64,000 bases of DNA from contig OZ241362.1 in the NCBI GenBank assembly GCA_965200315.1, forward strand, positions 1,184,001 to 1,248,000, in the 5' to 3' direction. Origin of the DNA: Candidatus Latescibacterota bacterium. Lineage in GTDB: Bacteria > Latescibacterota > UBA2968 > UBA8231. This document shows, piece after piece, positions 1 through 64,000 of this stretch; the stretch's first letter is position 1, and each line of letters opens with the position of its first letter. The notes under the pieces are model-generated. The model saw only the letters and a list, made by a program, of their open reading frames with translations, did not search any database and had not been told where the DNA came from. A program made the translations under genes and the position numbers.

Positions 1-1072
1 CCACTTTGAGTATGGTCGTGCGGCGCTGGTGGATGGAGTTGATGAGCCAGCGGGCGTCGTTGAGATTCTTGGACACGTAGTCCTTGACCGCGTCCTCAGC
101 ATCGCCACGGGAGTTGTTGAGTAGATGCTGGTACTCAGAATTGATCTTTAAGGACGGCATGAACCCGTCGGCCAGCCACACCTCCCACTCCTCGCCAATT
201 TTTTCGATGACCAAGTCCGGCGTGATGTACGCGACCTCGGTATTCAGCGTCAAGAGCTTGTTGTAGTCGCTGCTCGCCGACAGGCCCGGATGCGGCTGTA
301 AGCGCTCGATGACCTGCAAAGCCTCTTTGAGCTTCTCGTTGGAGACGCCTAAGGCGCGGGTAATGGGCCGCACACGCCGCCGCGTCAAATCTTCTAGATG
401 GTCGCGCACCACCCGTAAGGCCAGCTTGCTGAGCGAGTCGTCGCGCTGGCTCAACTGGATCATCAGGCATTCGCGCAAGTCGCGTGCGCCAATCCCAAGC
501 GGGTCAAAAGACTGAATGACGCGCAGTACCTTTTCGACCGCAGCCACTTCCACTTGTAGATCATCGGCGATTTCGGCGAGCGAGCAACCGACGTAACCGC
601 GCTCGTCGATATTGCCGATGATGTACTCGGCGATGGCGCGCTCTTCTGGCCCCAAATCGCCAATCTCGCCTAGCTGATGGTACAAGTGCTCTAAGAGGGG
701 CGGCATGGCGGTGATGCGGTTTTCCTGTGGCTCGCGGTCGGTCTCCCAATTGGGATCGTATTCCGTGCGCTCGCTATTGTAAGCGCTCGTGTCGAACTGG
801 TCGTCCAACAGCGCGTCCCAATCGACTTCCTCCATGTCCGCGGGCAGTTCCTCCTCTTCCTTGATCCCCTCCTCCTCCCGCTCGCGCAGTTCCTCTTCCT
901 CTTCTTCGCGCAGTTCGACGGCCTCTTCGAGCAAAGGATTGAGCTCGAGCTGCTGCTTGACCTCTAGCGCCAAATCCAAGGTGGACATCTGCAACAGCCG
1001 CAGCGATTGTATGAGCTGCGGTGCCATCTTTTGTTGGAGGCGCAAGCTAGTATTTTGTTCGGGACCAATCAT
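1..1072 (-). CDS. rpoN: RNA polymerase sigma-54 factor (N-terminal part; runs off window start)
   Basis: Manual translation from ATG at 1072: MIGPEQNTSLRLQQKMAPQLIQSLRLLQMSTLDLALEVKQQLELNPLLEE, the typical RpoN region I, followed by an acidic region; lies directly downstream of lptB. Confidence 0.95.
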   Translation of the reverse strand, partial: MIGPEQNTSLRLQQKMAPQLIQSLRLLQMSTLDLALEVKQQLELNPLLEEAVELREEEEEELREREEEGIKEEEELPADMEEVDWDALLDDQFDTSAYNSERTEYDPNWETDREPQENRITAMPPLLEHLYHQLGEIGDLGPEERAIAEYIIGNIDERGYVGCSLAEIADDLQVEVAAVEKVLRVIQSFDPLGIGARDLRECLMIQLSQRDDSLSKLALRVVRDHLEDLTRRRVRPITRALGVSNEKLKEALQVIERLQPHPGLSASSDYNKLLTLNTEVAYITPDLVIEKIGEEWEVWLADGFMPSLKINSEYQHLLNNSRGDAEDAVKDYVSKNLNDARWLINSIHQRRTTILKV

Positions 1073-1182
1073 TTAATAAGTTGTTGTAAACTAATTACTT
1101 AATAAATAGTCAGCCGTCCTAATAGCGGCTGTAAAAACAAGCCTGTGCAGCGAGAAAAGTCAAGGTGCAGGCACAGGCGCAC

Positions 1183-1914
1183 CTACCGATCAACCCGCCA
1201 ACTAAAGCGCTCGCCGAGATAGATTCGCCGCACCTGCTCGTTGGCAATTAGCTCCTCGGCCGTGCCCGCCGTTAAAATTTTGCCATCCACTAGGATATAG
1301 GCGCGCTCGGCGATCTCCAAGGTCTCGCGCACGTTGTGATCGGTAATCAGTACTCCCAAGCCTCGGCCTCTTAGTTCGGCGATGATGTTTTGGATGTCTT
1401 CGACCGTGCGCGGATCAATGCCGGCAAAAGGCTCGTCGAGGAGCATGTAGTGAGGCTCGCAGGCCAAGGCCCGCGCAATCTCGACCCGGCGCGTCTCGCC
1501 GCCCGAAAGCGTGTCGGCGCGCTGATCGGCGCGTTCTAGCAAGTCCAGCTCGGTTAGCAGTTGCCGTTGGCGCGCGGCGATGTGCGCTTTGTCGACCCCT
1601 TGCGCCTCCAAGACTGCGCGGATGTTGCCGGCCACGCTCAGCTTGCGAAAAATGGATGTCTCCTGCGGCAGGTAGCCAATGCCTATCTGCGCACGGCGAT
1701 ACATGGGCAGCCCGGTGATGTCCGCACCGTCAAGCAAAATGTGCCCCCCGTCCGGCGCGGCAAAGCCGACGATGCTGTGAAAGGTCGTGGTCTTGCCCGC
1801 ACCATTGGGACCCAACAGGCCGACGACCTCCCCTCGCTCGACGCGGATGCTCACCTCGTCAACGACCGCCCGGCCTCCGTAGCGCTTGCTCAATGCGTGC
1901 GTTTCCAATGCCAC
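1183..1914 (-). CDS. lptB: LPS export ABC transporter ATP-binding protein
   Basis: GPNGAGKTT Walker A, GYLPQE, LSGGE, LLDEPFAGIDP, ITDHNVRETL; lptB-rpoN synteny; GTG start at 1914 chosen. Confidence 0.95.
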   Translation of the reverse strand: MALETHALSKRYGGRAVVDEVSIRVERGEVVGLLGPNGAGKTTTFHSIVGFAAPDGGHILLDGADITGLPMYRRAQIGIGYLPQETSIFRKLSVAGNIRAVLEAQGVDKAHIAARQRQLLTELDLLERADQRADTLSGGETRRVEIARALACEPHYMLLDEPFAGIDPRTVEDIQNIIAELRGRGLGVLITDHNVRETLEIAERAYILVDGKILTAGTAEELIANEQVRRIYLGERFSWRVDR

Positions 1915-1915
1915 C

Positions 1916-3745
1916 TTACGGCTCCTCTGCGGGCGGATAGTAACGGCCCTTGATCTCCGGCCCGACCCGCACCTCGGCCAGCGCCCCTTCGACAAAGCGA
2001 ATATCCAATTCTTCGCCGCTGACCTCGTTGACGGAGACCTCTTCGTCCTCTTGCAGCCGCGTGACCAACTCGGCTGCGCCCTTTACCAACGCCCGGCGCA
2101 ACCCCGCCGCGTCAAAGTACAGGGTCATCTGCTGCCCGCGAAAGCGATTGATCTCTTCGTTCTCAGCCCGACGATGCGTCACGCCGGCTGCGGTACTCAC
2201 TTCGACCCGCTCCAAGTCCCCGTCAGCCATAAAAACTTGTCCACCTCGGCCCTCGATCCAGCTGCGGCGTTCGCCCACCTCAATTTGGCCGCTCACTTGG
2301 CCGGGTATGGCGATCCACTCAACTTGGCTGTCCGCCAAGGTAACGACCATGGAATCGGCCATCAGGCGGCTGTGATAGTCGCGCTCGTCATCTTGCTCTT
2401 CCAACACCACGCCCTCGGCGACCAGCACCCGCGTCGAATCTGCTTCGTATGCACCGCGCATGGCCGCAACTTCCAGCCCTTTGGTGCGCAGGGCAAAACC
2501 ACCACTCCCGGCCAACCGGCCCCGCACGAGATCGAAGCGCAGCACAGGGGCGGCAAGCACGAGTTCGTGCTGGCTCAGCGAGGGCGCGCCCCGCAGCCAT
2601 CCAGCCTCCTGTTCCAAGTCGAAAAAGAGCGAATCGCCGGCGAGCGAGCCATCCAACTCGGGTGCCTTCAGGGCGATCGCGCCCTCGGCATGGACTTGGC
2701 CATCGCGCGTATAGCGGAGGGTTTGGGCCTCCATTTCTCGCTTCCCGGCGCGCAAGACCACCCCGCCCTCGGCTGTCAGCTCGCGCTCGGTACGCCAATA
2801 CGCCAACTGGTGCGCCTCAATCTGCCGCTCGCCCTGCACAAAGGTCGCCGGCTCCCCGTGGGCCTGCAATAGCGCGGCGCGGCGGTCCTCCTCTACCTCT
2901 GCGGCCCGCAACTCGGCCTCCTCCTCTCGGTAGCGGACCGCCCCTCGCGCCACCAGCCGCTGCTTTTTCGCATCCACGGCGACTTCGTCGGCTGCAAACT
3001 CCGCCAGCGAGTCGGCCCCTTCGACTCCCCCGCTAATATCAAAGCGGCGGGACTGTGGTAGAAACGAGGCGCGTGGCCCCGTCAATTGCACTCCGTCGTA
3101 GCGCACCGCGACGCTGTCGTAGGCAATCTCTTGCACCCCTTCGACGCGACGGCTCTCCTCGCGCCGGGCGCGCACCTCCACCATCACCCCATCCCGACCG
3201 CGCCAAAGCCCCTCGACAGCTTCCAAGGACCAGGCATCCACGGCGAAATTGCTCGTGAGATTGCGGCCCCACTCCCGTCCCTCGCCGACCTCCACCCGCA
3301 GCGCACCCGGAATGCGCAATTGTTCGTGTGCGCTTTCCCACAGCAGGGTATCGGCCTGTACCTCTAGGCTGTCCCCAGCGTGCAAAACCACGCCGCCAGC
3401 CAAGCCAAAGCGATCCCGCTTGTGCTCTAGCACCAAGCGCTCGGCCCGCAACGTCGAAACGGTTGTATCGGAGCGGAACGCGACCTCTACGCCGCCGGTG
3501 GCGACGACCTGCTCTGACTTGGAAAATTCGCGCAAATAAGCGGCGCGGATCTGGATGCGGTGGCCGGGACGTCCTATCTCAATGTGCGCGTCCCATGCTT
3601 CCCCATCGACTTCGGGGATCTGCAGCGGCTCTTCGGGCACTTCTCCCGCGCCACAGGCCCAAAGCATAGCCCCGCAGCACCCGGCGCGAAAAAGCCGCGC
3701 TCCCCCCGGGAAAGCGCGGCCTTCTGAAACGATTGTACCGCCCAC
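1916..3745 (-). CDS. Long LptC/LptA(OstA)-like beta-jellyroll repeat protein, probable lipoprotein
   Basis: Upstream of lptB; LWAC lipobox-like motif; LptC-like 'DTLLWES..EQL..PG...GRNLTSNF' then repeated 'A.G.V.L...A....Y' OstA-like units; start uncertain. Confidence 0.7.
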   Translation of the reverse strand: MGGTIVSEGRAFPGGARLFRAGCCGAMLWACGAGEVPEEPLQIPEVDGEAWDAHIEIGRPGHRIQIRAAYLREFSKSEQVVATGGVEVAFRSDTTVSTLRAERLVLEHKRDRFGLAGGVVLHAGDSLEVQADTLLWESAHEQLRIPGALRVEVGEGREWGRNLTSNFAVDAWSLEAVEGLWRGRDGVMVEVRARREESRRVEGVQEIAYDSVAVRYDGVQLTGPRASFLPQSRRFDISGGVEGADSLAEFAADEVAVDAKKQRLVARGAVRYREEEAELRAAEVEEDRRAALLQAHGEPATFVQGERQIEAHQLAYWRTERELTAEGGVVLRAGKREMEAQTLRYTRDGQVHAEGAIALKAPELDGSLAGDSLFFDLEQEAGWLRGAPSLSQHELVLAAPVLRFDLVRGRLAGSGGFALRTKGLEVAAMRGAYEADSTRVLVAEGVVLEEQDDERDYHSRLMADSMVVTLADSQVEWIAIPGQVSGQIEVGERRSWIEGRGGQVFMADGDLERVEVSTAAGVTHRRAENEEINRFRGQQMTLYFDAAGLRRALVKGAAELVTRLQEDEEVSVNEVSGEELDIRFVEGALAEVRVGPEIKGRYYPPAEEP

Positions 3746-3749
3746 CGAA

Positions 3750-5612
3750 CTAGGAGGCTGCCGCCTGCCTCTCCTCATGACTTGCAACCTCTTGTTGGTA
3801 AGCCAGCGCGGCCTCGACAAACCCGGCAAACAAGGGCGAGGGATTGTCCATCCGCGACTTAAACTCGGGATGGGCTTGGGTGGCGATGAAGAAGCGGTGC
3901 TCCGGCAACTCGATAAACTCCATCAAGCGAGTGCCGTCCACGCGACGGTGATACCCAGCAAAGACCAGCCCCTCCTCCTCGAGCAGTTCGACGAAGCGGG
4001 GCGAGACCTCGTAGCGATGGCGGTGGCGCTCTAGGGCAACTTTGTCGCGCTCCAGCATGACCAAGCCAACGCGGAACGCTTGGCCGGGATTGGCCAACAG
4101 TTGTTGGATGCGGCGGGCGTCTTCGTCGAGGCGACCCGACTCTTCGTAAATCTGGAGGACGCGGCTGTCGCTTTTGAACACCGCGGCATACGCGCCCAAG
4201 CGCATGCTGCCACCGTAGCGGTTTTCTTCTAGCGCGCTCTTTTGCTCGGCGTCTTGGACGCAGATGACCTTCCACTCGGAATCCGCGTCGAACTCTTCGG
4301 AAGTAGCCTCGGCGATCCCGGCAACATTGCGGGCGTATTCGATCACGGAAAGCTGCAAGCCATAGCACAGGCCCAAATAGGGGATGTTGTGCTCGCGGGC
4401 ATAGCGAATGGCCGCAATCACGCCTTCAGCTCCTCCCGCCCCAAAGGCCCCGGGGACGATAACGCCATCGAATGCGTCGAGAGCTGCTAGCTCCATTTCG
4501 CCGCGCTCAAACTGATGGCCGTCAATCCAAGTAATCTCGACCCGCGCATCCGACGCTACGCCAGCGTGTATCAGCGATTGGTTGACCGAAATGTACGAGT
4601 CCGTGAGCTGAAAGTCGCCCGTGGCCACGTATTTGCCGACCATGGCCACGCGGACACACTGCCGAGGATGCCGACTGCGCTTGACCAATTCCAGCCAAGG
4701 CCGCCAGTCTGGAGTCTTCTTGGGCACGCAGCCGACCCGGTTGAGGATCTTCTCGCCGAGCCGCTCTTTTTCCAAAACCAGCGGGATATTGTAGATCGTC
4801 TCCGAGTCCGGGGCCGAAATGATGTGGTCGTAGGGCACGTTGGCACCGATCTGGATCTTTTTCTTGCGCACCTCGTCGGTGGCGGTCTCGGCGCGACAGA
4901 CGATGAAGTCGGGGAAAATGCCGTGCTCGCTGAGCATGCGAATGGCCTGCTGAGTGGGCTTGGTCTTCATTTCGCCGACGTGTGGCGGTATGGGCAGATA
5001 GGTGATGAGCAGGTGTGCAAAGTGCTCCTCACCCAAGTCTCGCTCCAAGGTCTTTACGGCAAAGAGGAACGGCTCATTTTCGTAGTCGCCGACAATGCCG
5101 CCGATCTCGACCAACACGATGTCGTAGCCCGCGCCCGCCTCTTGCAAGCGGCGGGTGATCTCGTCTGTAATGTGCGGGATCGGCTGTACGGTCTCGCCGA
5201 GGTACTCGCCGCGGCGCTCGCGCTCGATTACTGTGAGGTAAATCTGCCCGGTGGTCAGGTTGTTGGAACGCGGCAGATCCAACCCCAAGAAGCGCTCGTA
5301 GTTGCCCAAATCCTGATCGATTTCGCCGCCGTCGTCCGTTACCCATACCTCGCCGTGCTCGGTGGGCCGCATGGTGCCGGCGTCGTAGTTGATATACGGA
5401 TCAATTTTGACGGCCGTGGTGCTGTAGCCGTATTGCTGCAGGATCTTGCCGATGGAAGCGGTGGTCAAGCCCTTGCCCACGCCGCTTATCACGCCGCCGG
5501 TCACAACGACGTATTTGGGGCCTTTGTATTCTCTGGCCACGTTGTGCGCTCCTTCGAGCTGCTCAAACAAAGAAGCGGCGACAGTGCCCTGCCTCCGCTT
5601 CTCAATAGTCAA
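3750..5612 (-). CDS. pyrG: CTP synthase
   Basis: VTGGVISGVGKG, KIDPYIN, EHGEV, KTKPTQ, GLCYGLQ, ERHRHRYE, QAHPEF motifs. Confidence 0.95.
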   Translation of the reverse strand: MTIEKRRQGTVAASLFEQLEGAHNVAREYKGPKYVVVTGGVISGVGKGLTTASIGKILQQYGYSTTAVKIDPYINYDAGTMRPTEHGEVWVTDDGGEIDQDLGNYERFLGLDLPRSNNLTTGQIYLTVIERERRGEYLGETVQPIPHITDEITRRLQEAGAGYDIVLVEIGGIVGDYENEPFLFAVKTLERDLGEEHFAHLLITYLPIPPHVGEMKTKPTQQAIRMLSEHGIFPDFIVCRAETATDEVRKKKIQIGANVPYDHIISAPDSETIYNIPLVLEKERLGEKILNRVGCVPKKTPDWRPWLELVKRSRHPRQCVRVAMVGKYVATGDFQLTDSYISVNQSLIHAGVASDARVEITWIDGHQFERGEMELAALDAFDGVIVPGAFGAGGAEGVIAAIRYAREHNIPYLGLCYGLQLSVIEYARNVAGIAEATSEEFDADSEWKVICVQDAEQKSALEENRYGGSMRLGAYAAVFKSDSRVLQIYEESGRLDEDARRIQQLLANPGQAFRVGLVMLERDKVALERHRHRYEVSPRFVELLEEEGLVFAGYHRRVDGTRLMEFIELPEHRFFIATQAHPEFKSRMDNPSPLFAGFVEAALAYQQEVASHEERQAAAS

Positions 5613-5896
5613 TCGATGATTCTCGGAACTTTGAAGTAATCCTCTTGTCGCTGCGGGGCCGCCGCGACGATCTCAGCCGCTGGGGGAAAGGGTGCTGCCT
5701 CGTCGCGGCGAAACGCGTTGGCGAGGGACAGCACGTGGGACGTTGGCTCTACGCCGGTGGTGTCTAGCTCGTTGAGCGTGTCCATGTAGCGCAAGATGCG
5801 GTTGAGTTCTCCGACCAGCCTTTCTTCCTCTGCGGGCGAAAAGCGCAACCGCGCTAACTCGGCGACCCCGTGGACCTCTTCTATAGTAACCGCCAT
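5609..5896 (-). CDS. gatC: Asp/Glu-tRNA amidotransferase subunit C
   Basis: VAELARL...LNELDTTGVEPT...FRRD...YFKVPRII, 95 aa. Confidence 0.93.
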   Translation of the reverse strand: MAVTIEEVHGVAELARLRFSPAEEERLVGELNRILRYMDTLNELDTTGVEPTSHVLSLANAFRRDEAAPFPPAAEIVAAAPQRQEDYFKVPRIID

Positions 5897-6074
5897 AGGT
5901 GAATTTCAAACGTAAAATAAAAAAACGGGGCTGGCTGCGCCGGCCCCTTCCAAGTCGCAAAACAGTGTTAAATATCACGCATCGCCAAAAGCAGCGCAAG
6001 GGCTTGTAGCGCCGTATCTCAATGTCTATACTTTGCCGCATGGCAAGCAAGCGACGCTCATCCTACAAAGTCCC

Positions 6075-6563
6075 ATGACGCGCAAGGCATTTACCATTGA
6101 AGAGGCCAACTCCAAACTGCCTCAGCTAGAAGACGTGCTCCAGAGCATAGAGGTCAAGAAGGGGGCTGTCCGCTACCACGACCAGCAGTTGCAAATTCTC
6201 GACGCGCTCTGGGGCCAAGCAATCACCCGCAGCACCAACCCCGACCGCGATGCCTTCGACCAGCACCGTAGCCGCATCAACGACCTAATCATCGACATCA
6301 AGCGCATCGTCGCCGAAGAAATCATCTCCGAAGGCATCCGCTTCCCGGTCGGTGGCCTCGAACGCGGCCTCCTCGACTTCCCCACCACCTACCAAGGCCG
6401 CTGGGTGCTGTTGTGCTGGCAGCGCGGCGAACCCCAGGTCGCCTATTGGCACGAACTGAACGCCGGATACGCCGGTCGTCAGGAGATCACCGCCGAGCAC
6501 ATCATTGCCATGGGCAAGGAAGACGACCCCGCCACGGTCGATGATTCGGCGCTGGACTTCTGA
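6075..6563 (+). CDS. DUF2203 family protein
   Basis: FTIEEAN...GLLDFP...VLLCWQRGEPQVAYWHELNAGYAGRQ pattern. Confidence 0.8.
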   Translation: MTRKAFTIEEANSKLPQLEDVLQSIEVKKGAVRYHDQQLQILDALWGQAITRSTNPDRDAFDQHRSRINDLIIDIKRIVAEEIISEGIRFPVGGLERGLLDFPTTYQGRWVLLCWQRGEPQVAYWHELNAGYAGRQEITAEHIIAMGKEDDPATVDDSALDF

Positions 6564-6712
6564 GTGCGGCAATTGCCTTGACAGCGTTTCTCGTTTTTGA
6601 GTACTTAAAGATGGCTTTCCCCTGAGCCATCATCCGCTCCCCTAGCATCGCCCACTCTTCACCTTCTCCCCCAGCGGAGCGCCCCTCCCCAGCGCCCAGC
6701 AGGAGCTAGACC

Positions 6713-9700
6713 GTGCGCCTCAATCAACTTGAGATTTTCGGTTTTAAGTCCTTCGCCCAAAAGATCGTCATTCCCTTTGAACCGGGCATCACCGCCATAG
6801 TTGGCCCCAATGGCTGCGGCAAGTCCAATGTGGTGGAGGCCATCCGCTGGGTCTTGGGCGAACAGCGCGCCGGCACGTTCCGCAGCCAGCGCATGGAGGA
6901 TGTGATATTTGCCGGCACTCGCCATCGCAAGGCCCTCGGGATGGCCGAAGTCGCGTTGGCAATTGAAAACCGCGATAGTGCGCTGCCCGTCGAATTCGCC
7001 GAGGTCGTGCTAACTCGGCGTCTTTTTCGCTCTGGCGAAAGCGATTACCTGCTCAACAAGATCCCCTGCCGCCTCCTAGACATTACCAACCTGCTCATGG
7101 ATACCGGCTTGGGCCAAGGCGCTTATGCGGTGATGGAGCAGGGCATGGTCGATGAAATCATCAGCGACAAGACCGAGAACCGTCGCCGCATTCTCGAAGA
7201 GGCCGCCGGCATCACCAAGTACAAGGTTCGCCGGCGCTCCACGCGGAACCGCCTAGAAGCCACCCAAGCTGATCTACAGCGGATTGAAGACATCATCGCC
7301 GAGGTCAAACGCCAAGTTGACTACCTCGGTCGCCAAGTGGGGCGGGCGCGGCGTTACCGCGAACTCAAAGGGGAATTGGACCAGCTCGACGTGCGCTTGG
7401 GTCGCCAGCGCTTCTTCGCCCTCAGTGCCCAAATCGCCCCCCTGCAAGACGAATTCGCCGCACTCAGCAAGGCGGCCGAAGAAGGCTATACCCGCTTCAC
7501 CAGCCGCGAGGCCGAGCTCGAAAAGGCGCGTCTCGCGCTGACCGAGGCCGAGAAGGCCATGCAGGAAGCGGGCCTTGAACTCAATCGCCGCATCGAAGCC
7601 ATCCACGAGCGCGAACAACGCCTCGTAGCCGTGCGCGAGCGGCGCGAGGCAGCCGAACAAATCCGCAAACGCACGGCCCGCGAGCACGCTGATTACAGCA
7701 GCCAGCTCAAAGCTGTGCAGCAACAGTGCCGCGACAATACCTCTCACCGCGACGAAGCACACACGACTTTTGTGCAAATAGAGCGAGAATTACAGGCGCA
7801 CCAACAGCGCGCCGCCCAAGCCGAAGAGGAATACGGCAGCTACCGAACGGAGCTAGACCAACGCCAGCGCCAGCGCATGGAGTACCTGCGCCAAGGAAGC
7901 GAAATAAGCCGTGCGCTCGAGCGCCAACAGGCCGAGCGCGACGCGCTCGACGAACGCGCCGTTGCCATGCGCGGCGAAGAAGACGCGGCCACAGTCGAAC
8001 GCGAGCAAGCCCGGCAAGCGGCCGGCGAGGCCGAAGCCGCCCTCGCCGAAATTCGGCAGCAGCTATCCATCTGCCAACAACAACGCACCACAGCCCGCGC
8101 CGACCGCGACCAAACCGAAAAGGACCTCCGCGACCTCGGCGCACAACGCGATGCGGCCCGGCGTGCCGCTGAGGCCAACCAAGCGCGGCTCCAAGCCCTC
8201 GAAAAAGTCCGTGCCAACTACGAAGGCTATCAGAGCGGAGTCCGCACTTTGATGCTCGAATCGCCCCACGCCGCCCTCTTCCGCGGTGTGCTAGGCGACC
8301 TAGTGGAAGTTGAAGCCGGATATGCCCGCACGGTCGAGGTCGCCCTCGGCGAGGCACTCCAAGCATTGATCGCCGACTCAGACAGCGGCCTGCTCAAAGG
8401 AATTGCCCATCTTCGAGATCGTTCCGGGCGCGTCGGCATTCTCTCGCTAGAGGCTCCCCCGCGCACCCTCGGCCCGGTCTTGGACCCAGTTCCTATGCCC
8501 GGGCTCCGCGGCCCGCTGCTGGCCTACGTGCGGTCCGAAGCCTCCATCGCCCCCCTAATCGCCGGCCTCTTGCACAACACCTTTCTAGTGGACGACCTGC
8601 AAACCGCATTGGCCCTGACGCGCCGCTATCCGAGTGCCTACGTGCGCTGCGTCACGGCCGACGGCGACGCCGTCGATCTCTTTGGCCTCGCGTCGGGCGG
8701 CCAGAGCCAAGCCGAGGATTCAGGCGTCCTCGGCCGCGGGCGAGAAATCCGCACCCTGCGCTCGCTCGTCGCCCACCAAAACGCCCGCTACGCAGCCCTT
8801 GGCCCCCGGCTCGACGCACGCGCAGGGCAACTCCACGCGCTCGCGCAATGCCTAGAAAACCTAGCCGCCGAGAGCGAAACTTGGCGTACCAAGGAGCGCG
8901 AACAGGTCCACCAGCACCAGCGTGCCGACGCTGACGCCGAGCGGCTCGCCACGCGCCTCAAGCAACTCCACAGCGAAAGTTCCCGCTTGGCCACGCGCCG
9001 CCAAGCCCTCGACCAAAGCATCGCCGAGCAAGCCGAGCACCTGCGCCACAACGAGGCCGAGAGCACCCGCCTCAGCGAGAAAAGCAGCTCCTTAGAAGAG
9101 GATCTCAAACAGAGCGAAACCCGCCGGCGAGAGCGGCGCGAAGCACTGAGCACCCTCCAAGTGGAACACGCCCGCACTGCCGAAATAGTCCAAGGACTAG
9201 AGAGAGACGCCACCCGCCTGAAAAACATTGACGAGAACCTGCACAATAACATTGAGCGACTAGCGGCTGAAGGAGTCGCGGCCGAGCGCCAACAGGCCGA
9301 GTGCAGTGCGCACTGCACGGCCTTGGCGGACGAACTCAAAGGACTGCATCAAGGCCGTGAGACCTTGGCTGCCGAGCAAGATCAGCGCCGCCAACACTGG
9401 GCCGCGGCCAATACCCAAAACCGCGAGTTGCAGGAAAACATCAGCCGTTTGCAGCGGCAGCTCAACGAGCAGCGCGAGCGCCGCACGAGCCTCGAAGTGT
9501 GCATCTCCGAGTTGAAGCTACAGACCCAGCACATTCGCGAGCGCTTGCAGGAGGAGTATCACTGCGATGTCGCGGCCCTAGGCCCCCTCAACGAAATCAT
9601 CGACGAGGAAGCGGCGCAACAGCGCATTGACCAGTTGCGGCGGTCCCTACACCGCTTGGGTTCAGTACACTTAGGCGTCTTGGAAGAACACCAAGAGCAA

Positions 9701-10276
9701 AAGGAGCGCTACGATTTTCTCCGCCAACAGCGCGACGACCTAGTCATCGCCGCCGAGGACCTAAAGAAGACCCTCAGCCTGATCGACCGCACAGCGCGGC
9801 GGATGTTTCTCAAGTCTTTCGATCAGATCCGCGAGACGTTCAAAGGGGCCTTTGTCCGCTTCTTCCCCGGGGGCGAAGCCGACCTCCGTCTCGAGGAAAA
9901 CGTCGACGCCTTAGAGGCTCACATCGACATCATCGCCCGTCCCCGCGGCAAGCGCCTGCAAAACATTGCCCTGCTGTCGGGCGGCGAGCGGGCGCTGACG
10001 GCCATTGCACTGCTCTTTGCCATCTACCAAGTCAAGCCCAGCCCGTTCTGCATCCTCGACGAGGTCGATGCCCCGCTCGACGACGCCAACATCAATCGCT
10101 TCGTGCGCGTACTCAAGGAATTTGCGAGGGAGACGCAATTCGTCGTCGTGACTCACAACAAGATCACCATGGCAGCAGCCGACGCTCTGCACGGCGTCAC
10201 CATGCCCGAGGAAGGGGTTTCTCAGCTTGTTTCAGTGCGGGTCGAGGGCGAGGAATTGGAAGCCGCGGCGGGCTAA
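6713..10276 (+). CDS. smc: Chromosome segregation protein SMC
   Basis: GFKSFA, GPNGCGKSN, coiled coils, hinge, LSGGERAL, PFCILDEVDAPLD; 1187 aa. Confidence 0.97.
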   Translation: MRLNQLEIFGFKSFAQKIVIPFEPGITAIVGPNGCGKSNVVEAIRWVLGEQRAGTFRSQRMEDVIFAGTRHRKALGMAEVALAIENRDSALPVEFAEVVLTRRLFRSGESDYLLNKIPCRLLDITNLLMDTGLGQGAYAVMEQGMVDEIISDKTENRRRILEEAAGITKYKVRRRSTRNRLEATQADLQRIEDIIAEVKRQVDYLGRQVGRARRYRELKGELDQLDVRLGRQRFFALSAQIAPLQDEFAALSKAAEEGYTRFTSREAELEKARLALTEAEKAMQEAGLELNRRIEAIHEREQRLVAVRERREAAEQIRKRTAREHADYSSQLKAVQQQCRDNTSHRDEAHTTFVQIERELQAHQQRAAQAEEEYGSYRTELDQRQRQRMEYLRQGSEISRALERQQAERDALDERAVAMRGEEDAATVEREQARQAAGEAEAALAEIRQQLSICQQQRTTARADRDQTEKDLRDLGAQRDAARRAAEANQARLQALEKVRANYEGYQSGVRTLMLESPHAALFRGVLGDLVEVEAGYARTVEVALGEALQALIADSDSGLLKGIAHLRDRSGRVGILSLEAPPRTLGPVLDPVPMPGLRGPLLAYVRSEASIAPLIAGLLHNTFLVDDLQTALALTRRYPSAYVRCVTADGDAVDLFGLASGGQSQAEDSGVLGRGREIRTLRSLVAHQNARYAALGPRLDARAGQLHALAQCLENLAAESETWRTKEREQVHQHQRADADAERLATRLKQLHSESSRLATRRQALDQSIAEQAEHLRHNEAESTRLSEKSSSLEEDLKQSETRRRERREALSTLQVEHARTAEIVQGLERDATRLKNIDENLHNNIERLAAEGVAAERQQAECSAHCTALADELKGLHQGRETLAAEQDQRRQHWAAANTQNRELQENISRLQRQLNEQRERRTSLEVCISELKLQTQHIRERLQEEYHCDVAALGPLNEIIDEEAAQQRIDQLRRSLHRLGSVHLGVLEEHQEQKERYDFLRQQRDDLVIAAEDLKKTLSLIDRTARRMFLKSFDQIRETFKGAFVRFFPGGEADLRLEENVDALEAHIDIIARPRGKRLQNIALLSGGERALTAIALLFAIYQVKPSPFCILDEVDAPLDDANINRFVRVLKEFARETQFVVVTHNKITMAAADALHGVTMPEEGVSQLVSVRVEGEELEAAAG

Positions 10277-10374
10277 GGGGTTTAGCAGCTCAGGAGTGCG
10301 TAATATCAGTTATCTAGGTTCTATATATAGAGGGTCCATTCGCATCGTGGCCGCTCGCAGGCGTAGGGGGCTAA

Positions 10375-11238
10375 TCAGCCCCGCCAGCGTGTCTCATCGA
10401 GGTCGTAGAGATTGTTGGCGATTAGCAAGCGAGCGCGCGGGGCCGCTCGCACATCGTCCCCGTTGAGTGCTCGGCGCAAAAACTCGGGATGTTCTTCTAG
10501 AAAAGTCCGCATCGCCGCGTGAGGATCTCGGTAGTACTCCACCAGTTTTGCCCCTTGCGCCTCGTCAATCCGCCCCATTTCAACTAAGCGACCAAAGAGT
10601 GCCTCATCTACCCGCATGAGCGCCCCGGCTGCAATGCCCTGCTCGTTGAGCGTATCAAGGCCGCCTTGGCCCCGGTCGATTACATTGGCCGCGTATGCTA
10701 TCCGCCCCCCACCTGCGGCCACGGCCGGGATCCAAGCGCGCAAGTAACTCGACGCCTCGGTCACCATGTCGGCCACGTGCAGCACATCCATGGCGTTTGC
10801 CTGCACTGTTCGCAGCCTTTGGCCTTCCAACACCACAGTGCGGCCATCCTTGTAAATCAACAGCGACGGCTTTCCCAGCCGCTCGGCTACGGCCAAAGAA
10901 AAATACCAGTCGCGGCGCTCACCGCCGGACACGCCGTCAAAATGTGCATCGCTTTCTCGAGCCAGCGCGACCAACCCATCGACAACTTGGCGATACACAG
11001 CATCTGCCTCGTATTGACCCTCCACGCGCTCCTGCAAGCGCTGTGGGAAATCCGCATCCTCTTTGTGCACGTCAATGAAGGCCAAAAGCTGCTGTGCCTG
11101 CTCCGACCCGCCATAGAGATATTCGGCATTGATGTAGTAGGGGCCAACCGTGCCGGAGGTGTACCAAAACACCTCCCCCTGTGGGGCAAGGCGCAATGCC
11201 TGCGTGTCTAAGAGAGCTGCCAAGAGATCAAAGGCCAT
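10375..11238 (-). CDS. Orotate phosphoribosyltransferase-like type I PRTase
   Basis: FWYTSGTVGPYYIN, SGGERRDWYFS, PRPP loop LHVADMVTEASS, VIDRGQGG. Confidence 0.7.
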   Translation of the reverse strand: MAFDLLAALLDTQALRLAPQGEVFWYTSGTVGPYYINAEYLYGGSEQAQQLLAFIDVHKEDADFPQRLQERVEGQYEADAVYRQVVDGLVALARESDAHFDGVSGGERRDWYFSLAVAERLGKPSLLIYKDGRTVVLEGQRLRTVQANAMDVLHVADMVTEASSYLRAWIPAVAAGGGRIAYAANVIDRGQGGLDTLNEQGIAAGALMRVDEALFGRLVEMGRIDEAQGAKLVEYYRDPHAAMRTFLEEHPEFLRRALNGDDVRAAPRARLLIANNLYDLDETRWRG

Positions 11239-11323
11239 AAAACCTCCTTTTCTAATTTTGGTGGTTCAAAAGTTGATAGGACTTTCAGGGGCCTGTTCTG
11301 GCAAACTCGAAAAGCAACGGTCA

Positions 11324-11749
11324 CTAGCCGAGCGTCCGCTCGACATAGCAGGCAAACGTCTCAAAATCGTCGATGCCTACGCGCAGTGCTTCCGCAATTA
11401 CCTCGAGGTCAACGTCCAAATAACCATGTACTAAGACGTTGCGGAAGCCGGCCACTTTCCGAAACTCGGCCGCAAATTCGCCTGGCAAGATAGCTGCGTC
11501 CGCGAGGCGATCGATAGCAGACGCATAATCCGGCGCGTCCAGTCCCACTGCCGACGATAGGTGGGTGGCAATGTCCAAGGCGTTCTGTGCACAAAGTTGC
11601 AGCCCTCGCTCAATGGCCAAGCGGCGATCGCGATCTTCCAGCAACGCCTGCACAGAAATTCCCGTGTGTCGGCGCAGGTTGGCAACCTCTAGGCGCAACG
11701 CCGTCAGATGACGGCGAATTTGGGGAGGGTCCAAGCGTCCGGGATTCAT
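11324..11749 (-). CDS. HepT/DUF86 HEPN ribonuclease toxin (type VII TA)
   Basis: HEPN motif FRNVLVHGY; start overlaps MNT stop (ATGA). Confidence 0.88.
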   Translation of the reverse strand: MNPGRLDPPQIRRHLTALRLEVANLRRHTGISVQALLEDRDRRLAIERGLQLCAQNALDIATHLSSAVGLDAPDYASAIDRLADAAILPGEFAAEFRKVAGFRNVLVHGYLDVDLEVIAEALRVGIDDFETFACYVERTLG

Positions 11750-12189
11750 CGCTCGTCTGCGCTGTCGAGCGTACGCCACGATGCCTCGATCTTGGCGAGT
11801 TGCGGAACGTAGTCGCAGTAGCGCGAGAGGGCTTGGCCTTCGCGCGTCGTCGTGGCGGCAAGGTCTCGCGCAACGACCCGCACACCGTCCCGCAACACCC
11901 GATAGTAGAGGACAGGTGGAGCACCGTTGAGGATGAGCACATCTACATCGTTGGTCTGGAGCCCGGCCATGAGCTTAGTCGTGAGTGCGGCTCGGTATCC
12001 AAAAGGACCGGCCTCGGCCAACCTTTCTTCAATAAACACCGCTATGTCAATGTCGCTGTGGGATTGCGCCCGTCCTTGGGCGTGGGAACCAAAAAGGTAC
12101 GCTTCGAGGACCTCCTCGCACGGCGATAACAAAGACGCAATCCGGGCGACCAACATAGCTCTATCGTTCACGGGGTCCTTGTTCCTCAC
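11746..12189 (-). CDS. MntA-like minimal nucleotidyltransferase antitoxin
   Basis: YLFGSHAQGRAQSHSDIDIAV (GS-x10-DxD); immediately upstream of HEPN gene. Confidence 0.88.
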   Translation of the reverse strand: MRNKDPVNDRAMLVARIASLLSPCEEVLEAYLFGSHAQGRAQSHSDIDIAVFIEERLAEAGPFGYRAALTTKLMAGLQTNDVDVLILNGAPPVLYYRVLRDGVRVVARDLAATTTREGQALSRYCDYVPQLAKIEASWRTLDSADER

Positions 12190-12325
12190 CTCGGTTGGCC
12201 TACTGAAAAAGCCCGTGGCAGCAAGTCGAGCTTTTCTCCCACCTCTGCGGGAAGCGCGAAACAGTAGTGTAGCAAAAAAAGGCCACCGGCGCAGATATGC
12301 AGGTTTTGGGTACGCCTAAAACCGC

Positions 12326-12862
12326 TTAGTCGGGCAAGTCTTCTTCTGGAATGTCGCGCAGGCGCGGATTATCGAGATCGCGCGGCGAGAGAATCGGCAC
12401 CCCCTCAATACTCCAGTCCAATCCCGTATCGGGATCGTCCCAAGCCACGCCCCATTCGTCCGTGCCGTCGTAATAGGAATCGACCAAATAAAAAAGCATC
12501 GCATCGGTGACGGCGTAAAAGCCATGCGCTACCCCCACCGGAATAAAGACGCCCCGCAATACCTCTTGATCTAACTCGATGACCTGTCCCTGCCCTCGAG
12601 TCGGCGAACTCCGGCGCAAATCGAGCAACCCGACGCGCAACGCGCCCATGCCGCAGTGCCAGTAGTCAACTTGGCGATGGTGATAGTGCAAACCGCGCAG
12701 CACGCCCTGTTGCGACTCCGACCGGCTCCACTGCAAAGCCTCCCAGCGGGGAAACCACTCCTTGCGATACACCTCGGTAAAGCGACCCCGCTCGTCGCCG
12801 TGCGACTGTAGCTCGGCTATATAGACGCCTTCAATGACCGTAGAGGGGCTGAGTTGGGCCAT
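12326..12862 (-). CDS. rfbC: dTDP-4-dehydrorhamnose 3,5-epimerase
   Basis: GDERGRF, GVLRGLHY, DLRRSSPT, GVAHGF, WDDP. Confidence 0.88.
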   Translation of the reverse strand: MAQLSPSTVIEGVYIAELQSHGDERGRFTEVYRKEWFPRWEALQWSRSESQQGVLRGLHYHHRQVDYWHCGMGALRVGLLDLRRSSPTRGQGQVIELDQEVLRGVFIPVGVAHGFYAVTDAMLFYLVDSYYDGTDEWGVAWDDPDTGLDWSIEGVPILSPRDLDNPRLRDIPEEDLPD

Positions 12863-12863
12863 C

Positions 12864-13481
12864 TCAAGCGGCCTTGCCACAGCATCTTTTGAACTTTTTG
12901 CCGCTGCCGCAGGGGCACGGGTCGTTGCGGCCGACTTTGGGGGCTTTGCGGCGGAAGGTCTCTACCTTGCCGGGAAAGAGCCGACCTCCGTCCAGCGCGT
13001 CGGCAGGTTTTTCACCTTCTAACGCGGGGCGCGGCGTCTGCAACCACTCCTCGTGCAATTCCCGCATGGCCTCGCTCATCTCCGCTTCGCCCAGTTCGCC
13101 ATCGAACCCGCGCTCTTGGCAAAAGGCACTAAAATCGGCCAGCAAGGCTCCCTGCGGTGAGCGCAGCATTTCCTCGACCTGCTGCACGTCAACCCCGGGC
13201 GGCAGGGCCTGCTGGAGTTGGGCCAAGTCCAAGTCCTCCACCGCGGCAGGTTCCTCGTCGTCTGTATCCGCGACGGGAGCAGGTGCTACCGCATCGGCGA
13301 TTTCGGCCAGTATTTGGCCCATTTCACTGCGATCGGCCTCAGTGGCCGCTGGCAGTACTTGATCGACAATCCAATCGACCTCTTCGCCATCTGCCAACAG
13401 CTCAACTATCTCTTCAGCCGAGAATTTTTCTCCCCCCTTGGCTTGGCACAATGCCTCCAAGCGCGTGGCCAACTCCTGCAC
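12864..13481 (-). CDS. SEC-C motif domain protein
   Basis: C-terminal [21 protein letters not shown]; [14 protein letters not shown]. Confidence 0.8.
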
Positions 13482-13736
13482 GAGCGCACTCCATTTTCAG
13501 CAATTATGTGGGCGAATTTACCGGTGCGAAATCTACCGCTTGCCCCTGTACCTGTCAAAAGATGCACCTCAGAAATCTGAGGATGCTCAAATATCTGAGG
13601 CTTTTTGTTGCTAAAAACTCCTAAAAACGGGCGATAAGACGCGTATTTTCCCCTTATTGAAGAATGGCACGATTATTGCGTGTGTACGTATAACATGACA
13701 AAAATCGCTTGAATTGTACCAGAAAGGAGCACAACC

Positions 13737-14345
13737 ATGGTAGCGATGAATGAACTCACAGATCGGGAAATTTTGCTGCGAGCGGCCGAAGACCAAGGTC
13801 ATCTCGGCGTGCTGGTCAAACGCTATCGCACCCCCCTGTACAACTTTGTCTATCGCTTTGTCGGCGACAGGGAAACGGCCGAGGACATCGTCCAAGAAAC
13901 TTTTCTCCGCTGCTTGCGCCACAGCCACCAGTACCCAGCCATCGAACAGGTTTCCACTTGGCTCTACACCATTGCCGGCAACTTGGCCAAAACTGAATTG
14001 CGCCGCCGCAAGCGCTGGAATTGGATTCCAATCAGCCCCAGTGACGATGAACAGACCGCCGCCTTTTACGAGCCGCCGGCCAAGGACCCGATCCCCGGCG
14101 AACAGGCCGACGGCAACCGCGTCAAGTCCCTCGTCGTCGACGCCATCGAGGACCTGCCCTCAGAATTTCGCTCCGCCGTGCTCCTCCGCGATTTGAAAGG
14201 GCTCTCGTACGAGGAAATTGCCAAGATCATCAACTGCCCCGTAGGCACGGTCAAATCGCGCGTCAACCGGGGCCGCCTGCGGCTGCAAAAGACCTTGCGC
14301 GGGCTGGCCGAAGAAGTGATCGGATCGCTCGCCGCACCAGCCTGA
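13737..14345 (+). CDS. ECF sigma-70 factor (RpoE-like)
   Basis: AEDIVQETF, STWLYTIAGN, LSYEEIA...GTVKSRVNRGR. Confidence 0.92.
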   Translation: MVAMNELTDREILLRAAEDQGHLGVLVKRYRTPLYNFVYRFVGDRETAEDIVQETFLRCLRHSHQYPAIEQVSTWLYTIAGNLAKTELRRRKRWNWIPISPSDDEQTAAFYEPPAKDPIPGEQADGNRVKSLVVDAIEDLPSEFRSAVLLRDLKGLSYEEIAKIINCPVGTVKSRVNRGRLRLQKTLRGLAEEVIGSLAAPA

Positions 14346-14432
14346 TTTCTTTGCCAGCTCCCGTAGAGGCGTTGTCATTGCCCCGCGGCTTGCTCCTAAT
14401 TATCTTCGCTCATTCGCAATTAGGAGCAAGCC

Positions 14433-15488
14433 ATGACCATTGATACCCAACGCCTCTACGGCTTTGTCGAGCAATTGCTCGCCGCGCACGCGCCCTCGGG
14501 CGCAGAATCCGCTATGGACGCCCTCGTCAACGAGCTTACCGCCCCCATTGGCAACGCCGTCTGGCAAGACGCGGCCGACAACATCATCATCCACATCAAA
14601 GGCCAAAGCCACGACCAGCCCGTGGCAGCCGTCGCCCACAAGGACGAAATCGCCCTCATCGTCAAGCGCATTGAGTCCGACGGCAAAATCAGGGTGCAGC
14701 CCTTGGGCGGATTGCACCCTTGGGCACTAGGTGAAAGCCCGGTAGAGATCATGGCGCGGGACGGCCTCTGTCGAGGCGTGCTTTCCACCGGTGCCAAACA
14801 CGTCTCCACAGAGAGCCCGGCGGGGCGGCTCAAAGATGGCCAACCGCTCAAGTGGGAACAGATGTGGATTGAAACGAGGCTCGCGGCTGAAGAGTTGGCC
14901 CAGCGCGGGATCCGCGCCGGTACTCGGGTCGTCATCGCCGGCAAACACAAGACGCTCTGGCGTTTGGGCGATTGCGTCTGCGGCTACAATCTCGATTGCC
15001 GCGCCGGCTTGGCGGCCATGCTCGAAGTGGGCCTGCACTTGCGGGAGAATCGACCGGCCCAAGACGTATATCTAGTGGCCAGCTCCAGCGAGGAAATCGG
15101 CGGCCACGGCGCTACCTATGCGCTCGGACGGCTGCCGGTTGACGCGGCCGTTGCCGTTGACATCGCGCCCGCGGCAGCCGAATACGGCACGGCCAACAGC
15201 GGCAACCCCATCATCGGCGTCCGGGACAGTCGCGGCCTGTACGACACACGCATCATCAACCGCTTTGACTCCCTAGCCGCCACTTGCGGGTTCGGCATCC
15301 AAATGGCCGTCCTCACTTCGTATTCCAGCGACTCGTCAATTGCCAAAACGTCCGGTGCCATTGCGCGCGCTGCGCTGATTGGCTATCCAGGCGAAAACAC
15401 GCACGGGTACGAAATCTGCGCGTGGGACGGCATCGTCAATACAGCGCGATTGCTTTTGGCTTATCTGGAAAATCCAGTGGTGGACTAA
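14433..15488 (+). CDS. M42 family metallopeptidase
   Basis: PSGAE, AHKDEI, LDCRAG, EEIG, VD, HGYE metal-ligand motifs. Confidence 0.85.
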   Translation: MTIDTQRLYGFVEQLLAAHAPSGAESAMDALVNELTAPIGNAVWQDAADNIIIHIKGQSHDQPVAAVAHKDEIALIVKRIESDGKIRVQPLGGLHPWALGESPVEIMARDGLCRGVLSTGAKHVSTESPAGRLKDGQPLKWEQMWIETRLAAEELAQRGIRAGTRVVIAGKHKTLWRLGDCVCGYNLDCRAGLAAMLEVGLHLRENRPAQDVYLVASSSEEIGGHGATYALGRLPVDAAVAVDIAPAAAEYGTANSGNPIIGVRDSRGLYDTRIINRFDSLAATCGFGIQMAVLTSYSSDSSIAKTSGAIARAALIGYPGENTHGYEICAWDGIVNTARLLLAYLENPVVD

Positions 15489-15575
15489 GGCCCCGAACAA
15501 CATCTTCCCCCATCTGCGTCCATCTGCGGATACTCTACCGCCGTGCGACAGTTGCCCAAGGGTTTTGAGAACGCT

Positions 15576-16628
15576 CTAAAACGCTCGCCGGACCAAAAAG
15601 TCCAGCATTTCTCCCAGCATATCGCGTACGGGATTGGCCGGAAGTTTCTCTAGGTATGTCAAGCTCTCTTCGACCTTCTGCTGGCACACGCCCTCGACGT
15701 AGCGGTCGCATTCGTAGCGCTCGACTAAGGCGATGACTCGCTCGATTTCGGCGGCTGTGTTGAGGTGCCGCTCCTCGTGTAAGATCGCCATCACTTCTTC
15801 GCGCTCCGCCGCGTTGCATTTGCCCAATAGGTCGATGATAATCAAGGTCCGCTTTCCCTCCGCAATATCCCCACCCCGCTCCTTGCCATAGGCCCCAGAA
15901 GTAACCCCTGGCGCAGAGCCAGCGTCCTGTTCGGAAGAGCTCAAGTTCAGCAGGTCGTCGCGGAGTTGGAACGCGATGGCCATGGACTCGCCGAAGTCGC
16001 CGATACAAGTTCGCAATTCCGTATCGGCACCCGCGATAATCGCCCCGGCCGTACACGGCCCCCGACCCGTGTACCACCCAGTCTTCTTGCGCAACATGGC
16101 CATAAACTCGTCCTCGCTGGGAATGTAGCGCTGGCGAATCCAGCCCACATCGTACGCCTGTCCCTCAAACGTCTCGCACGAGCCGCGAATCATCTCGTCT
16201 ATCAAATCGAGCGCGATATCCGCCCCTAACACCTCGCGGTTCGCGCCGAGGATCTCAAAGACCTTGGCGTACAGGGCATCGCCGACGTTGATGGTCAACG
16301 GAATACCGTGCAGCTTGTGCAAACAGGGCTTGCCGCGCCGCATCTCCGAATCGTCTTCAATATCGTCGTGGACCACGGCAAACGACTGGAACATCTCAAA
16401 GGCCACCGCAGTCCGCATAGCTTTCTTCACGTCGCCGCCGCAGGCTTGGCACGCCAACAGCACTAGCACCGGGCGGAACCGCTTGCCGCCGCGCTCCGGG
16501 TAGTCGCGCATCAGCCGATATAGAAAGTCCTCGGGTTCGCGCACCGCGAGGAACGAAAACATCTCCTCTTCTAGGTCTGGAATGTAGCGGTGTAAAAACT
16601 GGCGCAGGCCTCCGGGGACCGCAGACAT
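15576..16628 (-). CDS. Polyprenyl diphosphate synthase (GGPPS/IdsA-like)
   Basis: GGKRFRP, VHDDIEDDSEMRRG, GQAYD, AFQLRDD, GDIAEGKRT. Confidence 0.9.
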   Translation of the reverse strand: MSAVPGGLRQFLHRYIPDLEEEMFSFLAVREPEDFLYRLMRDYPERGGKRFRPVLVLLACQACGGDVKKAMRTAVAFEMFQSFAVVHDDIEDDSEMRRGKPCLHKLHGIPLTINVGDALYAKVFEILGANREVLGADIALDLIDEMIRGSCETFEGQAYDVGWIRQRYIPSEDEFMAMLRKKTGWYTGRGPCTAGAIIAGADTELRTCIGDFGESMAIAFQLRDDLLNLSSSEQDAGSAPGVTSGAYGKERGGDIAEGKRTLIIIDLLGKCNAAEREEVMAILHEERHLNTAAEIERVIALVERYECDRYVEGVCQQKVEESLTYLEKLPANPVRDMLGEMLDFLVRRAF

Positions 16629-16662
16629 GTTCAACCTTTCGTTGTGAATGGCGCGAGCGGAC

Positions 16663-17247
16663 TTACCACCTAGTGCGCTCCACTTGTACTTCGGGGTGCG
16701 AGACAATTAAGTGCCATATAACGGCTTGGAATGATTCCGTCAGCGGCGTAACCACATCCGGCGCGACCGTCGGCACAATTGCGCAGGCATCGGCAACTTG
16801 GGCCGTAAAGCCGCCATCCCGCCCCACGATGCCGCAGATCGTGGCTCCGACCTCTTTGGCGTACTCCAGTGCTACAACCAAGTTGACGCTGGTATTCAGC
16901 GGGCGATTGCCGCCGCCGACGGACAAGACCAAGATCAGATCCTTTGCGCTTAAACGGCTGCCCTCCAGCCATTTGGCAAAGGCCGTATCCCAACCCTCGT
17001 CGTTGATGCGCGCCGTCAGCTCCGCGACGTTGTCCGTGGGTGCGTAGGACTCAATGCCAGCGATCTTGCGAAAGTCGTTGACCGCGTGGCTCGCATTGCC
17101 CGCGCTGCCCCCCACGCCGAGGATAAAGAGCCGCCCGCCGCGCTGACGAGTCTCGACGACGAGTTGGACTATCGCTTCTATCGCATTGCGATCTAGCTGC
17201 TTGATGACTTGAGTCGCCGCAGCCAAATACTGTTGGGTATAACTCAT
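16663..17247 (-). CDS. gmhA: SIS-domain phosphoheptose isomerase (GmhA-like)
   Basis: GVGGSAGNASHAVND, LTARINDEG, GIVGRDGG, ESFQAVIWH. Confidence 0.75.
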   Translation of the reverse strand: MSYTQQYLAAATQVIKQLDRNAIEAIVQLVVETRQRGGRLFILGVGGSAGNASHAVNDFRKIAGIESYAPTDNVAELTARINDEGWDTAFAKWLEGSRLSAKDLILVLSVGGGNRPLNTSVNLVVALEYAKEVGATICGIVGRDGGFTAQVADACAIVPTVAPDVVTPLTESFQAVIWHLIVSHPEVQVERTRW

Positions 17248-17256
17248 CCGCCACGC

Positions 17257-18012
17257 TTACAGGCTGTAGCCGGCGGCCGTGGCATCTGCGTAAAAGATCT
17301 GGACGGTCTCCAACGAGAACTGCCCCATTTCCTTGCCTAAGGTCGGCAGCTTCTTGATGATGTCGCTGGTGCAGGTGATGATGTGGCAGCCGATGCTGTC
17401 GGCTTGGACGACATTGTAAACCTCGCGGGGGCTGGCCCAGATGAGCTCGGCTTGGGGGTTGGACGCGAGCAGCTCGACCGACTCGGCCATGATTGGCATA
17501 TAGTCTAGCCCGGCGTCGGCGATGCGGCCGGCAAAGACCGACACGCAACACGATGCCCCACCCTCGACTGCGGCCGCCACTTCTCGCACTTGGTCGAGCA
17601 AAAAGATCGCCGTGACATTGACTTTGACCCCGGCGTGAGACAGCCGATGGACCAAGTCGTAGCTTACTTCGCCCTTGGTGTTGCTGACGGGGATTTTGGC
17701 GTACACGTTTTCGCCCCAAGTGGCGATCTCGCGGGCTTGGCGCTCCATGTCGTCGAACTCGTCTGAAAAGACCTCAAAAGAAATGTGGCGATCGGGAATG
17801 GCCGCGACTATGTCGTGGGCAAAGGCCCGGTAGTCGGTAACGCCCGCTTGGCGCATCAAGGTGGGATTGGTCGTAAACCCAGATACTAGCGGATTGGCAT
17901 AGCTCGCCAGCATACTCTCGCGGTCGGCCCCGTCGGCAAAAATTTTGACCGCGAGGTCGGCAGCGGTTTTTTCGTACGCCAACACTTGCGAAGTGAAAGT
18001 GAGAGTGGTCAT
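17257..18012 (-). CDS. tal: Transaldolase (small type)
   Basis: GFTTNPTL, SFEV, YAKIP, VNVTAIF, SVFAGRIAD, WASPRE. Confidence 0.85.
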   Translation of the reverse strand: MTTLTFTSQVLAYEKTAADLAVKIFADGADRESMLASYANPLVSGFTTNPTLMRQAGVTDYRAFAHDIVAAIPDRHISFEVFSDEFDDMERQAREIATWGENVYAKIPVSNTKGEVSYDLVHRLSHAGVKVNVTAIFLLDQVREVAAAVEGGASCCVSVFAGRIADAGLDYMPIMAESVELLASNPQAELIWASPREVYNVVQADSIGCHIITCTSDIIKKLPTLGKEMGQFSLETVQIFYADATAAGYSL

Positions 18013-18190
18013 GGAATTGCTCCTTTAGATTCGCGATAGGCTTAAGTCTATTGATATTAAATATAAAACTCACTGCCGGAAAATTGCCGCAGCCCACGCA
18101 CGGGGCGGTTGGCAATAGTAAAACGCGTATCGTATAATTACAGGCAACCGCTGCATCTCACTTGCCATCCAATTAAATAGGGACTCTGCG

Positions 18191-19630
18191 ATGAAATGCC
18201 AATGGGCACTAGTCGGTTTGCTAATCGCCACCACCTGCTCGACAGCCGAGGTCCTCTCGCTGCAAGAGTGCATCGACTTGGCCATGCAAAACAACCTGCA
18301 ACACCAAAGGGACCAACAAACCCTAGACAACAGCCACATCCAACTGAAGGCGGCGCAAGCGCCTTTTACCTTCGGCATGGACGCCTCTGTCACCGCCCCT
18401 AGCTTCACGGAGCTGCGCGACACCCAAGAAAACGTCGCCCTCCAAACCCGAGTCCGCGAAGAGAATACCGATGTCTCCTACTCGGGCAACCTGCGCATGA
18501 CCCAGCGCCTACGCCACCTCGGCCAATTCACGCTGACCTCTGTGGCTCTGCGTCGCGACTTCTCGTCCAATCGCCGCGAGGACTTTCTCGATTATTCAGG
18601 TTCGACGCGCCTTGCTTACGAGCGCGACATATTCGGCCAGCCCAGCGAGGAGATCACGCTCAAGCGCGCCGAGCACAGTTTGCAAAGCGCCCGCCTCAAC
18701 TTCGATCGCCAGCGGCTCCAGCTAGAAGGCCAAGTCATCGACGATTACTACGACTTAGTGCAAAGCGTCCGCGAGCTCGAAATAGAGGAACAGCGCTTGG
18801 CGCAGTCGCGTGCCAACTTGGAACTGGCCCAGCGAAAATTTGAGGTCGGCCTCATCGCCGAAGTGGAAGCCCTGCGCCTACAGGTGGAAATGCTGCAGGC
18901 CGAGGCCACGTATGACCAAGCTCAAACCGCTATCGAACTGCGCCGCGACCTGCTCCGCGAAACCCTCGGACTCGACGTGTGGGCACCGCTCGAAATCGAC
19001 ACTGAGGTTCAGAACGAGATTTACCCCATCGACGCCCAAAGTGCCCTTGAAATCGGCTTGGTGCGCCGCACCGACATGAAACAAGCCGAGATTTTTGAGG
19101 AGATCAGAGCGTTGGACCTAGAGGAAACTCGCCGCCGCAACAGCATTAACGCAACCTTGGGTGCCAATGTCAGCATGCAGGGGCGCGGTCCAGAAATTGG
19201 CGATGTCAGCGACAATTTCGAGCGCAATCGATGGGGAGTCGATCTGCAGATAAGCCTGCCACTGATCGACAGCGGCCAGCGGCAGGCCAACATCAGCCAA
19301 GCGCGCATCGCCTTGGAGCAGAGCCGCATCGGACGCGAGCAGCAGCGCCGCCTAATCATCCAGCAAGTTCGCGACGCCACGCGCCGCGTCCACGAGGCCG
19401 AGCGCCAGATCAACCTGCGCCAAGCCACCCTCGAATTTGCCCAGCGCACCTATGACGTCGAACAGAGCCGCTTTGAACTCGGCTTGGCCGACAGCCAGCA
19501 ATTGCTCCAAGCCCAAGGCAACTTGACCCAAGCCCGGATCAACGCCTTAGCCGCAGTCATAGGCTACCAGCGCCAGCTCAAAAACGTGCGGCTCGCCACT
19601 ATGGCTGAGCTAAAAGAACTGGCGCCGTAG
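18191..19630 (+). CDS. TolC family outer membrane efflux protein
   Basis: Signal peptide; LSLQECIDLAMQNN; two OEP repeats (RKFEVGL, LPLIDSG, RFELGL). Confidence 0.88.
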   Translation: MKCQWALVGLLIATTCSTAEVLSLQECIDLAMQNNLQHQRDQQTLDNSHIQLKAAQAPFTFGMDASVTAPSFTELRDTQENVALQTRVREENTDVSYSGNLRMTQRLRHLGQFTLTSVALRRDFSSNRREDFLDYSGSTRLAYERDIFGQPSEEITLKRAEHSLQSARLNFDRQRLQLEGQVIDDYYDLVQSVRELEIEEQRLAQSRANLELAQRKFEVGLIAEVEALRLQVEMLQAEATYDQAQTAIELRRDLLRETLGLDVWAPLEIDTEVQNEIYPIDAQSALEIGLVRRTDMKQAEIFEEIRALDLEETRRRNSINATLGANVSMQGRGPEIGDVSDNFERNRWGVDLQISLPLIDSGQRQANISQARIALEQSRIGREQQRRLIIQQVRDATRRVHEAERQINLRQATLEFAQRTYDVEQSRFELGLADSQQLLQAQGNLTQARINALAAVIGYQRQLKNVRLATMAELKELAP

Positions 19631-19654
19631 GCTTCCCAATCCCAATCCTCATAC

Positions 19655-19700
19655 AAAGGCGGCCCAAGCTTATTTGGAGCAACTTGGGCCGCCTTTTGTT
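19655..19700. terminator. Intrinsic (probably bidirectional) terminator
   Basis: aaaggcggcccaag...cttgggccgcctttt hairpin between convergent genes. Confidence 0.8.
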
Positions 19701-19728
19701 GGACTTGAATAACGCGCGGATTAAGCGC

Positions 19729-20217
19729 CTATTTGTCGTCTTCTGAATCCATCAGCGGATGCGAAAATTCTTCTATGTCCTCGCCAAACATTCGCCGTGG
19801 GCGCAGCCGGGTATAGGACGGAATCTGGTTTTGCTCTTCGGCCTCCTGACAGGACACGCACAGCCGCGCCGTGGGCAGGGCATCCAAGCGCGGCTTGGGA
19901 ATAAACGGACAGGTCGCGCACAGGTTTAAGGGTTTTTCAAGGCAGGCTTCGCACTTGCCATACGTCGTACCTTCTAACTTCTCGAGCGCCAGAATAACCT
20001 CTTCCAACTCGCGGCGCTCAGTATCACCCAGCGCCACCAAAAGCTCCATGGCCCCGGCCTCAACCGCTCGGTCGAGATCGTCGGCCTTGGGGTCTTGCAG
20101 CTCGTCGATTTCATGCTCGGTGCCGTCCAGATCGCTGAGCAATTCAGCGCGGCGCACCAAGAGCCTCTTCTTTATTCTTTCTCGATCTCGCTTGTTGAGG
20201 GCCACCTTTTTGGCCAT
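19729..20217 (-). CDS. DksA/TraR family transcription factor
   Basis: Coiled coil with DDLDRA tip; GTTYGKCEAC...RLDALPTARLCVSC zinc finger. Confidence 0.85.
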   Translation of the reverse strand: MAKKVALNKRDRERIKKRLLVRRAELLSDLDGTEHEIDELQDPKADDLDRAVEAGAMELLVALGDTERRELEEVILALEKLEGTTYGKCEACLEKPLNLCATCPFIPKPRLDALPTARLCVSCQEAEEQNQIPSYTRLRPRRMFGEDIEEFSHPLMDSEDDK

Positions 20218-20261
20218 AGTTTTCTCCCCTTTAACTGGCTCAAAGCCAGTGGATTACCCGC

Positions 20262-22028
20262 TCAAATGCCCGCTGCCTGCAAGCGGAAAACCGCCGCGGC
20301 CAACGGATCTAACTCCGCGGCCAGCCGCCCGTTGGCCAGCGTTGGCACCGCCTGCCCGTGGAGCACTTCGGCCCGCCCCATGGGCGGCAAGCCTTCTAGG
20401 CGCAAATCGAGCGGGCGCGGATCTTCGGCGACATTGACGGCAAACACGTAAAAATCGCGTTTGTATTCTTTAACCGCCACTTTAATCCCGGCATCGGTCG
20501 GTTGTGCCGCCAAACTGTGCTCCTCCTGCAAAAGCACCGGACCTAATTCGGCAAGCTCGGCCGCGAGGCGCTGTACTTCTCGCCACAAGGCCAAGGGCTG
20601 GATGTGACGTTCGTTTTCTTGGCAATAGCGGTAAAACAACACCCCCTTGGCCCCTTCGACCAGCCCTTGATAGACCATGTTCCGCAACTCGGCCGCCGTC
20701 GGCGAGCGAGCCCAGTGCTCTACGCCGCCAAAGGCCTGGGCGATAAACCAGACGGGCTTGCGCTCCAGCGAGGTCCAGCGCGCCCGCTGCATGTAGTCGC
20801 CCACCTGAGTGATGGGATAATTCGGAACCGGATAGACATCTATGGCCAAGATATCGCTAGCATCCGAATATGCGGCGTACGTGTGCGGCCGGTTGTTGAC
20901 TAAATAGACCGGATGATATGGATCGAGTTCCCGAATTAGCTCGTATATCGCCGCGGCAGACTCAGGAGCCATTTTGGTCTCGTCTGGCTCGTCAACCAGA
21001 TACCACGCCAAGAGCGCCGGATGCTGGCGATAGCGTTTGACGAGAGCGGCAATGGCCCGATAATCCGGCTCGGGCTTGCGCCGGGCGTACTCGGTCAGCT
21101 CTAGGAGTATCTGCACCCCCTCTGCGGCGGCCGCATCCATCAGCGCGGCGACCTCTTCTCCACGCAGCTTGTAGAAGTAATCCCCGGAATTGAAATGTAG
21201 CTGGCGCATTGGAGCGAGGATGTCCGCCCGCAGCCAGTACAGCCCAATGGGAAAAAACGGCTCGCCATCGACGAGCAAGGACTGGCTGAACAGGTCGATT
21301 TTCACCTCGCGTACGGCTGGTGCAAACTTCTCGCAAGCCGCGACCAGCGAATCCGCACCGCCGACCGGGTCCATCCATCGCGCCACCAACTCATAACGCC
21401 CTGCGGGCAAGGCGTCTGCGGCAAAGGACCCAGCGACCTCCTGCCCGATCACGTTTACATCCAAGCGAGCCAAGACCTCGCCGCCGCGCTGCAACTCGAC
21501 CGTTGCGGGGATGGTCGTATCAGCGCGGCGATTGCGCCGCAGCCGGAAGCGGATCTCATCCTCTACGGTATAATACGAGCGATCGCCCGAAAGCTCCCAA
21601 GCGGGCCGGGCAAACAGGCGCAACTCTTCGACCACGTGGATAGGTGTGTCGATTTCTGGATCGTATAGCCGCAGAGCAGCGCGGTGTATGCCAGCTTCTG
21701 TCAGCCGATACGGCAGCGCATAACGCACGAGACGCTCCTGTGGCACCTGCAACCGGTGCTCGACCTTGCGCTGCTCGCCCGAAGGGGTTTCCCATTCCAG
21801 CAGAGCTATCAGCAGGCGCGAACCAGTACCCGGCCTGAACAACTGCAAGTCGAGCAGGTTGTCGCCTACTATGGGTAGCTGTTCTTGGATGATCTGGACC
21901 GTCGGCACATCGGGCGTCGCCTTGGGAGCCATTTGCCCGCAAGCACTCAACCATGCCAACAGGGCAAAGTAAAAGGGCCGGGAGACAGCACCCCTCGGCC
22001 CATCCCTCGGCAGCAATTGCTCCTTCAA
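20262..22028 (-). CDS. Putative lipoprotein with glycoside-hydrolase-like TIM barrel
   Basis: LSAC lipobox; VDGEPFFPIGLY, HPALLAWYLVDEPD, LDPYHPV, DILAIDVYP, GAKGVLFY. Confidence 0.6.
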   Translation of the reverse strand: MKEQLLPRDGPRGAVSRPFYFALLAWLSACGQMAPKATPDVPTVQIIQEQLPIVGDNLLDLQLFRPGTGSRLLIALLEWETPSGEQRKVEHRLQVPQERLVRYALPYRLTEAGIHRAALRLYDPEIDTPIHVVEELRLFARPAWELSGDRSYYTVEDEIRFRLRRNRRADTTIPATVELQRGGEVLARLDVNVIGQEVAGSFAADALPAGRYELVARWMDPVGGADSLVAACEKFAPAVREVKIDLFSQSLLVDGEPFFPIGLYWLRADILAPMRQLHFNSGDYFYKLRGEEVAALMDAAAAEGVQILLELTEYARRKPEPDYRAIAALVKRYRQHPALLAWYLVDEPDETKMAPESAAAIYELIRELDPYHPVYLVNNRPHTYAAYSDASDILAIDVYPVPNYPITQVGDYMQRARWTSLERKPVWFIAQAFGGVEHWARSPTAAELRNMVYQGLVEGAKGVLFYRYCQENERHIQPLALWREVQRLAAELAELGPVLLQEEHSLAAQPTDAGIKVAVKEYKRDFYVFAVNVAEDPRPLDLRLEGLPPMGRAEVLHGQAVPTLANGRLAAELDPLAAAVFRLQAAGI

Positions 22029-22795
22029 GACGACCTGCCAGCTTGCTCGGTTTCGAGCGAACGCAAGCGATCCCTAAGCGAGGCGGCCAGCTCAAATCGC
22101 TCCGCTTCGACTGCGGCCTGTAGATCAGCCGTCAATCGCTCTCGCAATGTGCGCGGTCGCGTACTTTCCACCTCGCTCGCCCACTCGCTCAAAAAGAGTA
22201 GCTCAGGGCACTCGTCGAGCTGGTCCAGTTGACCAATTTTGGCGAGAAATTCCTCAATTTCGCCGATGCCCCGGCGGATCTCAGCTAGGGCCTCGGCGTA
22301 GTTTTCTGCCTCTAGACACGCCAGCGCTCGCGCCTGCACCCGATGCGCCGTGACAAAGACTCGGTATTGTTCGGCTAATTGACGATCCTCGTCCTCTTCG
22401 GCGTATTCGTAGCACAAGTCGAGAATGGCGAGGTTGTGCTTGGCGTCCTCTTCGGCTCGCTGGTATTCCTTCAGTTCAAAAAAACCGATCCGCCGCCAGT
22501 AGTATTTCATGGCCTCTTGGGCCAACTCGGAACAATCCTCGTGCGAGAGGCTAAAGGTGCCCGGGCCGTGTGCTTTTTCCCACTCGCGTCGCTTTTGGCA
22601 GTAGTAATCCAACAGCGACACATAGCCATGCGGACGGAGTGCGTCGGGACGGCCCCGCCACTCTAGCTGCATCAAGCCCATATCCATGCGGATTTGGAGC
22701 TTGGCGCTGCCGTTGCCGCCTCGTATCTTGCGCACACTCAACTCGCCTGGAGCGTACTTCCAATCGCCGAGGATCGGGCCGATATCGCGTTCCAT
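22025..22795 (-). CDS. UvrB/UvrC (UVR) motif-containing protein, paralog 1
   Basis: C-terminal LQAAVEAERFELAASLRDRL; GRPD..RPHG motif shared with 51719..52492. Confidence 0.75.
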   Translation of the reverse strand: MERDIGPILGDWKYAPGELSVRKIRGGNGSAKLQIRMDMGLMQLEWRGRPDALRPHGYVSLLDYYCQKRREWEKAHGPGTFSLSHEDCSELAQEAMKYYWRRIGFFELKEYQRAEEDAKHNLAILDLCYEYAEEDEDRQLAEQYRVFVTAHRVQARALACLEAENYAEALAEIRRGIGEIEEFLAKIGQLDQLDECPELLFLSEWASEVESTRPRTLRERLTADLQAAVEAERFELAASLRDRLRSLETEQAGRSS

Positions 22796-22957
22796 AATGG
22801 GTGAAAACCTCGAATTATACTTGGCCTTTCGGCCGGGGGTAAACAGACGAACCAAGCGTTCGCGTATCCCGCCCTCAACAAGGCGGGCCTAGCGCGTATC
22901 TCGGTGATTTTCGGATAGAACCGTCCTATTATATGCGCTTGGCGTACCCTTGTCAAC

Positions 22958-23806
22958 TCACAGGTCGGAGGCCGTGGAATCAGCTTCTACCACCGGCGGA
23001 GCACCTGTGATTTCGCTTATTATGGCCAGTAGCTCTTTGCGTAAGGTCGGTCGGCTCACGCGCAAACTGTCTAGGTGATTTTCAATCACTGGAATGGCGT
23101 CCTCCCCCACGGCTGTAAGCGCCTGATGGGTTAGGGTGCGCTCCTCGGGCGTGGGATCGTGTTCCATCTGCGTAGGCTCAATGGGTGTGCCGAACATACT
23201 CACCCGGGGCTGGCCCCCTTCCCCAAAGGGATCCAACCCTACGTTTGGATAGCGCCGCGGGCCATCCGTGGAGTCGGGGTGCGTCCGTCCGTAGGGGAAG
23301 TAAGGGGATAGCTCCTCGCCGGTGAATACCCCCCGGCGAGTTTGCTGCTCAGAGCGCAGGGTGAGTACGTCGTAATAGTCGAGGGCATTGACCAAAATTT
23401 CAGCCGCCTTAGCCCCCCCCATCTGCCCGAGCGCTTCAATGGCGGCCATCCGCAGTTCCGAGTCGGCCGTATTGAGCGAATAATTGAGCAGCCTCCCTAT
23501 ATCCAAGGCCGCGCTCTGGTCGCCGATGGTGCCCAAAGCGCGAAGCGCGTCCTGCTTGAGCGTGGTGCGCTGGTCGTAGTCTTGAAGCGCCATTTTCAGC
23601 ACGGGCACGGCTCGCGGATCGCCGATCTCGCCGAGAATGCGCGCGGCCTTGCGCCGCGTGGCATAGGGATAGTCCTGGCGGGAAACGATCTCCATAATGC
23701 GATCTAACTGCGAGTGGTCGCCCGCCTGATAGAGCTTGTGCATCTGATTGACATTCGTGCAACCCAAGAGGGCCAAAACGACCGCCAAAAGCGCGATCCT
23801 ATCCAT
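22958..23806 (-). CDS. HEAT-repeat lipoprotein
   Basis: LLGC lipobox; repeated AA..LG.IGD.RAV HEAT/PBS-lyase units. Confidence 0.75.
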   Translation of the reverse strand: MDRIALLAVVLALLGCTNVNQMHKLYQAGDHSQLDRIMEIVSRQDYPYATRRKAARILGEIGDPRAVPVLKMALQDYDQRTTLKQDALRALGTIGDQSAALDIGRLLNYSLNTADSELRMAAIEALGQMGGAKAAEILVNALDYYDVLTLRSEQQTRRGVFTGEELSPYFPYGRTHPDSTDGPRRYPNVGLDPFGEGGQPRVSMFGTPIEPTQMEHDPTPEERTLTHQALTAVGEDAIPVIENHLDSLRVSRPTLRKELLAIISEITGAPPVVEADSTASDL

Positions 23807-23888
23807 GGCTGGCTCCTTTGTCTATCCCCTTGCCGCGAGGAGGTCTTTCCTCTATACTTGAAATTTCCACTACGCAGCAGGAACTTCA

Positions 23889-24680
23889 GTGAACGCCCCA
23901 CAAACCCACAACCGCCAACCCATTCCCGGCATTAAAGATACACTAGCCATATCCAGCGGCAAGGGCGGCGTCGGCAAGTCCACTCTCTGCGCCAACTTGG
24001 CCGTGAGCTTGGCCCACCAAGGGCTACGGGTCGGCTTGCTCGACGCCGACATCTACGGCCCCAACATCCCGGGCCTGCTCGGCCTAGCGGGCCGACCGAC
24101 CGCGGACGACGGCCACATCCAGCCTTTATCTACTCACGGCCTCAAAGCCATTTCCATGGGGCTGCTAATCGATTCGGGCACCCCGGTCGTGTGGCGCGGC
24201 CCCATGCTGGCCAAGATGATGCACCAATTCCTCTTCAACGTCACTTGGGGCGAACTCGATTTGCTGCTCATAGATTTACCCCCTGGGACCGGAGACGTAC
24301 AAATCACGCTGACCCAAGTAGCACCCTTGACTGCGGCCTTAATCATCACTACGCCCTCGGCCATTGCCCTCGAAGACGTGCGTCGCGGCGTCGAAATGTT
24401 CCGCCAGACCGACGTACCCATCGTCGGCTTGGTCGAGAACATGAGCTATTTCCACTGCGACGACTGCGGCCATACCGACCCCATCTTCGGAGCCGGAGGA
24501 GGCCGCGCCACAGCCAGTCGCTTGGACATTCCCTATCTAGGCGAAATTCCGCTCGATCCCCTCGTCCGCCGCCAAGCCGACGCCGGCGATCCGGTGGTAA
24601 AGGCGCATCCCCATGCCGAGGGCAGTCAAGCCTTGGCCAGCCTAGCCGCCGACATCGGCACTTATTTCCAGCGCACATGA
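23889..24680 (+). CDS. Mrp/NBP35 (ApbC) Fe-S carrier ATPase
   Basis: SGKGGVGKST, DADIYGP, WRGP, DLPPGTGD, ENMS.F.C..C. Confidence 0.92.
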   Translation: MNAPQTHNRQPIPGIKDTLAISSGKGGVGKSTLCANLAVSLAHQGLRVGLLDADIYGPNIPGLLGLAGRPTADDGHIQPLSTHGLKAISMGLLIDSGTPVVWRGPMLAKMMHQFLFNVTWGELDLLLIDLPPGTGDVQITLTQVAPLTAALIITTPSAIALEDVRRGVEMFRQTDVPIVGLVENMSYFHCDDCGHTDPIFGAGGGRATASRLDIPYLGEIPLDPLVRRQADAGDPVVKAHPHAEGSQALASLAADIGTYFQRT

Positions 24681-25687
24681 ACCGCGTCCAAATCGCCTGC
24701 GTTGGCGCGGGGTATTGGGGCAAAAACCTAGTGCGCGTCTTCCGCGACTTGCCCGACGTGCATCTGCGCCACGTCTGCGATGCCAGCCCGGAAATTCGCC
24801 GCGCCATTCAGCGCCAGTACCCAGAAGCCCCCATCACCGCCAACTACGACGAGGTGCTCGGCGACGACGCGCTCGATGCCGTAGTACTGGCCGTACCGGC
24901 CGCTCAGCACTACGAATTGGCCCGCCGTGCCCTAGAGCGGGGCAAGCACGTGTACGTCGAAAAGCCCATGACTCTCAACGCGATCACGTCGGCTCACTTG
25001 GTCGAACTAGCCGCCGAGCGGGACCGGGTGCTGATGGTCGGGCACCTGCTGAAGTACCACCCAGCCGTGCAAATGCTGCATGATTTAGTACGGGAAGGCG
25101 CACTAGGCGACTTGTATTATCTGTACTCCCAGCGCGTCAACTTGGGCATTGTCCGCCGCGACGAAAATGCCCTGTGGAGCTTGGCACCACACGATATATC
25201 GGTCATCCTGTACCTGCTCGGCCAAGAGCCGGACGCGGTCAGCGCCCGCGGCGAGTGCTATCTACAACCCGACATCGAAGACGTGGTCTTCGCCAATTTG
25301 CACTTTGCCGATGGCAAGATGGCGCAGATGCAGCTTTCTTGGCTCGACCCGCACCGCATCCGCCGCCTGACCGTGGTCGGCAGCCGCAAAATGGCGGTCT
25401 TTGACGATGTGGAAAGCACGGAAAAGGTGCGCATCTACGACAAATCGGCCGAGCGGCCGCAATACGATTCTTACGGCGACTCCATCGCCCTGCGCTTTGG
25501 CGATGTCGTCATTCCGCGGCTGCAAATGGCCGAGCCGCTCAAGCTGGAGTGTCAGCACTTCGTCGAGTGCGTACGCACTGGCCAAGCACCCCGCAGCGAT
25601 GGCCGCGACGGCCTGCGCGTCGTGCGCGTGTTGGAGGCCGCACAGGCGTCGCTGCGCCAAGCCGGCACCCCCGTGCCGCTGCGCTAG
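24677..25687 (+). CDS. Gfo/Idh/MocA family oxidoreductase
   Basis: VGAGYWG, VEKP, MVGH, LAPHD; ATG overlaps upstream stop. Confidence 0.9.
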   Translation: MNRVQIACVGAGYWGKNLVRVFRDLPDVHLRHVCDASPEIRRAIQRQYPEAPITANYDEVLGDDALDAVVLAVPAAQHYELARRALERGKHVYVEKPMTLNAITSAHLVELAAERDRVLMVGHLLKYHPAVQMLHDLVREGALGDLYYLYSQRVNLGIVRRDENALWSLAPHDISVILYLLGQEPDAVSARGECYLQPDIEDVVFANLHFADGKMAQMQLSWLDPHRIRRLTVVGSRKMAVFDDVESTEKVRIYDKSAERPQYDSYGDSIALRFGDVVIPRLQMAEPLKLECQHFVECVRTGQAPRSDGRDGLRVVRVLEAAQASLRQAGTPVPLR

Positions 25688-27885
25688 CGCACGGTGAATT
25701 CCGAATGTACCTCGGCTTGGTTGCCGCTCATATCCCGCACCCTCAGTACTAGACGGTGCGCACCCGGCGGTAAATTTTCCAGCAAATGACCGTACACGCG
25801 CCCGGCTTCTGGATCGTATTCGGTGATCAGCGGGCGTCCGTCGAGCTCAAACTCAATGTCTGTTTCCCGCCTAATGCCCGCACCCTGATCGCGCACTGCG
25901 CCGCGAATTTCCGGGCGCGAGCCAACCACGACCCCCTCAGCGGGCTGCAAATTGCTAATCTCAGGGGGTTCCAAGTCGGCCAACAGCGCATAGCGGCCCA
26001 AGCGCCGCACCTGCGCCACCACCTGCCGGTTCCCAGCGTTCCATTCGTTGCTCACGAGCGACCACTTTTCAGCAGCGACCTCTCGGTAAATGCCCAGCTT
26101 CTCCGGCGGCAGCACGCCCCGGTCGTAGCGCAAGCGCAGTGCCACCTTGCGGTCAAAGCTAACATCCGGCCCCAAGGCAAAAGCCGGCCCGGCCGCGACT
26201 AGCGCAGCAGGCACTTGCGGCTCAAAAGTCTCGACTTGCGGGAAAAACGGCGCGTACGCGCTCTTCGCAGCAAAGCCCAATTCGACCGCGCCGTTAGCAT
26301 AGGTCAGCTTGGCTGCGGCCCCCGGCTTCACGAGCTGCCTATCGAGGACGACCTTTTGCACAGCACCCCCTAGCGTCCGTAGCAAAACCTGTCCCGCTGC
26401 CGATTCGTTCGCATCGAGCGGCACTACAACTCGGAACTCGCGCAAGCCGGTCTGACGGGAGCTGACATTAGCGGTATCAGCGCGGACCAAAGGCGTAGCA
26501 CTAGGCACTTGTTCATAGCGCATCACAAGTTCCACGAAATCCTCGTGGGGACGGCGCTCTAGGGCAAAGGTCGGCACAGCAGCCCCGGGGTCGGGCAGAC
26601 GACAAATGGCAAAGACCGTAGCGCCCGCCGGATCTCGCGCCCGAATCCGCCAGTAGGAAGCGTTGCGGTGGATCTGCCACTTGAGAGGGCCAGCTCGGCT
26701 CTGCCGCCGATCGACGCGCCGCCAGTTCTTGCCATCGCGAGAACTAGCCAATTCTACTTCCACGAGCGGGTTGTCTGCATCGCTCAGCCGCGCCTCGATA
26801 AAGATTCCATTCGCTTCCGCCGCAATCCGCGCCCCGGCAATAGTCGGCGGTTCGTCAACCACCAAGCCAAAGCGCGCCCGGCTCTCGTTGCCATTGACAT
26901 CCGCGACAACGACGATGGCTTCGTGCCGCCCCTTGGCCAAGTTTAGGATGCCATCGTTAGGCCCCTCGTAGAATTCGAGGCGATTGCCCGGCAGGCGACA
27001 CAAGTTGTAAAAGCGACCCACCCCGCCCTTAAAAGCAGCCAGCGGCCGGTCCAAATACATCTGGTGCATATCGCCGTAGCCGACCCGCTCGTAGCGCGCG
27101 GCAAAAACCAGCTCGCCATCGATGTGCAGTTCCGCGCGATAGGGAGCGAGCTTGTTGGGAGCCGCGTCAGCGCGATCGTACATCAACGCGCTGATGCTCA
27201 CCGGGCCGAGTACCTGCACGGGCTGCACCCCGACAAACTCCCCCCGGCTCGGTTGCCAGCGCAAACTCAGCACATACGGGTCGTGCCCTCCCTCCACTTG
27301 GGCATTGCGGCCATGCGGCGTGATGGCCACTCGTTGCAAGGTCGGCGCGCTTGTATCGGCGATGGCGAACCCGTGCAAGAGGGGATTGATTGCCACGTTG
27401 TTTGCGTCGCGCAGTTCTAGATGCAAATGAGGAGGGCCGGCTCCGCTCTCGCCGCTCCAAGCGATAACCGAGCCGCCGAGTACTGGAATTTCCCCGGCCT
27501 TGAAATACAAATCCACGCTGTAGCGTCCGCGCTGCTGCTGTGCTTGCTGGACGCGCTCGGCCACGGGCGCGGCAAAGCCCTCTAAGTGGGCATAGACCAC
27601 CGTGCGGCCATCGGGCAATTTCTGGTACAGTGCCCGGCCATAACCCCAAGGCGAGGTGCGTACGCGCCAGATATAGCCATCGGCTAGGGCCTGTACCGGG
27701 TGGCCGGTCTCGCCCCAAGTCTTGAGGTCTATGCCGGCGTGGAAAGCGCGGGAACGCGATTCGCCAAAGGTGGAAGACAAGGCCGGTGCAAGGCGCAGCG
27801 GCCAGACGAGACTCCCCTCTTGTGCGCTAGCCGGTAGCCACAAAGCCACCGCCAACAAGAGCATCCATTTGATCACATTAATCAT
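25684..27885 (-). CDS. M23 family peptidase domain protein (secreted)
   Basis: Signal peptide; FGESR..FHAGID, YAHL, SGESG.GPPHLHLELR. Confidence 0.85.
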   Translation of the reverse strand: MINVIKWMLLLAVALWLPASAQEGSLVWPLRLAPALSSTFGESRSRAFHAGIDLKTWGETGHPVQALADGYIWRVRTSPWGYGRALYQKLPDGRTVVYAHLEGFAAPVAERVQQAQQQRGRYSVDLYFKAGEIPVLGGSVIAWSGESGAGPPHLHLELRDANNVAINPLLHGFAIADTSAPTLQRVAITPHGRNAQVEGGHDPYVLSLRWQPSRGEFVGVQPVQVLGPVSISALMYDRADAAPNKLAPYRAELHIDGELVFAARYERVGYGDMHQMYLDRPLAAFKGGVGRFYNLCRLPGNRLEFYEGPNDGILNLAKGRHEAIVVVADVNGNESRARFGLVVDEPPTIAGARIAAEANGIFIEARLSDADNPLVEVELASSRDGKNWRRVDRRQSRAGPLKWQIHRNASYWRIRARDPAGATVFAICRLPDPGAAVPTFALERRPHEDFVELVMRYEQVPSATPLVRADTANVSSRQTGLREFRVVVPLDANESAAGQVLLRTLGGAVQKVVLDRQLVKPGAAAKLTYANGAVELGFAAKSAYAPFFPQVETFEPQVPAALVAAGPAFALGPDVSFDRKVALRLRYDRGVLPPEKLGIYREVAAEKWSLVSNEWNAGNRQVVAQVRRLGRYALLADLEPPEISNLQPAEGVVVGSRPEIRGAVRDQGAGIRRETDIEFELDGRPLITEYDPEAGRVYGHLLENLPPGAHRLVLRVRDMSGNQAEVHSEFTVR

Positions 27886-27886
27886 A

Positions 27887-28567
27887 TTAATCACAGTCAC
27901 AGTCGTCCTCGTATGTATGCAGGGCCATGCGGTCTGGGGCCACTTCGAGAAAGTGGAGCGGCTTTTCGGTCCAAGCACCGGTGTTGAAGTAGCACCGGCC
28001 CTGCCGCTCAATGGCCATGGCCGCGTGCGTGTGCCCACAGACCACCGCTTCAACCCCCTCCTGCCGCGCCACGCGCAGGGCCTTGCGCGCCACGTGATCG
28101 TTGAGCACCCGGTAGAGCAAAGGCCATTTCTTGGCGTACTCGGCTACGTGGGCATCGCGCCCGCCGACCCAGATGCGGCCACGGTGCAAGCGGCGGAAGG
28201 CCCACTTAAACGCCGCATGCCGGGGCATCAGTCCGTCGAGCTGATGGCCGTGAATTACGAGCAGCAGCCGGTCGAGCCGCCAGCTATCGACAAAGCGAAT
28301 TTGCCCCGGATCGGCCAGCTTGAATTGGGCATCGCGATTGCCGTACACCCAGATCACCGGCCGGGATTGCGACTCGCTCACGAGGCGCTCCAGCACGGCG
28401 CGATGGGCGTCGGGCAGGGCTTGGCCCGGCTCATCTATGACGTCGCCGTTGAGCACGAGCGGCACCCCTTGGGGCAAGGTATCCAGCCAAGACAAAAAGT
28501 GGCGATGAAAAAAATAAGCCGATCCGAGGTGCAAATCGCTGACGACAAAGCAGCGCGTAATGCCCAT
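27887..28567 (-). CDS. Metallophosphoesterase, LpxH-like
   Basis: SDLHLG, LNGDVID, GNRD, HGH, CGHTH, YFNTGAW. Confidence 0.75.
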   Translation of the reverse strand: MGITRCFVVSDLHLGSAYFFHRHFLSWLDTLPQGVPLVLNGDVIDEPGQALPDAHRAVLERLVSESQSRPVIWVYGNRDAQFKLADPGQIRFVDSWRLDRLLLVIHGHQLDGLMPRHAAFKWAFRRLHRGRIWVGGRDAHVAEYAKKWPLLYRVLNDHVARKALRVARQEGVEAVVCGHTHAAMAIERQGRCYFNTGAWTEKPLHFLEVAPDRMALHTYEDDCDCD

Positions 28568-28717
28568 GCCCCTTGCTATATGGATTATATTATTGACTGA
28601 CGTTACGCAGTAGCTCTCTATCTTGTGGTTTCTCGAAGACTGTTGACCCAAGATATTGGGGCAAAATCGAGAATTTTTTGGAAAACTGCACAACGTCAGT
28701 TATTGACAAACCTCCCG

Positions 28718-30181
28718 ATGAATAAACAGACAACCCCCCCTCGGCGCAAAGCGCCCGACCCGCATAAATTACAGGCCCTGCTCCAGTATATCGGCCGCCT
28801 GCTGCCCAACGACCCAGAGCGCACGGCCTTTTATCAATGCTCGCGGACGCCGCCCCCAGCTTCGCTGCGCTTGAACGCACTGCAAGCCCAAGCGCAACAC
28901 GTCCGAACCTCGCTGCACCAGCGCGGCCAAAGCGTACCTTGGTGCAGCGAAGGCTTCGCCTTGCCGGAGCGCGACGCCAGCCTCGGCCAGACCCTTGAAC
29001 ACGCTATGGGCGCGTATTACGTCCAAGCCAAGGCCCCCATGCTAGCCGTCGAAGTCTTGGCCCCCCAGCCCGGCGAGCGCGTCCTCGACCTGTGCGCCGC
29101 CCCAGGCGGCAAGGCCACCCAGATTGCCGCGCAGATGCAAAACAGCGGCTTGCTGCTAGCCAATGAACTCCAGCGCAAGCGCATGCCCGCTCTCGTGGGC
29201 AATTTGGAGCGTTGTGGGGTGGCCAATCACGTCTTGACCCAAGCCCGAGGGACCCTGCTGGCTCGCTACTTCCCCAACTTTTTCGACCGCATCCTCGTGG
29301 ATGCGCCGTGCTCGGGCGACGGCATCGTGCGCAAAGACCAGAACATGCTCGCCTACTGGTCGCCGCAAGACGCCCAGCGCTTCGCCCAGCAACAGAAGGG
29401 CCTCTTGCGCGCCGCCTACCAGATGCTGCGCCCCGGCGGCACGTTGGTGTATTCGACGTGCTCGCTCTCGCTGGAGGAAAACGAAGAAGTGCTCCTCGGG
29501 CTGTTGAGCCGCTATGGAGCAGACGTGGCTATCCTCCCCATCGCAGAGTTCAAAGGACCGCCGCTGCCGGATGCGCTGGCCGCCCAATTTCCGGCCGAGT
29601 TCGCCCGCTGCGTCCGCGTCTGGCCTCACCACCACGACACCGAAGGGGCTTTTGTCGCTCGTCTCTCCAAACGCGCCCCAACACCAAGCCCCGAAGACGC
29701 CCCTGATTGGGCTACCTCAGCGACCGATCCCGCTGCCGCCGAATCCCGACGCGCCATCGAAGACCGGTGGAGCGGTACCCTGCCTTGCCCCTCGGACCAG
29801 ATATTCACCCTCAGCAACCGCCACCTGTGCCGACAGCCGGCGCTCGGTCCGGCCATCCAAGAGCATCTGCCCTACTTCGTCCGCGGCGGCATGAAGGTGG
29901 CCCGCCCCCACAAAGGATACCACTACCTGTCCCAGCAAACCGTCGCCCTGTGGGGGCATCTCATGCAGGGGGCTAGCGTCGAGTTGAGCTGGCCTCAACT
30001 ACAGGACCTGTTCGCCGGGCGTCCCCTCTACTGCGACCCGCCTACGGGCCTCAAAGGCGAAATTTTCTGCCGCTTTGGGCCGTGGACCGTCTGTCGCGCC
30101 ATCGCCAGAGAGGAAGGCCGCCTGGTCGAAGGGATGCTGCCGCGCGCGTTGTTCCGCGCTCAGCTAACGTCGCTGATATAG
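28718..30181 (+). CDS. RsmB/RsmF (NOL1/NOP2) RNA m5C methyltransferase
   Basis: VLDLCAAPGGK, DAPCSG, YSTCS..EENE, EGAFVA. Confidence 0.9.
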   Translation: MNKQTTPPRRKAPDPHKLQALLQYIGRLLPNDPERTAFYQCSRTPPPASLRLNALQAQAQHVRTSLHQRGQSVPWCSEGFALPERDASLGQTLEHAMGAYYVQAKAPMLAVEVLAPQPGERVLDLCAAPGGKATQIAAQMQNSGLLLANELQRKRMPALVGNLERCGVANHVLTQARGTLLARYFPNFFDRILVDAPCSGDGIVRKDQNMLAYWSPQDAQRFAQQQKGLLRAAYQMLRPGGTLVYSTCSLSLEENEEVLLGLLSRYGADVAILPIAEFKGPPLPDALAAQFPAEFARCVRVWPHHHDTEGAFVARLSKRAPTPSPEDAPDWATSATDPAAAESRRAIEDRWSGTLPCPSDQIFTLSNRHLCRQPALGPAIQEHLPYFVRGGMKVARPHKGYHYLSQQTVALWGHLMQGASVELSWPQLQDLFAGRPLYCDPPTGLKGEIFCRFGPWTVCRAIAREEGRLVEGMLPRALFRAQLTSLI

Positions 30182-30183
30182 GA

Positions 30184-30804
30184 TTATTTTTTCCCTTCCG
30201 GCCCCGGCCAAGGCGGGAAGAGTTGGTGTTCGAGCCGCAGCACATTGCAGACGCGGCCAGCGATAAAATCGCCCAAATCGTCCAAGGTCTGCGGCTTTTG
30301 GTAGAAGGCTGGCATGGCCGGCAATATGATGGCCCCGGCTTCGGCTGCGGCCGTCATATTGCGCAACTGAATCAGGTTGAGCGGGGTCTCGCGCACCACC
30401 AACACCAGTGGCCGCCGCTCCTTGAGGCTGACATCGGCCGCCCGCTCAATCAGGCTTGAAGATGCCCCACGGGCAATGCTCGACAGCGTTTTGACCGAAC
30501 AAGGCACCACCACCATACCGTCGATGGCCACCGAACCACTAGCGATGGGGGCCGCTAGGTCGCTGGCGTTGTACTCGCGCAATTCACCAACTTGGGTCTC
30601 CTCCCCATAGCACCGCGTTATAAATGCGCGCAAGCTCTCCTTGTCGGGGCGGAAGCCCAGCTCTTCGACGAGCAGGTAGCGCCCGTATTTGGACATAACC
30701 AGATGCACGTGGTGTCCGCCGATCAGCAGGGCACGCAGGAGGCGGCCAGCGTAGAGCGCGCCACTGGCTCCGGTAATGCCGACGACGATCTGTTTGCCGC
30801 TCAC
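30184..30804 (-). CDS. ubiX: Flavin prenyltransferase
   Basis: [34 protein letters not shown]. Confidence 0.93.
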
Positions 30805-32783
30805 GACGCCCCCTTTAGCGCCTCGCGGCCCGCTTCGAGCGTGGCGACAATCGCATCCACGTCATAGACGCAACCGCCCCAAGTGCCACCGCCGACGTTT
30901 TGCAGCGCCGCCCACAGCTTAGTGTCGTCGGGCAACTCCGCTTCGGGCGCAAGGTCTGGGCGCAAGGTGCGCTCGGCCAGCACCCGTTGGCCTTCCTCTG
31001 CGCCGAACTCCTCGCCGCCGCCGCCGACCAAATCGATGCGGCCGCGCAGGTTGTGGCAGTCGATTTCAATGGCGATCAAGTCGCCGTCTCGCAGCTTGCC
31101 GATGGGGCCGCCAGCCAAAGCCTCTGGGCCGATGTGCCCGATACAAGGACCAGAGGAAAACCCCGAAAACCGCGCGTCCGTAAGCAGGGCCACGCGCTTA
31201 CCAATATCCGTGTATTTGAGCGCGATCGTAACCTGCGCCACTTCTTCCATGCCCGTGCCCATCGGCCCGCAGCTAATCATCACCAGCACGTCGCCCGGCT
31301 CGATCTTGCCGTCCTTGATCGCGGCGATGGTGTCGCGTTCGGTGGTAAAAACCTTCGCCGGTCCCCTGTGCCGATAGACCCCTTGCGCGTCGAGCAACGA
31401 AGAGTCAATAGCCGTGCTTTTGACGACCGCGCCCTCGGGCGAGATGTTGCCGACCGGGAAGCAGATGGTGCTGGTCAGGCCCTTGGCGTGGGCGCGCTCG
31501 GCGTCCATTATCACGTCGTCCGGCTCCACCCCGTCTAGCTTTTTCAGCTCCTCGCGGAAACGGTGCCGACGCGGTGCATTCTCCCACCAGTCGAGATTTT
31601 CGCCCAGTGTGCGGCCCGTAACCGTCATCACCCCCTCCTCCAACAGCCCCAAGCGGCGCAAGTGCAACATGACCTCTGGCACCCCACCGGCCAAAAAGGC
31701 GCGCACAGTAACGTGGAACTCTGGACCGTTGGGCAGCACATCCACCAAGCGCGGCACCTCGCGGTTGATCCGGTCCCAATCCCCCACCTCGGGCCGCTTT
31801 CGCCCAGCCGCATGGGCAATAGCCGGCACGTGCAATATCAAATTGGTCGAACCGCCAAAGGCCGCGTGGACGACCATGGCGTTGTGCAGGGCCGCGTCGG
31901 TGACCAACTCCTGCGAACGAATCCCCGCGGCCTCCAGCACCATTAGCGCCCGCGCCGAGCGCACGGCCATATCGCGCCAGACAGCCTCGCCCGAAGGAGC
32001 CAGCGCCGAATGCGGCAGCGACAGCCCCAGCGCCTCGCCCACAACTTGGGTCGTGGCCGCAGTCCCCAAAAACTGACAGCCGCCCCCCGGCGTGGCGCAA
32101 GCGCGGCAGCCCAATACCTGAAAGTCGTCAATGTCCATCTCGCCGCGCGCCAGCCGCGACCCGGCGGATTGGATTTTGCCCGCGTCCTCGCCTTCTTCCG
32201 GCGGCAGGGTCACCCCGCCGGGCACGACAATGACCGGCAGGTCTGGCGTACCCGCTAGGGCGATGAGGACCGCCGGCAATCCCTTGTCGCAGGTGCCCAC
32301 GCCCATCACGCCGCGCCGCGTTGGCAACGAGCGGATCAAGCGGCGCAGGATCATGGCTGCGTCGTTGCGGTACGGCAGGCTATCGAACATGCCCGTCGTA
32401 CCCTGCGAGCGGCCATCGCATGGGTCCGAGCAATAAGCGGCAAAGGGGATGCCGCCTCGGCGGTGGATTTCCTCGGCCGCCGCTTCCATCAGCAGGCCGA
32501 TTTCCCAGTGGCCAGTGTGGTAGCCCAGCGCAATAGGCCGGCCATCCGGGGCGCGGATGCCGCCCTGCGTACTGACGATGAGAAACTCGCCCCGGCCCAG
32601 CTCGTCGGGATTCCAGCCCATCCCCGCATTCTGGCTGTAGCCAAAGATGTGGCCGCTCGGCGCTTCTACTACCTGCTCTATGGTCAGCGGCAGCTTGCCG
32701 CTGGGGCCGGGAGCACGGGTGCGGATTTGGTAGATTTCACTATCGGTCTCGCCGACGATGTCTGCAAAGGAATCAGTACTCAT
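30801..32783 (-). CDS. YjhG/YagF family D-xylonate dehydratase (IlvD/Edd family)
   Basis: [45 protein letters not shown]. Confidence 0.88.
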
Positions 32784-32798
32784 GTTGCCTCGTTGTCT

Positions 32799-33809
32799 TC
32801 ACCAGCCCTCTTCGCGGACTTGGATTTTCTCTATCAGGGGACGCCACCAAGCTTCGTTGTCGCGGTACCAGTGGACCGTAGCGCGGAAGCTCTGGGCAAA
32901 ATCGACTTGCGGTTTCCAACCTAATTGGGTGCGGATTTTGCTCGAATCAAGTAGATAGCGCCGGTCGTGGCCGGGCCGGTCATCGACATAGGTTTTGTGC
33001 GCGGCATCCATTCCCAAGGCGTCGAGGATCAGATCGGCAATGGTTTCGACGTCTTTTTCAATGCCGCTGCCAACGTTGTACGTCTCTCCGATCCCGCCCT
33101 TTTTCAGCACTAGGTCGATGGCCCGGCAGTGGTCGTCGACGTGGAGCCACTCGCGGCGGTTCTGGCTCGATTTGTACAGCGGCATCTTCTGGCCGGTGAG
33201 CAGGCGGACGACGAAGAAGGGAATGACTTTTTCGGGGAATTGGTACGGGCCAAAGTTGTTGGCGCAGTTCGACAGCGTCACGGGCAAGCCAAAGGTATGG
33301 CCATAAGCGCGGACGGCTAGGTCGGCGGCCGCCTTGGCCGCGTTGTACGGGGTGCGCGGTCGATAGGGCGATTCTTCGCTGAAAGACTCGTCCGCGTCGA
33401 GGGCCAAGTCGCCGTACACTTCACAAGTGGAAACGTGGTGGAAGCGCGGCACTTGGGCATCAGCCGCGGCCTGCAACAGCTTTTGCGTACCCACGACATT
33501 GGTCTGGAAAAAGGCCGAGGGGTTGACAATGGCCAAGCTGTTGTGCGATTCCGCGGCAAAGTTGACCACGTAGTCCGGTCGGTGGACCGCGAAGAGATGA
33601 CGGGTCAGATCAGCGTTCTGAATATCGCCGCGCACAAAGGTGTAGCGGTCGCCGTATTTTTCTTTCACGTCCTGTAGGCTGGCCAAGTTGCCGGCGTAGG
33701 TGAGCAGGTCGTAGTTGACAATGCGGTCGTCGGGGTAGGTCGATAGCCAGTAGCGAATGAAATTGGAGCCGATGAAACCGGCCCCGCCGGTGACGAACAG
33801 GGTAGTCAT
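32799..33809 (-). CDS. rfbB: dTDP-glucose 4,6-dehydratase
   Basis: TGGAGFIGSNF, LTYAGNL, FAAESH, STCEVYG, YNAAK, DRPGHDRRY. Confidence 0.93.
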   Translation of the reverse strand: MTTLFVTGGAGFIGSNFIRYWLSTYPDDRIVNYDLLTYAGNLASLQDVKEKYGDRYTFVRGDIQNADLTRHLFAVHRPDYVVNFAAESHNSLAIVNPSAFFQTNVVGTQKLLQAAADAQVPRFHHVSTCEVYGDLALDADESFSEESPYRPRTPYNAAKAAADLAVRAYGHTFGLPVTLSNCANNFGPYQFPEKVIPFFVVRLLTGQKMPLYKSSQNRREWLHVDDHCRAIDLVLKKGGIGETYNVGSGIEKDVETIADLILDALGMDAAHKTYVDDRPGHDRRYLLDSSKIRTQLGWKPQVDFAQSFRATVHWYRDNEAWWRPLIEKIQVREEGW

Positions 33810-33864
33810 GGATTCTTTTGGTTAGGCATTAGATGCGCGGTCTGTCATTTAATTAATATAACAT

Positions 33865-33883
33865 CTAGGCAACTCGCAGCCGG
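33865..33883 (+). repeat. Left imperfect direct repeat of island
   Basis: ctaggcaactcgcagccgg vs ctaggcaacccgcaaccag at 43583-43601 (16/19 identical). Confidence 0.5.
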
Positions 33884-33916
33884 GATTTTAGTTAATACCC
33901 TTATTACTACCCTCAC

Positions 33917-34978
33917 TCAAGCGTTACTACCCTTATTCCCGAGAAAACGCCAGCGCGCACCCGGGCCTCGGCCGCTGCAAGCTACATCGCCGGATTTCTT
34001 TAGCTCCGCTAAAAGAGTGCGAATCCATTCGCGGCCGACGCCGGGACAGGCATACTCTATGTCACTCAGGCGGAATTCGCCCGGTTGGGCGCGGATGGCG
34101 GCGAGCACCAGCTCGGACTTGGCACCCCGTGGAGCCTTGATCTGACCGGCGCGTTCCTCCAACCCGACGTAAGCGCGGCGGATGATCGCAAAGAAGAAAT
34201 TGAACCAAGGCGTCAGTTCGTGTTTGCCGTCGTGCCAGCGCTGTGAACTGAGCCGGAGGCATTCGTAGTAGGACTCCCGGGATTCCTCAATAAGGCGTTC
34301 CAAGCTGATGTAGCGACCAACCTCGTAGCCGTGCTGGTAGAGCGCCAACAGGGTGAGCAGCCGGGACACGCGACCGTTGCCGTCCCGGAAAGGATGAATG
34401 CAAAGGAAATCCAAGACGAGAGCGGCGATGGCGATGAGTGGTGGGATATTCTCCTGGTCAATAGCGTGCTGGTAATGCTGACAGAGTTGTTCTACAGCCG
34501 CCGAGGTCTCCGCAGCCTTCACGCAGCGGAACCGGACCACCGGGGCCTGTCCGGGCAGGAACTCCACGATGTCGTTATCGACTCGTTTGAATTGGCCCGC
34601 GTCGCCGCTGGCGGATTGGCAAAGAGCATGTAGGCGTTGCAGGGTATCCGGCGTGATAGAAAGAGCGGCGTAGTCGGAGTGAATTTCGTTCAAGGCGCGG
34701 CGATAGTCCTGAATCTCCTGCTCGGAGCGGTCGCGGGGTTTGGCTTGGCCGAGCACCAGCGGGTAAAGACGGGCTTGAGCGACCGTCACTCCCTCGATGC
34801 GATTAGAGGATTCAGCACTCTGAATGACAGCTATGTCGCGGAGCGCTTTGAGCGCTTGTGGCGACTGGCGCGTGAATAGCTCCTGTTTGCCCCTCGACTC
34901 GGCGATGTCGTTGAGCAACCACACCGTGCTCAGGGGTGTTTCGTGGTCGCGTAGGCGGTTGTTGCGGAAAGAATTCAT
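33917..34978 (-). CDS. Fic family protein with N-terminal inhibitory motif and C-terminal HTH-like region
   Basis: HPFRDGNGRVSR Fic motif; SNRIEG matches (S/T)xxxE(G/N). Confidence 0.92.
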   Translation of the reverse strand: MNSFRNNRLRDHETPLSTVWLLNDIAESRGKQELFTRQSPQALKALRDIAVIQSAESSNRIEGVTVAQARLYPLVLGQAKPRDRSEQEIQDYRRALNEIHSDYAALSITPDTLQRLHALCQSASGDAGQFKRVDNDIVEFLPGQAPVVRFRCVKAAETSAAVEQLCQHYQHAIDQENIPPLIAIAALVLDFLCIHPFRDGNGRVSRLLTLLALYQHGYEVGRYISLERLIEESRESYYECLRLSSQRWHDGKHELTPWFNFFFAIIRRAYVGLEERAGQIKAPRGAKSELVLAAIRAQPGEFRLSDIEYACPGVGREWIRTLLAELKKSGDVACSGRGPGARWRFLGNKGSNA

Positions 34979-35084
34979 GGTTTGAGAGGAGATTCAAAGC
35001 GCAAGCAAGTTCTGGCTGAGCCGGGGATATGGACGATGCCGTTGAACTGGTACCCTGAAGATAGCACGGATACCCGAAACACGT

Positions 35085-36050
35085 CTATAAAAAATGTTTA
35101 CCAGCATGATCTGTAAACGAATCAGCGTCGCGGATGTATTGCATGACCGTGGCCGGGTTAGTGTGGCGGGTGACGGCCATGATTTTGTCTAGTCGGGCAT
35201 GATGCACTGCCGCGCTGGTGACAAAACCTGCCCGCAGGGAATGCCCTGCTACTTCTTTGGGGTCCAGTCCGATCCGTGCAGCATAGTGCTTGACAAGGCG
35301 TGGGATATCAGAATGGTGCAGCGGCTTGCCTTGCACATGGCCACCACGCTTCATCGTCTGAAATAGTGGGCCGCACATGATCCCCGACGCATTAAGCCAC
35401 ATCTGAAGACGATGGACAGGACGGATAACACGGCCGTCCAAGATGGCGATTTTTTGCCCCCTCCCCTGTTGATCCGTCTTGGAGTGCCGGATGGTAAGAA
35501 ACATGCGCTGACTCGCTTCCTCTGTAGGTTCAAAGAACTCAACATCCTCTACGGTCAGACCGCATATCTCCGAGCGCCGCAGGGCACCCGCAAAGCCGAG
35601 GGCCAAAATAGCCGCGTCGCGCCGCCCGATGGTCGTATCAGCACATTGAGAAAGCATGGCTTGAATATGGTATTCCCTGAGTGCTTCTACTCGACGACAC
35701 GCGGTACCTTTGAGCCGGGCCAACCCTTTGAGGGTGGCACGGACCACGGGATGATTGGTCGGAGACGACTTTCCGGCGTCGGTATATTTCTTGTTGATGG
35801 CACTCTTATAGAGCGTCACAGTGCCCATAGATAGCACGGTACCGTGCTGGCTCGGCTTTGTCGCTAGATGCACGAGAAAACGCGCTACCATATCCGGGGA
35901 GGCAGATAACGGGTCGTCAAGATGCTCTTTTGTGCAGTAGTTGGTGAACCTAGACCATCCTTTTTCATAGGCAACGCGGGTATTTGTCGCCAATGCGGAG
36001 GAAAGGACATTGGTATGGAAACCTTGCTCAATCATGGCTGAGGATCTCAA
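35085..36050 (-). CDS. Cre-like tyrosine site-specific recombinase
   Basis: RDAAILALGFAGALRRSE, SKTDQ, GHSLRAG, TRH, QYIR catalytic set; TTG start at 36050 behind AAGGAG. Confidence 0.92.
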   Translation of the reverse strand: MRSSAMIEQGFHTNVLSSALATNTRVAYEKGWSRFTNYCTKEHLDDPLSASPDMVARFLVHLATKPSQHGTVLSMGTVTLYKSAINKKYTDAGKSSPTNHPVVRATLKGLARLKGTACRRVEALREYHIQAMLSQCADTTIGRRDAAILALGFAGALRRSEICGLTVEDVEFFEPTEEASQRMFLTIRHSKTDQQGRGQKIAILDGRVIRPVHRLQMWLNASGIMCGPLFQTMKRGGHVQGKPLHHSDIPRLVKHYAARIGLDPKEVAGHSLRAGFVTSAAVHHARLDKIMAVTRHTNPATVMQYIRDADSFTDHAGKHFL

Positions 36051-36096
36051 TGGTAACTCCTTTGTTAGGGTTTTAGTGTCTTGAAACTTGCAAGAT

Positions 36097-36864
36097 ATGA
36101 CCGAACAACATGATATTGCCATTTATCGAGGAGTTCTTACTGGTTACAATGACGCCTTTATCATTGATAACAACACTAAAGAAGCATTGATCGCCGAAGA
36201 TCCACGCTCTGCCGACATCCTCAAGCCTGTGCTGCGCGGACGGGATATAAAACGCTATCGGGCAGAGTGGGCAGGCCTGTGGCTAATTGACACACACAAC
36301 GGGTACGGCAGTGTTACGGCTGTCGATGTAGATGAATACCCAGCCATCAAAAATCATTTGGACCAGTTCTATTTCCAACTGAAAAAGCGGCAAGATAAAG
36401 GTAGGACACCGTATAATCTTCGTAATTGCGCTTACCACGAAGTATTTGAAAAGGAAAAGCTGGTGTGGATGGATCTGACGGAACAAGGACGGTTTGCGTA
36501 TGACGTGGATGGCCTGTTCTGCTTAAACACGGCATTTATTATGTCAGGTCCATCAATCAAATATTTATGCGCCCTGCTTAATTCTAATCTGATAACTTGG
36601 TTTATGAGAAACACTGCTCTGAGTTCTGGAATGGGTGTTACGAGATGGATTAATGCTTCCGTAGAATCAATCCCCATTCCGAAAATCACTATAGAAGAGC
36701 AACTTTCATTCATCCGGTTGGTTGACCGTATCTTGAAGGTCAAAATATCTAACCCAACAGCCGATGTCAGCGATCAGGAGACAGAGATAGACCGCCTCAT
36801 CTATGCCCTCTATGGTCTGAAAAAAAAAGAAATCGCAGCGGTATCAGTAAAGGACAAATCATAG
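36097..36864 (+). CDS. Alternative (inverted) target-recognition-domain cassette for the adjacent MTase-TRD gene, TaqI_C-like
   Basis: Homologous to C-terminal ~260 aa of 36923..40543 (DIAI, GYNDAFIIDNNTKEALIAEDPRSADILKPVLRGRDI, CAYHEVFEKEKL, KYLCA.LNS.LITW); no MTase motifs. Confidence 0.88.
   Translation: MTEQHDIAIYRGVLTGYNDAFIIDNNTKEALIAEDPRSADILKPVLRGRDIKRYRAEWAGLWLIDTHNGYGSVTAVDVDEYPAIKNHLDQFYFQLKKRQDKGRTPYNLRNCAYHEVFEKEKLVWMDLTEQGRFAYDVDGLFCLNTAFIMSGPSIKYLCALLNSNLITWFMRNTALSSGMGVTRWINASVESIPIPKITIEEQLSFIRLVDRILKVKISNPTADVSDQETEIDRLIYALYGLKKKEIAAVSVKDKS
36112..36123 (+). repeat. IR1 left arm (12 bp)
   Basis: gatattgccatt, exact reverse complement of 37694-37705; same reading frame (DIAI) in both copies. 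Confidence 0.75.
36157..36283 (+). repeat. IR2 left arm (127 bp)
   Basis: Reverse complement of 37534-37660 with 9 mismatches by hand count; includes 29-bp and 33-bp perfect blocks. Confidence 0.92.
36426..36462 (+). repeat. IR3 left arm (37 bp)
   Basis: ttgcgcttaccacgaagtatttgaaaaggaaaagctg, exact reverse complement of 37328-37364. Confidence 0.92.
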
Positions 36865-36922
36865 GTAAATCAAATTCTAAACGGCACCAAAACATAGTTT
36901 TATGAGCCGTCACGTTGATCGT

Positions 36923-39900
36923 CTAGGGTAGAAGATGCTCCTCTACTGCGAATATCTCCGTCTCCGTCAGTCCGTACAATTCGTAAACCTGCATATTAAT
37001 TTTGGCTTCAGTGGCAGATACATCGGCTTCCGGGTTAGTCGCTTTAGCCTTCAGGATACGGTCAACTAACCGGGCAAAAGGATGCTGCTTTACGGTAGGG
37101 ACTTGGGGAATAGGCAGGCGTTCTACCACAAATTTATCCCATTGGGTGAGTCCCATACCAGTCGTTACTGCGGTGTTCCGGACCTGCCAAGTTATGAGGC
37201 GACTATTCAAAATCGCACAGAGGTATTTGAGAGAATTTCCAGTGACAACAAATGCCTTTTGGTTGCAGAAAATAGTCTCCGAGTCGGAATATGCGAATCT
37301 GCCATTTGGTGCCATGTGCATCCAAAACAGCTTTTCCTTTTCAAATACTTCGTGGTAAGCGCAAGTATCCTGTAATTCGTACCAAGTATGCACAGTCTTT
37401 TTTCTTGATTTAGTGCCATTCGGAAGGGTTCTGCCCGATTGTTCTAATCTCGCTTCGCCAAAAGATAGCAGGTGTCTTTTCACGGCTGGATAGTCATCAA
37501 TGTTGAGTGCGAGAGCAGGAAATGTTGCTATCGGCCACAGGCCTGCCCACTCTGCCCGATAGCGTTGAATATCTCGGCCTCTCAGCACAGGCTTGAGGAT
37601 ATCGGCAGAGCGTGGATCTTCGGCTATCAACGCTTCTTTAGTGTTGTTATCAATGATAAAAGCATCGTTGTAGCCCGTCTTAATTCCGTAGTTAATGGCA
37701 ATATCCCACTCTTTCAGCGGCGTTCCCGCAGATTCCATCTTATCCATAATGCTCTGTTCAATGACCGATAGCGCACTCCACGGCTTTTCACCTTGCGGAC
37801 GCAACGTTCCCCACAGGGATTCGTCGGGTGGAAAGGTTTTATCGGACAAACGATCCATGTCCACGGCCTTGCCGATTTCATTACTCTTGCCATTGCGTAC
37901 TATCAGGACATTGGTATCCACAATGGCTTTTTCAAAAACATCTTTGCCCATTTCCAGCAGGCGCATCGGCGTGTGATGCTCAAAGAAGTAGCGGCGCAAG
38001 GCTTTGCCGTACTCTGCCTTGAGCCAGCTATTAGATGTGATATAGGCCAGCAAGCCTTGGGCTGGTTTGAGCAGCCGGCAGCCGCGCTCGTAGAAAAGCT
38101 GGTAAATGTCGCCAGTGCGGGCGAACGTTGCGTAGCCAGCATCCTTGTAGAGCTTGCCCAGTTCGCCGCTGTTTTTCTGCAATTGAATGTACGGCGGATT
38201 CCCGATCACCACATCAAACCCATCCTCCACTCCAAACATATACTCAGCGTCGAACCAACCCGCTTTCTCATTCTGGTCGTAGGGATCCCACCGCGCAATT
38301 TTACTAGCGTCATCTTCGGGAAGGCCGGCGGAAATCAGTTCCTTTGCCAATGCCTTACGCAACCGTTTGTCCTCATCTCTACAGGCCAGTTTTTTCCGGC
38401 GCGTGGTCGCGTGAAAATGCCGCTCGCGATTTTTCACCAAGTTTGTTTTCAGGGCCTCTATTTGCTGACGGAACAAGTCTAATTGATCCGCTTCCTCGAT
38501 TCCCAACAGCGTGTTCGCCGCCACAAAGCGCGTCTCCAGATTCGGCAGCGGCTTGATGCCAAAGTTCTCGACAGCCGCGTCGGCTTCCTGCTCAATCGCC
38601 AGCGAAATGAAAAAGCGCAGTTTGGCGATCTGGCAAGCGACCGGCTGAATATCCACGCCAAATATGCTGTTCTGAATCAAGTATAGCTTGCGCCCAAAAT
38701 CGCCCGAATACCGCTCGAAAATTTCGCTGATTCCGGTTAGTTCGTCATTGCGTTCCTGTTGATTCCGGGTATCGAAAGCCGCCGCGGCTCGTTGAGTAGC
38801 GCGCTCCTTTTGCAATGCCTGCCAGCGTTTATTCTCAGGGTCAATCCGCTGCAACGCCAAGGTCAGCTTGTGCAGTATGCCTATCGGAAACGCACCGGAA
38901 CCGACCGCCGGATCAAGCACCTTGATCTCCGCAATCGCCCGCACAATGCTCTCGGCTTCGGCTTCTTTAAAAAGTTCATTGGCATCATCAAATGCGTCTT
39001 CATAATCCAACAAATAGCGCAAACGATCTCGCCAGCACACCGCGCCGCCATCGTCGGGCTGCGCTCTTTCCGCCAGCGCTGCCACCAACGCCTCCTCCAC
39101 CATGTAATCCACCACAACGCGGGGTGTATAGTACGATCCAGTCTGCTTGCGCGCTGTCTCGCGGGTCTCTGGATTGTAGGCCGCCAGCAAGTTCTCAAAG
39201 ACCTTGCCGAGCAGTTCCGGGTCCAGAGCAACCTCCTGCTCCGCGGGCGTGTTTTCCTCCACCGTGAATTTGTAGTGGTTGAGCAGGGGAAATAGGCCGG
39301 CGGCGTCAAAAAATAGCCGGTTGGGAATGGACAAAAGCCCGTATTCCTTAGTGCCGGGTTTGATTGCGTTGTCGGAAAAGCAGTCAACGCGCCAGCCGCC
39401 ATAGCGCGTCGCTTCCTCGCTGTCCAAACAATCGAACAAGCCGCCGTTGATGAATGGGGTCTGGGCGAACAGGCCCAGCAGCGCATCAGGATCGCTAATC
39501 TCCCGTTTGTAGCGATACAAAGAAAAATTGCGGTGCGTGGCGTTTTGCGCTTGACTGAACCCACGTTTGTCGAGCTCGGTGTTCAGGGTGGCGAAAAACA
39601 GGTTTTGCAGCACCGCACGATAGTAGGAATCGCCGGTGTCGCGGTTGTAGTTTTTTAGCAGCAGGCGGATTCGTGCCTCGACGAACAGGTCGCCGGCAGT
39701 CAGCCCCTTCTCCTTCATAAACCAGACGAACAGCAGGCGCGTGATGAGGCGAATGACGTGCTCTTCGGCGGGCAGGGTGCGGGCCTGAGCGGTGGGAAAC
39801 CGGGCCTCGCCGACGGCGCGATCAAACCAAGTGAACAGCTCCCGGTAAAACCGTCGGTTGAGCTCTTCGGTGTCCAGTTTGTCTAACCACGCAGCCAGCA

Positions 39901-40543
39901 GGCCATCAAAATTGTGCGGCTTGTCGTGAGCATCCATCCACTCGGCACATTCGGCTAGCGACAGTTCGGCCAAAACATCCAAGTGGGCGCGATGGGGGCT
40001 GCCCGGGTCAATTTCCCGTATCAGCGACACATGGCCTAGCACATCGCGCCTTGGGTCGCGCTGGTGCTCGCGACGATGTACAAAGGCCAAGGTGAGCTTC
40101 TTATCGGCGGTTCTGAACAAAACGACCGAGGGTTGGACCAAGCGCTTGTTGAGCTCGCGGGTGAACTGCGCGTACTGGCCACGTGCGTAGGTTGCTTCCT
40201 TCAGTTCCACGGCGAAGAAGATAAAGCTCTGCTGCCGTCCCTTGTCGAAAAAAGCGGCCGTAAACCCAAACGCCGGCTGATTAGTTGAGGCGATTTCGTC
40301 GCTAGTAAACTGAAAGACAAGCCGCACGGATTGGACGTTTTCGCAGAAGGCCTGCTCCGTTTTGGTGTTTCCTTTCTCGGCGGGGAACTGCGCGATGAAG
40401 TCGGCAACATCGCCTGTCTGCTCAGGCAAGGTGCGCTCGCTGCGGTAGCCAAGAACAGCCAGTACGTCTTGCGTTGCCGCGGCAAAATCGCCCTGCGGCA
40501 TGGCCGCAAGAACGGCGCGTACATCCTCTTTTATGCTGCTCAT
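36923..40543 (-). CDS. Type IIG/Eco57I-like N6-adenine methyltransferase with C-terminal TRD
   Basis: LLGKVFENLL, TGSYYTP, LDPAVGSGAFP, PLPNLE, GFDVVIGNPPY, TaqI_C-like C-terminus; ATG overlaps helicase stop (ATGA) with upstream GAGG. Confidence 0.92.
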   Translation of the reverse strand: MSSIKEDVRAVLAAMPQGDFAAATQDVLAVLGYRSERTLPEQTGDVADFIAQFPAEKGNTKTEQAFCENVQSVRLVFQFTSDEIASTNQPAFGFTAAFFDKGRQQSFIFFAVELKEATYARGQYAQFTRELNKRLVQPSVVLFRTADKKLTLAFVHRREHQRDPRRDVLGHVSLIREIDPGSPHRAHLDVLAELSLAECAEWMDAHDKPHNFDGLLAAWLDKLDTEELNRRFYRELFTWFDRAVGEARFPTAQARTLPAEEHVIRLITRLLFVWFMKEKGLTAGDLFVEARIRLLLKNYNRDTGDSYYRAVLQNLFFATLNTELDKRGFSQAQNATHRNFSLYRYKREISDPDALLGLFAQTPFINGGLFDCLDSEEATRYGGWRVDCFSDNAIKPGTKEYGLLSIPNRLFFDAAGLFPLLNHYKFTVEENTPAEQEVALDPELLGKVFENLLAAYNPETRETARKQTGSYYTPRVVVDYMVEEALVAALAERAQPDDGGAVCWRDRLRYLLDYEDAFDDANELFKEAEAESIVRAIAEIKVLDPAVGSGAFPIGILHKLTLALQRIDPENKRWQALQKERATQRAAAAFDTRNQQERNDELTGISEIFERYSGDFGRKLYLIQNSIFGVDIQPVACQIAKLRFFISLAIEQEADAAVENFGIKPLPNLETRFVAANTLLGIEEADQLDLFRQQIEALKTNLVKNRERHFHATTRRKKLACRDEDKRLRKALAKELISAGLPEDDASKIARWDPYDQNEKAGWFDAEYMFGVEDGFDVVIGNPPYIQLQKNSGELGKLYKDAGYATFARTGDIYQLFYERGCRLLKPAQGLLAYITSNSWLKAEYGKALRRYFFEHHTPMRLLEMGKDVFEKAIVDTNVLIVRNGKSNEIGKAVDMDRLSDKTFPPDESLWGTLRPQGEKPWSALSVIEQSIMDKMESAGTPLKEWDIAINYGIKTGYNDAFIIDNNTKEALIAEDPRSADILKPVLRGRDIQRYRAEWAGLWPIATFPALALNIDDYPAVKRHLLSFGEARLEQSGRTLPNGTKSRKKTVHTWYELQDTCAYHEVFEKEKLFWMHMAPNGRFAYSDSETIFCNQKAFVVTGNSLKYLCAILNSRLITWQVRNTAVTTGMGLTQWDKFVVERLPIPQVPTVKQHPFARLVDRILKAKATNPEADVSATEAKINMQVYELYGLTETEIFAVEEHLLP
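37328..37364 (-). repeat. IR3 right arm
   Basis: Inverted copy of 36426-36462. Confidence 0.92.
37534..37660 (-). repeat. IR2 right arm
   Basis: Inverted copy of 36157-36283. Confidence 0.92.
37694..37705 (-). repeat. IR1 right arm
   Basis: aatggcaatatc, inverted copy of 36112-36123. Confidence 0.75.
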
Positions 40544-43527
40544 GTTGTCTCTTTCCTCGTGCTCATTGTCAAGAGGGTGCCGACTCTCTGTAAAATTGCA
40601 TCTACTGTCTGCGTGGGCAAAGAGCATATAAACGCTGTATTTCTTGCCCGCCAATCCATACTCTTGACTTGATCTGTTAGAATAACGCCCGGCACATCCT
40701 GCCTCTCGGGCATGGCGACTTCAAAGGGATACCCTTTCACGTGACTGGTAACTGGGCAAAAAATCGCCAAACGGGTCTTGCTGTTATAAGCCCTCGGTGA
40801 GAGTACAACGGCGGGGCGACGGCCACCTTGCTCATGCCCTGCTTGCGGATTGAAGTCAATCCATACGACATCGCCGCGCTGTTTTAGCTCCATCTGAATC
40901 GACTCAGATGGGTATTCGTTTAACGGATCGTCGTCGCCGCTAGCGGTGGCGTCCGCCAAGGCCATGCGTGCTTGTACGCGGCTTTGCAGGCGCAGATAAA
41001 CCTCGAGGTCCTTGGTAGGCCAATAGTTAATCATCCACACCGACTGGTTGCGGCTGCCGATGCGGTCAATGCGCCCTAAGCGCTGAATGATACGCACTGG
41101 ATTCCAGTGGATGTCGTAGTTGAGTGCGGTATCGCAATCCTGAAGGTTCTGCCCCTCTGAGATGCAATCGGTGGCAATCAGCAAGTCGATTTCGTCGGTG
41201 CTATTGGCCTGCCCGTGTGCCCGTGGCGCGAAGAGGGTCAGAATGGCGTTGAAGTTGTTAGGACCGAAAGCGGTGCGCGTTGCGTCCCCAGAGACCATCG
41301 CCATGTTCAACCCCAATTCGTGCACCAAGTCCGCCAAGTTTTCGTACAGATACTCCGCCGTATCCTTGAAGGTGGTAAACACCAGCAGCTTGCGGTTGAT
41401 CCGGCCATCCTTGTCGGTCGTCGGGTGTTGTGCTCTGTCCCGAATGTGCGCCTTAATCTCTCGCAGCTTACCGTCCCGTTCCGGCGTGATAATACTGACC
41501 CGTTCATAGACCGCCTCCAGAGTCTTCTTATCCTTCAGCAAGTCCTCTTTCCAACGGGGCAAATCCAACTCGCGCAGATGGTAGGGGGTGCGTGCCCGAT
41601 TGATCTGAAATTCCTCGTCATCTTCATCGTCATCCGGGAGGGTATCCGCTCGCTCGTCCAACAGCAGGTTTTGCTCATAGCGGTCTATCTTTTCTAGCAG
41701 GTCGTCAATTTTGCCGATAGTGCGCTTGAGCGTTTCCGTCAGAGAGTGGGCCGAACTTTCTAGGCGTTTCAGAAAGTTGACTCGTATCATACTGATGAGG
41801 AAACGCTCGCGGTCAGCCTGATTAAACCGCAGTTGCTTCTTTTCGTCCGCCAACCGTTGCTTGGCTTCGGGGCTGGTAACATAGCTTGACGGCCGGTAAA
41901 TGGATAAGGCGAACTGCTCAATTTGCGCGGATAATTTTTTGTACGAAAGCTCGTCCTCTAAATCCGTCAGCGGGTAGCAATTCTCCGGCTGTTGCCGCGT
42001 GGGGAACTGACCGATCCGGTCTATTTCTTCGGCGTAGAATTGCTTGATCTGCCGCCGTGAGCGAGCAATGGAAATGCCGCCCAACAGCTTAAAAAAATCA
42101 GCACCCAACGTCTCCAGTAACGTCGTCTTGTCTTTTTTGACACTCTTCTCCGCTTTCGTCTCCCATGCCTTAAACTCCTTTTGCGCCTGACCTAAGAGCG
42201 TGCCGATATGGCCGATGCCCAGACTTTCCCGGAACATGTCCTCGCGCTTTTCGGTCATCAGATAAATTTGATTGCGGAGGTCAATAAGCGAGGTGTTGAC
42301 CGGCGTCGCTGAAAGCATCAGCACCTTCGTTTGGGTTCCAGCCTTGATGACTTCTTCTAACAGCCGCGAGTAGCGGCTGTGGCGAATCCTGCCGTCTTCG
42401 TCGAGACGAGACTTGGAGTCATTGCGAAAATTGTGAGATTCGTCGATGACCACCATGTCAAAATTGCGCCAGTTGAACTGGGCCAGATCAATGTCGCCGG
42501 CTTGCCCACTGCTGCGGGACAAGTCCGTATGCGATAGCAAGGTGTAGCCAAAGCGGTCTTCGAGGAAGGGATTGCCAGTTCGGGCGTTATATGCTGGATA
42601 CAGCGCCCAATTTTCGCGCAACTTTTTGGGGCATAACACCAGCACTCGTTCGTTACGCAATTCAAAGAACTTGATAACCGCTAACGCCGTATAGGTCTTT
42701 CCCAAGCCGACCGCGTCGGCCAAAATACAGCCATTGTGCCGCCGCAGGTGAGCGATCACGCTCTTAGCTCCGTCTTTTTGGAAGTCGTACAGCGCGTTCC
42801 AGACGGCGGTATCGTATAGGTGTGTATCTTTTAGGTGGCTTTCGCCGGCTTTTCTCGCTTCGATGTCTTCCTGGAACAACTCGTAGAGCGTTTTATAGTA
42901 GATCAACTCCGGCGCGTACTCTCTGCCTATCCGCGCCAGCGCGTCCAGCACGTCCTTTTTGACATCCTTGGTCAGCGTCTTGTCCGCCCACAGATCGTCA
43001 AACCATTGTTGTAGTTCGGTACAAGTAGCTGCGTTTTGGGTTGCCAAGTTGATTTCCACGTTGGCACTCGTCCCGCTGCCTAGACCGCCGCGAGTAAAGT
43101 TGGAGCTGCCAACCACCGCTGTGCCGCCATTGGCTGATTCGGTGAGATACATCTTGCCGTGCAGAAAGTTGGATTTGCCAATGGAGCGAATTTTGACGCC
43201 TTTGCTGCTTATCCATGCTGTGCATTGACGAGCAAGGTATTTCTGTTGCAATGCGTACAGAGGCGATAGCCCGTCTTCAGTCAGGTTGAAGGCTTTTTGC
43301 GCTTTCTCGCCGGGGTCTAACTCGCCAACCGATGCCGGATCACCAAAGAGAAAACGCACATCCTTAACACCGTTCAATTCGCTTTGCAGGGCCTCGTACC
43401 CATAAATGGTGAAATACGCCGAGACGAGGCGAAACACCTCAGCGGCTGACAGGTGCGGCCGCAAATAATCGACAACTCGACGCTGGCGATTGTCTAGGAT
43501 GTGTTCGATGTGTTCGTATTCTGCCAT
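40540..43527 (-). CDS. PLD(HKD)-nuclease / SNF2-like SF2 helicase with in-frame C-terminal MazF/PemK domain
   Basis: LHGKMY...GSSNFT (PLD); LADAVGLGKT, IDESHNFR, LSATPVN, SEGQNLQ, HWNP..IIQRLGRIDRIG (SF2); QRGDVVWIDFNPQAGHEQGGRRPAVVLSP..YN...DQVKSMDW (MazF). Confidence 0.88.
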   Translation of the reverse strand: MAEYEHIEHILDNRQRRVVDYLRPHLSAAEVFRLVSAYFTIYGYEALQSELNGVKDVRFLFGDPASVGELDPGEKAQKAFNLTEDGLSPLYALQQKYLARQCTAWISSKGVKIRSIGKSNFLHGKMYLTESANGGTAVVGSSNFTRGGLGSGTSANVEINLATQNAATCTELQQWFDDLWADKTLTKDVKKDVLDALARIGREYAPELIYYKTLYELFQEDIEARKAGESHLKDTHLYDTAVWNALYDFQKDGAKSVIAHLRRHNGCILADAVGLGKTYTALAVIKFFELRNERVLVLCPKKLRENWALYPAYNARTGNPFLEDRFGYTLLSHTDLSRSSGQAGDIDLAQFNWRNFDMVVIDESHNFRNDSKSRLDEDGRIRHSRYSRLLEEVIKAGTQTKVLMLSATPVNTSLIDLRNQIYLMTEKREDMFRESLGIGHIGTLLGQAQKEFKAWETKAEKSVKKDKTTLLETLGADFFKLLGGISIARSRRQIKQFYAEEIDRIGQFPTRQQPENCYPLTDLEDELSYKKLSAQIEQFALSIYRPSSYVTSPEAKQRLADEKKQLRFNQADRERFLISMIRVNFLKRLESSAHSLTETLKRTIGKIDDLLEKIDRYEQNLLLDERADTLPDDDEDDEEFQINRARTPYHLRELDLPRWKEDLLKDKKTLEAVYERVSIITPERDGKLREIKAHIRDRAQHPTTDKDGRINRKLLVFTTFKDTAEYLYENLADLVHELGLNMAMVSGDATRTAFGPNNFNAILTLFAPRAHGQANSTDEIDLLIATDCISEGQNLQDCDTALNYDIHWNPVRIIQRLGRIDRIGSRNQSVWMINYWPTKDLEVYLRLQSRVQARMALADATASGDDDPLNEYPSESIQMELKQRGDVVWIDFNPQAGHEQGGRRPAVVLSPRAYNSKTRLAIFCPVTSHVKGYPFEVAMPERQDVPGVILTDQVKSMDWRARNTAFICSLPTQTVDAILQRVGTLLTMSTRKETT

Positions 43528-43582
43528 ATCAGATAGGGAAAGAAGTGAATAGGCTTTCAATTGCTTAGTGATTGTCTAGCAC

Positions 43583-43601
43583 CTAGGCAACCCGCAACCA
43601 G
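43583..43601 (+). repeat. Right imperfect direct repeat of island
   Basis: ctaggcaacccgcaaccag vs 33865-33883. Confidence 0.5.
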
Positions 43602-43610
43602 CTTTCCACG

Positions 43611-44498
43611 TCAAAAGCGCAGCAATTCCCCCTCGCCAAACACGAGCAAGTCGGCCCAGATCGCGGCAAAGTAGATCAGGCTAACCGTGCTGTTGACCGT
43701 CATAAAAGCCGTGCTCAAGCGCGACAGGTCGTCGGCTCGCACCAGCCGGTGCTCGTACACCAGCAAGCCAGCGACTACTACTACCCCCAACCAGTACAAA
43801 AGGCTCAAGCCGGCCGCACGGCCCACGAGAAGCAACAGCACCACGAACAATAAGTGTAAGGCGCGGGCGATGTACAAAGCGCGGGCAATGCCAAAGCGGA
43901 CCGGGATGGAATGGAGTCCAGCCCGGACGTCAAAGGCGCGATCTTGGCAGGCGTAGATGATGTCAAAACCAGCGACCCAAACCAGCACCCCCAAGCAGAG
44001 CAGCAGGGGGATGGGATCAAAGCTACCAGTGACCGCAATCCAAGCGCCCAGCGGCGCCCCGCCCAAACTCAGCCCCAACACCAAATGAGAGGCCCAAGTG
44101 AAGCGCTTGGTCAGCGAGTAGAACAAGAGCACGGCCAAAACCAACGGCGACAGATAAAAGCACAGCGGGTTGAGCAGGTAAGCTGACAAGACCAACATTA
44201 GGGCGGACAAAACCACAAACAACCCCACGGCCCGAGGCGAGACCACGCCTTGCGGCAGCTCGCGGTTTTGGGTGCGGGGATTGGCCGCGTCGAGGTGGCG
44301 GTCAACGAGGCGATTAAAACCCATCGCCGCGCTACGTGCCCCTACCATAGCCAGCGCGATCCAGCCGATCTGGGCCGGGGTAATGCCCGTGTACGCGGCG
44401 GCCAGCAAGGCACCGCTAAAGGCAAAGGGCAGGGCAAAGACGCTGTGGGAGAATTTGATCATGCGGCCGTACACCGCAATGGCCTGCAAGAGAGCCAT
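43611..44498 (-). CDS. UbiA-like prenyltransferase of futalosine pathway (MqnP-type)
   Basis: IKFSHSVFALPFA, ARSAAMGFNRLVD..D..NPRT, GFDIIYACQD. Confidence 0.88.
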   Translation of the reverse strand: MALLQAIAVYGRMIKFSHSVFALPFAFSGALLAAAYTGITPAQIGWIALAMVGARSAAMGFNRLVDRHLDAANPRTQNRELPQGVVSPRAVGLFVVLSALMLVLSAYLLNPLCFYLSPLVLAVLLFYSLTKRFTWASHLVLGLSLGGAPLGAWIAVTGSFDPIPLLLCLGVLVWVAGFDIIYACQDRAFDVRAGLHSIPVRFGIARALYIARALHLLFVVLLLLVGRAAGLSLLYWLGVVVVAGLLVYEHRLVRADDLSRLSTAFMTVNSTVSLIYFAAIWADLLVFGEGELLRF

Positions 44499-44527
44499 CT
44501 CGACCTTCCTCGACAAGGGCGGCCTCG

Positions 44528-45322
44528 TCAGGCCGTTGGATAAAAGCGCAGCCGGGGGACCGCGTCGATCAGGCCGTGGCGGTGAGCCAGTTGGTAGAAC
44601 AGCCGCAAACCGGCTTGGGCGGCCTCGTCCAAATCAAAGCGGATGTGGTGGGTCAGGTAGTGCTCATAGAACTCGGGCGGGCCGCCGCACTCGCGGCTGT
44701 ACGCTGCGGCGATGGACGGCACTTGGCACACCCCCTGACCTTTGGCCCCCTGCAACTGTTGGACTTGGGCCGGTGAGAGTGCCTGCGGGCGACCAGCCCA
44801 AAAGGCAAAGACAAAAGGCAGATCGGTCATGGCCGTCCATTCCCTCCCCAAGTCGAGGCTCTCCACGTCCCCGTCCAAGTGCGGGAAGACCTGATCGCCG
44901 ATGAGCAGGGCCGCGTCGGCGCACTCCAGCATGGCCGCCAAATCGGGCGGAGCTTCGATCAGTTGCGGGGTGAGAGCAAATTTTTCGCGCAGGAGGATGG
45001 ACAGCAAAGCCACTGAAGTGCGGGAACTGGTGTCCAAGGCTATGCGCTCAACTTGCGGCAACGGACGGCGGCAAAAAAGGCGCACCGTCAGCACCGAACC
45101 CTGCGAACCAATGGCTATATCGGGGACGATCCGATAGGGGCGAGGGCTGCGGGCATATTCGATCGCGGGAATAATCCCCACGTCGATAGTGCCAGCTGCC
45201 AGCTCCCTCGCGCAGCGCGAGGGCACCGAATAACTCAGGACAAAAGGCGCGGGATCGCGTTCGAGGGCAACGACGAGGGGCCGCGTGTTGAGGTATGGGA
45301 CCGCGCCCAAGCGCGGCTTCAT
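44528..45322 (-). CDS. mqnA: Chorismate dehydratase
   Basis: VPYLNTRPL, SSRTSVAL, LLIGD, DLG.EW...LPFVFAFW. Confidence 0.88.
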   Translation of the reverse strand: MKPRLGAVPYLNTRPLVVALERDPAPFVLSYSVPSRCARELAAGTIDVGIIPAIEYARSPRPYRIVPDIAIGSQGSVLTVRLFCRRPLPQVERIALDTSSRTSVALLSILLREKFALTPQLIEAPPDLAAMLECADAALLIGDQVFPHLDGDVESLDLGREWTAMTDLPFVFAFWAGRPQALSPAQVQQLQGAKGQGVCQVPSIAAAYSRECGGPPEFYEHYLTHHIRFDLDEAAQAGLRLFYQLAHRHGLIDAVPRLRFYPTA

Positions 45323-46461
45323 GAATGGACGGCCTCTTGCAAAGCGTCGATCCGACAAGGCGCGGCCACCGGCTCGTAGCGGGTGTTGCGCCGCTGCGGC
45401 GCAAAGCCAGCGTCGCGGATTAGCCGTTCCATGGCATCCAAACCCATCTCGTTGGTGTGGCTAGTGCCGGCGGCACTGACGACGTTTTCTTCGAGCATGG
45501 TGCTGCCGAAATCGTTGACTCCGTAGCGCAAGCTGACTTGGGCGATTTTAGGCCCTTGGGTCACCCACGATGCCTGCAAGCTGGGGATATTGTCGAGGAA
45601 GAGCCGCGCTACGGCCACCGTGCGCAGGTGGTCGTACCCGGTCGCTTTGGCACCGTTCCAGCGGGTTGCGTCCGCGCCCAGGTCCGTGTGGTCGGGCTGG
45701 AAGTTCCAAGCAATAAAGGCAGTGAAGCCACCGCGTTCGTCCTGTAGCTGCCGTAGGCGGTTCAAGTGCTCTAGGCGATGCTCGACCGTCTCCACGTGGC
45801 CGTACATCATCGTCGCCGTAGTCGGCATCCCCAGCGCGTGCGCCACGCGATGCACTTCCAGCCACTCCTCGGTGCGGTCCTTGCGAAAGCCGATGATGTC
45901 GCGCACCTCGTCGTTGAGGATCTCGGCACCGGCCCCTGGTATCGAATCCAGCCCCGCGTCGCGCAGGCGGCGAATAGTCTCGCCCAGCGGCAGCCGCGAC
46001 AGGTGCGCGATGTAGATGATTTCTGTGGCCGAAAGACAATGTAGCTGCACCTGCGGATAGCGATCCCTGATTGCCGAGAGCAACTGTTCGTAGTAATCGA
46101 GGCGCAGTTTGGGGTTGAGGCCGCCCTGCATCAGGATTTCGCAGGCCTTAGGCTCGTCGCCGCCAAAGGCCACCAACTCGTCGATTTTGGCAAATATCTG
46201 CTCTCGGGGCAGGACGTAGCCCTCGCCAGAACCCGGCGGCCGGTAGAAGGCGCAAAAGTCGCACTTGACCCAACAGACATTGGTGTAGTTGATGTTGCGC
46301 CCGACGTTGTAGGTGACCACCTGCTCGGGGTGTTTTTGCAGGCGCGCCCAATGCGCCAGCATCCCCAGCTCGGCGAGGTTGTGATGCGCGTACAGACGGC
46401 GCACATCCTCGAGCGCGAGGCGCTCCCCGGCATAGACCTTTTCGGCAATATCGGCGATCAC
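45319..46461 (-). CDS. mqnC: Cyclic dehypoxanthine futalosine synthase (radical SAM)
   Basis: RNINYTNVCWVKCDFCAFYR, LMQGG, SIPGAGAEIL, QASWVTQG, DFGSTMLEENVV. Confidence 0.88.
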   Translation of the reverse strand: MIADIAEKVYAGERLALEDVRRLYAHHNLAELGMLAHWARLQKHPEQVVTYNVGRNINYTNVCWVKCDFCAFYRPPGSGEGYVLPREQIFAKIDELVAFGGDEPKACEILMQGGLNPKLRLDYYEQLLSAIRDRYPQVQLHCLSATEIIYIAHLSRLPLGETIRRLRDAGLDSIPGAGAEILNDEVRDIIGFRKDRTEEWLEVHRVAHALGMPTTATMMYGHVETVEHRLEHLNRLRQLQDERGGFTAFIAWNFQPDHTDLGADATRWNGAKATGYDHLRTVAVARLFLDNIPSLQASWVTQGPKIAQVSLRYGVNDFGSTMLEENVVSAAGTSHTNEMGLDAMERLIRDAGFAPQRRNTRYEPVAAPCRIDALQEAVHS

Positions 46462-46466
46462 GGGTA

Positions 46467-47591
46467 CTATCCGGCTGCCGCCAACAGAGTCGGGGTATCG
46501 GCGACGACATGGTAGAGGGAATCGCGCTCCAAAGGCTGTCGCCCGGCCTCGACGATGCGCTGCACGAGCTCGGCCTGCGTCAGCCGCTGCTGAGTGTCGG
46601 CAAAGCTCTTGCGGGTGATTTCGTAGTCCATGACCGTGCCGTCAATGTCGTCGGCCCCATACCAGAGCGCGGTCTGCGAAATCTCGATGGTGTTCATAAT
46701 CCAGAAGGTTTTGACGTGGGGGAAGTTGTCGAGCATCAGCCGCCCCACCGCGATCTCCTTGAGGTCTAGGCAACCCGTCGGCCCGGGTACGTGCTCTAGC
46801 TCGGTGCGCTCAGGGTGAAAAGAGAGCGGGATGTAGCAGAGAAAACCGCCGGTCTCGTCCTGTACTTCGCGCAGCCGCACGAGGTGATAGACCTTCTCCT
46901 CAGTGTTTTCAATGTGGCCGTAGAGCATGGTGGCGTTGGAGGGGAGGCCGGCTCGATGCGCCGTCTGCGCGATTTCCAGCCATTCCTCAGAATCCGCCTT
47001 GGTCCAGAAAAGATCGCCTTGGACCCGATCGCTGAAGACCTCGGCCCCGCCGCCGGGCAGCGACTCCAGCCCCGCCGCCTTCATATCGGCAAAAATTTCC
47101 GCTAGCGGCTTTTGGGCGATGCGCTGAATCTGGGCGATCTCGATCATGGTGAAGGCCTTCAGATGCGCGGCCGGGCGGGCTTGCTTCATCGCCCGCAAGA
47201 CATCGAGATAGTATTGGTAGGGCAGCTTGGGATTGACGCCGCCAACCATGTGGATCTCGGTGATCGGGGCTTGCGCGTACTCGGCGACCCGCGCGGCGAC
47301 CTGCTCGGGAGCCAACACGTAGCCGCGCTCGTCTTTGGGCTTGACGTAGAAGGAACAGAACTTGCAGAGCTTGTTGCAGATGTTGGTGTAGTTGATGTGC
47401 TGGTTGCGCACATAGTACGCAGTGTCGCCGCTTTTGCGCTCGCGGACGATATTGGCCAGATAGCCCAAGATGGGCAGCTCATCGCAGGCGTATAGGCGCA
47501 GACCGTCGCCTGAGCTCAAGCGCTGCCCGGCCAGCACTTTGTCGTGGATATCTGCGAGACCGGCGCGGGCGATAAGGTCGTCGTAAATCAC
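46467..47591 (-). CDS. mqnE: Aminofutalosine synthase (radical SAM)
   Basis: HINYTNICNKLCKFCSF, HMVGG, KAFTMIE, SNATMLYGHIE, LDNFPHVKTFWIM, GADDIDGTV. Confidence 0.88.
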   Translation of the reverse strand: MIYDDLIARAGLADIHDKVLAGQRLSSGDGLRLYACDELPILGYLANIVRERKSGDTAYYVRNQHINYTNICNKLCKFCSFYVKPKDERGYVLAPEQVAARVAEYAQAPITEIHMVGGVNPKLPYQYYLDVLRAMKQARPAAHLKAFTMIEIAQIQRIAQKPLAEIFADMKAAGLESLPGGGAEVFSDRVQGDLFWTKADSEEWLEIAQTAHRAGLPSNATMLYGHIENTEEKVYHLVRLREVQDETGGFLCYIPLSFHPERTELEHVPGPTGCLDLKEIAVGRLMLDNFPHVKTFWIMNTIEISQTALWYGADDIDGTVMDYEITRKSFADTQQRLTQAELVQRIVEAGRQPLERDSLYHVVADTPTLLAAAG

Positions 47592-47631
47592 TTATTTCTC
47601 CAGCGTTTAGTACATAATACCTATGGGTATC

Positions 47632-48360
47632 TCATTCGTCAACCGGCCCTTTGACTCCTTGGTACAGCGCGGCAATCCCCAAGGTCATGGGCGTGTAGCG
47701 CACCTGGCTGAACCCGGCCGCGACGAGCAATTCGACAAAGGCCAGCCCCTGGGGAAAGGTCCCCACCGAGCGCGGCAGATAGGCGTAGGCCCGGCGCTGG
47801 CCGGAGAGTAGGCCGCCTACTAAGGGCAGCACTTTGTGGAAATAAAACAAGTACAATTGCCGGAACAGCGGCGCAGTAGGCTCGCAGAAGTCGAGCACCA
47901 AAAGCTCGCCGCCGGGCTTGAGCACCCGATGCGCCTCGGCCAAGCCACTGGGAATGTGGCCAAAATTGCGCACCCCAAAAGCCCCGGTCACCATGTCGAA
48001 GGTATGGTCCTGAAACGGCAGTTGCTCGGCGTCGCCGACCAACAGCTCCACGCCTGCGGGCAGCTCCTTGGCCGCCACCTTAGCCGCCCCCAGCCGCAGC
48101 ATCTCAATAGCCATGTCAATACCGACGACCTGCTGCGGCCCTAAGCGAGCGGCCGCGAGGGCAAAATCACCAGTACCAGTCGCCAAATCCAAGACGCGCT
48201 GCGGGCGCTTGTGCCGGGCTGCGCGGAGGGCGCGCCGCCGCCAGTACACATCTACGCCGCCGCTGAGCAGGTGGTTGAGCAAGTCGTAGCGCCGGGCAAT
48301 GGCGTTAAACATGTCTCGGTTGCGCCTCTTGTGTTCGGCGACGTTTTGCTTATTCTCCAT
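47632..48360 (-). CDS. menG: Demethylmenaquinone methyltransferase (UbiE/MenG)
   Basis: MFNAIARRYDLLN.LLS.G.D..WR, LDLATGTGD, FGVRN, AY.YLP.SV. Confidence 0.9.
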   Translation of the reverse strand: MENKQNVAEHKRRNRDMFNAIARRYDLLNHLLSGGVDVYWRRRALRAARHKRPQRVLDLATGTGDFALAAARLGPQQVVGIDMAIEMLRLGAAKVAAKELPAGVELLVGDAEQLPFQDHTFDMVTGAFGVRNFGHIPSGLAEAHRVLKPGGELLVLDFCEPTAPLFRQLYLFYFHKVLPLVGGLLSGQRRAYAYLPRSVGTFPQGLAFVELLVAAGFSQVRYTPMTLGIAALYQGVKGPVDE

Positions 48361-48404
48361 GAAGGAAAAGCTAGTCTCCTTGCCATCACTGTCAACAAGA
48401 GATT

Positions 48405-49769
48405 ATGCCCCAGCTCCAGGCCAACATCCTCATCGCCGACCAATCGCTCTTTATCCGCGAAGGCCTGCAAGAGGCATTGCAAAAACCCGGCTATGCCATT
48501 GAGACTGCCGCGGATGGCACCCAAGTGCGCCGGATGCTAAAAGCCGGCAATTTTCACTTGGCTATTCTCGACTTGCAGATCCCCGGCCCCGCTGGGATGC
48601 AACTTTTGCAGGAGGTCGGCCAGCGCCACCCCGACACTCTGTGCATCATACTCACCGCCCGTGACAACGTCCACACTGCGGTCGAAGCCATGCGCAAAGG
48701 CGCGTACGACGTAGTGACCAAACCCGTTGATCTAGACCACTTGCGCGTCGTAGTCGCCCGCGCCCTCGATCGCTTCGAGCTCGTCGTCGAAAACCGCAAG
48801 CTCCACCACCGCCTCGAAAAAGAAGCACCCTTCCGCCGCCTCGTGCGCCGCAGCCCGGCCATGCAAGCCGCCGCCGCCACGATCAAACAAGTGGCCGAAA
48901 CAGACGTGCCGGTGCTCTTGCGCGGCGAGACCGGCGTGGGCAAGGATCTGGTAGCGCGCGCCATCCACGAGCGCAGCAGGCGACGCGACGCCCCCTTTGT
49001 GGCCGTCAACTGCGGTGGCTTCACAGAAGAGCTTTTTACCAGCGAACTGTTCGGCCACAAGCGAGGAGCCTTTACCAGCGCCCACGCCGACCGGCCCGGC
49101 CGTTTCACCCTCGCCGAGGGCGGGACCCTCTTCCTCGACGAAATCGGCGAGGTCTCGCACAAAAATCAGGTCGAGCTTCTGCGCGTCCTAGAGTCCCACG
49201 AGTTTCAACCGCTTGGGGACCCGCAGGTCCACCGCGCCGATGTGCGCATCATCGCCGCGACCAACCGCGACCTCGAAGACGCGGTCGCAACAGGTCGCTT
49301 CCGCGAAGACCTGTACTACCGCCTCAACGTGATCCCCATCGACATTCCCCCCTTGCGCCAGCGGCGGAAAGACATCCCGGTGTTAGTCGAAATGTGCCTC
49401 GACGAAACCTGCCGCGCACAAAACAAACCCCCCAAGAAGATCAGCCCGGAGGCCATGGAGGGCCTCATCGCCTATGATTGGCCGGGCAATGTGCGCCAGT
49501 TGCGCAACCTGTTGCAACGGCTCGTGGTCACCACCCCGGCTACAGTCATCCTCCCCGAACACCTGCCCGGCCCACTCGGAGAGCTAGCCGATGGCCCCGG
49601 GCAGGTCTCAATGGTCCTCGGCTCTTCCCTGCAAGAGGTCGAAGCCGAATACATCCGCCAGACCCTCCAACGCCTCACGAGCAACCGCCGCGAGGCGGCC
49701 ACCATCTTGGGCATTAGCGTCCGTTCCCTCCAGTACAAGCTCAAGCAGTACAACATCACCAATAAGTAA
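48405..49769 (+). CDS. NtrC/AtoC-family sigma54-dependent response regulator (REC-AAA+-HTH)
   Basis: Receiver (ILDLQIPG, TKP), GETGVGKD, SELFGH.RGAFTSA, LFLDEIGE, WPGNVRQL, Fis HTH. Confidence 0.92.
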   Translation: MPQLQANILIADQSLFIREGLQEALQKPGYAIETAADGTQVRRMLKAGNFHLAILDLQIPGPAGMQLLQEVGQRHPDTLCIILTARDNVHTAVEAMRKGAYDVVTKPVDLDHLRVVVARALDRFELVVENRKLHHRLEKEAPFRRLVRRSPAMQAAAATIKQVAETDVPVLLRGETGVGKDLVARAIHERSRRRDAPFVAVNCGGFTEELFTSELFGHKRGAFTSAHADRPGRFTLAEGGTLFLDEIGEVSHKNQVELLRVLESHEFQPLGDPQVHRADVRIIAATNRDLEDAVATGRFREDLYYRLNVIPIDIPPLRQRRKDIPVLVEMCLDETCRAQNKPPKKISPEAMEGLIAYDWPGNVRQLRNLLQRLVVTTPATVILPEHLPGPLGELADGPGQVSMVLGSSLQEVEAEYIRQTLQRLTSNRREAATILGISVRSLQYKLKQYNITNK

Positions 49770-49792
49770 ATTAGCCAACGCTAGGCGACTCC

Positions 49793-49809
49793 TGCAAATT
49801 TTGCACTTT
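49793..49809. promoter_or_regulatory. Palindromic putative enhancer site TGCAAATTTTGCA (copy 1 of 3)
   Basis: 17 bp identical to 50088-50104; related site at 50184-50199; ~110 bp upstream of sigma54 promoter. Confidence 0.6.
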
Positions 49810-49903
49810 TGCGCCTGTGCGGTATCTCGACCTGCTCCTCGCCCAGTAGTGTCTTTCTCATAAGTAACATATTCACAATGATTTAACTATAAGAGATTAA
49901 ATG

Positions 49904-49919
49904 TGGCATTAGATTTGCT
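49904..49919 (+). promoter_or_regulatory. Sigma54 -24/-12 promoter
   Basis: TGGCATTAGATTTGCT, GG-N10-GC, preceded by AT-rich tract. Confidence 0.75.
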
Positions 49920-50233
49920 TATCTATATGTGAGTCGAAAGGAACCCGGGTCGCCTTCCGCACGACCAGAAGAGTTTCACAACCTTCATCGACCGTAACTA
50001 TCTGTTAATACAGAGCAAACAATTTTGTCAGCTCGAGCATTGAGCAACGCGGGGACGCGTTGCAACCGCGAACTGAAACAATGAGAATGCAAATTTTGCA
50101 CTTTGAGCACATAGAGTCTGACGCTCCTAACTAGCGCAATTCAAGCACCTTGCAGGACATCAGCTCAAAACTATTGCAACTAAGTGCAAAAATTTGCACC
50201 TGCTGACCCCATTACCCAAGGAAGGTTTCGCAC

Positions 50234-51106
50234 ATGGCTTACGCGATCCAAGAAATCCTAAATGACGAGGACAACACCCTGCGCCTCTACTTCGACGACA
50301 TCGCCGATTCTAGGCCGCTGAGCCGCCAGCGGGAAGTCGAGCTATCGGCCCAGATCCGAGGCGGCGACATGGCCGCTCGCGACGAGTTGGTTCAAGCTAA
50401 TCTGCGCTTCGTCATCGATGTGGCCAAAAACTACCAAAATCGCGGTCTCTCGCTAGAGGACCTAATCAGCGCGGGCAACGTGGGTTTGCTGACCGCTGCC
50501 GAGCGCTTCGACGGCGCCAAGGGATACAAGTTCATCTCGTACGCCGTGTGGTGGATCAAGCAGTCCATCTTGCAGACCATCGCCGAGCACGCCCGCACCG
50601 TGCGCCTGCCGCTGAACAAGCTCAGCCTGCTCAAGGACATTTCGCGGACCGCACGCAAGCTGGGCCAAGGCCGCGAGAGCGAGCCGGAGATCGAGGAAAT
50701 CGCCGCTGAGTTGGGCCTGCCCACCGAAGAGATTCTCGACACCATGCTCAGCGCCCGCTCGGTGCGTTCGCTCGACGAGTCTTTCGAGGACGACGACGAT
50801 CGCAGCTTGCTCAGTCTCCTCGCCGACAACAATCAGGCGACGCCCGACAGCGATGTCTTGCAAAGCTCAGCTCGCGCCCACCTAGAGGAAGCCCTCGGCG
50901 GCCTTGAAGACCGCGAGTTGCGCATCATTCGCCTCTACTTCGGTCTCGATGGCAGCCAAGCGCTGACCTTGGAGCAGATCGGCGGATTGATGGGCCTGAC
51001 CCGGGAGCGCGTGCGCCAGCTCAAGGAGCGCGCCCTGGGCAAGCTCCGCCACCCGACTCGCTACCAATCGCTCCTCGCGTTGGTAGATGAGACGGAGTTT
51101 TACTAG
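50234..51106 (+). CDS. Alternative sigma-70 factor (RpoD/RpoS-like, no region 1.1)
   Basis: ANLRFV..VAKNY, DLISAGNVGL, KFISYAVWWIKQ, TLEQIG..MGLTRERVRQ. Confidence 0.92.
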   Translation: MAYAIQEILNDEDNTLRLYFDDIADSRPLSRQREVELSAQIRGGDMAARDELVQANLRFVIDVAKNYQNRGLSLEDLISAGNVGLLTAAERFDGAKGYKFISYAVWWIKQSILQTIAEHARTVRLPLNKLSLLKDISRTARKLGQGRESEPEIEEIAAELGLPTEEILDTMLSARSVRSLDESFEDDDDRSLLSLLADNNQATPDSDVLQSSARAHLEEALGGLEDRELRIIRLYFGLDGSQALTLEQIGGLMGLTRERVRQLKERALGKLRHPTRYQSLLALVDETEFY

Positions 51107-51170
51107 GATTGCAACTGAGTCCGCTGCCCTAGGCGCAGGCAGCGGACCGCCAATTCGGTAGGATAGTTGC

Positions 51171-51345
51171 AGGCACCCCCGGCACACCGATCTGTTAGAA
51201 CAGCGGCGTCAGGCCGAAGCGGGGCGGGATTCCACTCTGAAGGTAAAAGCTCAGTCTGCTCAAGGACGCGTGGGACCAGCGGCGGGCCCACATAAGCGGG
51301 CAGAACCAAAAATTGTGGTTCCGGCAAGAAACACCGTGTATGCCT
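51171..51345. ncRNA. Candidate structured RNA (unassigned)
   Basis: End-to-end complementarity and several internal hairpins seen by eye in a non-coding gap; no family recognised. Confidence 0.25.
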
Positions 51346-51384
51346 CGCCGCCGAGCAATCCACCATAAACCCCATAGAAGAAAA

Positions 51385-51747
51385 ATGGACGCCATCCGCG
51401 AACGGGAGATACACGACTACCTCGTCCGGGCGGTCGTGCATGTTACGGTGTACCAGTACGGCTCACCGATCGGCCGTGTTAATGATAGGGAATCCTCCGA
51501 AAATGACGGCGGCTTCTTTAACCAGATGCGCACACGGCACGACCAATTGCAGCAGTTGCAACGGCAGTTGCGCGAGGAGCCGCAGCACTCGTGTCGGATC
51601 GAGCATGAGACGCGCACCCAGCGCGAGGAGGCACATATAGAGTACCTCCTAGACGAGGAGCGATTTTTGCGTCGCCCTCGGGCTCGGCCAGCCTCAAGAC
51701 GCCGCCCCGCCCGGCTATTCAGCCTTCGCCTTCCCGCAGCTTCTTGA
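51385..51747 (+). CDS. Hypothetical protein
   Basis: 120-aa ORF with protein-like composition; 3' end overlaps the convergent gene. Confidence 0.4.
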   Translation: MDAIREREIHDYLVRAVVHVTVYQYGSPIGRVNDRESSENDGGFFNQMRTRHDQLQQLQRQLREEPQHSCRIEHETRTQREEAHIEYLLDEERFLRRPRARPASRRRPARLFSLRLPAAS

Positions 51748-52492
51748 GTTCGTCGCGCAAGAGCGCGGCTTTTTCAAAGTCTTCGCTATCAACCGCTTCT
51801 TGTAGCCAGCGCTCTAACTGCTCTTTTTGGCTCAGCGGCTTCTTCTGCAAAATTTCCTGCTCTAACTCATCGAGCGCGGCTTCTGAACGCTCGCGCTCGA
51901 GGTAGAACTCCTCGGCCTCTACCTCGGGCCACGTGCCAATCCGCATGCGAGTCCGCTGCACGATAGCCAACGCATCGTCATAGTTCTGGTCGCCGATGGA
52001 GATCATGGCCCGGGCCACGCCATTGATGCGCAAGATATAAGGCCACCACCTCTCTAGATTGTCGCGATCCTCTTCGCGCTCGGCATAGCGGTTGACAAAG
52101 CGAAAAAGTGTCATATTGCGCTCGGTATCGCGCACGACCCGTCGGTAGTCGTTCAGTTGGATCAGAAAGGCGTAGCGCTTGTACAAGCGGGTCCCCTCGT
52201 CGAAAAGCTCGCGGCAAGCCGCTTCATCGAGCGCAAAACCCTCGTCGCTGGCTCTGTGCTCGCGACGGTATTTTTCCAATTCGCCCTGGTAGTAATCGAG
52301 GGCAAAGTCCCGCCCGTGAGGCCGGCGACCGTCGGGTCGGCCATCGAGATTTAGCTGCAAAATGCCCTGAAAGGCCCCTTGATCGACCCGGATCTGGATC
52401 TTCGCAACCCCGTCCTTTCCCGATATTTTCCGCACATTCGCCTCTGGGTCGAAGGACCATTCGTTTAATAGGTCGGTCATATCTCGACTCAT
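51719..52492 (-). CDS. UvrB/UvrC (UVR) motif-containing protein, paralog 2
   Basis: GRPDGRRPHG; C-terminal LQEAVDSEDFEKAALLRDEL; similar to 22025..22795. Confidence 0.78.
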   Translation of the reverse strand: MSRDMTDLLNEWSFDPEANVRKISGKDGVAKIQIRVDQGAFQGILQLNLDGRPDGRRPHGRDFALDYYQGELEKYRREHRASDEGFALDEAACRELFDEGTRLYKRYAFLIQLNDYRRVVRDTERNMTLFRFVNRYAEREEDRDNLERWWPYILRINGVARAMISIGDQNYDDALAIVQRTRMRIGTWPEVEAEEFYLERERSEAALDELEQEILQKKPLSQKEQLERWLQEAVDSEDFEKAALLRDELKKLREGEG

Positions 52493-52626
52493 GCCAACCT
52501 CGCACAACCGCTGTTTACTGATATTGCAGAGATTCTCATCGCAGAATTATAACCGAGTTGATGCGTTCCGGCAATGACCTTCCCCGCAGCCTCGGGGCAG
52601 CGGCCTCTCTGTCCCCTAGCCGGCGA

Positions 52627-52642
52627 TGGCATAGTTTATGCT
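52627..52642 (+). promoter_or_regulatory. Putative sigma54 promoter upstream of NifA-like gene
   Basis: TGGCATAGTTTATGCT, GG-N10-GC. Confidence 0.55.
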
Positions 52643-52760
52643 ACAATAATGTACGACGCATTCTCGACACTTGGCTTTAATGACGCCCTCTTATGGCGTG
52701 AGGCCCTGTATTTTTGGTCGATTTACCGTTTTTACCACGAATATGTGGTCCTTTGATATT

Positions 52761-52804
52761 TACAAAAATGTTATTTTCATCCATACTAATGACAAAAATG
52801 TCGT
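52761..52804. promoter_or_regulatory. Tandem ACA-N4-TGT boxes
   Basis: tacaaaaatgttat and gacaaaaatgtcgt; a similar pair recurs at 54377-54417. Confidence 0.55.
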
Positions 52805-52821
52805 AAAATAGGATAGTTCAC

Positions 52822-54366
52822 ATGTCCATCTCACCGACCACCAATGCACAACAACAAATTTCCATCCTACACGAAATCGGGCAAATACTAGGCTCGACGA
52901 CCAAGTTTGAGGAGGCACTCAACGTCATTCTCAAGCTCATGTGCGACCAACTCGATATGAGTTTGGGGACGGTCAGCCTCTTGAGCCAAGAAGCCTCCGA
53001 AGTCTCCATTGACGTAGCCTATGGACTCTCGCAATCGGAAATCAAGCGCGGCCGCTACGACGTCGGGGAAGGCATCACCGGCAAGGTCGTAGAATCAGGC
53101 AAACCCGTGATTGTGCCGCGCATTAGCAGCGAGCCGCTCTTCCTCAACCGCACTGGTGCTCGCGGTAGTGCGGCCAAGAACCAGACCTCGTTCATTTGCG
53201 TGCCCATCCTCCAGCAGCAGCAGGTAGTAGGAACCATTAGCGTTGATATTCCTTATAAAGACAACGAAAGCCTGCAAGATACCGTGCGCCTGCTGTCCAT
53301 CATATCCGTCATGATCGGTCAATCGGTCGCCGCCCGCCAACGCGCCCGCGTCGAACAAACCGAGCTTCTCGACGAAAATTTGCGCCTACAAAACGAGCTC
53401 CGCGAGCGCTTCCACCCGGCCAACCTCATCGGCAACTCCCGCCCCATGCAGGAGGTTTGCCAGCTCATCGGCCAAGTGGCGCCCCGCGACGCCACGGTCC
53501 TGTTGCGCGGCGCCAGCGGCACGGGGAAGGAACTGGCCGCAGATGCCATACATTACAACAGCTTACGTGCCGACAAACCCTTTGTCAAAGTACACGTCGC
53601 GGCCCTGCCAGAGACCTTGGTCGAATCCGAACTATTCGGCCACGAGCGCGGCGCTTACACCGGGGCCTCAACGAGCAAAGCCGGCCGATTTGAACGAGCA
53701 CGCGGCGGGACGATTTTCCTCGACGAAATCGGCGAACTCAGCTTAGGCGCACAGGTCAAACTACTCCGCGTACTGCAAAACCGCGAAGTCGAGCGCCTCG
53801 GGGGCCGCGGCCCTGTGCCGATTGATGTCCGCGTCGTCGCGGCAACCCACATAGATCTAGAAAAAGCCATCGCCGAGGGGACTTTCCGCGAGGATCTCTT
53901 CTACCGGCTCAACGTCTTTCCCATCTTCATTCCGCCCTTGCGCGAGCGCAAATCCGACATTACCCAACTCGCCGACCACTTTCTCGAAAAGTACTCTCGC
54001 CAGCTCGGCGTGGAGATGCACCGCATTTCTACACCTGCCATTGACATGATGACGAGCTACCACTGGCCGGGCAACGTGCGCGAGTTGGAAAACTGCATTG
54101 AACGGGCGATCATTCTCAGCAACGACGGCGTCATCCACGGCCACCACCTACCCCCCTCCCTGCAAACGGCCGACGCTACCGGAACGCCGGTTACCGGCTC
54201 CTTTAAGACGATGATGCAGGCTTATGAACGAGAAATCATCATCGAGGCCCTCAAGAACGCCCGCGGCAATATGGCCAAGGCCGCCCGCGCCCTCGGTACT
54301 ACGACCCGCATTTTCTCTTATAAGATTCAAAAACTAGACATCTGCCCGAAAAATTACAAAAAATGA
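52822..54366 (+). CDS. NifA-like GAF-AAA+-HTH sigma54 activator
   Basis: GAF (GEGITGKV, EPLFLNRTGAR, SFICVPI), GASGTGKE, ESELFGHERGAYTGA, WPGNVRELENCIER, HTH. Confidence 0.9.
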   Translation: MSISPTTNAQQQISILHEIGQILGSTTKFEEALNVILKLMCDQLDMSLGTVSLLSQEASEVSIDVAYGLSQSEIKRGRYDVGEGITGKVVESGKPVIVPRISSEPLFLNRTGARGSAAKNQTSFICVPILQQQQVVGTISVDIPYKDNESLQDTVRLLSIISVMIGQSVAARQRARVEQTELLDENLRLQNELRERFHPANLIGNSRPMQEVCQLIGQVAPRDATVLLRGASGTGKELAADAIHYNSLRADKPFVKVHVAALPETLVESELFGHERGAYTGASTSKAGRFERARGGTIFLDEIGELSLGAQVKLLRVLQNREVERLGGRGPVPIDVRVVAATHIDLEKAIAEGTFREDLFYRLNVFPIFIPPLRERKSDITQLADHFLEKYSRQLGVEMHRISTPAIDMMTSYHWPGNVRELENCIERAIILSNDGVIHGHHLPPSLQTADATGTPVTGSFKTMMQAYEREIIIEALKNARGNMAKAARALGTTTRIFSYKIQKLDICPKNYKK

Positions 54367-54376
54367 GCAATAAAAA

Positions 54377-54417
54377 TACAAAATTGTTATTTATTGATAC
54401 TGTTTCAATTTTGTCGT
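54377..54417. promoter_or_regulatory. Putative upstream activator sites for amtB operon
   Basis: tacaaaattgttat and ttcaattttgtcgt, ~95-135 bp upstream of sigma54 promoter. Confidence 0.55.
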
Positions 54418-54509
54418 TGTGATCGTCTCGTTTTTCTCTTTATTGTAATTTTTTTTAACTCCCTAATTTACAATAAGCTACAATTATGAAGTATCTGCGC
54501 CCAATTCAC

Positions 54510-54526
54510 TTGGCACGTTTCTTGCC
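54510..54526 (+). promoter_or_regulatory. Sigma54 -24/-12 promoter of amtB-glnK-OMP-glnA
   Basis: TTGGCACGTTTCTTGCC, near-consensus. Confidence 0.85.
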
Positions 54527-54603
54527 TTGTAACAATTCGACGTTCGCATCCAAGAGGCGTCGATTAGATGCCTCCTCATACCTTACAAGGGAAGGGATTG
54601 CCC

Positions 54604-55950
54604 ATGTCTGTTTTTCTCAACCGTCCTGCGCTCCTATGGATCTGTGCCGCGGTCCTTGGGGCGACTACTCAGGCTTCGGCGGGAGATTTCAAAACCGTAG
54701 AAGCTTTCCAAGCCATGCCCTTGGCCTATCCCAAATTCATGGTAGATAACCTGTGGATTCTCATCGCCGCAGCCTTGGTTTTCATCATGCACTTGGGTTT
54801 TGCCACGCTCGAATCCGGCCTGACCCGGCAGAAGAACACGGTCAATATACTCTTCAAGAACCTCTTTATCATCTCGGCCGGTATCCTCACCTACGCCTTG
54901 TGTGGCTTCAACATCATGTATCCAGGCGATGATTGGCTCATCGCCGATGTGTTGGCCCTCAAGGGCTGGATCGGCTTTGACGACGATGTGGCCAACTTGA
55001 CCAATCAGTACGCAGATTACACCTACTGGTCGGACTTTATCTTCCAAGCCATGTTCGCCGCCACCGCCGCCACCATCGTCTCCGGTGCCGTCGCCGAGCG
55101 CATTAAGCTGTCGGGTTTCATGCTTTACGCTGTGATCTTGGTGGCTTTTGGCTACACCATCGCCGGCTCTTGGAAGTGGGGTGCCGGCTGGCTCGACGAC
55201 ATGGGTTTCTACGACTTCGCCGGCTCGTCGGTAGTGCATGCCTTTGGCGGTTTCTCGGCCCTCGCCGCCGTCTTGGTGCTAGGGGCGCGCAAGGGCAAGT
55301 ACCACAACGGGGAGATCAGGCCCATCCTCGGGCACAGCATGCCCCTGTCAACTATCGGCGTCTTCCTGCTGTGGCTCGGCTGGTTTGGCTTCAACGGCGG
55401 CTCGGTGCTCAGCGCCGACCCGGCTGCTGTGTCGCTGGTCTTCGTCACCACGACCCTCGCCGCTGCGGCCGGTTGTATGGCTTCGATTCTCACCTCTTAT
55501 ATTTACCTTAAAAAGCCCGACATCACCATGGCGCTCAACGGTATCCTCGCCGGCCTAGTTGGCATCACAGCTAGTGCCGACGTGGTCACATGGGCTGGAG
55601 CCCTCTCGATTGGGCTAATCGCCGGAATCATCGTCGTCTTCTCGATTGTCTTTATCGACCGCATCAAGATCGACGATCCGGTCGGTGCCATCTCCGTCCA
55701 CGGCATCTGCGGTGTCTGGGGCACAGTCGCGGTCGGGCTGTTCAGCACCAACGCCGACCACAGCGTGGGCACCCAGATATTGGGCACGCTATCGTACGCC
55801 ATCTTCGCCTTTGTCTTCTCCTTTGCCCTCGCGAGTCTTGTCAAGGCGACACTCGGGCTCCGCGTCGATGAGGAGGAAGAAGACGAGGGTCTCGACCTAA
55901 GCGAGCACGGCCAGCCCGCGTACGCGGATTTCCAGCACATCAACAACTAA
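54604..55950 (+). CDS. amtB: Ammonium transporter
   Basis: FQAMFAATAATIVSGAVAER, DFAGSSVVH, WLGWFGFNGGS, DDPVGAISVHG. Confidence 0.95.
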   Translation: MSVFLNRPALLWICAAVLGATTQASAGDFKTVEAFQAMPLAYPKFMVDNLWILIAAALVFIMHLGFATLESGLTRQKNTVNILFKNLFIISAGILTYALCGFNIMYPGDDWLIADVLALKGWIGFDDDVANLTNQYADYTYWSDFIFQAMFAATAATIVSGAVAERIKLSGFMLYAVILVAFGYTIAGSWKWGAGWLDDMGFYDFAGSSVVHAFGGFSALAAVLVLGARKGKYHNGEIRPILGHSMPLSTIGVFLLWLGWFGFNGGSVLSADPAAVSLVFVTTTLAAAAGCMASILTSYIYLKKPDITMALNGILAGLVGITASADVVTWAGALSIGLIAGIIVVFSIVFIDRIKIDDPVGAISVHGICGVWGTVAVGLFSTNADHSVGTQILGTLSYAIFAFVFSFALASLVKATLGLRVDEEEEDEGLDLSEHGQPAYADFQHINN

Positions 55951-55969
55951 GTGAGGGAGGCAACCAACA

Positions 55970-56308
55970 ATGTATAAAATTGAAGCATTCCTCCGGCCAT
56001 CGGCCCTTGAGGCCGTGCAGAAGGCCCTAGGCGAACGGGGAATCGCCGGCATGTCCGTAACCGAAGTGCGAGGCTTTGGCCGCCAGCGCGGCCACCGCGA
56101 GGTCTATCGCGGTGCCGAGTACCGCATTGATTTCGTCCCCAAGATCAAAATCGAGGTCATCGTCAAAGACGCCGACCACGAGCAGGCGATCAACACCATC
56201 GTCGAGGCGGCCAAGTCCGGCAAAGTCGGCGACGGCAAGGTCTTCGCTTCGCCAATCCAAGAAGCCGTGCGCATCCGCACCGGCGAGACGGGCGAAAGCG
56301 CCCTTTAA
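55970..56308 (+). CDS. glnK: P-II nitrogen regulatory protein
   Basis: GFGRQRG..EVYRGAEY, GDGKVF, RIRTGE; adjacent to amtB. Confidence 0.92.
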   Translation: MYKIEAFLRPSALEAVQKALGERGIAGMSVTEVRGFGRQRGHREVYRGAEYRIDFVPKIKIEVIVKDADHEQAINTIVEAAKSGKVGDGKVFASPIQEAVRIRTGETGESAL

Positions 56309-56315
56309 CTTAGCA

Positions 56316-56356
56316 AGGGGCCGGTGTGGCCTTTGGCTGCACTGGCCCCTATTTCT
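56316..56356 (+). terminator. Stem-loop after glnK (partial terminator or mRNA stabiliser)
   Basis: aggggccggtgtggc-ctttg-gctgcactggcccct followed by atttctt. Confidence 0.45.
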
Positions 56357-56408
56357 TACCTTACCAGCAATTGACGCAGCACATCCCAACCCACCTAAGG
56401 AGCCATCG

Positions 56409-57056
56409 ATGAAACGCTTGCTTTTTACCGCACCCCTTCTCTTTGCGCTGACCTTATCCGCCGTTCCGGCCGATGCCGGGGTTGGATTTGGTGCCGACGT
56501 AGTCAACCGCTACGTGTGGCGCGGCACGGACTTCGGCAATGCCGTCAGCGTCCAGCCGGGCATGTCCATCAGCTTCGGCAACGTCGAAATCGGCGCTTGG
56601 TCCTCATGGGCGATCTCCGACGGCGGTGCCAACGAAAACGACCTCTACGTCAGCTTCTCGTCCGGCCCCATCGGCATCACCCTGACCGACTACTACTTTC
56701 CGGGCCTGACCGAAGACGACATGTTCTTCAGCTACAACGACGAAGACGGGGTACACATTCTCGAAATCAGCGCATCCCTCGCCCCCGACGGCGTACCTCT
56801 GAGCGCCATAGTTGCTTACAACGTATCCGGCGACGCCGACGATTCGTTCTGGGCGGAAGCGACCTACGACTTGGGCGAGATGGAAGAGACCGCCGTCAGC
56901 GTCACCGTCGGCCTCGGCAACGGGGTTTACACCACAGATACCGATCCGGCCTTGGTCAGCGTCGGCCTCAACATGGGCAAAGGCGACTACTTCGCTTCGT
57001 ATATCCTCAACCCAGACAAAGAATCCACCTTCCTCGTCTTTGGTAGGAGCTTCTAA
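56409..57056 (+). CDS. Putative outer-membrane beta-barrel protein (TIGR02001/Gcw_chp-like)
   Basis: Signal peptide; RYVWRG.D..., E.DLY, TDYYFP; terminal Phe (FGRSF). Confidence 0.65.
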   Translation: MKRLLFTAPLLFALTLSAVPADAGVGFGADVVNRYVWRGTDFGNAVSVQPGMSISFGNVEIGAWSSWAISDGGANENDLYVSFSSGPIGITLTDYYFPGLTEDDMFFSYNDEDGVHILEISASLAPDGVPLSAIVAYNVSGDADDSFWAEATYDLGEMEETAVSVTVGLGNGVYTTDTDPALVSVGLNMGKGDYFASYILNPDKESTFLVFGRSF

Positions 57057-57173
57057 AGCCTGGTCGGCATATCGCGCAACTAACGATGAACCGGACCAGA
57101 AGCAGGGGGCGCGTACTGCGGGGAACGCGCCCCTGACCCCATATCAACCACTACTTTGAGAAAGGACGCTCTC

Positions 57174-58631
57174 ATGGCGAAAGCCAAACCCAAAGCCAAA
57201 CCAAAGTCATCCGGCCCCAGCGCGGTGGAGTCGGCGCTGGCCTTAGCCGGCGACCAGTGCGCGCAGATGGTCGATTTCAAGTTCGTCGATCTGCCCGGCA
57301 CCTGGCAGCACTTCACCATGCCCATACGCCACTTAGACGCCGCCGTGTTCCAAGACGGCCTCGGCTTCGACGGCTCCTCCATTCGCGGCTGGCAGGCCAT
57401 CGACGAATCGGACATGCTCGTCCTGCCCGACCCCACCACCGCCTTGATGGACCCGTTCACCGCCGTGCCGACCCTGTCGTTGGTCTGCTCCATTGAAGAC
57501 CCCATCACCCGCCAGCCCTATGCGCGTGACCCCCGCGGCGTCGCCCAGCGCGCCCAAGCCTACCTGTTGCGCACCCAACTGGCCGACACGGCCTTTTTCG
57601 GACCGGAAGCGGAGTTTTTCGTCTTCGACAACATCCGCTTCGACCAGCAAGCCCATTTGGGGTTCTACGAGATCGACTCGGTGGAAGGCCGCTGGAACAG
57701 CGGCTCGGACGAAGGCCCCAACTTAGGCTACAAGCCCGACTACAAGGGCGGCTACTTCCCCGTGCCGCCGGCCGACTCCCAGCAAGACCTGCGCACCCAA
57801 ATGGTGCAGACGATGCTCGCCTGCGGCATCGACGTGGAGCTTCACCACCACGAGGTGGGCACCGCCGGCCAAGGCGAGATCGACATTCGCTTTTGTCCGC
57901 TGCTTATTTGCGGCGACCGGATGATGCTGTACAAATACATCGTCAAGAACGTGGCGCGGCAGCACGGCAAGACGGCCACGTTCATGCCCAAGCCGCTGTT
58001 TGAAGACAACGGCACGGGTATGCACACCCACCAGAGCCTGTGGCAGGGCGACCAACCGCTGTTTGCTGGCAGCGGCTATGCGGGGCTGAGCCCGATGGCG
58101 TTGCACTACATCGGCGGGCTGTTGCAGCACGCGCCGGCGCTGTTGGCGTTCACCAATCCGACGACGAACTCCTACAAGCGGCTGGTGCCGGGCTACGAAG
58201 CGCCGGTGAACTTGGCCTATTCGCAGCGCAACCGCAGTGCGTCGGTGCGCATTCCGATGTATTCGCCTTCGCCCAAGAGCAAGCGGGTGGAGTTCCGCTG
58301 TCCCGACCCGTCGTGCAACATCTACTTGGCGTTGTCGGCGATGCTGATGGCAGGGTTGGACGGGATTGAGCGTCAGTTGGATCCGGGCGAGCCGTTGGAC
58401 AAGAATCTGTATGATTTGTCGGCCGAGGAGCGAGCGGACGTGCCGCAGACGGCGGCCTCGTTGGAGGCGTCGTTGGAAAACTTGGAGCAGGATCGGGACT
58501 TTCTGTTGCAGGGCGATGTGTTCTCCGACGACCTCCTCGATGCCTGGATCGACTACAAGCGCACCGAGGAGGTCGACCCCATCCGATTGCGGCCACATCC
58601 CTACGAATTCGCACTATACTACGACGTGTAA
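57174..58631 (+). CDS. glnA: Glutamine synthetase type I
   Basis: [47 protein letters not shown] adenylylation site. Confidence 0.97.
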
Positions 58632-58655
58632 ATAAAGGTTAGCTACAAACTTACA

Positions 58656-58697
58656 CAAAGGGGCGGTGCCAGTTTGGCATCGCCCCTTTGCACTTTT
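58656..58697 (+). terminator. Intrinsic terminator after glnA
   Basis: caaaggggcggtgcca-gtt-tggcatcgcccctttg then cactttt. Confidence 0.75.
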
Positions 58698-58750
58698 GGT
58701 ACGCCCGCGCGATTTTCGTATATTCAGCCCCTAAATAATAAGGAGAACGT

Positions 58751-59545
58751 ATGCACTTCTTGACGATTCTCATGCTCGCCATCCTCCCACTCGCCGCACA
58801 CGCCGAAATAGGTCTGGAGGCGCACTACACGGTTCAACGTGCCCTTGAACCGGTCGTCGTCGATGGCACATTGGACGAATTCTCGTGGGAGCGGGCGCAC
58901 CAAATCAACCGCTTTGAGCGCATCCTCAACGATTACGACGAGGTGCTCTTTGCCACGAGGGCGAAGATGCTGTGGGATAGCGATTACTTTTACTTTGCCT
59001 TCGTGTGTCAAGATGCGGACCTGTGGGCCATTTACGAAGAGGAAGACGATCCACTGTGGGGAGAGGAAGTCGTGGAGGTATTTATCGACCCCGACGGCGA
59101 CGGCAAACGCTACCTAGAGCTGGAGGTCAACCCGCTCAATGTGGTCGTTGATTTGCTGATCTACTCGGTGTCACCCGAGTGGCACTCGTCCAAAGACTGG
59201 GACATCGCCGGGCTCAAAACAGCGGTCCGAGCTTACGGCACCGCGAACGACTCGCTCGCGCTCGACTGGGGCTGGACCGCGGAAATCGCCATTCCCTGGG
59301 CCGCTTTAGCCGATAGCGTCACAGGCGGTGGGCTCCCGACAGCCGGCGATGTCTGGCGGCTCAATCTCTACCGCATCGAACGCAAGGGCGGACGCAATCT
59401 AAAAAGCCGTCTAAACGATCTCCCAGCCTCAGACCCACTCCATCAGCACTATCACGAGCAGACCGAATACACGGCTTGGAGCGAGACCTACCAGCGCGGC
59501 TTTCACCATCCCGCCCGCTTTGGGGCGGTACAATTTGCGGAATGA
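58751..59545 (+). CDS. CBM9-like (carbohydrate-binding family 9) secreted protein
   Basis: Signal peptide; VDGTLDE..W, KMLWD, VEVFIDPDGD, WTAEIAIPW, WRLNLYR, FHHP.RFG. Confidence 0.8.
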   Translation: MHFLTILMLAILPLAAHAEIGLEAHYTVQRALEPVVVDGTLDEFSWERAHQINRFERILNDYDEVLFATRAKMLWDSDYFYFAFVCQDADLWAIYEEEDDPLWGEEVVEVFIDPDGDGKRYLELEVNPLNVVVDLLIYSVSPEWHSSKDWDIAGLKTAVRAYGTANDSLALDWGWTAEIAIPWAALADSVTGGGLPTAGDVWRLNLYRIERKGGRNLKSRLNDLPASDPLHQHYHEQTEYTAWSETYQRGFHHPARFGAVQFAE

Positions 59546-60649
59546 ACCGCGCCCATCGCAAAGCTCGCGGCGCGTACTACACGCCGCCTGATGTCGCCGC
59601 TGCCCTAGTGAGTTGGGTCGTCCGCGATAGATGCGAACACCTATTAGATCCTTCGTGTGGCGATGGCCGGTTTCTTTCCCTGCATCCCCACAGTACTGGA
59701 GTCGATTGCGATGAGGCGGCGATTGCCGCGGCGGCGCAAGCGGCACCGGAGGCGCGAGTCCACTGCGCGGACTTCTTTGACTGGGCTGCGACTACACCTC
59801 CGCGCTTTGACTGCGCGCTTTGCCAGCGTGGAGTGCTTCGACTTTCGGCCAACGCCTCCTAAGAGCATCGTACAGGTCTCGGTGTCCGAGTGGCAAAGTT
59901 GGCGTTGTCGGCTGCGTCCCATGTTGTTGCCCGAGCGGATTCGCTCTGTGTACCAAGCACTCTTGCACTCGCACGACAGCTTGATACTCGGCGAGTGCGC
60001 CACCGTGGGCATTGGCTACGTCTCGGGGGCCAATGACTTTTTCCACTTGCGACCATCTCAGGCGAAGCACATCGGGGTGCCAGATACGCACCTCCGTCCC
60101 ACTGTCCGCCGGGGACGCGACCTCCAAGGATCGGCGATCACTGCCGAGACGGTCGCTCGCTGGCGCCAGTGCGACGCGCCGCACTTTCTTCTTGCGCTCG
60201 ATGCCCGCGCTCCAGTACCCGAACCCGTCCGCCAACACCTCGACTCGGACGCCGGACGAGCCGTGCGCCAGCGTTACAAGTGCCGCGTTCGCAAGCCATG
60301 GTACGTCGTGCCGAATGTGGTCGTACCAGACCTTTTCTTAACGTATATGAGCAGCGCAATGCCCGTACTGGTGGCCAATCGCGCCGAATGCACCTGCACC
60401 AACACCGTTCACGCCGTCCGACTTTTCGACGGTATTTCCCCCGTCCGGCTCCAGTCCCTCTGGAATACGACACTCACCGAGCTGAGCTGCGAAATTGAGG
60501 GACATCCCCTCGGTGGCGGCGTACTCAAGTTAGAGCCTCGCAAGGCTCTGCGCGTCGTCGTAAGCCGAACGGAACACCTGCCGTCGGCCACCGAAACCAT
60601 CTTGCGTGAAGGCACCGACATTCTTCGCTCATGGCGCCATCATGGCTAG
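59542..60649 (+). pseudogene. Disrupted N6-adenine DNA methyltransferase (internal deletion and frameshift)
   Basis: GAYYTP and LDPSCGDGRFL in one frame ending at 59862; NPP(Y/F) motif absent; C-terminal GIGYVSGANDFF...KPWY...GGGVLKLEP in another frame. Confidence 0.75.
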
Positions 60650-61523
60650 AGACGAAAAGCGCTGTCAGTGGTTGACGCTCGCACAGGCTCTCAAAGCCTT
60701 TGCGAAACCTAGTGGAAAAACGCAAAGCCAAGCCCACATCAGGCCCCTACACTGGTACGTGGCGTACCGATTGGTTATCGAAGGAGGGTTCCTTCCAGAG
60801 GAAGTCACCCCACGCCCGCCCTTTGAAATTCAGAAACTAGGCAGCCGTGATACGAGGATTCTCCTTACACACAAACCGGGCACGGGCGGGACCGGCGAGT
60901 TGACTATCCTCGGTGGACTGAAGACCAAGGATGTAGATGTCGCCGTGACTAAATCGCAGATCGGTCCTTGTGTCGCCGTCTCGGTCAAGGGCCCCCTCAA
61001 TGCCTTCCGCAATTTGACCAATCGCCTGGAGGAGGCTATCGGCGACTACACGAACCTCCACATTTCGTATCCCAACCTCGTCTATGGCTTTCCGCACGTG
61101 CTACGAGCCAATCGGGAAGGCCCAGATGCGTCCATTCTTCAAGCTGATCGGGAGGGCAAGGTCGCTGCCAATGACATCTCCCTAGGCCCCGACGGCAAGC
61201 CAACGGAGACCATTATCCGCTACCACGATGTGCTGCTGGGCCTAGCTGGTCGCGACGGGATCCGCGACGACATCACGCGCTATGAGTCGCTTGCATTGGC
61301 ACTAATCAGTCCCGATACGCTTTCGATTTTGGACACATGGCCAGAAAGCGACAGCCCGCTGCGAATTGAGCAGTTTTTTGAACGAATCTACCGCAGCTAT
61401 GACCCGCGCTATGTGTTTGCCGCACCCAAACTTGCACGGCGGATGGCCCGAGCGGTTTGGCATCCTGACTCGCCCGCCCTAGCCGAGCCGATTGCCGGGG
61501 AGCTCGCGGTACGCGTCGGCTAA
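60642..61523 (+). CDS. Putative type II restriction endonuclease (PD-(D/E)xK, PaeR7I/XhoI-like)
   Basis: KDVDV...AVSVKG, NLTNRLEEAIGD resembling the NR.EEA.G motif; overlaps the MTase end. Confidence 0.55.
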   Translation: MARDEKRCQWLTLAQALKAFAKPSGKTQSQAHIRPLHWYVAYRLVIEGGFLPEEVTPRPPFEIQKLGSRDTRILLTHKPGTGGTGELTILGGLKTKDVDVAVTKSQIGPCVAVSVKGPLNAFRNLTNRLEEAIGDYTNLHISYPNLVYGFPHVLRANREGPDASILQADREGKVAANDISLGPDGKPTETIIRYHDVLLGLAGRDGIRDDITRYESLALALISPDTLSILDTWPESDSPLRIEQFFERIYRSYDPRYVFAAPKLARRMARAVWHPDSPALAEPIAGELAVRVG

Positions 61524-61549
61524 GTATAGAAAGGAGACTCGAGTACGCG

Positions 61550-62137
61550 ATGAGAAACCTACTCACCCTCGGCCTTTTGTTCACTCTGCCGCCCCTCGCC
61601 GCAGCCGACATGGAAGGCATGGTATTGATCGACGATGCCTTCCACATCGACATGTACGAGTACCCCAACCAGCGCGGCACCCTGCCCAAAGTCAATGTCA
61701 CTTGGGGCGAAGCGGAATCGCTCTGCGCAGCGCAAGGCAAGCGGCTGTGTACCGAACAGGAATGGCAGAAAGCCTGCTCCGGGCCGCAGAACTTCGCGTA
61801 CTCCTATGGCGAGAATTTCGAGCCGGGACGCTGCAATACGCGCTTTGCCGTCGCTGGGGTCTGGCAGCGCGGGCCGGGCCTAGCACCCAGCGGCGCGTAT
61901 GCGGGCTGCACCAACGCCTACGGGGTCTATGACATGATCGGCAATGCTTGGGAGTGGACCGCATCTTGGTATTCGCGCTCCGATCGCTGGCGGGTCGTGC
62001 GCGGCGGCTCCTTCTTCCACAACGTCAACCTAGCCCGGGCCGACGCCCGCTACGGGCGGTTCCTCGACCCCGACTACCGACTCGATTTAGTGGGTTTCCG
62101 CTGCTGTCTCTCGGCGGCTCCACCCCAAACGCCGTAA
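61550..62137 (+). CDS. FGE-sulfatase (SUMF1) domain protein
   Basis: GKRLCTEQEWQKAC, YGVYDMIGNAWEWT, RGGS, GFRCC. Confidence 0.85.
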   Translation: MRNLLTLGLLFTLPPLAAADMEGMVLIDDAFHIDMYEYPNQRGTLPKVNVTWGEAESLCAAQGKRLCTEQEWQKACSGPQNFAYSYGENFEPGRCNTRFAVAGVWQRGPGLAPSGAYAGCTNAYGVYDMIGNAWEWTASWYSRSDRWRVVRGGSFFHNVNLARADARYGRFLDPDYRLDLVGFRCCLSAAPPQTP

Positions 62138-62143
62138 CGCGCC

Positions 62144-62704
62144 ATGGCCATTCGCAAAGTGTCGCGGATGGGACATCCGGTGCTGCGCCAACGCGCCGCC
62201 GAGATCGCCCCTGCCCAGATGCAAAGCCCCCCGATGCAGTGCTTAATCGACGACATGATCGAGACCATGATCGACTACGAGGGCATTGGCTTGGCTGCGC
62301 CGCAAGTGTTTGAACCCCTGAGGCTGATCGTCCTGGGCGACCCTGCGGCTGAGCTCAGGTCGAAGCCCGCAGCCGCCCCCCAAGACGAGGCCACCATCCC
62401 GCTGACCGTGCTCTTCAATCCGCAGTTTACCGCCCAGTCGCCGGAGTGCCTAGATGCTTGGGAAGGCTGCTTGAGCATCCCCCAATTGCGCGGCGTCGTC
62501 CCGCGATCGGCCGCCGTTGAGGTCCGGGGCTACGACCGCACGGGGCGGGCGGTGGAGCTGGAAGCAGAAGGGCTTTTCGCTCGCGTCCTCCAGCACGAAA
62601 TCGACCATCTCGACGGCGTGCTCTTCCCAGACCGCATGGCCGATCTACAGACCCTTACTTTCCTAGAAGAATACCAGCGCTATTGGCTCGAGGCCGAAGC
62701 GTGA
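62144..62704 (+). CDS. def: Peptide deformylase
   Basis: GIGLAAPQV, EGCLS, QHEIDHLDG. Confidence 0.95.
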   Translation: MAIRKVSRMGHPVLRQRAAEIAPAQMQSPPMQCLIDDMIETMIDYEGIGLAAPQVFEPLRLIVLGDPAAELRSKPAAAPQDEATIPLTVLFNPQFTAQSPECLDAWEGCLSIPQLRGVVPRSAAVEVRGYDRTGRAVELEAEGLFARVLQHEIDHLDGVLFPDRMADLQTLTFLEEYQRYWLEAEA

Positions 62705-62719
62705 GGCCGCCAGACCGAC

Positions 62720-62747
62720 TTGACAACCGCCTCAGACCTCGTACTAT
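62720..62747 (+). promoter_or_regulatory. Sigma70-type promoter
   Basis: TTGACA-16 bp-TACTAT, 35 bp upstream of ATG at 62783. Confidence 0.6.
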
Positions 62748-62782
62748 GTTTTCGTTCAATCCCAATCCACTCAGATAGACTC

Positions 62783-64000
62783 ATGGATCCCCGCTTCTCA
62801 CTTGAACAAGGCACGGGCATTTACACTGGCAACGAGCTAATCGTTAAAGGTGCCTTAGAAAGCCAAGTCGGCGTCATTACCGGGTACCCCGGCTCGCCCT
62901 TGGCCGAGCTTTTCGAGACCCTTGAAAACAACAAGGAGCTCTTTAACGAACACGGCATCGTCGCGCAGATCGCCAACAACGAAGCACTCGCCGCCGCTCG
63001 TCTCAATGGCTCGCAGATGGAAGGCATTCGCGCCTTGGCCGTGATGAAGAGCGTCGGCCTGCACGTAGCGGCTGACGGGTTGGCGCTCGGCAACATGGTC
63101 GGAGCCTCACCCAACGGGGGGGTCCTAATCGCCGTGGGCGACGACACTTGGTCGGAAGGGACCCAAGTACCGGCTGACTCGCGCTTTTTGTCTCAACATC
63201 TCTACATCCCAGTCCTCGAACCCGCGACCTTTCAGGAGATCAAGGACTGGGTTGGGCAGGGCTTTGAACTGTCGCGGCACTCGCGTCTTTATCTGACCTA
63301 TCTGGTCACCTCCAACCAAGCCGACGGCGGCGGCAGCGTCGCGGTCTATCCCAACCGCTTTGCCACCCTCAATCGCAAGCAGCGCATCGCGCTAGATACC
63401 AGCACTATTTGCTCTGACGAGCGCGTCATCATCCCGCCGGCCACCGCGCACAAAGAGCGCGAAGTCATCTACCAGCGCTATCCCCTCCTGTGGCAGCTAG
63501 CGCGGGAGGCGGGCATCAACCAAATCCTCTATCCGCCGAGCGCCGGCCCCAAGCCGCTGGGCTTTATCACCTCTGGCTTGGCGTATAGCTATCTCGAACA
63601 CGCCTTGCACATCCTCGGGCTGACCGGGCACTTTCCCGTCCTCAAGCTGGGCATTACTTACCCGGTTGATCCCCACATGATCGCGCGCTTTGCCGATTGC
63701 GCACATACCTTCTGCGTGGTCGAGGAAAAGCGACCCTTTATTGAGCCGCAGATCGCCGCTGAGTTGGCGCGGCAAAAAGACCTCGGCCCCGCGCTGTGGG
63801 GCAAGCGCTTCCCGGGCAATACCCCGGGCTTTCCCGATATCCAGGGCCTGCACCCCTCGCTCATCGTCCAAGCCCTATCTCGCCTCTTCGTTGCGCTGGA
63901 CGCCGAGCTACCCATCGACCGCGAGAAACTACAGGCCGAACTCAACACCTTAGCACCTGTGAACTCCACCACGGCCGTGCCACCGCGCTCGCCTTCCTTC
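62783..64000 (+). CDS. Indolepyruvate ferredoxin oxidoreductase-like protein (partial, runs off window end)
   Basis: Manual translation: MDPRFSLEQGTGIYTGNELIVKGALE..GYPGSP...NNEALA...MKSVGLHVAAD...VVEEKRPFIE. Confidence 0.8.
   Translation, partial: MDPRFSLEQGTGIYTGNELIVKGALESQVGVITGYPGSPLAELFETLENNKELFNEHGIVAQIANNEALAAARLNGSQMEGIRALAVMKSVGLHVAADGLALGNMVGASPNGGVLIAVGDDTWSEGTQVPADSRFLSQHLYIPVLEPATFQEIKDWVGQGFELSRHSRLYLTYLVTSNQADGGGSVAVYPNRFATLNRKQRIALDTSTICSDERVIIPPATAHKEREVIYQRYPLLWQLAREAGINQILYPPSAGPKPLGFITSGLAYSYLEHALHILGLTGHFPVLKLGITYPVDPHMIARFADCAHTFCVVEEKRPFIEPQIAAELARQKDLGPALWGKRFPGNTPGFPDIQGLHPSLIVQALSRLFVALDAELPIDREKLQAELNTLAPVNSTTAVPPRSPSF

Follow-up and report, generated by a model that had tools for sequence, protein, structure and literature searches.

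A candidate recombinase-driven shufflon for the specificity of a single-chain N6-adenine DNA methyltransferase in a Candidatus Latescibacterota genome

Genes at the locus

The window, i.e. the whole stretch of 64,000 nt that was analysed (positions 1,184,001 to 1,248,000 of contig OZ241362.1), belongs to a genome that consists of a single 5.36-Mb contig and has a sponge metagenome as its source. Its minus strand encodes an N6-adenine DNA methyltransferase (MTase; 36923-40543, 1206 aa from ATG) with an Eco57I-type catalytic domain (GNPPY; Pfam Eco57I, E 8.8e-35) and a C-terminal TaqI_C TRD (E 4.1e-12). Residues 776-1118, comprising the catalytic domain and the TRD, match CamA (PDB 7lni, E 2.7e-10), which is the closest solved relative.

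PADLOC classifies the MTase as REase_MTase_IIG (E 1.3e-137), and the original prediction had likewise described it as Type IIG-like. This label is tentative, since searches of the unassigned N-terminal domain revealed no nuclease: in Pfam, residues 1-500 hit nothing beyond DUF4391 (E 0.013) and MmeI_hel (E 0.044), and Foldseek returned 0 matches at E <= 0.001 for the N-terminus against the PDB. The 'ELK' lysine of this region varies among 16 homologues, and pLDDT is 71.4 for an AF2 model that covers residues 1-300. Other classes were rejected. The MTase scores 91.9 bits against BREX type 1 PglX, for which the curated NCBIfam cut-off is 500, and for Class 1 DISARM, PADLOC found no more than a weak match to DrmMI (E 1.4e-22) and incomplete ones to DrmD; among the seven ORFs scanned (30801-43560) DrmB/DUF1998 is absent and DrmA appears as a secondary partial match on the helicase (E 2.2e-19). 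Nor is this a Type I R-M hsdS inverton, as no HsdS, HsdM or HsdR family was found on the scanned ORFs and the TRD lies within the MTase chain, which agrees with the non-Type-I system that had been predicted.

Beyond the silent cassette described below lies a gene for a tyrosine recombinase (35085-36035, minus strand; 316 aa from MIEQ...; Pfam Phage_integrase, E 3.3e-14), presumably an invertase. Its ORF spans 35085-36122, and homologues favour a start at 36035, i.e. 76 nt outside the outermost repeat, rather than the ~60 bp given originally. R153, K186, H265, R268, H291 and Y300, which by their positions we take to be the catalytic residues, are invariant in all seven aligned homologues, so that the enzyme appears intact, as had been proposed. 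By its best solved-structure match, Cre (E 1.9e-10, residues 29-308), the recombinase appears Cre-like; Xer-type NCBIfam models match below cut-off. A Fic-domain gene (33917-34978, minus strand; Pfam Fic; PADLOC SoFic, E 4.2e-37) follows beside the recombinase and is also found next to the locus in L018, L029, L031, L033 and L111, five of the relatives introduced below.

Cassettes, repeats and modules

On the plus strand, a second TRD cassette (36088-36864; 258 open codons; Pfam TaqI_C, no MTase domain) faces the MTase C-terminus tail to tail and is 57% identical to it over 258 aa. Gene calls, Pfam and this identity thus agree with the arrangement originally described, i.e. two homologous TRD copies, one in the 1206-aa gene and one in a shorter, oppositely oriented partial paralogue of 258 codons. 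The copies share four nested inverted repeats. A general repeat search listed I1 (36112-36294/37523-37705, 183 nt, 85%) and I2 (36423-36501/37289-37367, 79 nt, 78%). A dedicated script reproduced to the base the three repeats that had been reported, namely IR1 (36112-36123/37694-37705, 12/12 nt), IR2 (36157-36283/37534-37660, 127 nt with 9 mismatches, at 36186, 36192, 36216, 36235, 36237, 36240, 36243, 36249 and 36250) and IR3 (36426-36462/37328-37364, 37/37 nt), and added the weaker IR4 (36714-36767/37020-37073, 54 nt, 79.6%), which was absent from the earlier list. Codon phase is equal in both genes (IR1 0/0, IR2 0/0, IR3 2/2), as predicted.

The repeats divide both copies into modules, and our alignment confirms that the segments between the repeats differ between the cassettes. 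Module A comprises 33 nt in each copy (silent, YRGVLT..., 36124-36156; expressed, NYGIKT..., 37661-37693). Module B is of the 'DTHNGYG' type b2 in the silent cassette (36284-36425, 142 nt) and of the 'ATFPAL' type b1 in the expressed one (37365-37533, 169 nt), while module C is of type c2 (WMDLTEQGRF..., 36463-36713) and c1 (WMHMAPNGRF..., 37074-37327), respectively. The tails D (VSDQETEIDRL..., 36768-36864; VSATEAKINMQ..., 36923-37019) complete the copies, and the silent cassette thus reads a2-b2-c2-d2; all silent modules lie on the plus and all expressed modules on the minus strand.

As the repeat arms are paralogous coding DNA, a certain likeness is expected. At third codon positions, the arms at this locus are identical at 12/12 sites in IR3 and at 74% in IR2; the median identity between arms of one genome is 0.74 for IR2 (n=15) and 0.83 for IR3 (n=26), whereas the same blocks compared between genomes reach 0.41 and 0.50. 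Judged by this within-genome versus between-genome comparison, the arms appear more alike than chance would predict. In several relatives (L037, L058, L093, L052 and L054) the IR2 arms are 65-70% identical, which is near background, and not all repeats seem to be kept in every relative.

When inversions are simulated at every combination of IR1-IR4, the MTase ORF (1196-1206 aa) and the silent ORF (257-268 aa) stay open in all 16 configurations. These yield 8 distinct A-B-C combinations, or 16 if tail D is counted, so that the proposal of an intact MTase after inversion at any repeat, with 8 alleles, holds in silico. The modules may also matter for DNA recognition: in an alignment with CamA the base-contacting loops fall on modules A, B and C, module A corresponding to the loop that bears Gln346/Ile349 (PMC8187626). 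Since A, B and C would each carry different base-contacting loops, different combinations are expected to methylate different motifs.

The locus in relatives

A neighbourhood search for recombinase, TRD cassette and MTase, as the original prediction had suggested, was carried out on 79 loci gathered with a recombinase profile (named L plus a number). The full architecture, i.e. MTase core, TRD, inverted TRD and recombinase, is present in 30 of them. The closest view of inversion comes from L111, whose recombinase is 94% identical and whose Fic and downstream flanking genes are the same as here. Its segment between the outer repeats lies in the opposite orientation, and its silent cassette, a1-b1-c1, equals the cassette expressed here, while its expressed cassette is a2-b2-c3. 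The inversion boundary coincides with the start of IR1 (36112) on one side; on the other side the alignment continues through the right arm of IR1 to 37720. Both orientations thus occur among relatives.

Both cassettes were extracted from 26 loci, and the B type was assignable in 24 of these. In 24/24 the B types of the silent and the expressed cassette are opposite (b2 in the MTase in 13, b1 in 11). The four A x B combinations were counted 14, 13, 13 and 10 times, and four C classes were each found together with b1 as well as with b2; owing to relatedness among the typed loci, these counts overstate their independence. Types of A, B and C hence assort in all combinations across relatives. Taken together with the likeness of the repeat arms within genomes, these comparisons constitute strong evidence for inversion.

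The same pattern might arise from rare exchange over evolutionary time, by homologous recombination or gene conversion between the conserved blocks, with the recombinase being an island integrase and no programmed switching occurring within a population. The locus is horizontally mobile, as it is spread over about ten phyla (by record title) with recombinases up to 85-93% identical; in addition, 36 of the 79 recombinase loci contain no TRD by the queries used, and the repeat arms have drifted to background identity in some relatives, as noted above. However, the recombinase is fixed in position, divergent and directly beside the silent cassette in 30/30 full loci, and here it does not lie at an island edge, since the Fic gene is located beyond it. 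Other members of the recombinase family, several of them without a TRD, adjoin different pairs of inverted duplicate genes whose repeats measure 500-1600 nt at 92-99% identity, which fits the role of an invertase. The silent cassettes are open over ~250 codons in all 26 loci, and the L111 boundary at 36112, together with the X2 contig breaks at the IR1 edges discussed below, would place an exchange point at a repeat whose 12 nt are too short for RecA-type exchange. We therefore consider rare exchange improbable as an explanation, and favour programmed inversion.

Contigs and reads of this organism

The original prediction of a switchable specificity locus is thus borne out in its anatomy, its open frames, the inverted state of L111 and the way modules assort among relatives. 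In the contigs and reads of this organism no joints showing both orientations were listed; IR2 and IR3 exceed what k=31 contigs can span, and the raw-read run is only ~3-13x deep. One contig from run X2 ends exactly at 36123, and contigs from X1 and X2 begin exactly at 37694, i.e. at the edges of IR1. As a 12-nt repeat alone cannot break a k=31 graph, these ends are suggestive of inversion. Nevertheless, X5 contigs run unbroken through both IR1 arms and one X1 contig crosses 36123, though another X1 contig begins at 37694, so that these coincidences provide no clean signature. Further C variants occur in runs X2, X5 and X8, with loose ends at 37348 and 36470, and a mixture of strains, not flipping, may account for some of the graph breaks.

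Such strain variation (loose ends, variant letters), the metagenomic source and the fact that short-read assemblies of relatives often break in the cassette (as in 5 of the 79 loci) could raise the suspicion that the repeats are an assembly artefact, i.e. a collapsed or chimeric join of the TRD alleles of two strains. This is hardly credible, since the region is covered throughout by contig pieces that come from two studies (three runs), without any other letter in X1 or in the X5 pieces from 34500 to 38536, since the genome is assembled into a single contig, and since the same architecture is found in 30 other loci, many of them on multi-megabase contigs.

Predicted mechanism and output

Based on these findings the locus is likely to be a shufflon, in which a recombinase inverts DNA to alter the specificity of a single-chain gamma-class N6-adenine DNA methyltransferase. 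The expressed gene ends in its TaqI_C-type TRD and faces a presumably promoterless second copy of this domain tail to tail. The adjacent recombinase may invert the DNA between both arms of any one of the in-frame repeats IR1-IR4, whereby the expressed and the silent gene would swap everything distal to the chosen repeat. We infer that, if this recombinase can use all four repeats in this strain, successive inversions would generate the 8 combinations (16 with the tail), all as open reading frames, and thus a mixed population whose members would probably methylate different motifs and, if the nuclease partner works, restrict different motifs.

This partner is a putative helicase-nuclease with which the MTase probably forms a two-gene restriction-like system. 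The ORF concerned (40540-43560, minus strand; Pfam PLDc_2, SNF2-rel_dom, Helicase_C and PemK_toxin; PADLOC HKD+Snf2, E 1.5e-100) encodes a PLD(HKD) and SNF2 helicase that continues in the same frame into a MazF/PemK domain at about 40543-40905, a fusion that had been missed earlier. PemK_toxin scores 93.4 bits (cut-off 23.1) and MazF PRK09907 115.9 bits, just below its cut-off of 120. In relatives the helicase runs on for ~205 aa past '...QMEL', the very point at which MazF begins here, and no PemK domain was found in any of 120 helicase homologues among the matches listed (573 in all). As a separate observation, the 'middle gene' of several relatives is absent at this locus.

Since the helicase is truncated by ~205 aa and has MazF in place of its C-terminus, restriction may no longer function in this strain. 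The shufflon could then be real while its variable MTase acts as an orphan phase-variable epigenetic regulator (phasevarion), or is decaying, to which the rarity of the fusion and the missing 'middle gene' would be congenial. Conversely, the fusion gene has 1006 uninterrupted codons, the ATG of the MTase and the stop of the fusion gene share bases (ATGA), as would be expected of a working operon, and the PLD and SNF2 motifs are still detected. We regard the loss of restriction as possible, though rather unlikely, and since what is at issue is the effect of the switch and not its existence, this reading overlaps with the invertible specificity locus that we favour.

Comparison with known systems

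In the pneumococcal SpnD39III (ivr/cod) locus with CreX/PsrA, a tyrosine recombinase acts on inverted repeats in specificity-coding DNA, and hsdS invertons in general possess silent partial copies and repeats of different length, giving rise to several alleles. The locus described here shares the recombinase, the silent partial copies and several repeats of different length. In hsdS invertons, however, two whole TRDs are reshuffled in a separate HsdS and HsdM remains untouched, whereas here the MTase itself ends in the TRD and the crossover points lie inside this single TRD. Invertible hsdS loci of Type I R-M systems have been termed 'epigenetic invertons' (PMC7672463).

Multiple inversions that exchange the C-terminal end of a constant protein with silent segments are also a feature of the R64 shufflon. 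There the Rci recombinase varies the PilV tips, and short sfx sites flank several segments; protein and function thus differ, and in place of short sites, the locus here has nested repeats made up of coding blocks that both homologous cassettes conserve. The R64 shufflon is named in the survey by Milman, Yelin & Kishony (NAR 2023, PMC9881135), which also reports inversions of BREX type 1 PglX in Lacticaseibacillus rhamnosus (NC_013198.1). As in that case, a large Eco57I-like N6A methyltransferase would be varied here by nested inversions beside a recombinase, but PglX, as described there, has its middle part swapped and passes through single-inversion intermediates without a C-terminus, whereas here every state is a complete ORF. 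CamA of Clostridioides difficile (PMC8187626), in contrast, is an orphan of fixed specificity (CAAAAA), without cassette and recombinase.

The nearest precedent is found in the same survey, which describes programmed inversions in Type II R-M genes, confirmed by long reads, with recombinase genes near the predicted targets and several variants per locus for some loci (PMC9881135). Typical features of its inversion loci, i.e. coding-overlapping repeats with a partial paralogue and an adjoining recombinase gene, are present here, as are those of its class 'homologs of C. jejuni Cj0031', namely an Eco57I-type N6A MTase with a C-terminal TRD and an adjacent PLD and SNF2 CDS. Its example from Bacteroides ovatus (CP083813.1:5322008-5329826) has, by description, a long Eco57I MTase gene, a shorter, oppositely oriented partial copy, shared repeats and, directly upstream of the MTase, a PLD and SNF helicase gene, an arrangement that is seen here as well. 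The hosts differ (gut Bacteroides versus MAGs with a sponge-metagenome source), and so does the evidence, coexisting variants having been seen there in long reads, whereas no joints appear here in k=31 contigs. The division of one TRD into freely assorting sub-modules does not seem to be described in PMC9881135, although its supplementary tables and figures may cover it. The novelty implied by the original prediction is thus superseded, as inversions recoding Type II R-M MTases, one with an upstream PLD and SNF helicase gene, were already in print, and the present locus is a good new example of a kind of switch described in 2023 (PMC9881135).

Results

Architecture of the locus

The expressed TRD forms the C-terminal part of the MTase ORF (36923-40543, minus strand, 1206 aa, Eco57I and TaqI_C domains), which converges with a plus-strand ORF (36088-36864, 258 codons) that contains a TaqI_C domain only, i.e. 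the silent cassette. The gene for a tyrosine recombinase (35085-36035, minus strand) starts 76 nt outside IR1, the outermost of the nested inverted repeats. The two TRDs are 57% identical, and near-identical blocks alternate with the diverged segments A, B and C, just as had been described from the sequence. A repeat search returned the inverted pairs 36112-36294/37523-37705 (183 nt, 85%) and 36423-36501/37289-37367 (79 nt, 78%). On base-by-base comparison IR1 is identical at 12 of 12 positions, IR2 spans 127 nt with nine mismatches, all within 36186-36250, and IR3 is identical at 37 of 37 positions, each repeat having the same codon phase in both genes. The repeat positions of the original prediction are exact to the base. 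A further nested repeat, IR4 (36714-36767/37020-37073, 54 nt, 79.6%), was absent from that prediction and forms the boundary between module C and the C-terminal tail D. A promoter and terminator scan of 35900-37100 gave two promoter-like sites, with 2.3 expected, and no terminators. The window lies in a single-contig genome of 5.36 Mb, and its DNA is matched in sequencing runs labelled sponge metagenome.

Predicted products and putative DNA-reading loops

When inversion was simulated for every subset of the four repeats (16 in all, innermost first), the MTase remained open in each case, with a length of 1196-1206 aa, as did the silent cassette. The configurations contain eight distinct A-B-C combinations, which bears out the 2^3 = 8 alleles proposed originally. 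The solved structure nearest to the MTase is CamA (7lni, E 2.7e-10, residues 776-1118), and the available part of PMC8187626 lists Gln346, Ile349, Arg425, Gln438, Trp439, Arg441, Ser472, Ala473, Ser514, Ile517 and Tyr521 as base contacts of its TRD. With the numbering of the CamA chain offset by one, Gln346 and Ile349 align to the module A loop, Arg425 to Arg441 to the last part of module B, and Ser472 and Ala473 to the variable start of module C; the group Ser514/Ile517/Tyr521 is outside the aligned part. As the contact residues of this distant homologue fall in A, B and C, each of the three modules probably reads bases.

A relative in the opposite orientation

A metagenome scan with the recombinase protein yielded two loci, one of which (L112, 32% identity) was left out. 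The other, the metagenome contig L111, encodes a recombinase 94% identical to that of the window and has the same neighbours, i.e. the Fic gene and the next gene, at 91% nucleotide identity. With the MTase body and the recombinase taken as reference, the segment bounded by its IR1 arms is inverted with respect to the window. The a1-b1-c1 cassette, expressed in the window, is the silent one in L111, the MTase of which carries a2-b2-c3. Thus, the other orientation, which the original prediction had asked for in relatives, exists between the same flanks.

Module assortment and concerted evolution

Both cassettes could be extracted in 26 loci, of which six were untyped for A and two for B and were left out of the respective counts; as they come from related loci, all counts are descriptive and do not constitute a test. 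Wherever B could be typed (24 of 24 loci), the B types of the two cassettes are opposite, with 'HNGY' on the MTase in 13 loci and 'FPAL' in 11; the A classes of the pair are opposite in 17 of the 20 loci typed for A. Over all cassettes, the four combinations of A and B occur 14, 13, 13 and 10 times, and each of four C classes is found with both B types (count pairs 4/4, 5/6, 10/3 and 2/6). Inversions that recur at one or another of the nested repeats would leave each genome with one copy of each type and dissolve the linkage between modules, in agreement with these counts.

The similarity of the repeat arms might reflect protein constraint alone. Third codon positions, however, are more alike within than between genomes: the median identity between the two arms of a genome is 0.74 for IR2 (n=15) and 0.83 for IR3 (n=26), as compared to 0.41 and 0.50, respectively, for the same blocks between genomes. 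This points to a homogenisation of the arms at the DNA level, beyond what protein constraint alone would produce. In the window, each arm resembles its partner more than it does its L111 orthologue; some relatives have IR2 arms whose identity has fallen to background.

Reads and contigs

Three contig runs (X1, X2 and X5, k=31) and one raw-read run (X8) gave no inversion joints on 34500-39000, at a raw depth of ~3-13x and with perfect stretches in the arms that exceed the contig words. These shared stretches are 37 nt long in IR3 and 33 nt at the inner end of IR2, and a flip within them creates no new 31-nt words, which makes the comparison a weak one. An exact 31-nt search of metagenome contigs gave no matches.

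One X2 contig stops exactly at 36123, and contigs of both X1 and X2 start exactly at 37694, i.e. at the two edges of IR1. As IR1 is too short to break a graph of 31-nt words by itself, these ends are at most a hint of inversion, and an inconsistent one within X1, where one contig spans 36123; X5 contigs span both IR1 sites. The contig ends at 36123, 36186, 37039/37068, 37349 and 37694 had all been considered as inversion signatures, and only those at the edges of IR1 are simple to interpret. The break at 36186 and those close to IR4 may just as well stem from strain variants, and none of these ends was counted in favour of inversion. Other C-module sequences diverge from the window at 36470 (X8) and at 37348 (X2, X5), just past or inside IR3, and the X8 variant reads W-I-H-L-V-E-N-G-R-F-A-Y, resembling the c3 class of the relatives. 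Thus, the populations are mixed at the locus, and their C alleles outnumber the two of the assembly.

Distribution of the architecture

The original prediction had suggested searching genomes for neighbourhoods of recombinase, orphan TaqI_C and MTase. A profile built from seven recombinases, run on a collection of species-representative genomes, found 79 loci, 30 of which have the full architecture of MTase core, attached TRD, inverted TRD and recombinase. In one further locus both TRDs are located at the contig start, seven contain TRD fragments, and 36 gave no TRD match with the queries used. In the other five (L033, L038, L039, L086, L099) the contig ends no more than ~150 nt into the silent cassette, beside the recombinase, i.e. 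assemblies of relatives tend to break at these repeats. By record title, with a phylum grouping of our own, the full loci belong to Latescibacterota, Gemmatimonadota, Chloroflexota (Caldilineaceae, Dehalococcoidia), Binatia, Thermodesulfobacteriota, Poribacteria, Nitrospirales, Opitutales, Rhodothermales, and Gamma- and Alphaproteobacteria.

Several recombinase loci that lack a TRD adjoin other inverted gene duplicates, namely, in Binatia (L044, L056, L060, L061), repeats of 500-1600 nt that are 92-99% identical and lie in genes ending '...VFTVIVEYRF', and, in Gammaproteobacteria (L071, L074), repeats in ~1050-aa proteins. These may be further invertible loci, and their position beside such recombinases fits a family of invertases rather than an island integrase.

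The methyltransferase, its partner helicase and neighbouring genes

The MTase matches the PADLOC Type IIG models with E 1.3e-137 and reaches no NCBIfam cut-off (BREX-1 PglX, 91.9 bits with 500 needed). A conserved domain makes up the first 260 residues, for which Pfam (E <= 10) gives weak DUF4391 and MmeI_hel matches only and for which a Foldseek search of the PDB with an AF2 model (pLDDT 71) returned no matches at E <= 0.001. An 'AVELK' stretch in this region was considered as a PD-ExK motif and dropped, as the lysine varies among homologues. Of the earlier label 'Type IIG-like', the resemblance to Type IIG models thus stands, but the N-terminus has no Pfam or PDB assignment; therefore, the protein is described here as the Eco57I/TaqI_C-type methyltransferase in a system of two genes rather than as a Type IIG enzyme.

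The second gene, upstream of the MTase (40540-43560, minus strand), encodes a PLD(HKD) nuclease and SNF2 helicase (Pfam; PADLOC 'HKD+Snf2', E 1.5e-100). Whereas the helicases of relatives extend ~205 aa past '...QMEL', the window protein switches there, in frame, to MazF/PemK (Pfam, 93.4 bits), with the junction near 40905/40906, and the stop of the fused gene overlaps the MTase start (ATGA). PemK was found in none of the 120 matches listed, of 573, for helicase homologues, and no antitoxin was identified. The truncated fusion raises the question whether the system still restricts here; the restriction arm may be damaged in this strain, in which case the switch would vary methylation only.

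Several relatives carry a ~550-aa gene between helicase and MTase (L031:4440-6092, L020:4852-6495, L021:16328-17095, L029:11202-11969), which is absent from the window. The N-terminal 260 aa of its product are paralogous to the domain at the MTase N-terminus, the shared domain having no Pfam or PDB assignment, and the C-terminal half corresponds to a factor of the sigma-70 family. Between helicase and middle gene, L020:4141-4790 encodes a small toxin-antitoxin-like pair, the translation of which, by eye, resembles a RelE/HigB-type toxin with an HTH antidote. The intergenic slot seems to collect toxin-antitoxin-like modules, and the MazF fusion may have arisen in this way. The source genome contains, outside the window, a second helicase and MTase pair (G000:C1:5108415-5115317, locus L025; 46% and 61% identical) with a longer TRD tail and neither silent cassette nor recombinase. 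A Fic-domain gene (33917-34978, minus strand; PADLOC SoFic, E 4.2e-37) flanks the recombinase and may belong to the same defence island; in L029, L031, L033 and L111 the locus likewise has a linked Fic gene, and L018 and L024 have fragments of one.

Discussion

The feature is real, and recombinase-driven inversion, the mechanism put forward in the original prediction, is the best explanation for it and probably the right one. Judged on sequences, the comparative evidence makes the case a strong one. It is conceivable, albeit somewhat doubtful, that crossovers occur within one TRD, between separate DNA-contacting loops, and that the whole switch, together with its invertase family, has been transferred horizontally among many phyla in what seems to be one habitat. 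If so, each genome would hold a natural combinatorial library of two A, two B and two C loops, and the gene pool at large would contain four C classes or more; gamma-class, MmeI/CamA-like TRDs would be modular at the level of loops, with each module specifying its own part of the motif; and the switch would serve a whole community as a phase-variable module for methylation and defence. Of interest for sponge microbiology is that many symbiont lineages have one switchable methylation or defence module, with its invertase family, in common.

Our literature searches on phase-variable R-M in sponge symbionts, or on R-M in sponge Latescibacteria, found nothing relevant. Of the papers pairing shufflons with Type IIG, a single one was relevant (PMC9881135), PMC5903667 naming Type IIG only among its references, and the passages searched in a 2025 EcoSal review (PMC12707154) yielded nothing on programmed inversion in Type II genes. 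In the relevant paper (Milman, Yelin and Kishony, NAR 2023), gene-altering inversions were predicted at more than 11,000 loci, and long reads confirmed 22 such loci; Type II R-M enzymes are the products of eleven of these. Neither a single TRD split into freely assorting sub-modules nor the spread through the lineages found here was met in the available text; nested repeats and sub-TRD variants of B. ovatus-type loci may be present in its Table S7 and Figures S9-S33.

One locus in that text, from B. ovatus, encodes a homologue of the Cj0031 MTase with a PLD+SNF helicase CDS immediately upstream, and has homologues in three phyla (PMC9881135). As far as described there, it is the same kind of system as the locus in the window. 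Thus, the novelty originally suspected for inversion in a non-Type-I system is gone, inversions in Type II R-M loci having been in print since 2023. The general phenomenon, i.e. inversions recoding single-chain Type II methyltransferases beside a recombinase, is published, and the present case leaves that picture unchanged. It is, however, a very clean case, with four nested in-frame repeats, a complete gene in every state and relatives that show most of the module combinations, and thus a good system for studying how the loops of gamma-class TRDs jointly define a motif.

Follow-up and report, generated by a model that had tools for sequence, protein, structure and literature searches.

A helicase-MazF fusion in a sponge-associated Latescibacterota defense island is probably the by-product of a deletion that removed the antitoxin gene

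How does an endoribonuclease toxin come to be joined in frame to a restriction helicase, and how do the cells that carry it persist with no antitoxin gene nearby? The question is raised by a 64,000-nucleotide stretch of a Candidatus Latescibacterota bacterium genome (GCA_965200315.1 OZ241362.1:1184001-1248000; the whole stretch is here called the window), in which a 1006-amino-acid open reading frame (ORF) at 40540..43560 on the minus strand joins an HKD-nuclease/SNF2 helicase in frame to a complete MazF/PemK domain. An initial annotation, made from the sequence alone, had offered three options: a sensor-effector fusion of the kind represented by PrrC and RloC, an in-frame deletion that took out the helicase tail together with mazE, and a nested start that yields free MazF. 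We favor, at a probability of roughly 0.8, the reading that the window carries a deletion allele of a defense island and that the fusion is a loss-of-function by-product, tolerated through low-level, tethered MazF. That the fusion arose by deletion is more probable still.

The fused gene belongs to a compact island on the minus strand of 33917-43560, set between housekeeping genes: a UbiA prenyltransferase and menaquinone genes lie from 43611 up, and a GDP-mannose dehydratase gene and others lie below 33809 (Table 1). The stop codon of the mazF part (TGA, 40542-40540) overlaps the methylase start codon (ATG, 40543-40541) as ATGA, an overlap already pointed out in the initial annotation, and the ribosome-binding motif of the methylase (GAGGAAAGAG) lies within the last mazF codons. 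PADLOC identified the methylase as REase_MTase_IIG (E 1e-137), a match that covers residues 617-1201 only, its methylase and specificity parts. The recombinase, the inverted TaqI_C copy, and the repeats shared with the methylase 3' end, together at 35085-37705, look like a programmed-inversion specificity switch.

Table 1. Coordinates of the features of the island, the fusion, and the deletion joint within the window
Feature	Position	Strand	Basis
Fic-domain protein, far edge of the island	33917..34978	-	Fic E 1.1e-16; PADLOC SoFic E 4.2e-37
Tyrosine recombinase beside the spare specificity cassette	35085..36122	-	Phage_integrase E 3.3e-14
Silent inverted spare copy of the methylase specificity domain	36088..36864	+	TaqI_C E 2.3e-17
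Inverted repeat	36112-36294/37523-37705		183 nt, 85%
Inverted repeat	36423-36501/37289-37367		78% over 79 nt
N6-adenine DNA methyltransferase, Eco57I/Type IIG-like, with TaqI_C specificity domain, 1206 aa	36923..40543	-	Eco57I E 8.8e-35; TaqI_C E 3.9e-12
ATGA overlap of MazF stop and methylase start	40540..40543	-	sequence
mazF without its nine opening codons (in relatives, MVxSTEYVP) and intact beyond them; residues 894-1006	40540..40882	-	PF02452, free MazF, PDB
Deletion joint in the Lys893 codon (AA/A)	40882..40884	-	alignment A1, DNA alignment A3, contigs
HKD (PLD-type) nuclease and SNF2 helicase gene	40883..43560	-	Pfam PLDc_2, SNF2-rel_dom, ResIII, Helicase_C; PADLOC
Hairpin with 8-9 bp stem, ATG 40893 in the 3' arm, ending 6 nt from the joint	40889..40912	-	71-nt fold -22.5 kcal/mol, z -2.4

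The N-terminal part of the fusion has the makeup of an HKD+Snf2 protein, with a PLD/HKD nuclease domain at its N terminus (PLDc_2 at residues 110-191), SNF2 ATPase lobes (SNF2/ResIII at 257-421), and a Helicase_C domain (722-835). PADLOC assigned the protein to 'HKD+Snf2' (PDLC01075, E 1.5e-100), and the H-x-K and GSSNF motifs are invariant in the helicase alignment (A1). The homologs begin (MAEYEH...) at an ATG 33 nt downstream of the TTG listed as the start, and this ATG is likely the true helicase start. After the helicase, in frame as the initial annotation had stated, residues 894-996 match nearly the whole PemK_toxin profile, PF02452 (positions 1-108 of 109; E 1.2e-26, 93.4 bits; curated cutoff, 23.1 bits).

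The same annotation had described a near-complete MazF fold with the conserved Arg and Thr, and closer comparison confirmed this. The MazF part is 71-74% identical to the free 117-aa MazF proteins of same-genus genomes and matches solved MazF chains at E values from 2.9e-34 to 1.5e-24 (7d28, E 2.9e-34; E. coli MazF 1ub4/5ck9, E 2.1e-25). In the E. coli chain (5ck9_A/1ub4_A), R29 and T52, which we take to be its catalytic residues, are the aligned counterparts of R915 and T938, whose columns are 98-100% conserved among 66 relatives. Across the columns that are at least 90% conserved in these 66 relatives, the majority residue is retained in 40 of 41, the sole difference being A912G. The MazF part begins where the Kid toxin naturally begins (1m1f aligns from chain residue 2). 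By sequence the MazF RNase domain of the fusion is intact; its endoribonuclease activity is a prediction. As in the mazEF (chpA) and pemIK modules, the C-terminal 113 residues make up a full MazF/PemK domain. Unlike in those modules, MazE is absent from both the window allele and the genome, the module's own upstream region is deleted, and 892 helicase residues stand in place of nine native N-terminal residues.

The initial annotation had also reported that the island holds no antitoxin ORF, and we reached the same result. Among the ORFs of the window, no small MazE-like ORF lies between the helicase-MazF gene and the methylase gene, and the cognate antitoxin directly upstream that marks a mazEF module is missing from the window allele. 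The genome has two PF04014 matches, both elsewhere and each beside an ORF that by eye resembles a PIN toxin; a search of the genome with the MazE of same-genus mazEF pairs returned nothing (best E 1.07). These PF04014 and cognate-type MazE searches of the genome revealed no substitute antitoxin. The same genome also contains a second, distant PemK-like gene with its own small ORF ahead (G000:C1:3885703-3886020, L002). Ordinary mazEF pairs are present at other chromosomal sites in genomes of the same genus; in these pairs an 80-aa MazE (PF04014) overlaps the start of a 117-aa MazF that begins MV(R/K)STEYVPQRGD; the window MazF lacks exactly the first nine of these native residues. Relatives of the MazF part on metagenome contigs are at most 71% identical. 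MazE accompanies MazF in 77 of the 80 loci of the closest metagenomic relatives, and none of these 80 MazF genes lies next to a helicase or methylase homolog.

Where the helicase part ends was evident from its homologs. Same-genus full-length helicases (1086-1098 aa) are 88-92% identical to the fusion over residues 9-896, and in alignment A1 the window protein tracks its relatives (67-88% identity) as far as ...SESIQMEL. Past this point the window reads KQRGDVVWIDF..., whereas all full-length relatives read NFRDEQL... and run on for about 195 more residues. The comparison with unfused homologs that the initial annotation had called for thus shows that the conserved C-terminal tail of about 195 residues is missing from residue 893 on, and the helicase gene ends after codon 892 and two letters of codon 893. 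An AlphaFold2 model of the lost tail, built from a 10-sequence alignment, had a mean pLDDT of 46.3, too low to give a usable fold. According to the available part of PMC12839542, related helicases carry an inactive restriction-endonuclease fold and an alpha+beta domain at the C terminus; since that source also describes occasional natural loss of these domains, a truncated helicase need not be dead. Split or stop-containing helicase copies were found in 5 of the 13 relatives with orthologs at least 73% identical (G023:C1:52583-56538, G029:C1:3597448-3600100, G034:C58, G035:C1:1866078-1867932, and G040:C5:2113718-2116405). The G023 copy has about 1.3 kb inserted. Two metagenomic homologs (P0001, 998 aa, and P0011, 959 aa) stop early in the tail and share the same odd C terminus, and the genome of the window encodes a second HKD/SNF2-type helicase paralog at 47% identity (G000:C1:5108385-5111030).

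If the fusion were a shared architecture, other proteins should join the same two parts. The 120 best of 7,999 scored homologs of the whole protein, mostly 1072-1110 aa long and covering about 75-88% of the query, all lack PF02452. Conversely, searching the MazF part against word-indexed proteins of 553-1761 aa gave 39 candidates, none of which scored; the longer proteins with a similar MazF number eight, all of 206-252 aa and none with helicase domains. An exhaustive phmmer search of 1.84 billion representatives, with residues 801-1006 as a query covering the two parts, gave 9,463 hits. The best 150 each match either the helicase piece or the MazF piece, none both, and the top score of 145 bits is about one piece's worth. 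Two of these 150 hits have a second matching stretch, namely, a 234-aa MazF-type protein and a 1115-aa helicase with 115 bits in total. No helicase-MazF fusion appeared in the accessible portions of the literature on MazF with restriction-modification, helicases, or domain fusion. The search for further helicase-MazF fusions that the initial annotation had proposed was therefore negative within these sets, and by these comparisons the fusion is not a conserved architecture or family trait.

The joint itself is abrupt. On the gene strand, ...GAG CTA AA of the helicase is followed directly by A CAG CGC... of mazF, the AA coming from a helicase Asn codon and the A being the last letter of a mazF Pro codon (CC, then A). 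We compared this site with public sponge-metagenome data: nine runs are listed with the stretch, seven of which contain at least half of the sampled words, and contigs of four (three DNA, one RNA), which drop rare variants, were compared over 39500-42500. Two forms occur between 40882 and 40883, the direct joint of the window and a form with 1117 extra letters. The extra letters lie between sequences with no letters common to both sides, and no direct repeats or microhomology were found around the joint. In run X1 (study P1), the direct form is a 60-nt joint contig at depth 108.2 and the long form is a 1177-nt contig at depth 53.6, made up of 30 letters on either side of the joint and the 1117 between, with flanks at 132 and 153. 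In X2 (study P2), the direct and long forms have depths of 12.5 and 14.2 and the flanks 29.1 and 27.9. Added together, the two forms account in both runs for roughly the depth of the flanks. X4, from another sample of P1, has no direct form listed and holds the long form in a single 4418-nt contig at depth 37.8, with 11 other letters over the 2303 positions compared, none of them in mazF. In the RNA library X5, a 650-nt contig that starts 30 nt before the joint holds the direct form (depth 8.0) and a 345-nt contig the long form (8.4). In two studies the full allele is no more abundant than the deletion allele, and the undeleted allele still lives in the same sponge-associated populations.

A polymorphic locus such as this can confuse assemblers, and the joint might then be absent from any DNA molecule. 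We give this almost no credence. The initial annotation had asked for a misassembly check at the junction, and the exact junction is present in contigs of independent public runs: the 60-nt contigs of X1, at a depth of about 108, and of X2, at 12.5, consist of joint-spanning words only and come from two studies, the X5 contig crosses the joint as well, and the depths of the two forms add up to those of the flanks. The mazF body is one unbranched contig common to both alleles in X1 and X2, and so mazF has undergone no compensating change.

What the extra 1117 letters contain can be read in part. The long-form contig of X5 exits the window at 40882, and its 30 visible insert letters translate on the gene strand as ...EVW-stop overlapping GTG-VKSTEYVP, followed by QRGD, which matches a mazE terminus running into the native mazF start, as in the same-genus mazEF pairs; the end of mazE thus overlaps the start of mazF in the long allele. 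The helicase tail accounts for 622 nt up to its stop codon in four same-genus genomes, and the stretch that opens with the mazE ATG and closes at the Pro codon for 262 nt; together they take up 884 of the 1117 nt and leave a spacer of about 233 nt. The equivalent distance in a genome of another family of the same class (G032) is 904 nt. With 30 of the 1117 letters visible, we infer from size and homology that the helicase tail lies within the insert. The long-form contig of X5 reaches only 315 letters into the insert (about mazE and some 50 nt) and has no connection there to the helicase tail, which hints only weakly at a separate mazEF transcript from the long allele, as contigs cannot show RNA ends. 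The fusion may likewise be transcribed, given that X5 contigs hold the joint; DNA carryover is possible, and contigs show neither strand nor level.

The gene order expected of such a parent exists elsewhere, as G032 has a full helicase of 1079 aa, then mazE (PF04014) 17 nt after the helicase stop, mazF, and the methylase, so that on sequence evidence a mazEF pair is lodged between the two genes. The G032 mazF (L013 450-617) has an in-frame TGA two codons past the conserved Thr, and its mazE looks intact. We surveyed the same slot across the helicase family, which is present in 79 loci of metagenome-assembled genomes (near-identical genomes left out) from Latescibacterota, Poribacteria, Binatia, Gemmatimonadota, and others. 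A methylase homolog follows the helicase in 73 loci. The distance from helicase tail to methylase start is 60 nt or less in 22 of these, 61-199 nt in 12, 200-999 nt in 28, and at least 1000 nt in 11. Measured from helicase stop to methylase start, the slot ranges from 9 nt to more than 4 kb (73 loci; L107-L185, tail ~5001-5645; also L009-L011). The longer slots contain 69 ORFs, which a Pfam scan assigned to HTH_3 (7), AIPR (4), ParA-like AAA_31 (4), Schlafen AlbA_2 (4), Gp49-like toxin (4), 'addiction module antidote' dnstrm_HI1420 (4), HigB-like toxin (2), and Transposase (1); PemK was found in none of the 69. Among the contents are HigB/HTH pairs, Gp49-like toxin and antidote pairs, and Schlafen-AlbA_2/ATPase and ParA-like genes, and mazEF occupies the slot only in G032 and in the window's population. 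Judged by these tenants, the slot is where toxin-antitoxin and abortive-infection genes tend to land, with mazEF a rare occupant. In another genome of the same genus (G004; L009/L112), the helicase lies at the syntenic place by the UbiA gene, and a 578-aa AIPR gene separates it from the methylase.

We propose that the ancestral order was HKD-nuclease/SNF2 helicase, mazE, mazF, and N6-adenine methylase and that a 1117-bp deletion without microhomology began within helicase codon 893 and ended at the final letter of codon 10 in mazF. Lost with it would be the helicase C-terminal tail of about 195 residues, the spacer (where the mazEF promoter presumably lay), the whole of mazE, and nine codons of mazF, with the reading frame retained by chance. 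Of the options in the initial annotation, the in-frame deletion of helicase tail and mazE is the one borne out, by the missing tail, the gene order of G032, and the coexisting allele that is 1117 letters longer. The chimera would then be a by-product of a loss-of-function event in a restriction gene rather than an evolved sensor-effector. Carriers would survive because MazF is no longer produced above the low level of the restriction gene and stays attached to a truncated protein of 890 residues; that its RNase is then too weak to stop growth is pure conjecture. Our best guess at how the toxin is tolerated without MazE is that, within a dead restriction gene, it is weakly expressed or attenuated. 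Scanning 36800-43800 for promoters gave 2 promoter-like sites, no excess over the 4.0 that chance alone predicts. As for the methylase, it has its own ribosome-binding motif and should remain functional.

The high frequency of the deletion allele was unexpected, given an intact toxin without mazE, and it leaves room for a selected function. Such a function, in which the truncated nuclease-helicase masks MazF until phage attack or the allele is addicted to the full allele in polyploid cells, seems unlikely to us; if real, it would amount to a one-polypeptide toxin with a built-in guard made by a single deletion, or to a natural balanced toxin/antitoxin heterozygote. We hold it just as doubtful that the deletion allele depends for its persistence on the full allele being present too, perhaps on other chromosome copies of a polyploid symbiont cell, with MazE made from the full allele neutralizing the fused MazF in trans, so that losing every full copy would poison the cell. 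This explanation shares the deletion origin and differs only in the reason for tolerance. It would fit the observations that the joint is seen only in runs that have the full allele too (X1, X2, and the RNA run X5), that the sole single-form DNA run (X4) has the full allele, and that allele depths are of a similar order in two studies (2:1 and about 1:1) with mazF identical in both. However, the pattern comes from three DNA runs only, with contigs that lose rare variants, and mixed strains in a sponge population would look just like two alleles on the chromosome copies of one cell.

In an evolved sensor-effector, the truncated nuclease-helicase would keep MazF latent and free it for abortive infection when restriction is blocked. 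MazF is indeed intact and follows in frame on a stretch that is acidic and probably flexible, two studies show the allele at high frequency, and the helicase-methylase slot of relatives often has toxin-antitoxin or abortive-infection genes; the part of PMC12839542 available to us describes RNase 'backup effectors' fused to BREX-related core proteins, such as HEPN fused to a DUF499 ATPase. We nevertheless regard this option as improbable: the searches for a second two-part protein, whether among proteins of 553-1761 aa, among the longer MazF proteins, or among the best 150 of 9,463 hits, found none, and the domain kept by full-length homologs is lost. Moreover, the joint is blunt, lies within two codons, and has its parental allele still present, which points to a very recent event and not to a selected architecture. 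Slimmer again is the chance that the fusion is irrelevant and that translation from ATG 40893 gives a free 117-aa MazF (MELKQRGD...). This ATG is in frame, stands four codons ahead of the conserved RGD, and would start the product about where the Kid toxin starts. Yet it encodes Met890 of the helicase itself, a residue shared by 7 of 8 aligned homologs, it is paired in an 8-bp hairpin, and no GGAGG-like motif lies upstream, whereas the methylase start does have GAGGA; a free MazF without antitoxin should also harm more than a tethered one. The sensor-effector and nested-start options of the initial annotation are thus both disfavored, and a deletion by-product remains our preferred reading.

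PrrC and RloC are separate anticodon-nuclease polypeptides held latent by a Type I enzyme, inside the hsdMSR locus, and are defined by an ABC-ATPase-like N domain and an anticodon nuclease domain. The window resembles them in having an RNase toxin within a restriction-modification locus. It differs in that Pfam gives PemK, another RNase family, and the neighbors are not hsdM, hsdS, or hsdR; its toxin would have come with its own antitoxin and have been linked to the helicase by deletion. Closer parallels exist for the helicase-methylase pair. In the accessible portion of Milman et al. 2023 (PMC9881135), a PLD(HKD)+SNF helicase gene lies by a Type II/IIG-like methylase with programmed inversion. 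The window shares this adjacent gene pair and the spare inverted specificity cassette with a recombinase by the methylase; compared with the loci in that portion, it differs in the toxin-antitoxin pair that would have lodged between the genes and then been half deleted, and its inversion is predicted from sequence. Type-2 BREX-related systems, as presented in the part of PMC12839542 at hand, have an HKD endonuclease N-terminal to a Swi2/Snf2 helicase, an N6-adenine methylase, and embedded RNase 'backup effectors.' The window has the same HKD-Swi2/Snf2 helicase and N6-adenine methylase core, but DUF499 ATPase and DUF3780 genes are absent from the island and neighboring ORFs scanned (25684-47591). 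MazF occurs nowhere in that part of PMC12839542, whose supplementary locus and effector lists, like those of PMC9881135, might hold MazF cases.

The interest of the locus, which we rate as moderate, lies in a natural experiment and not in a new defense architecture. What appeared to be such an architecture would become a dated evolutionary event whose parent and product alleles are both present in wild populations, and it serves as a warning for domain-fusion mining in metagenome-assembled genomes, where one deletion can mimic an 'effector fusion.' The experiment that it offers is in how a cell loses mazE yet keeps an intact mazF. For the wider family, the slot between helicase and methylase in this widespread sponge-symbiont module would be a place where toxin-antitoxin and abortive-infection cassettes land.
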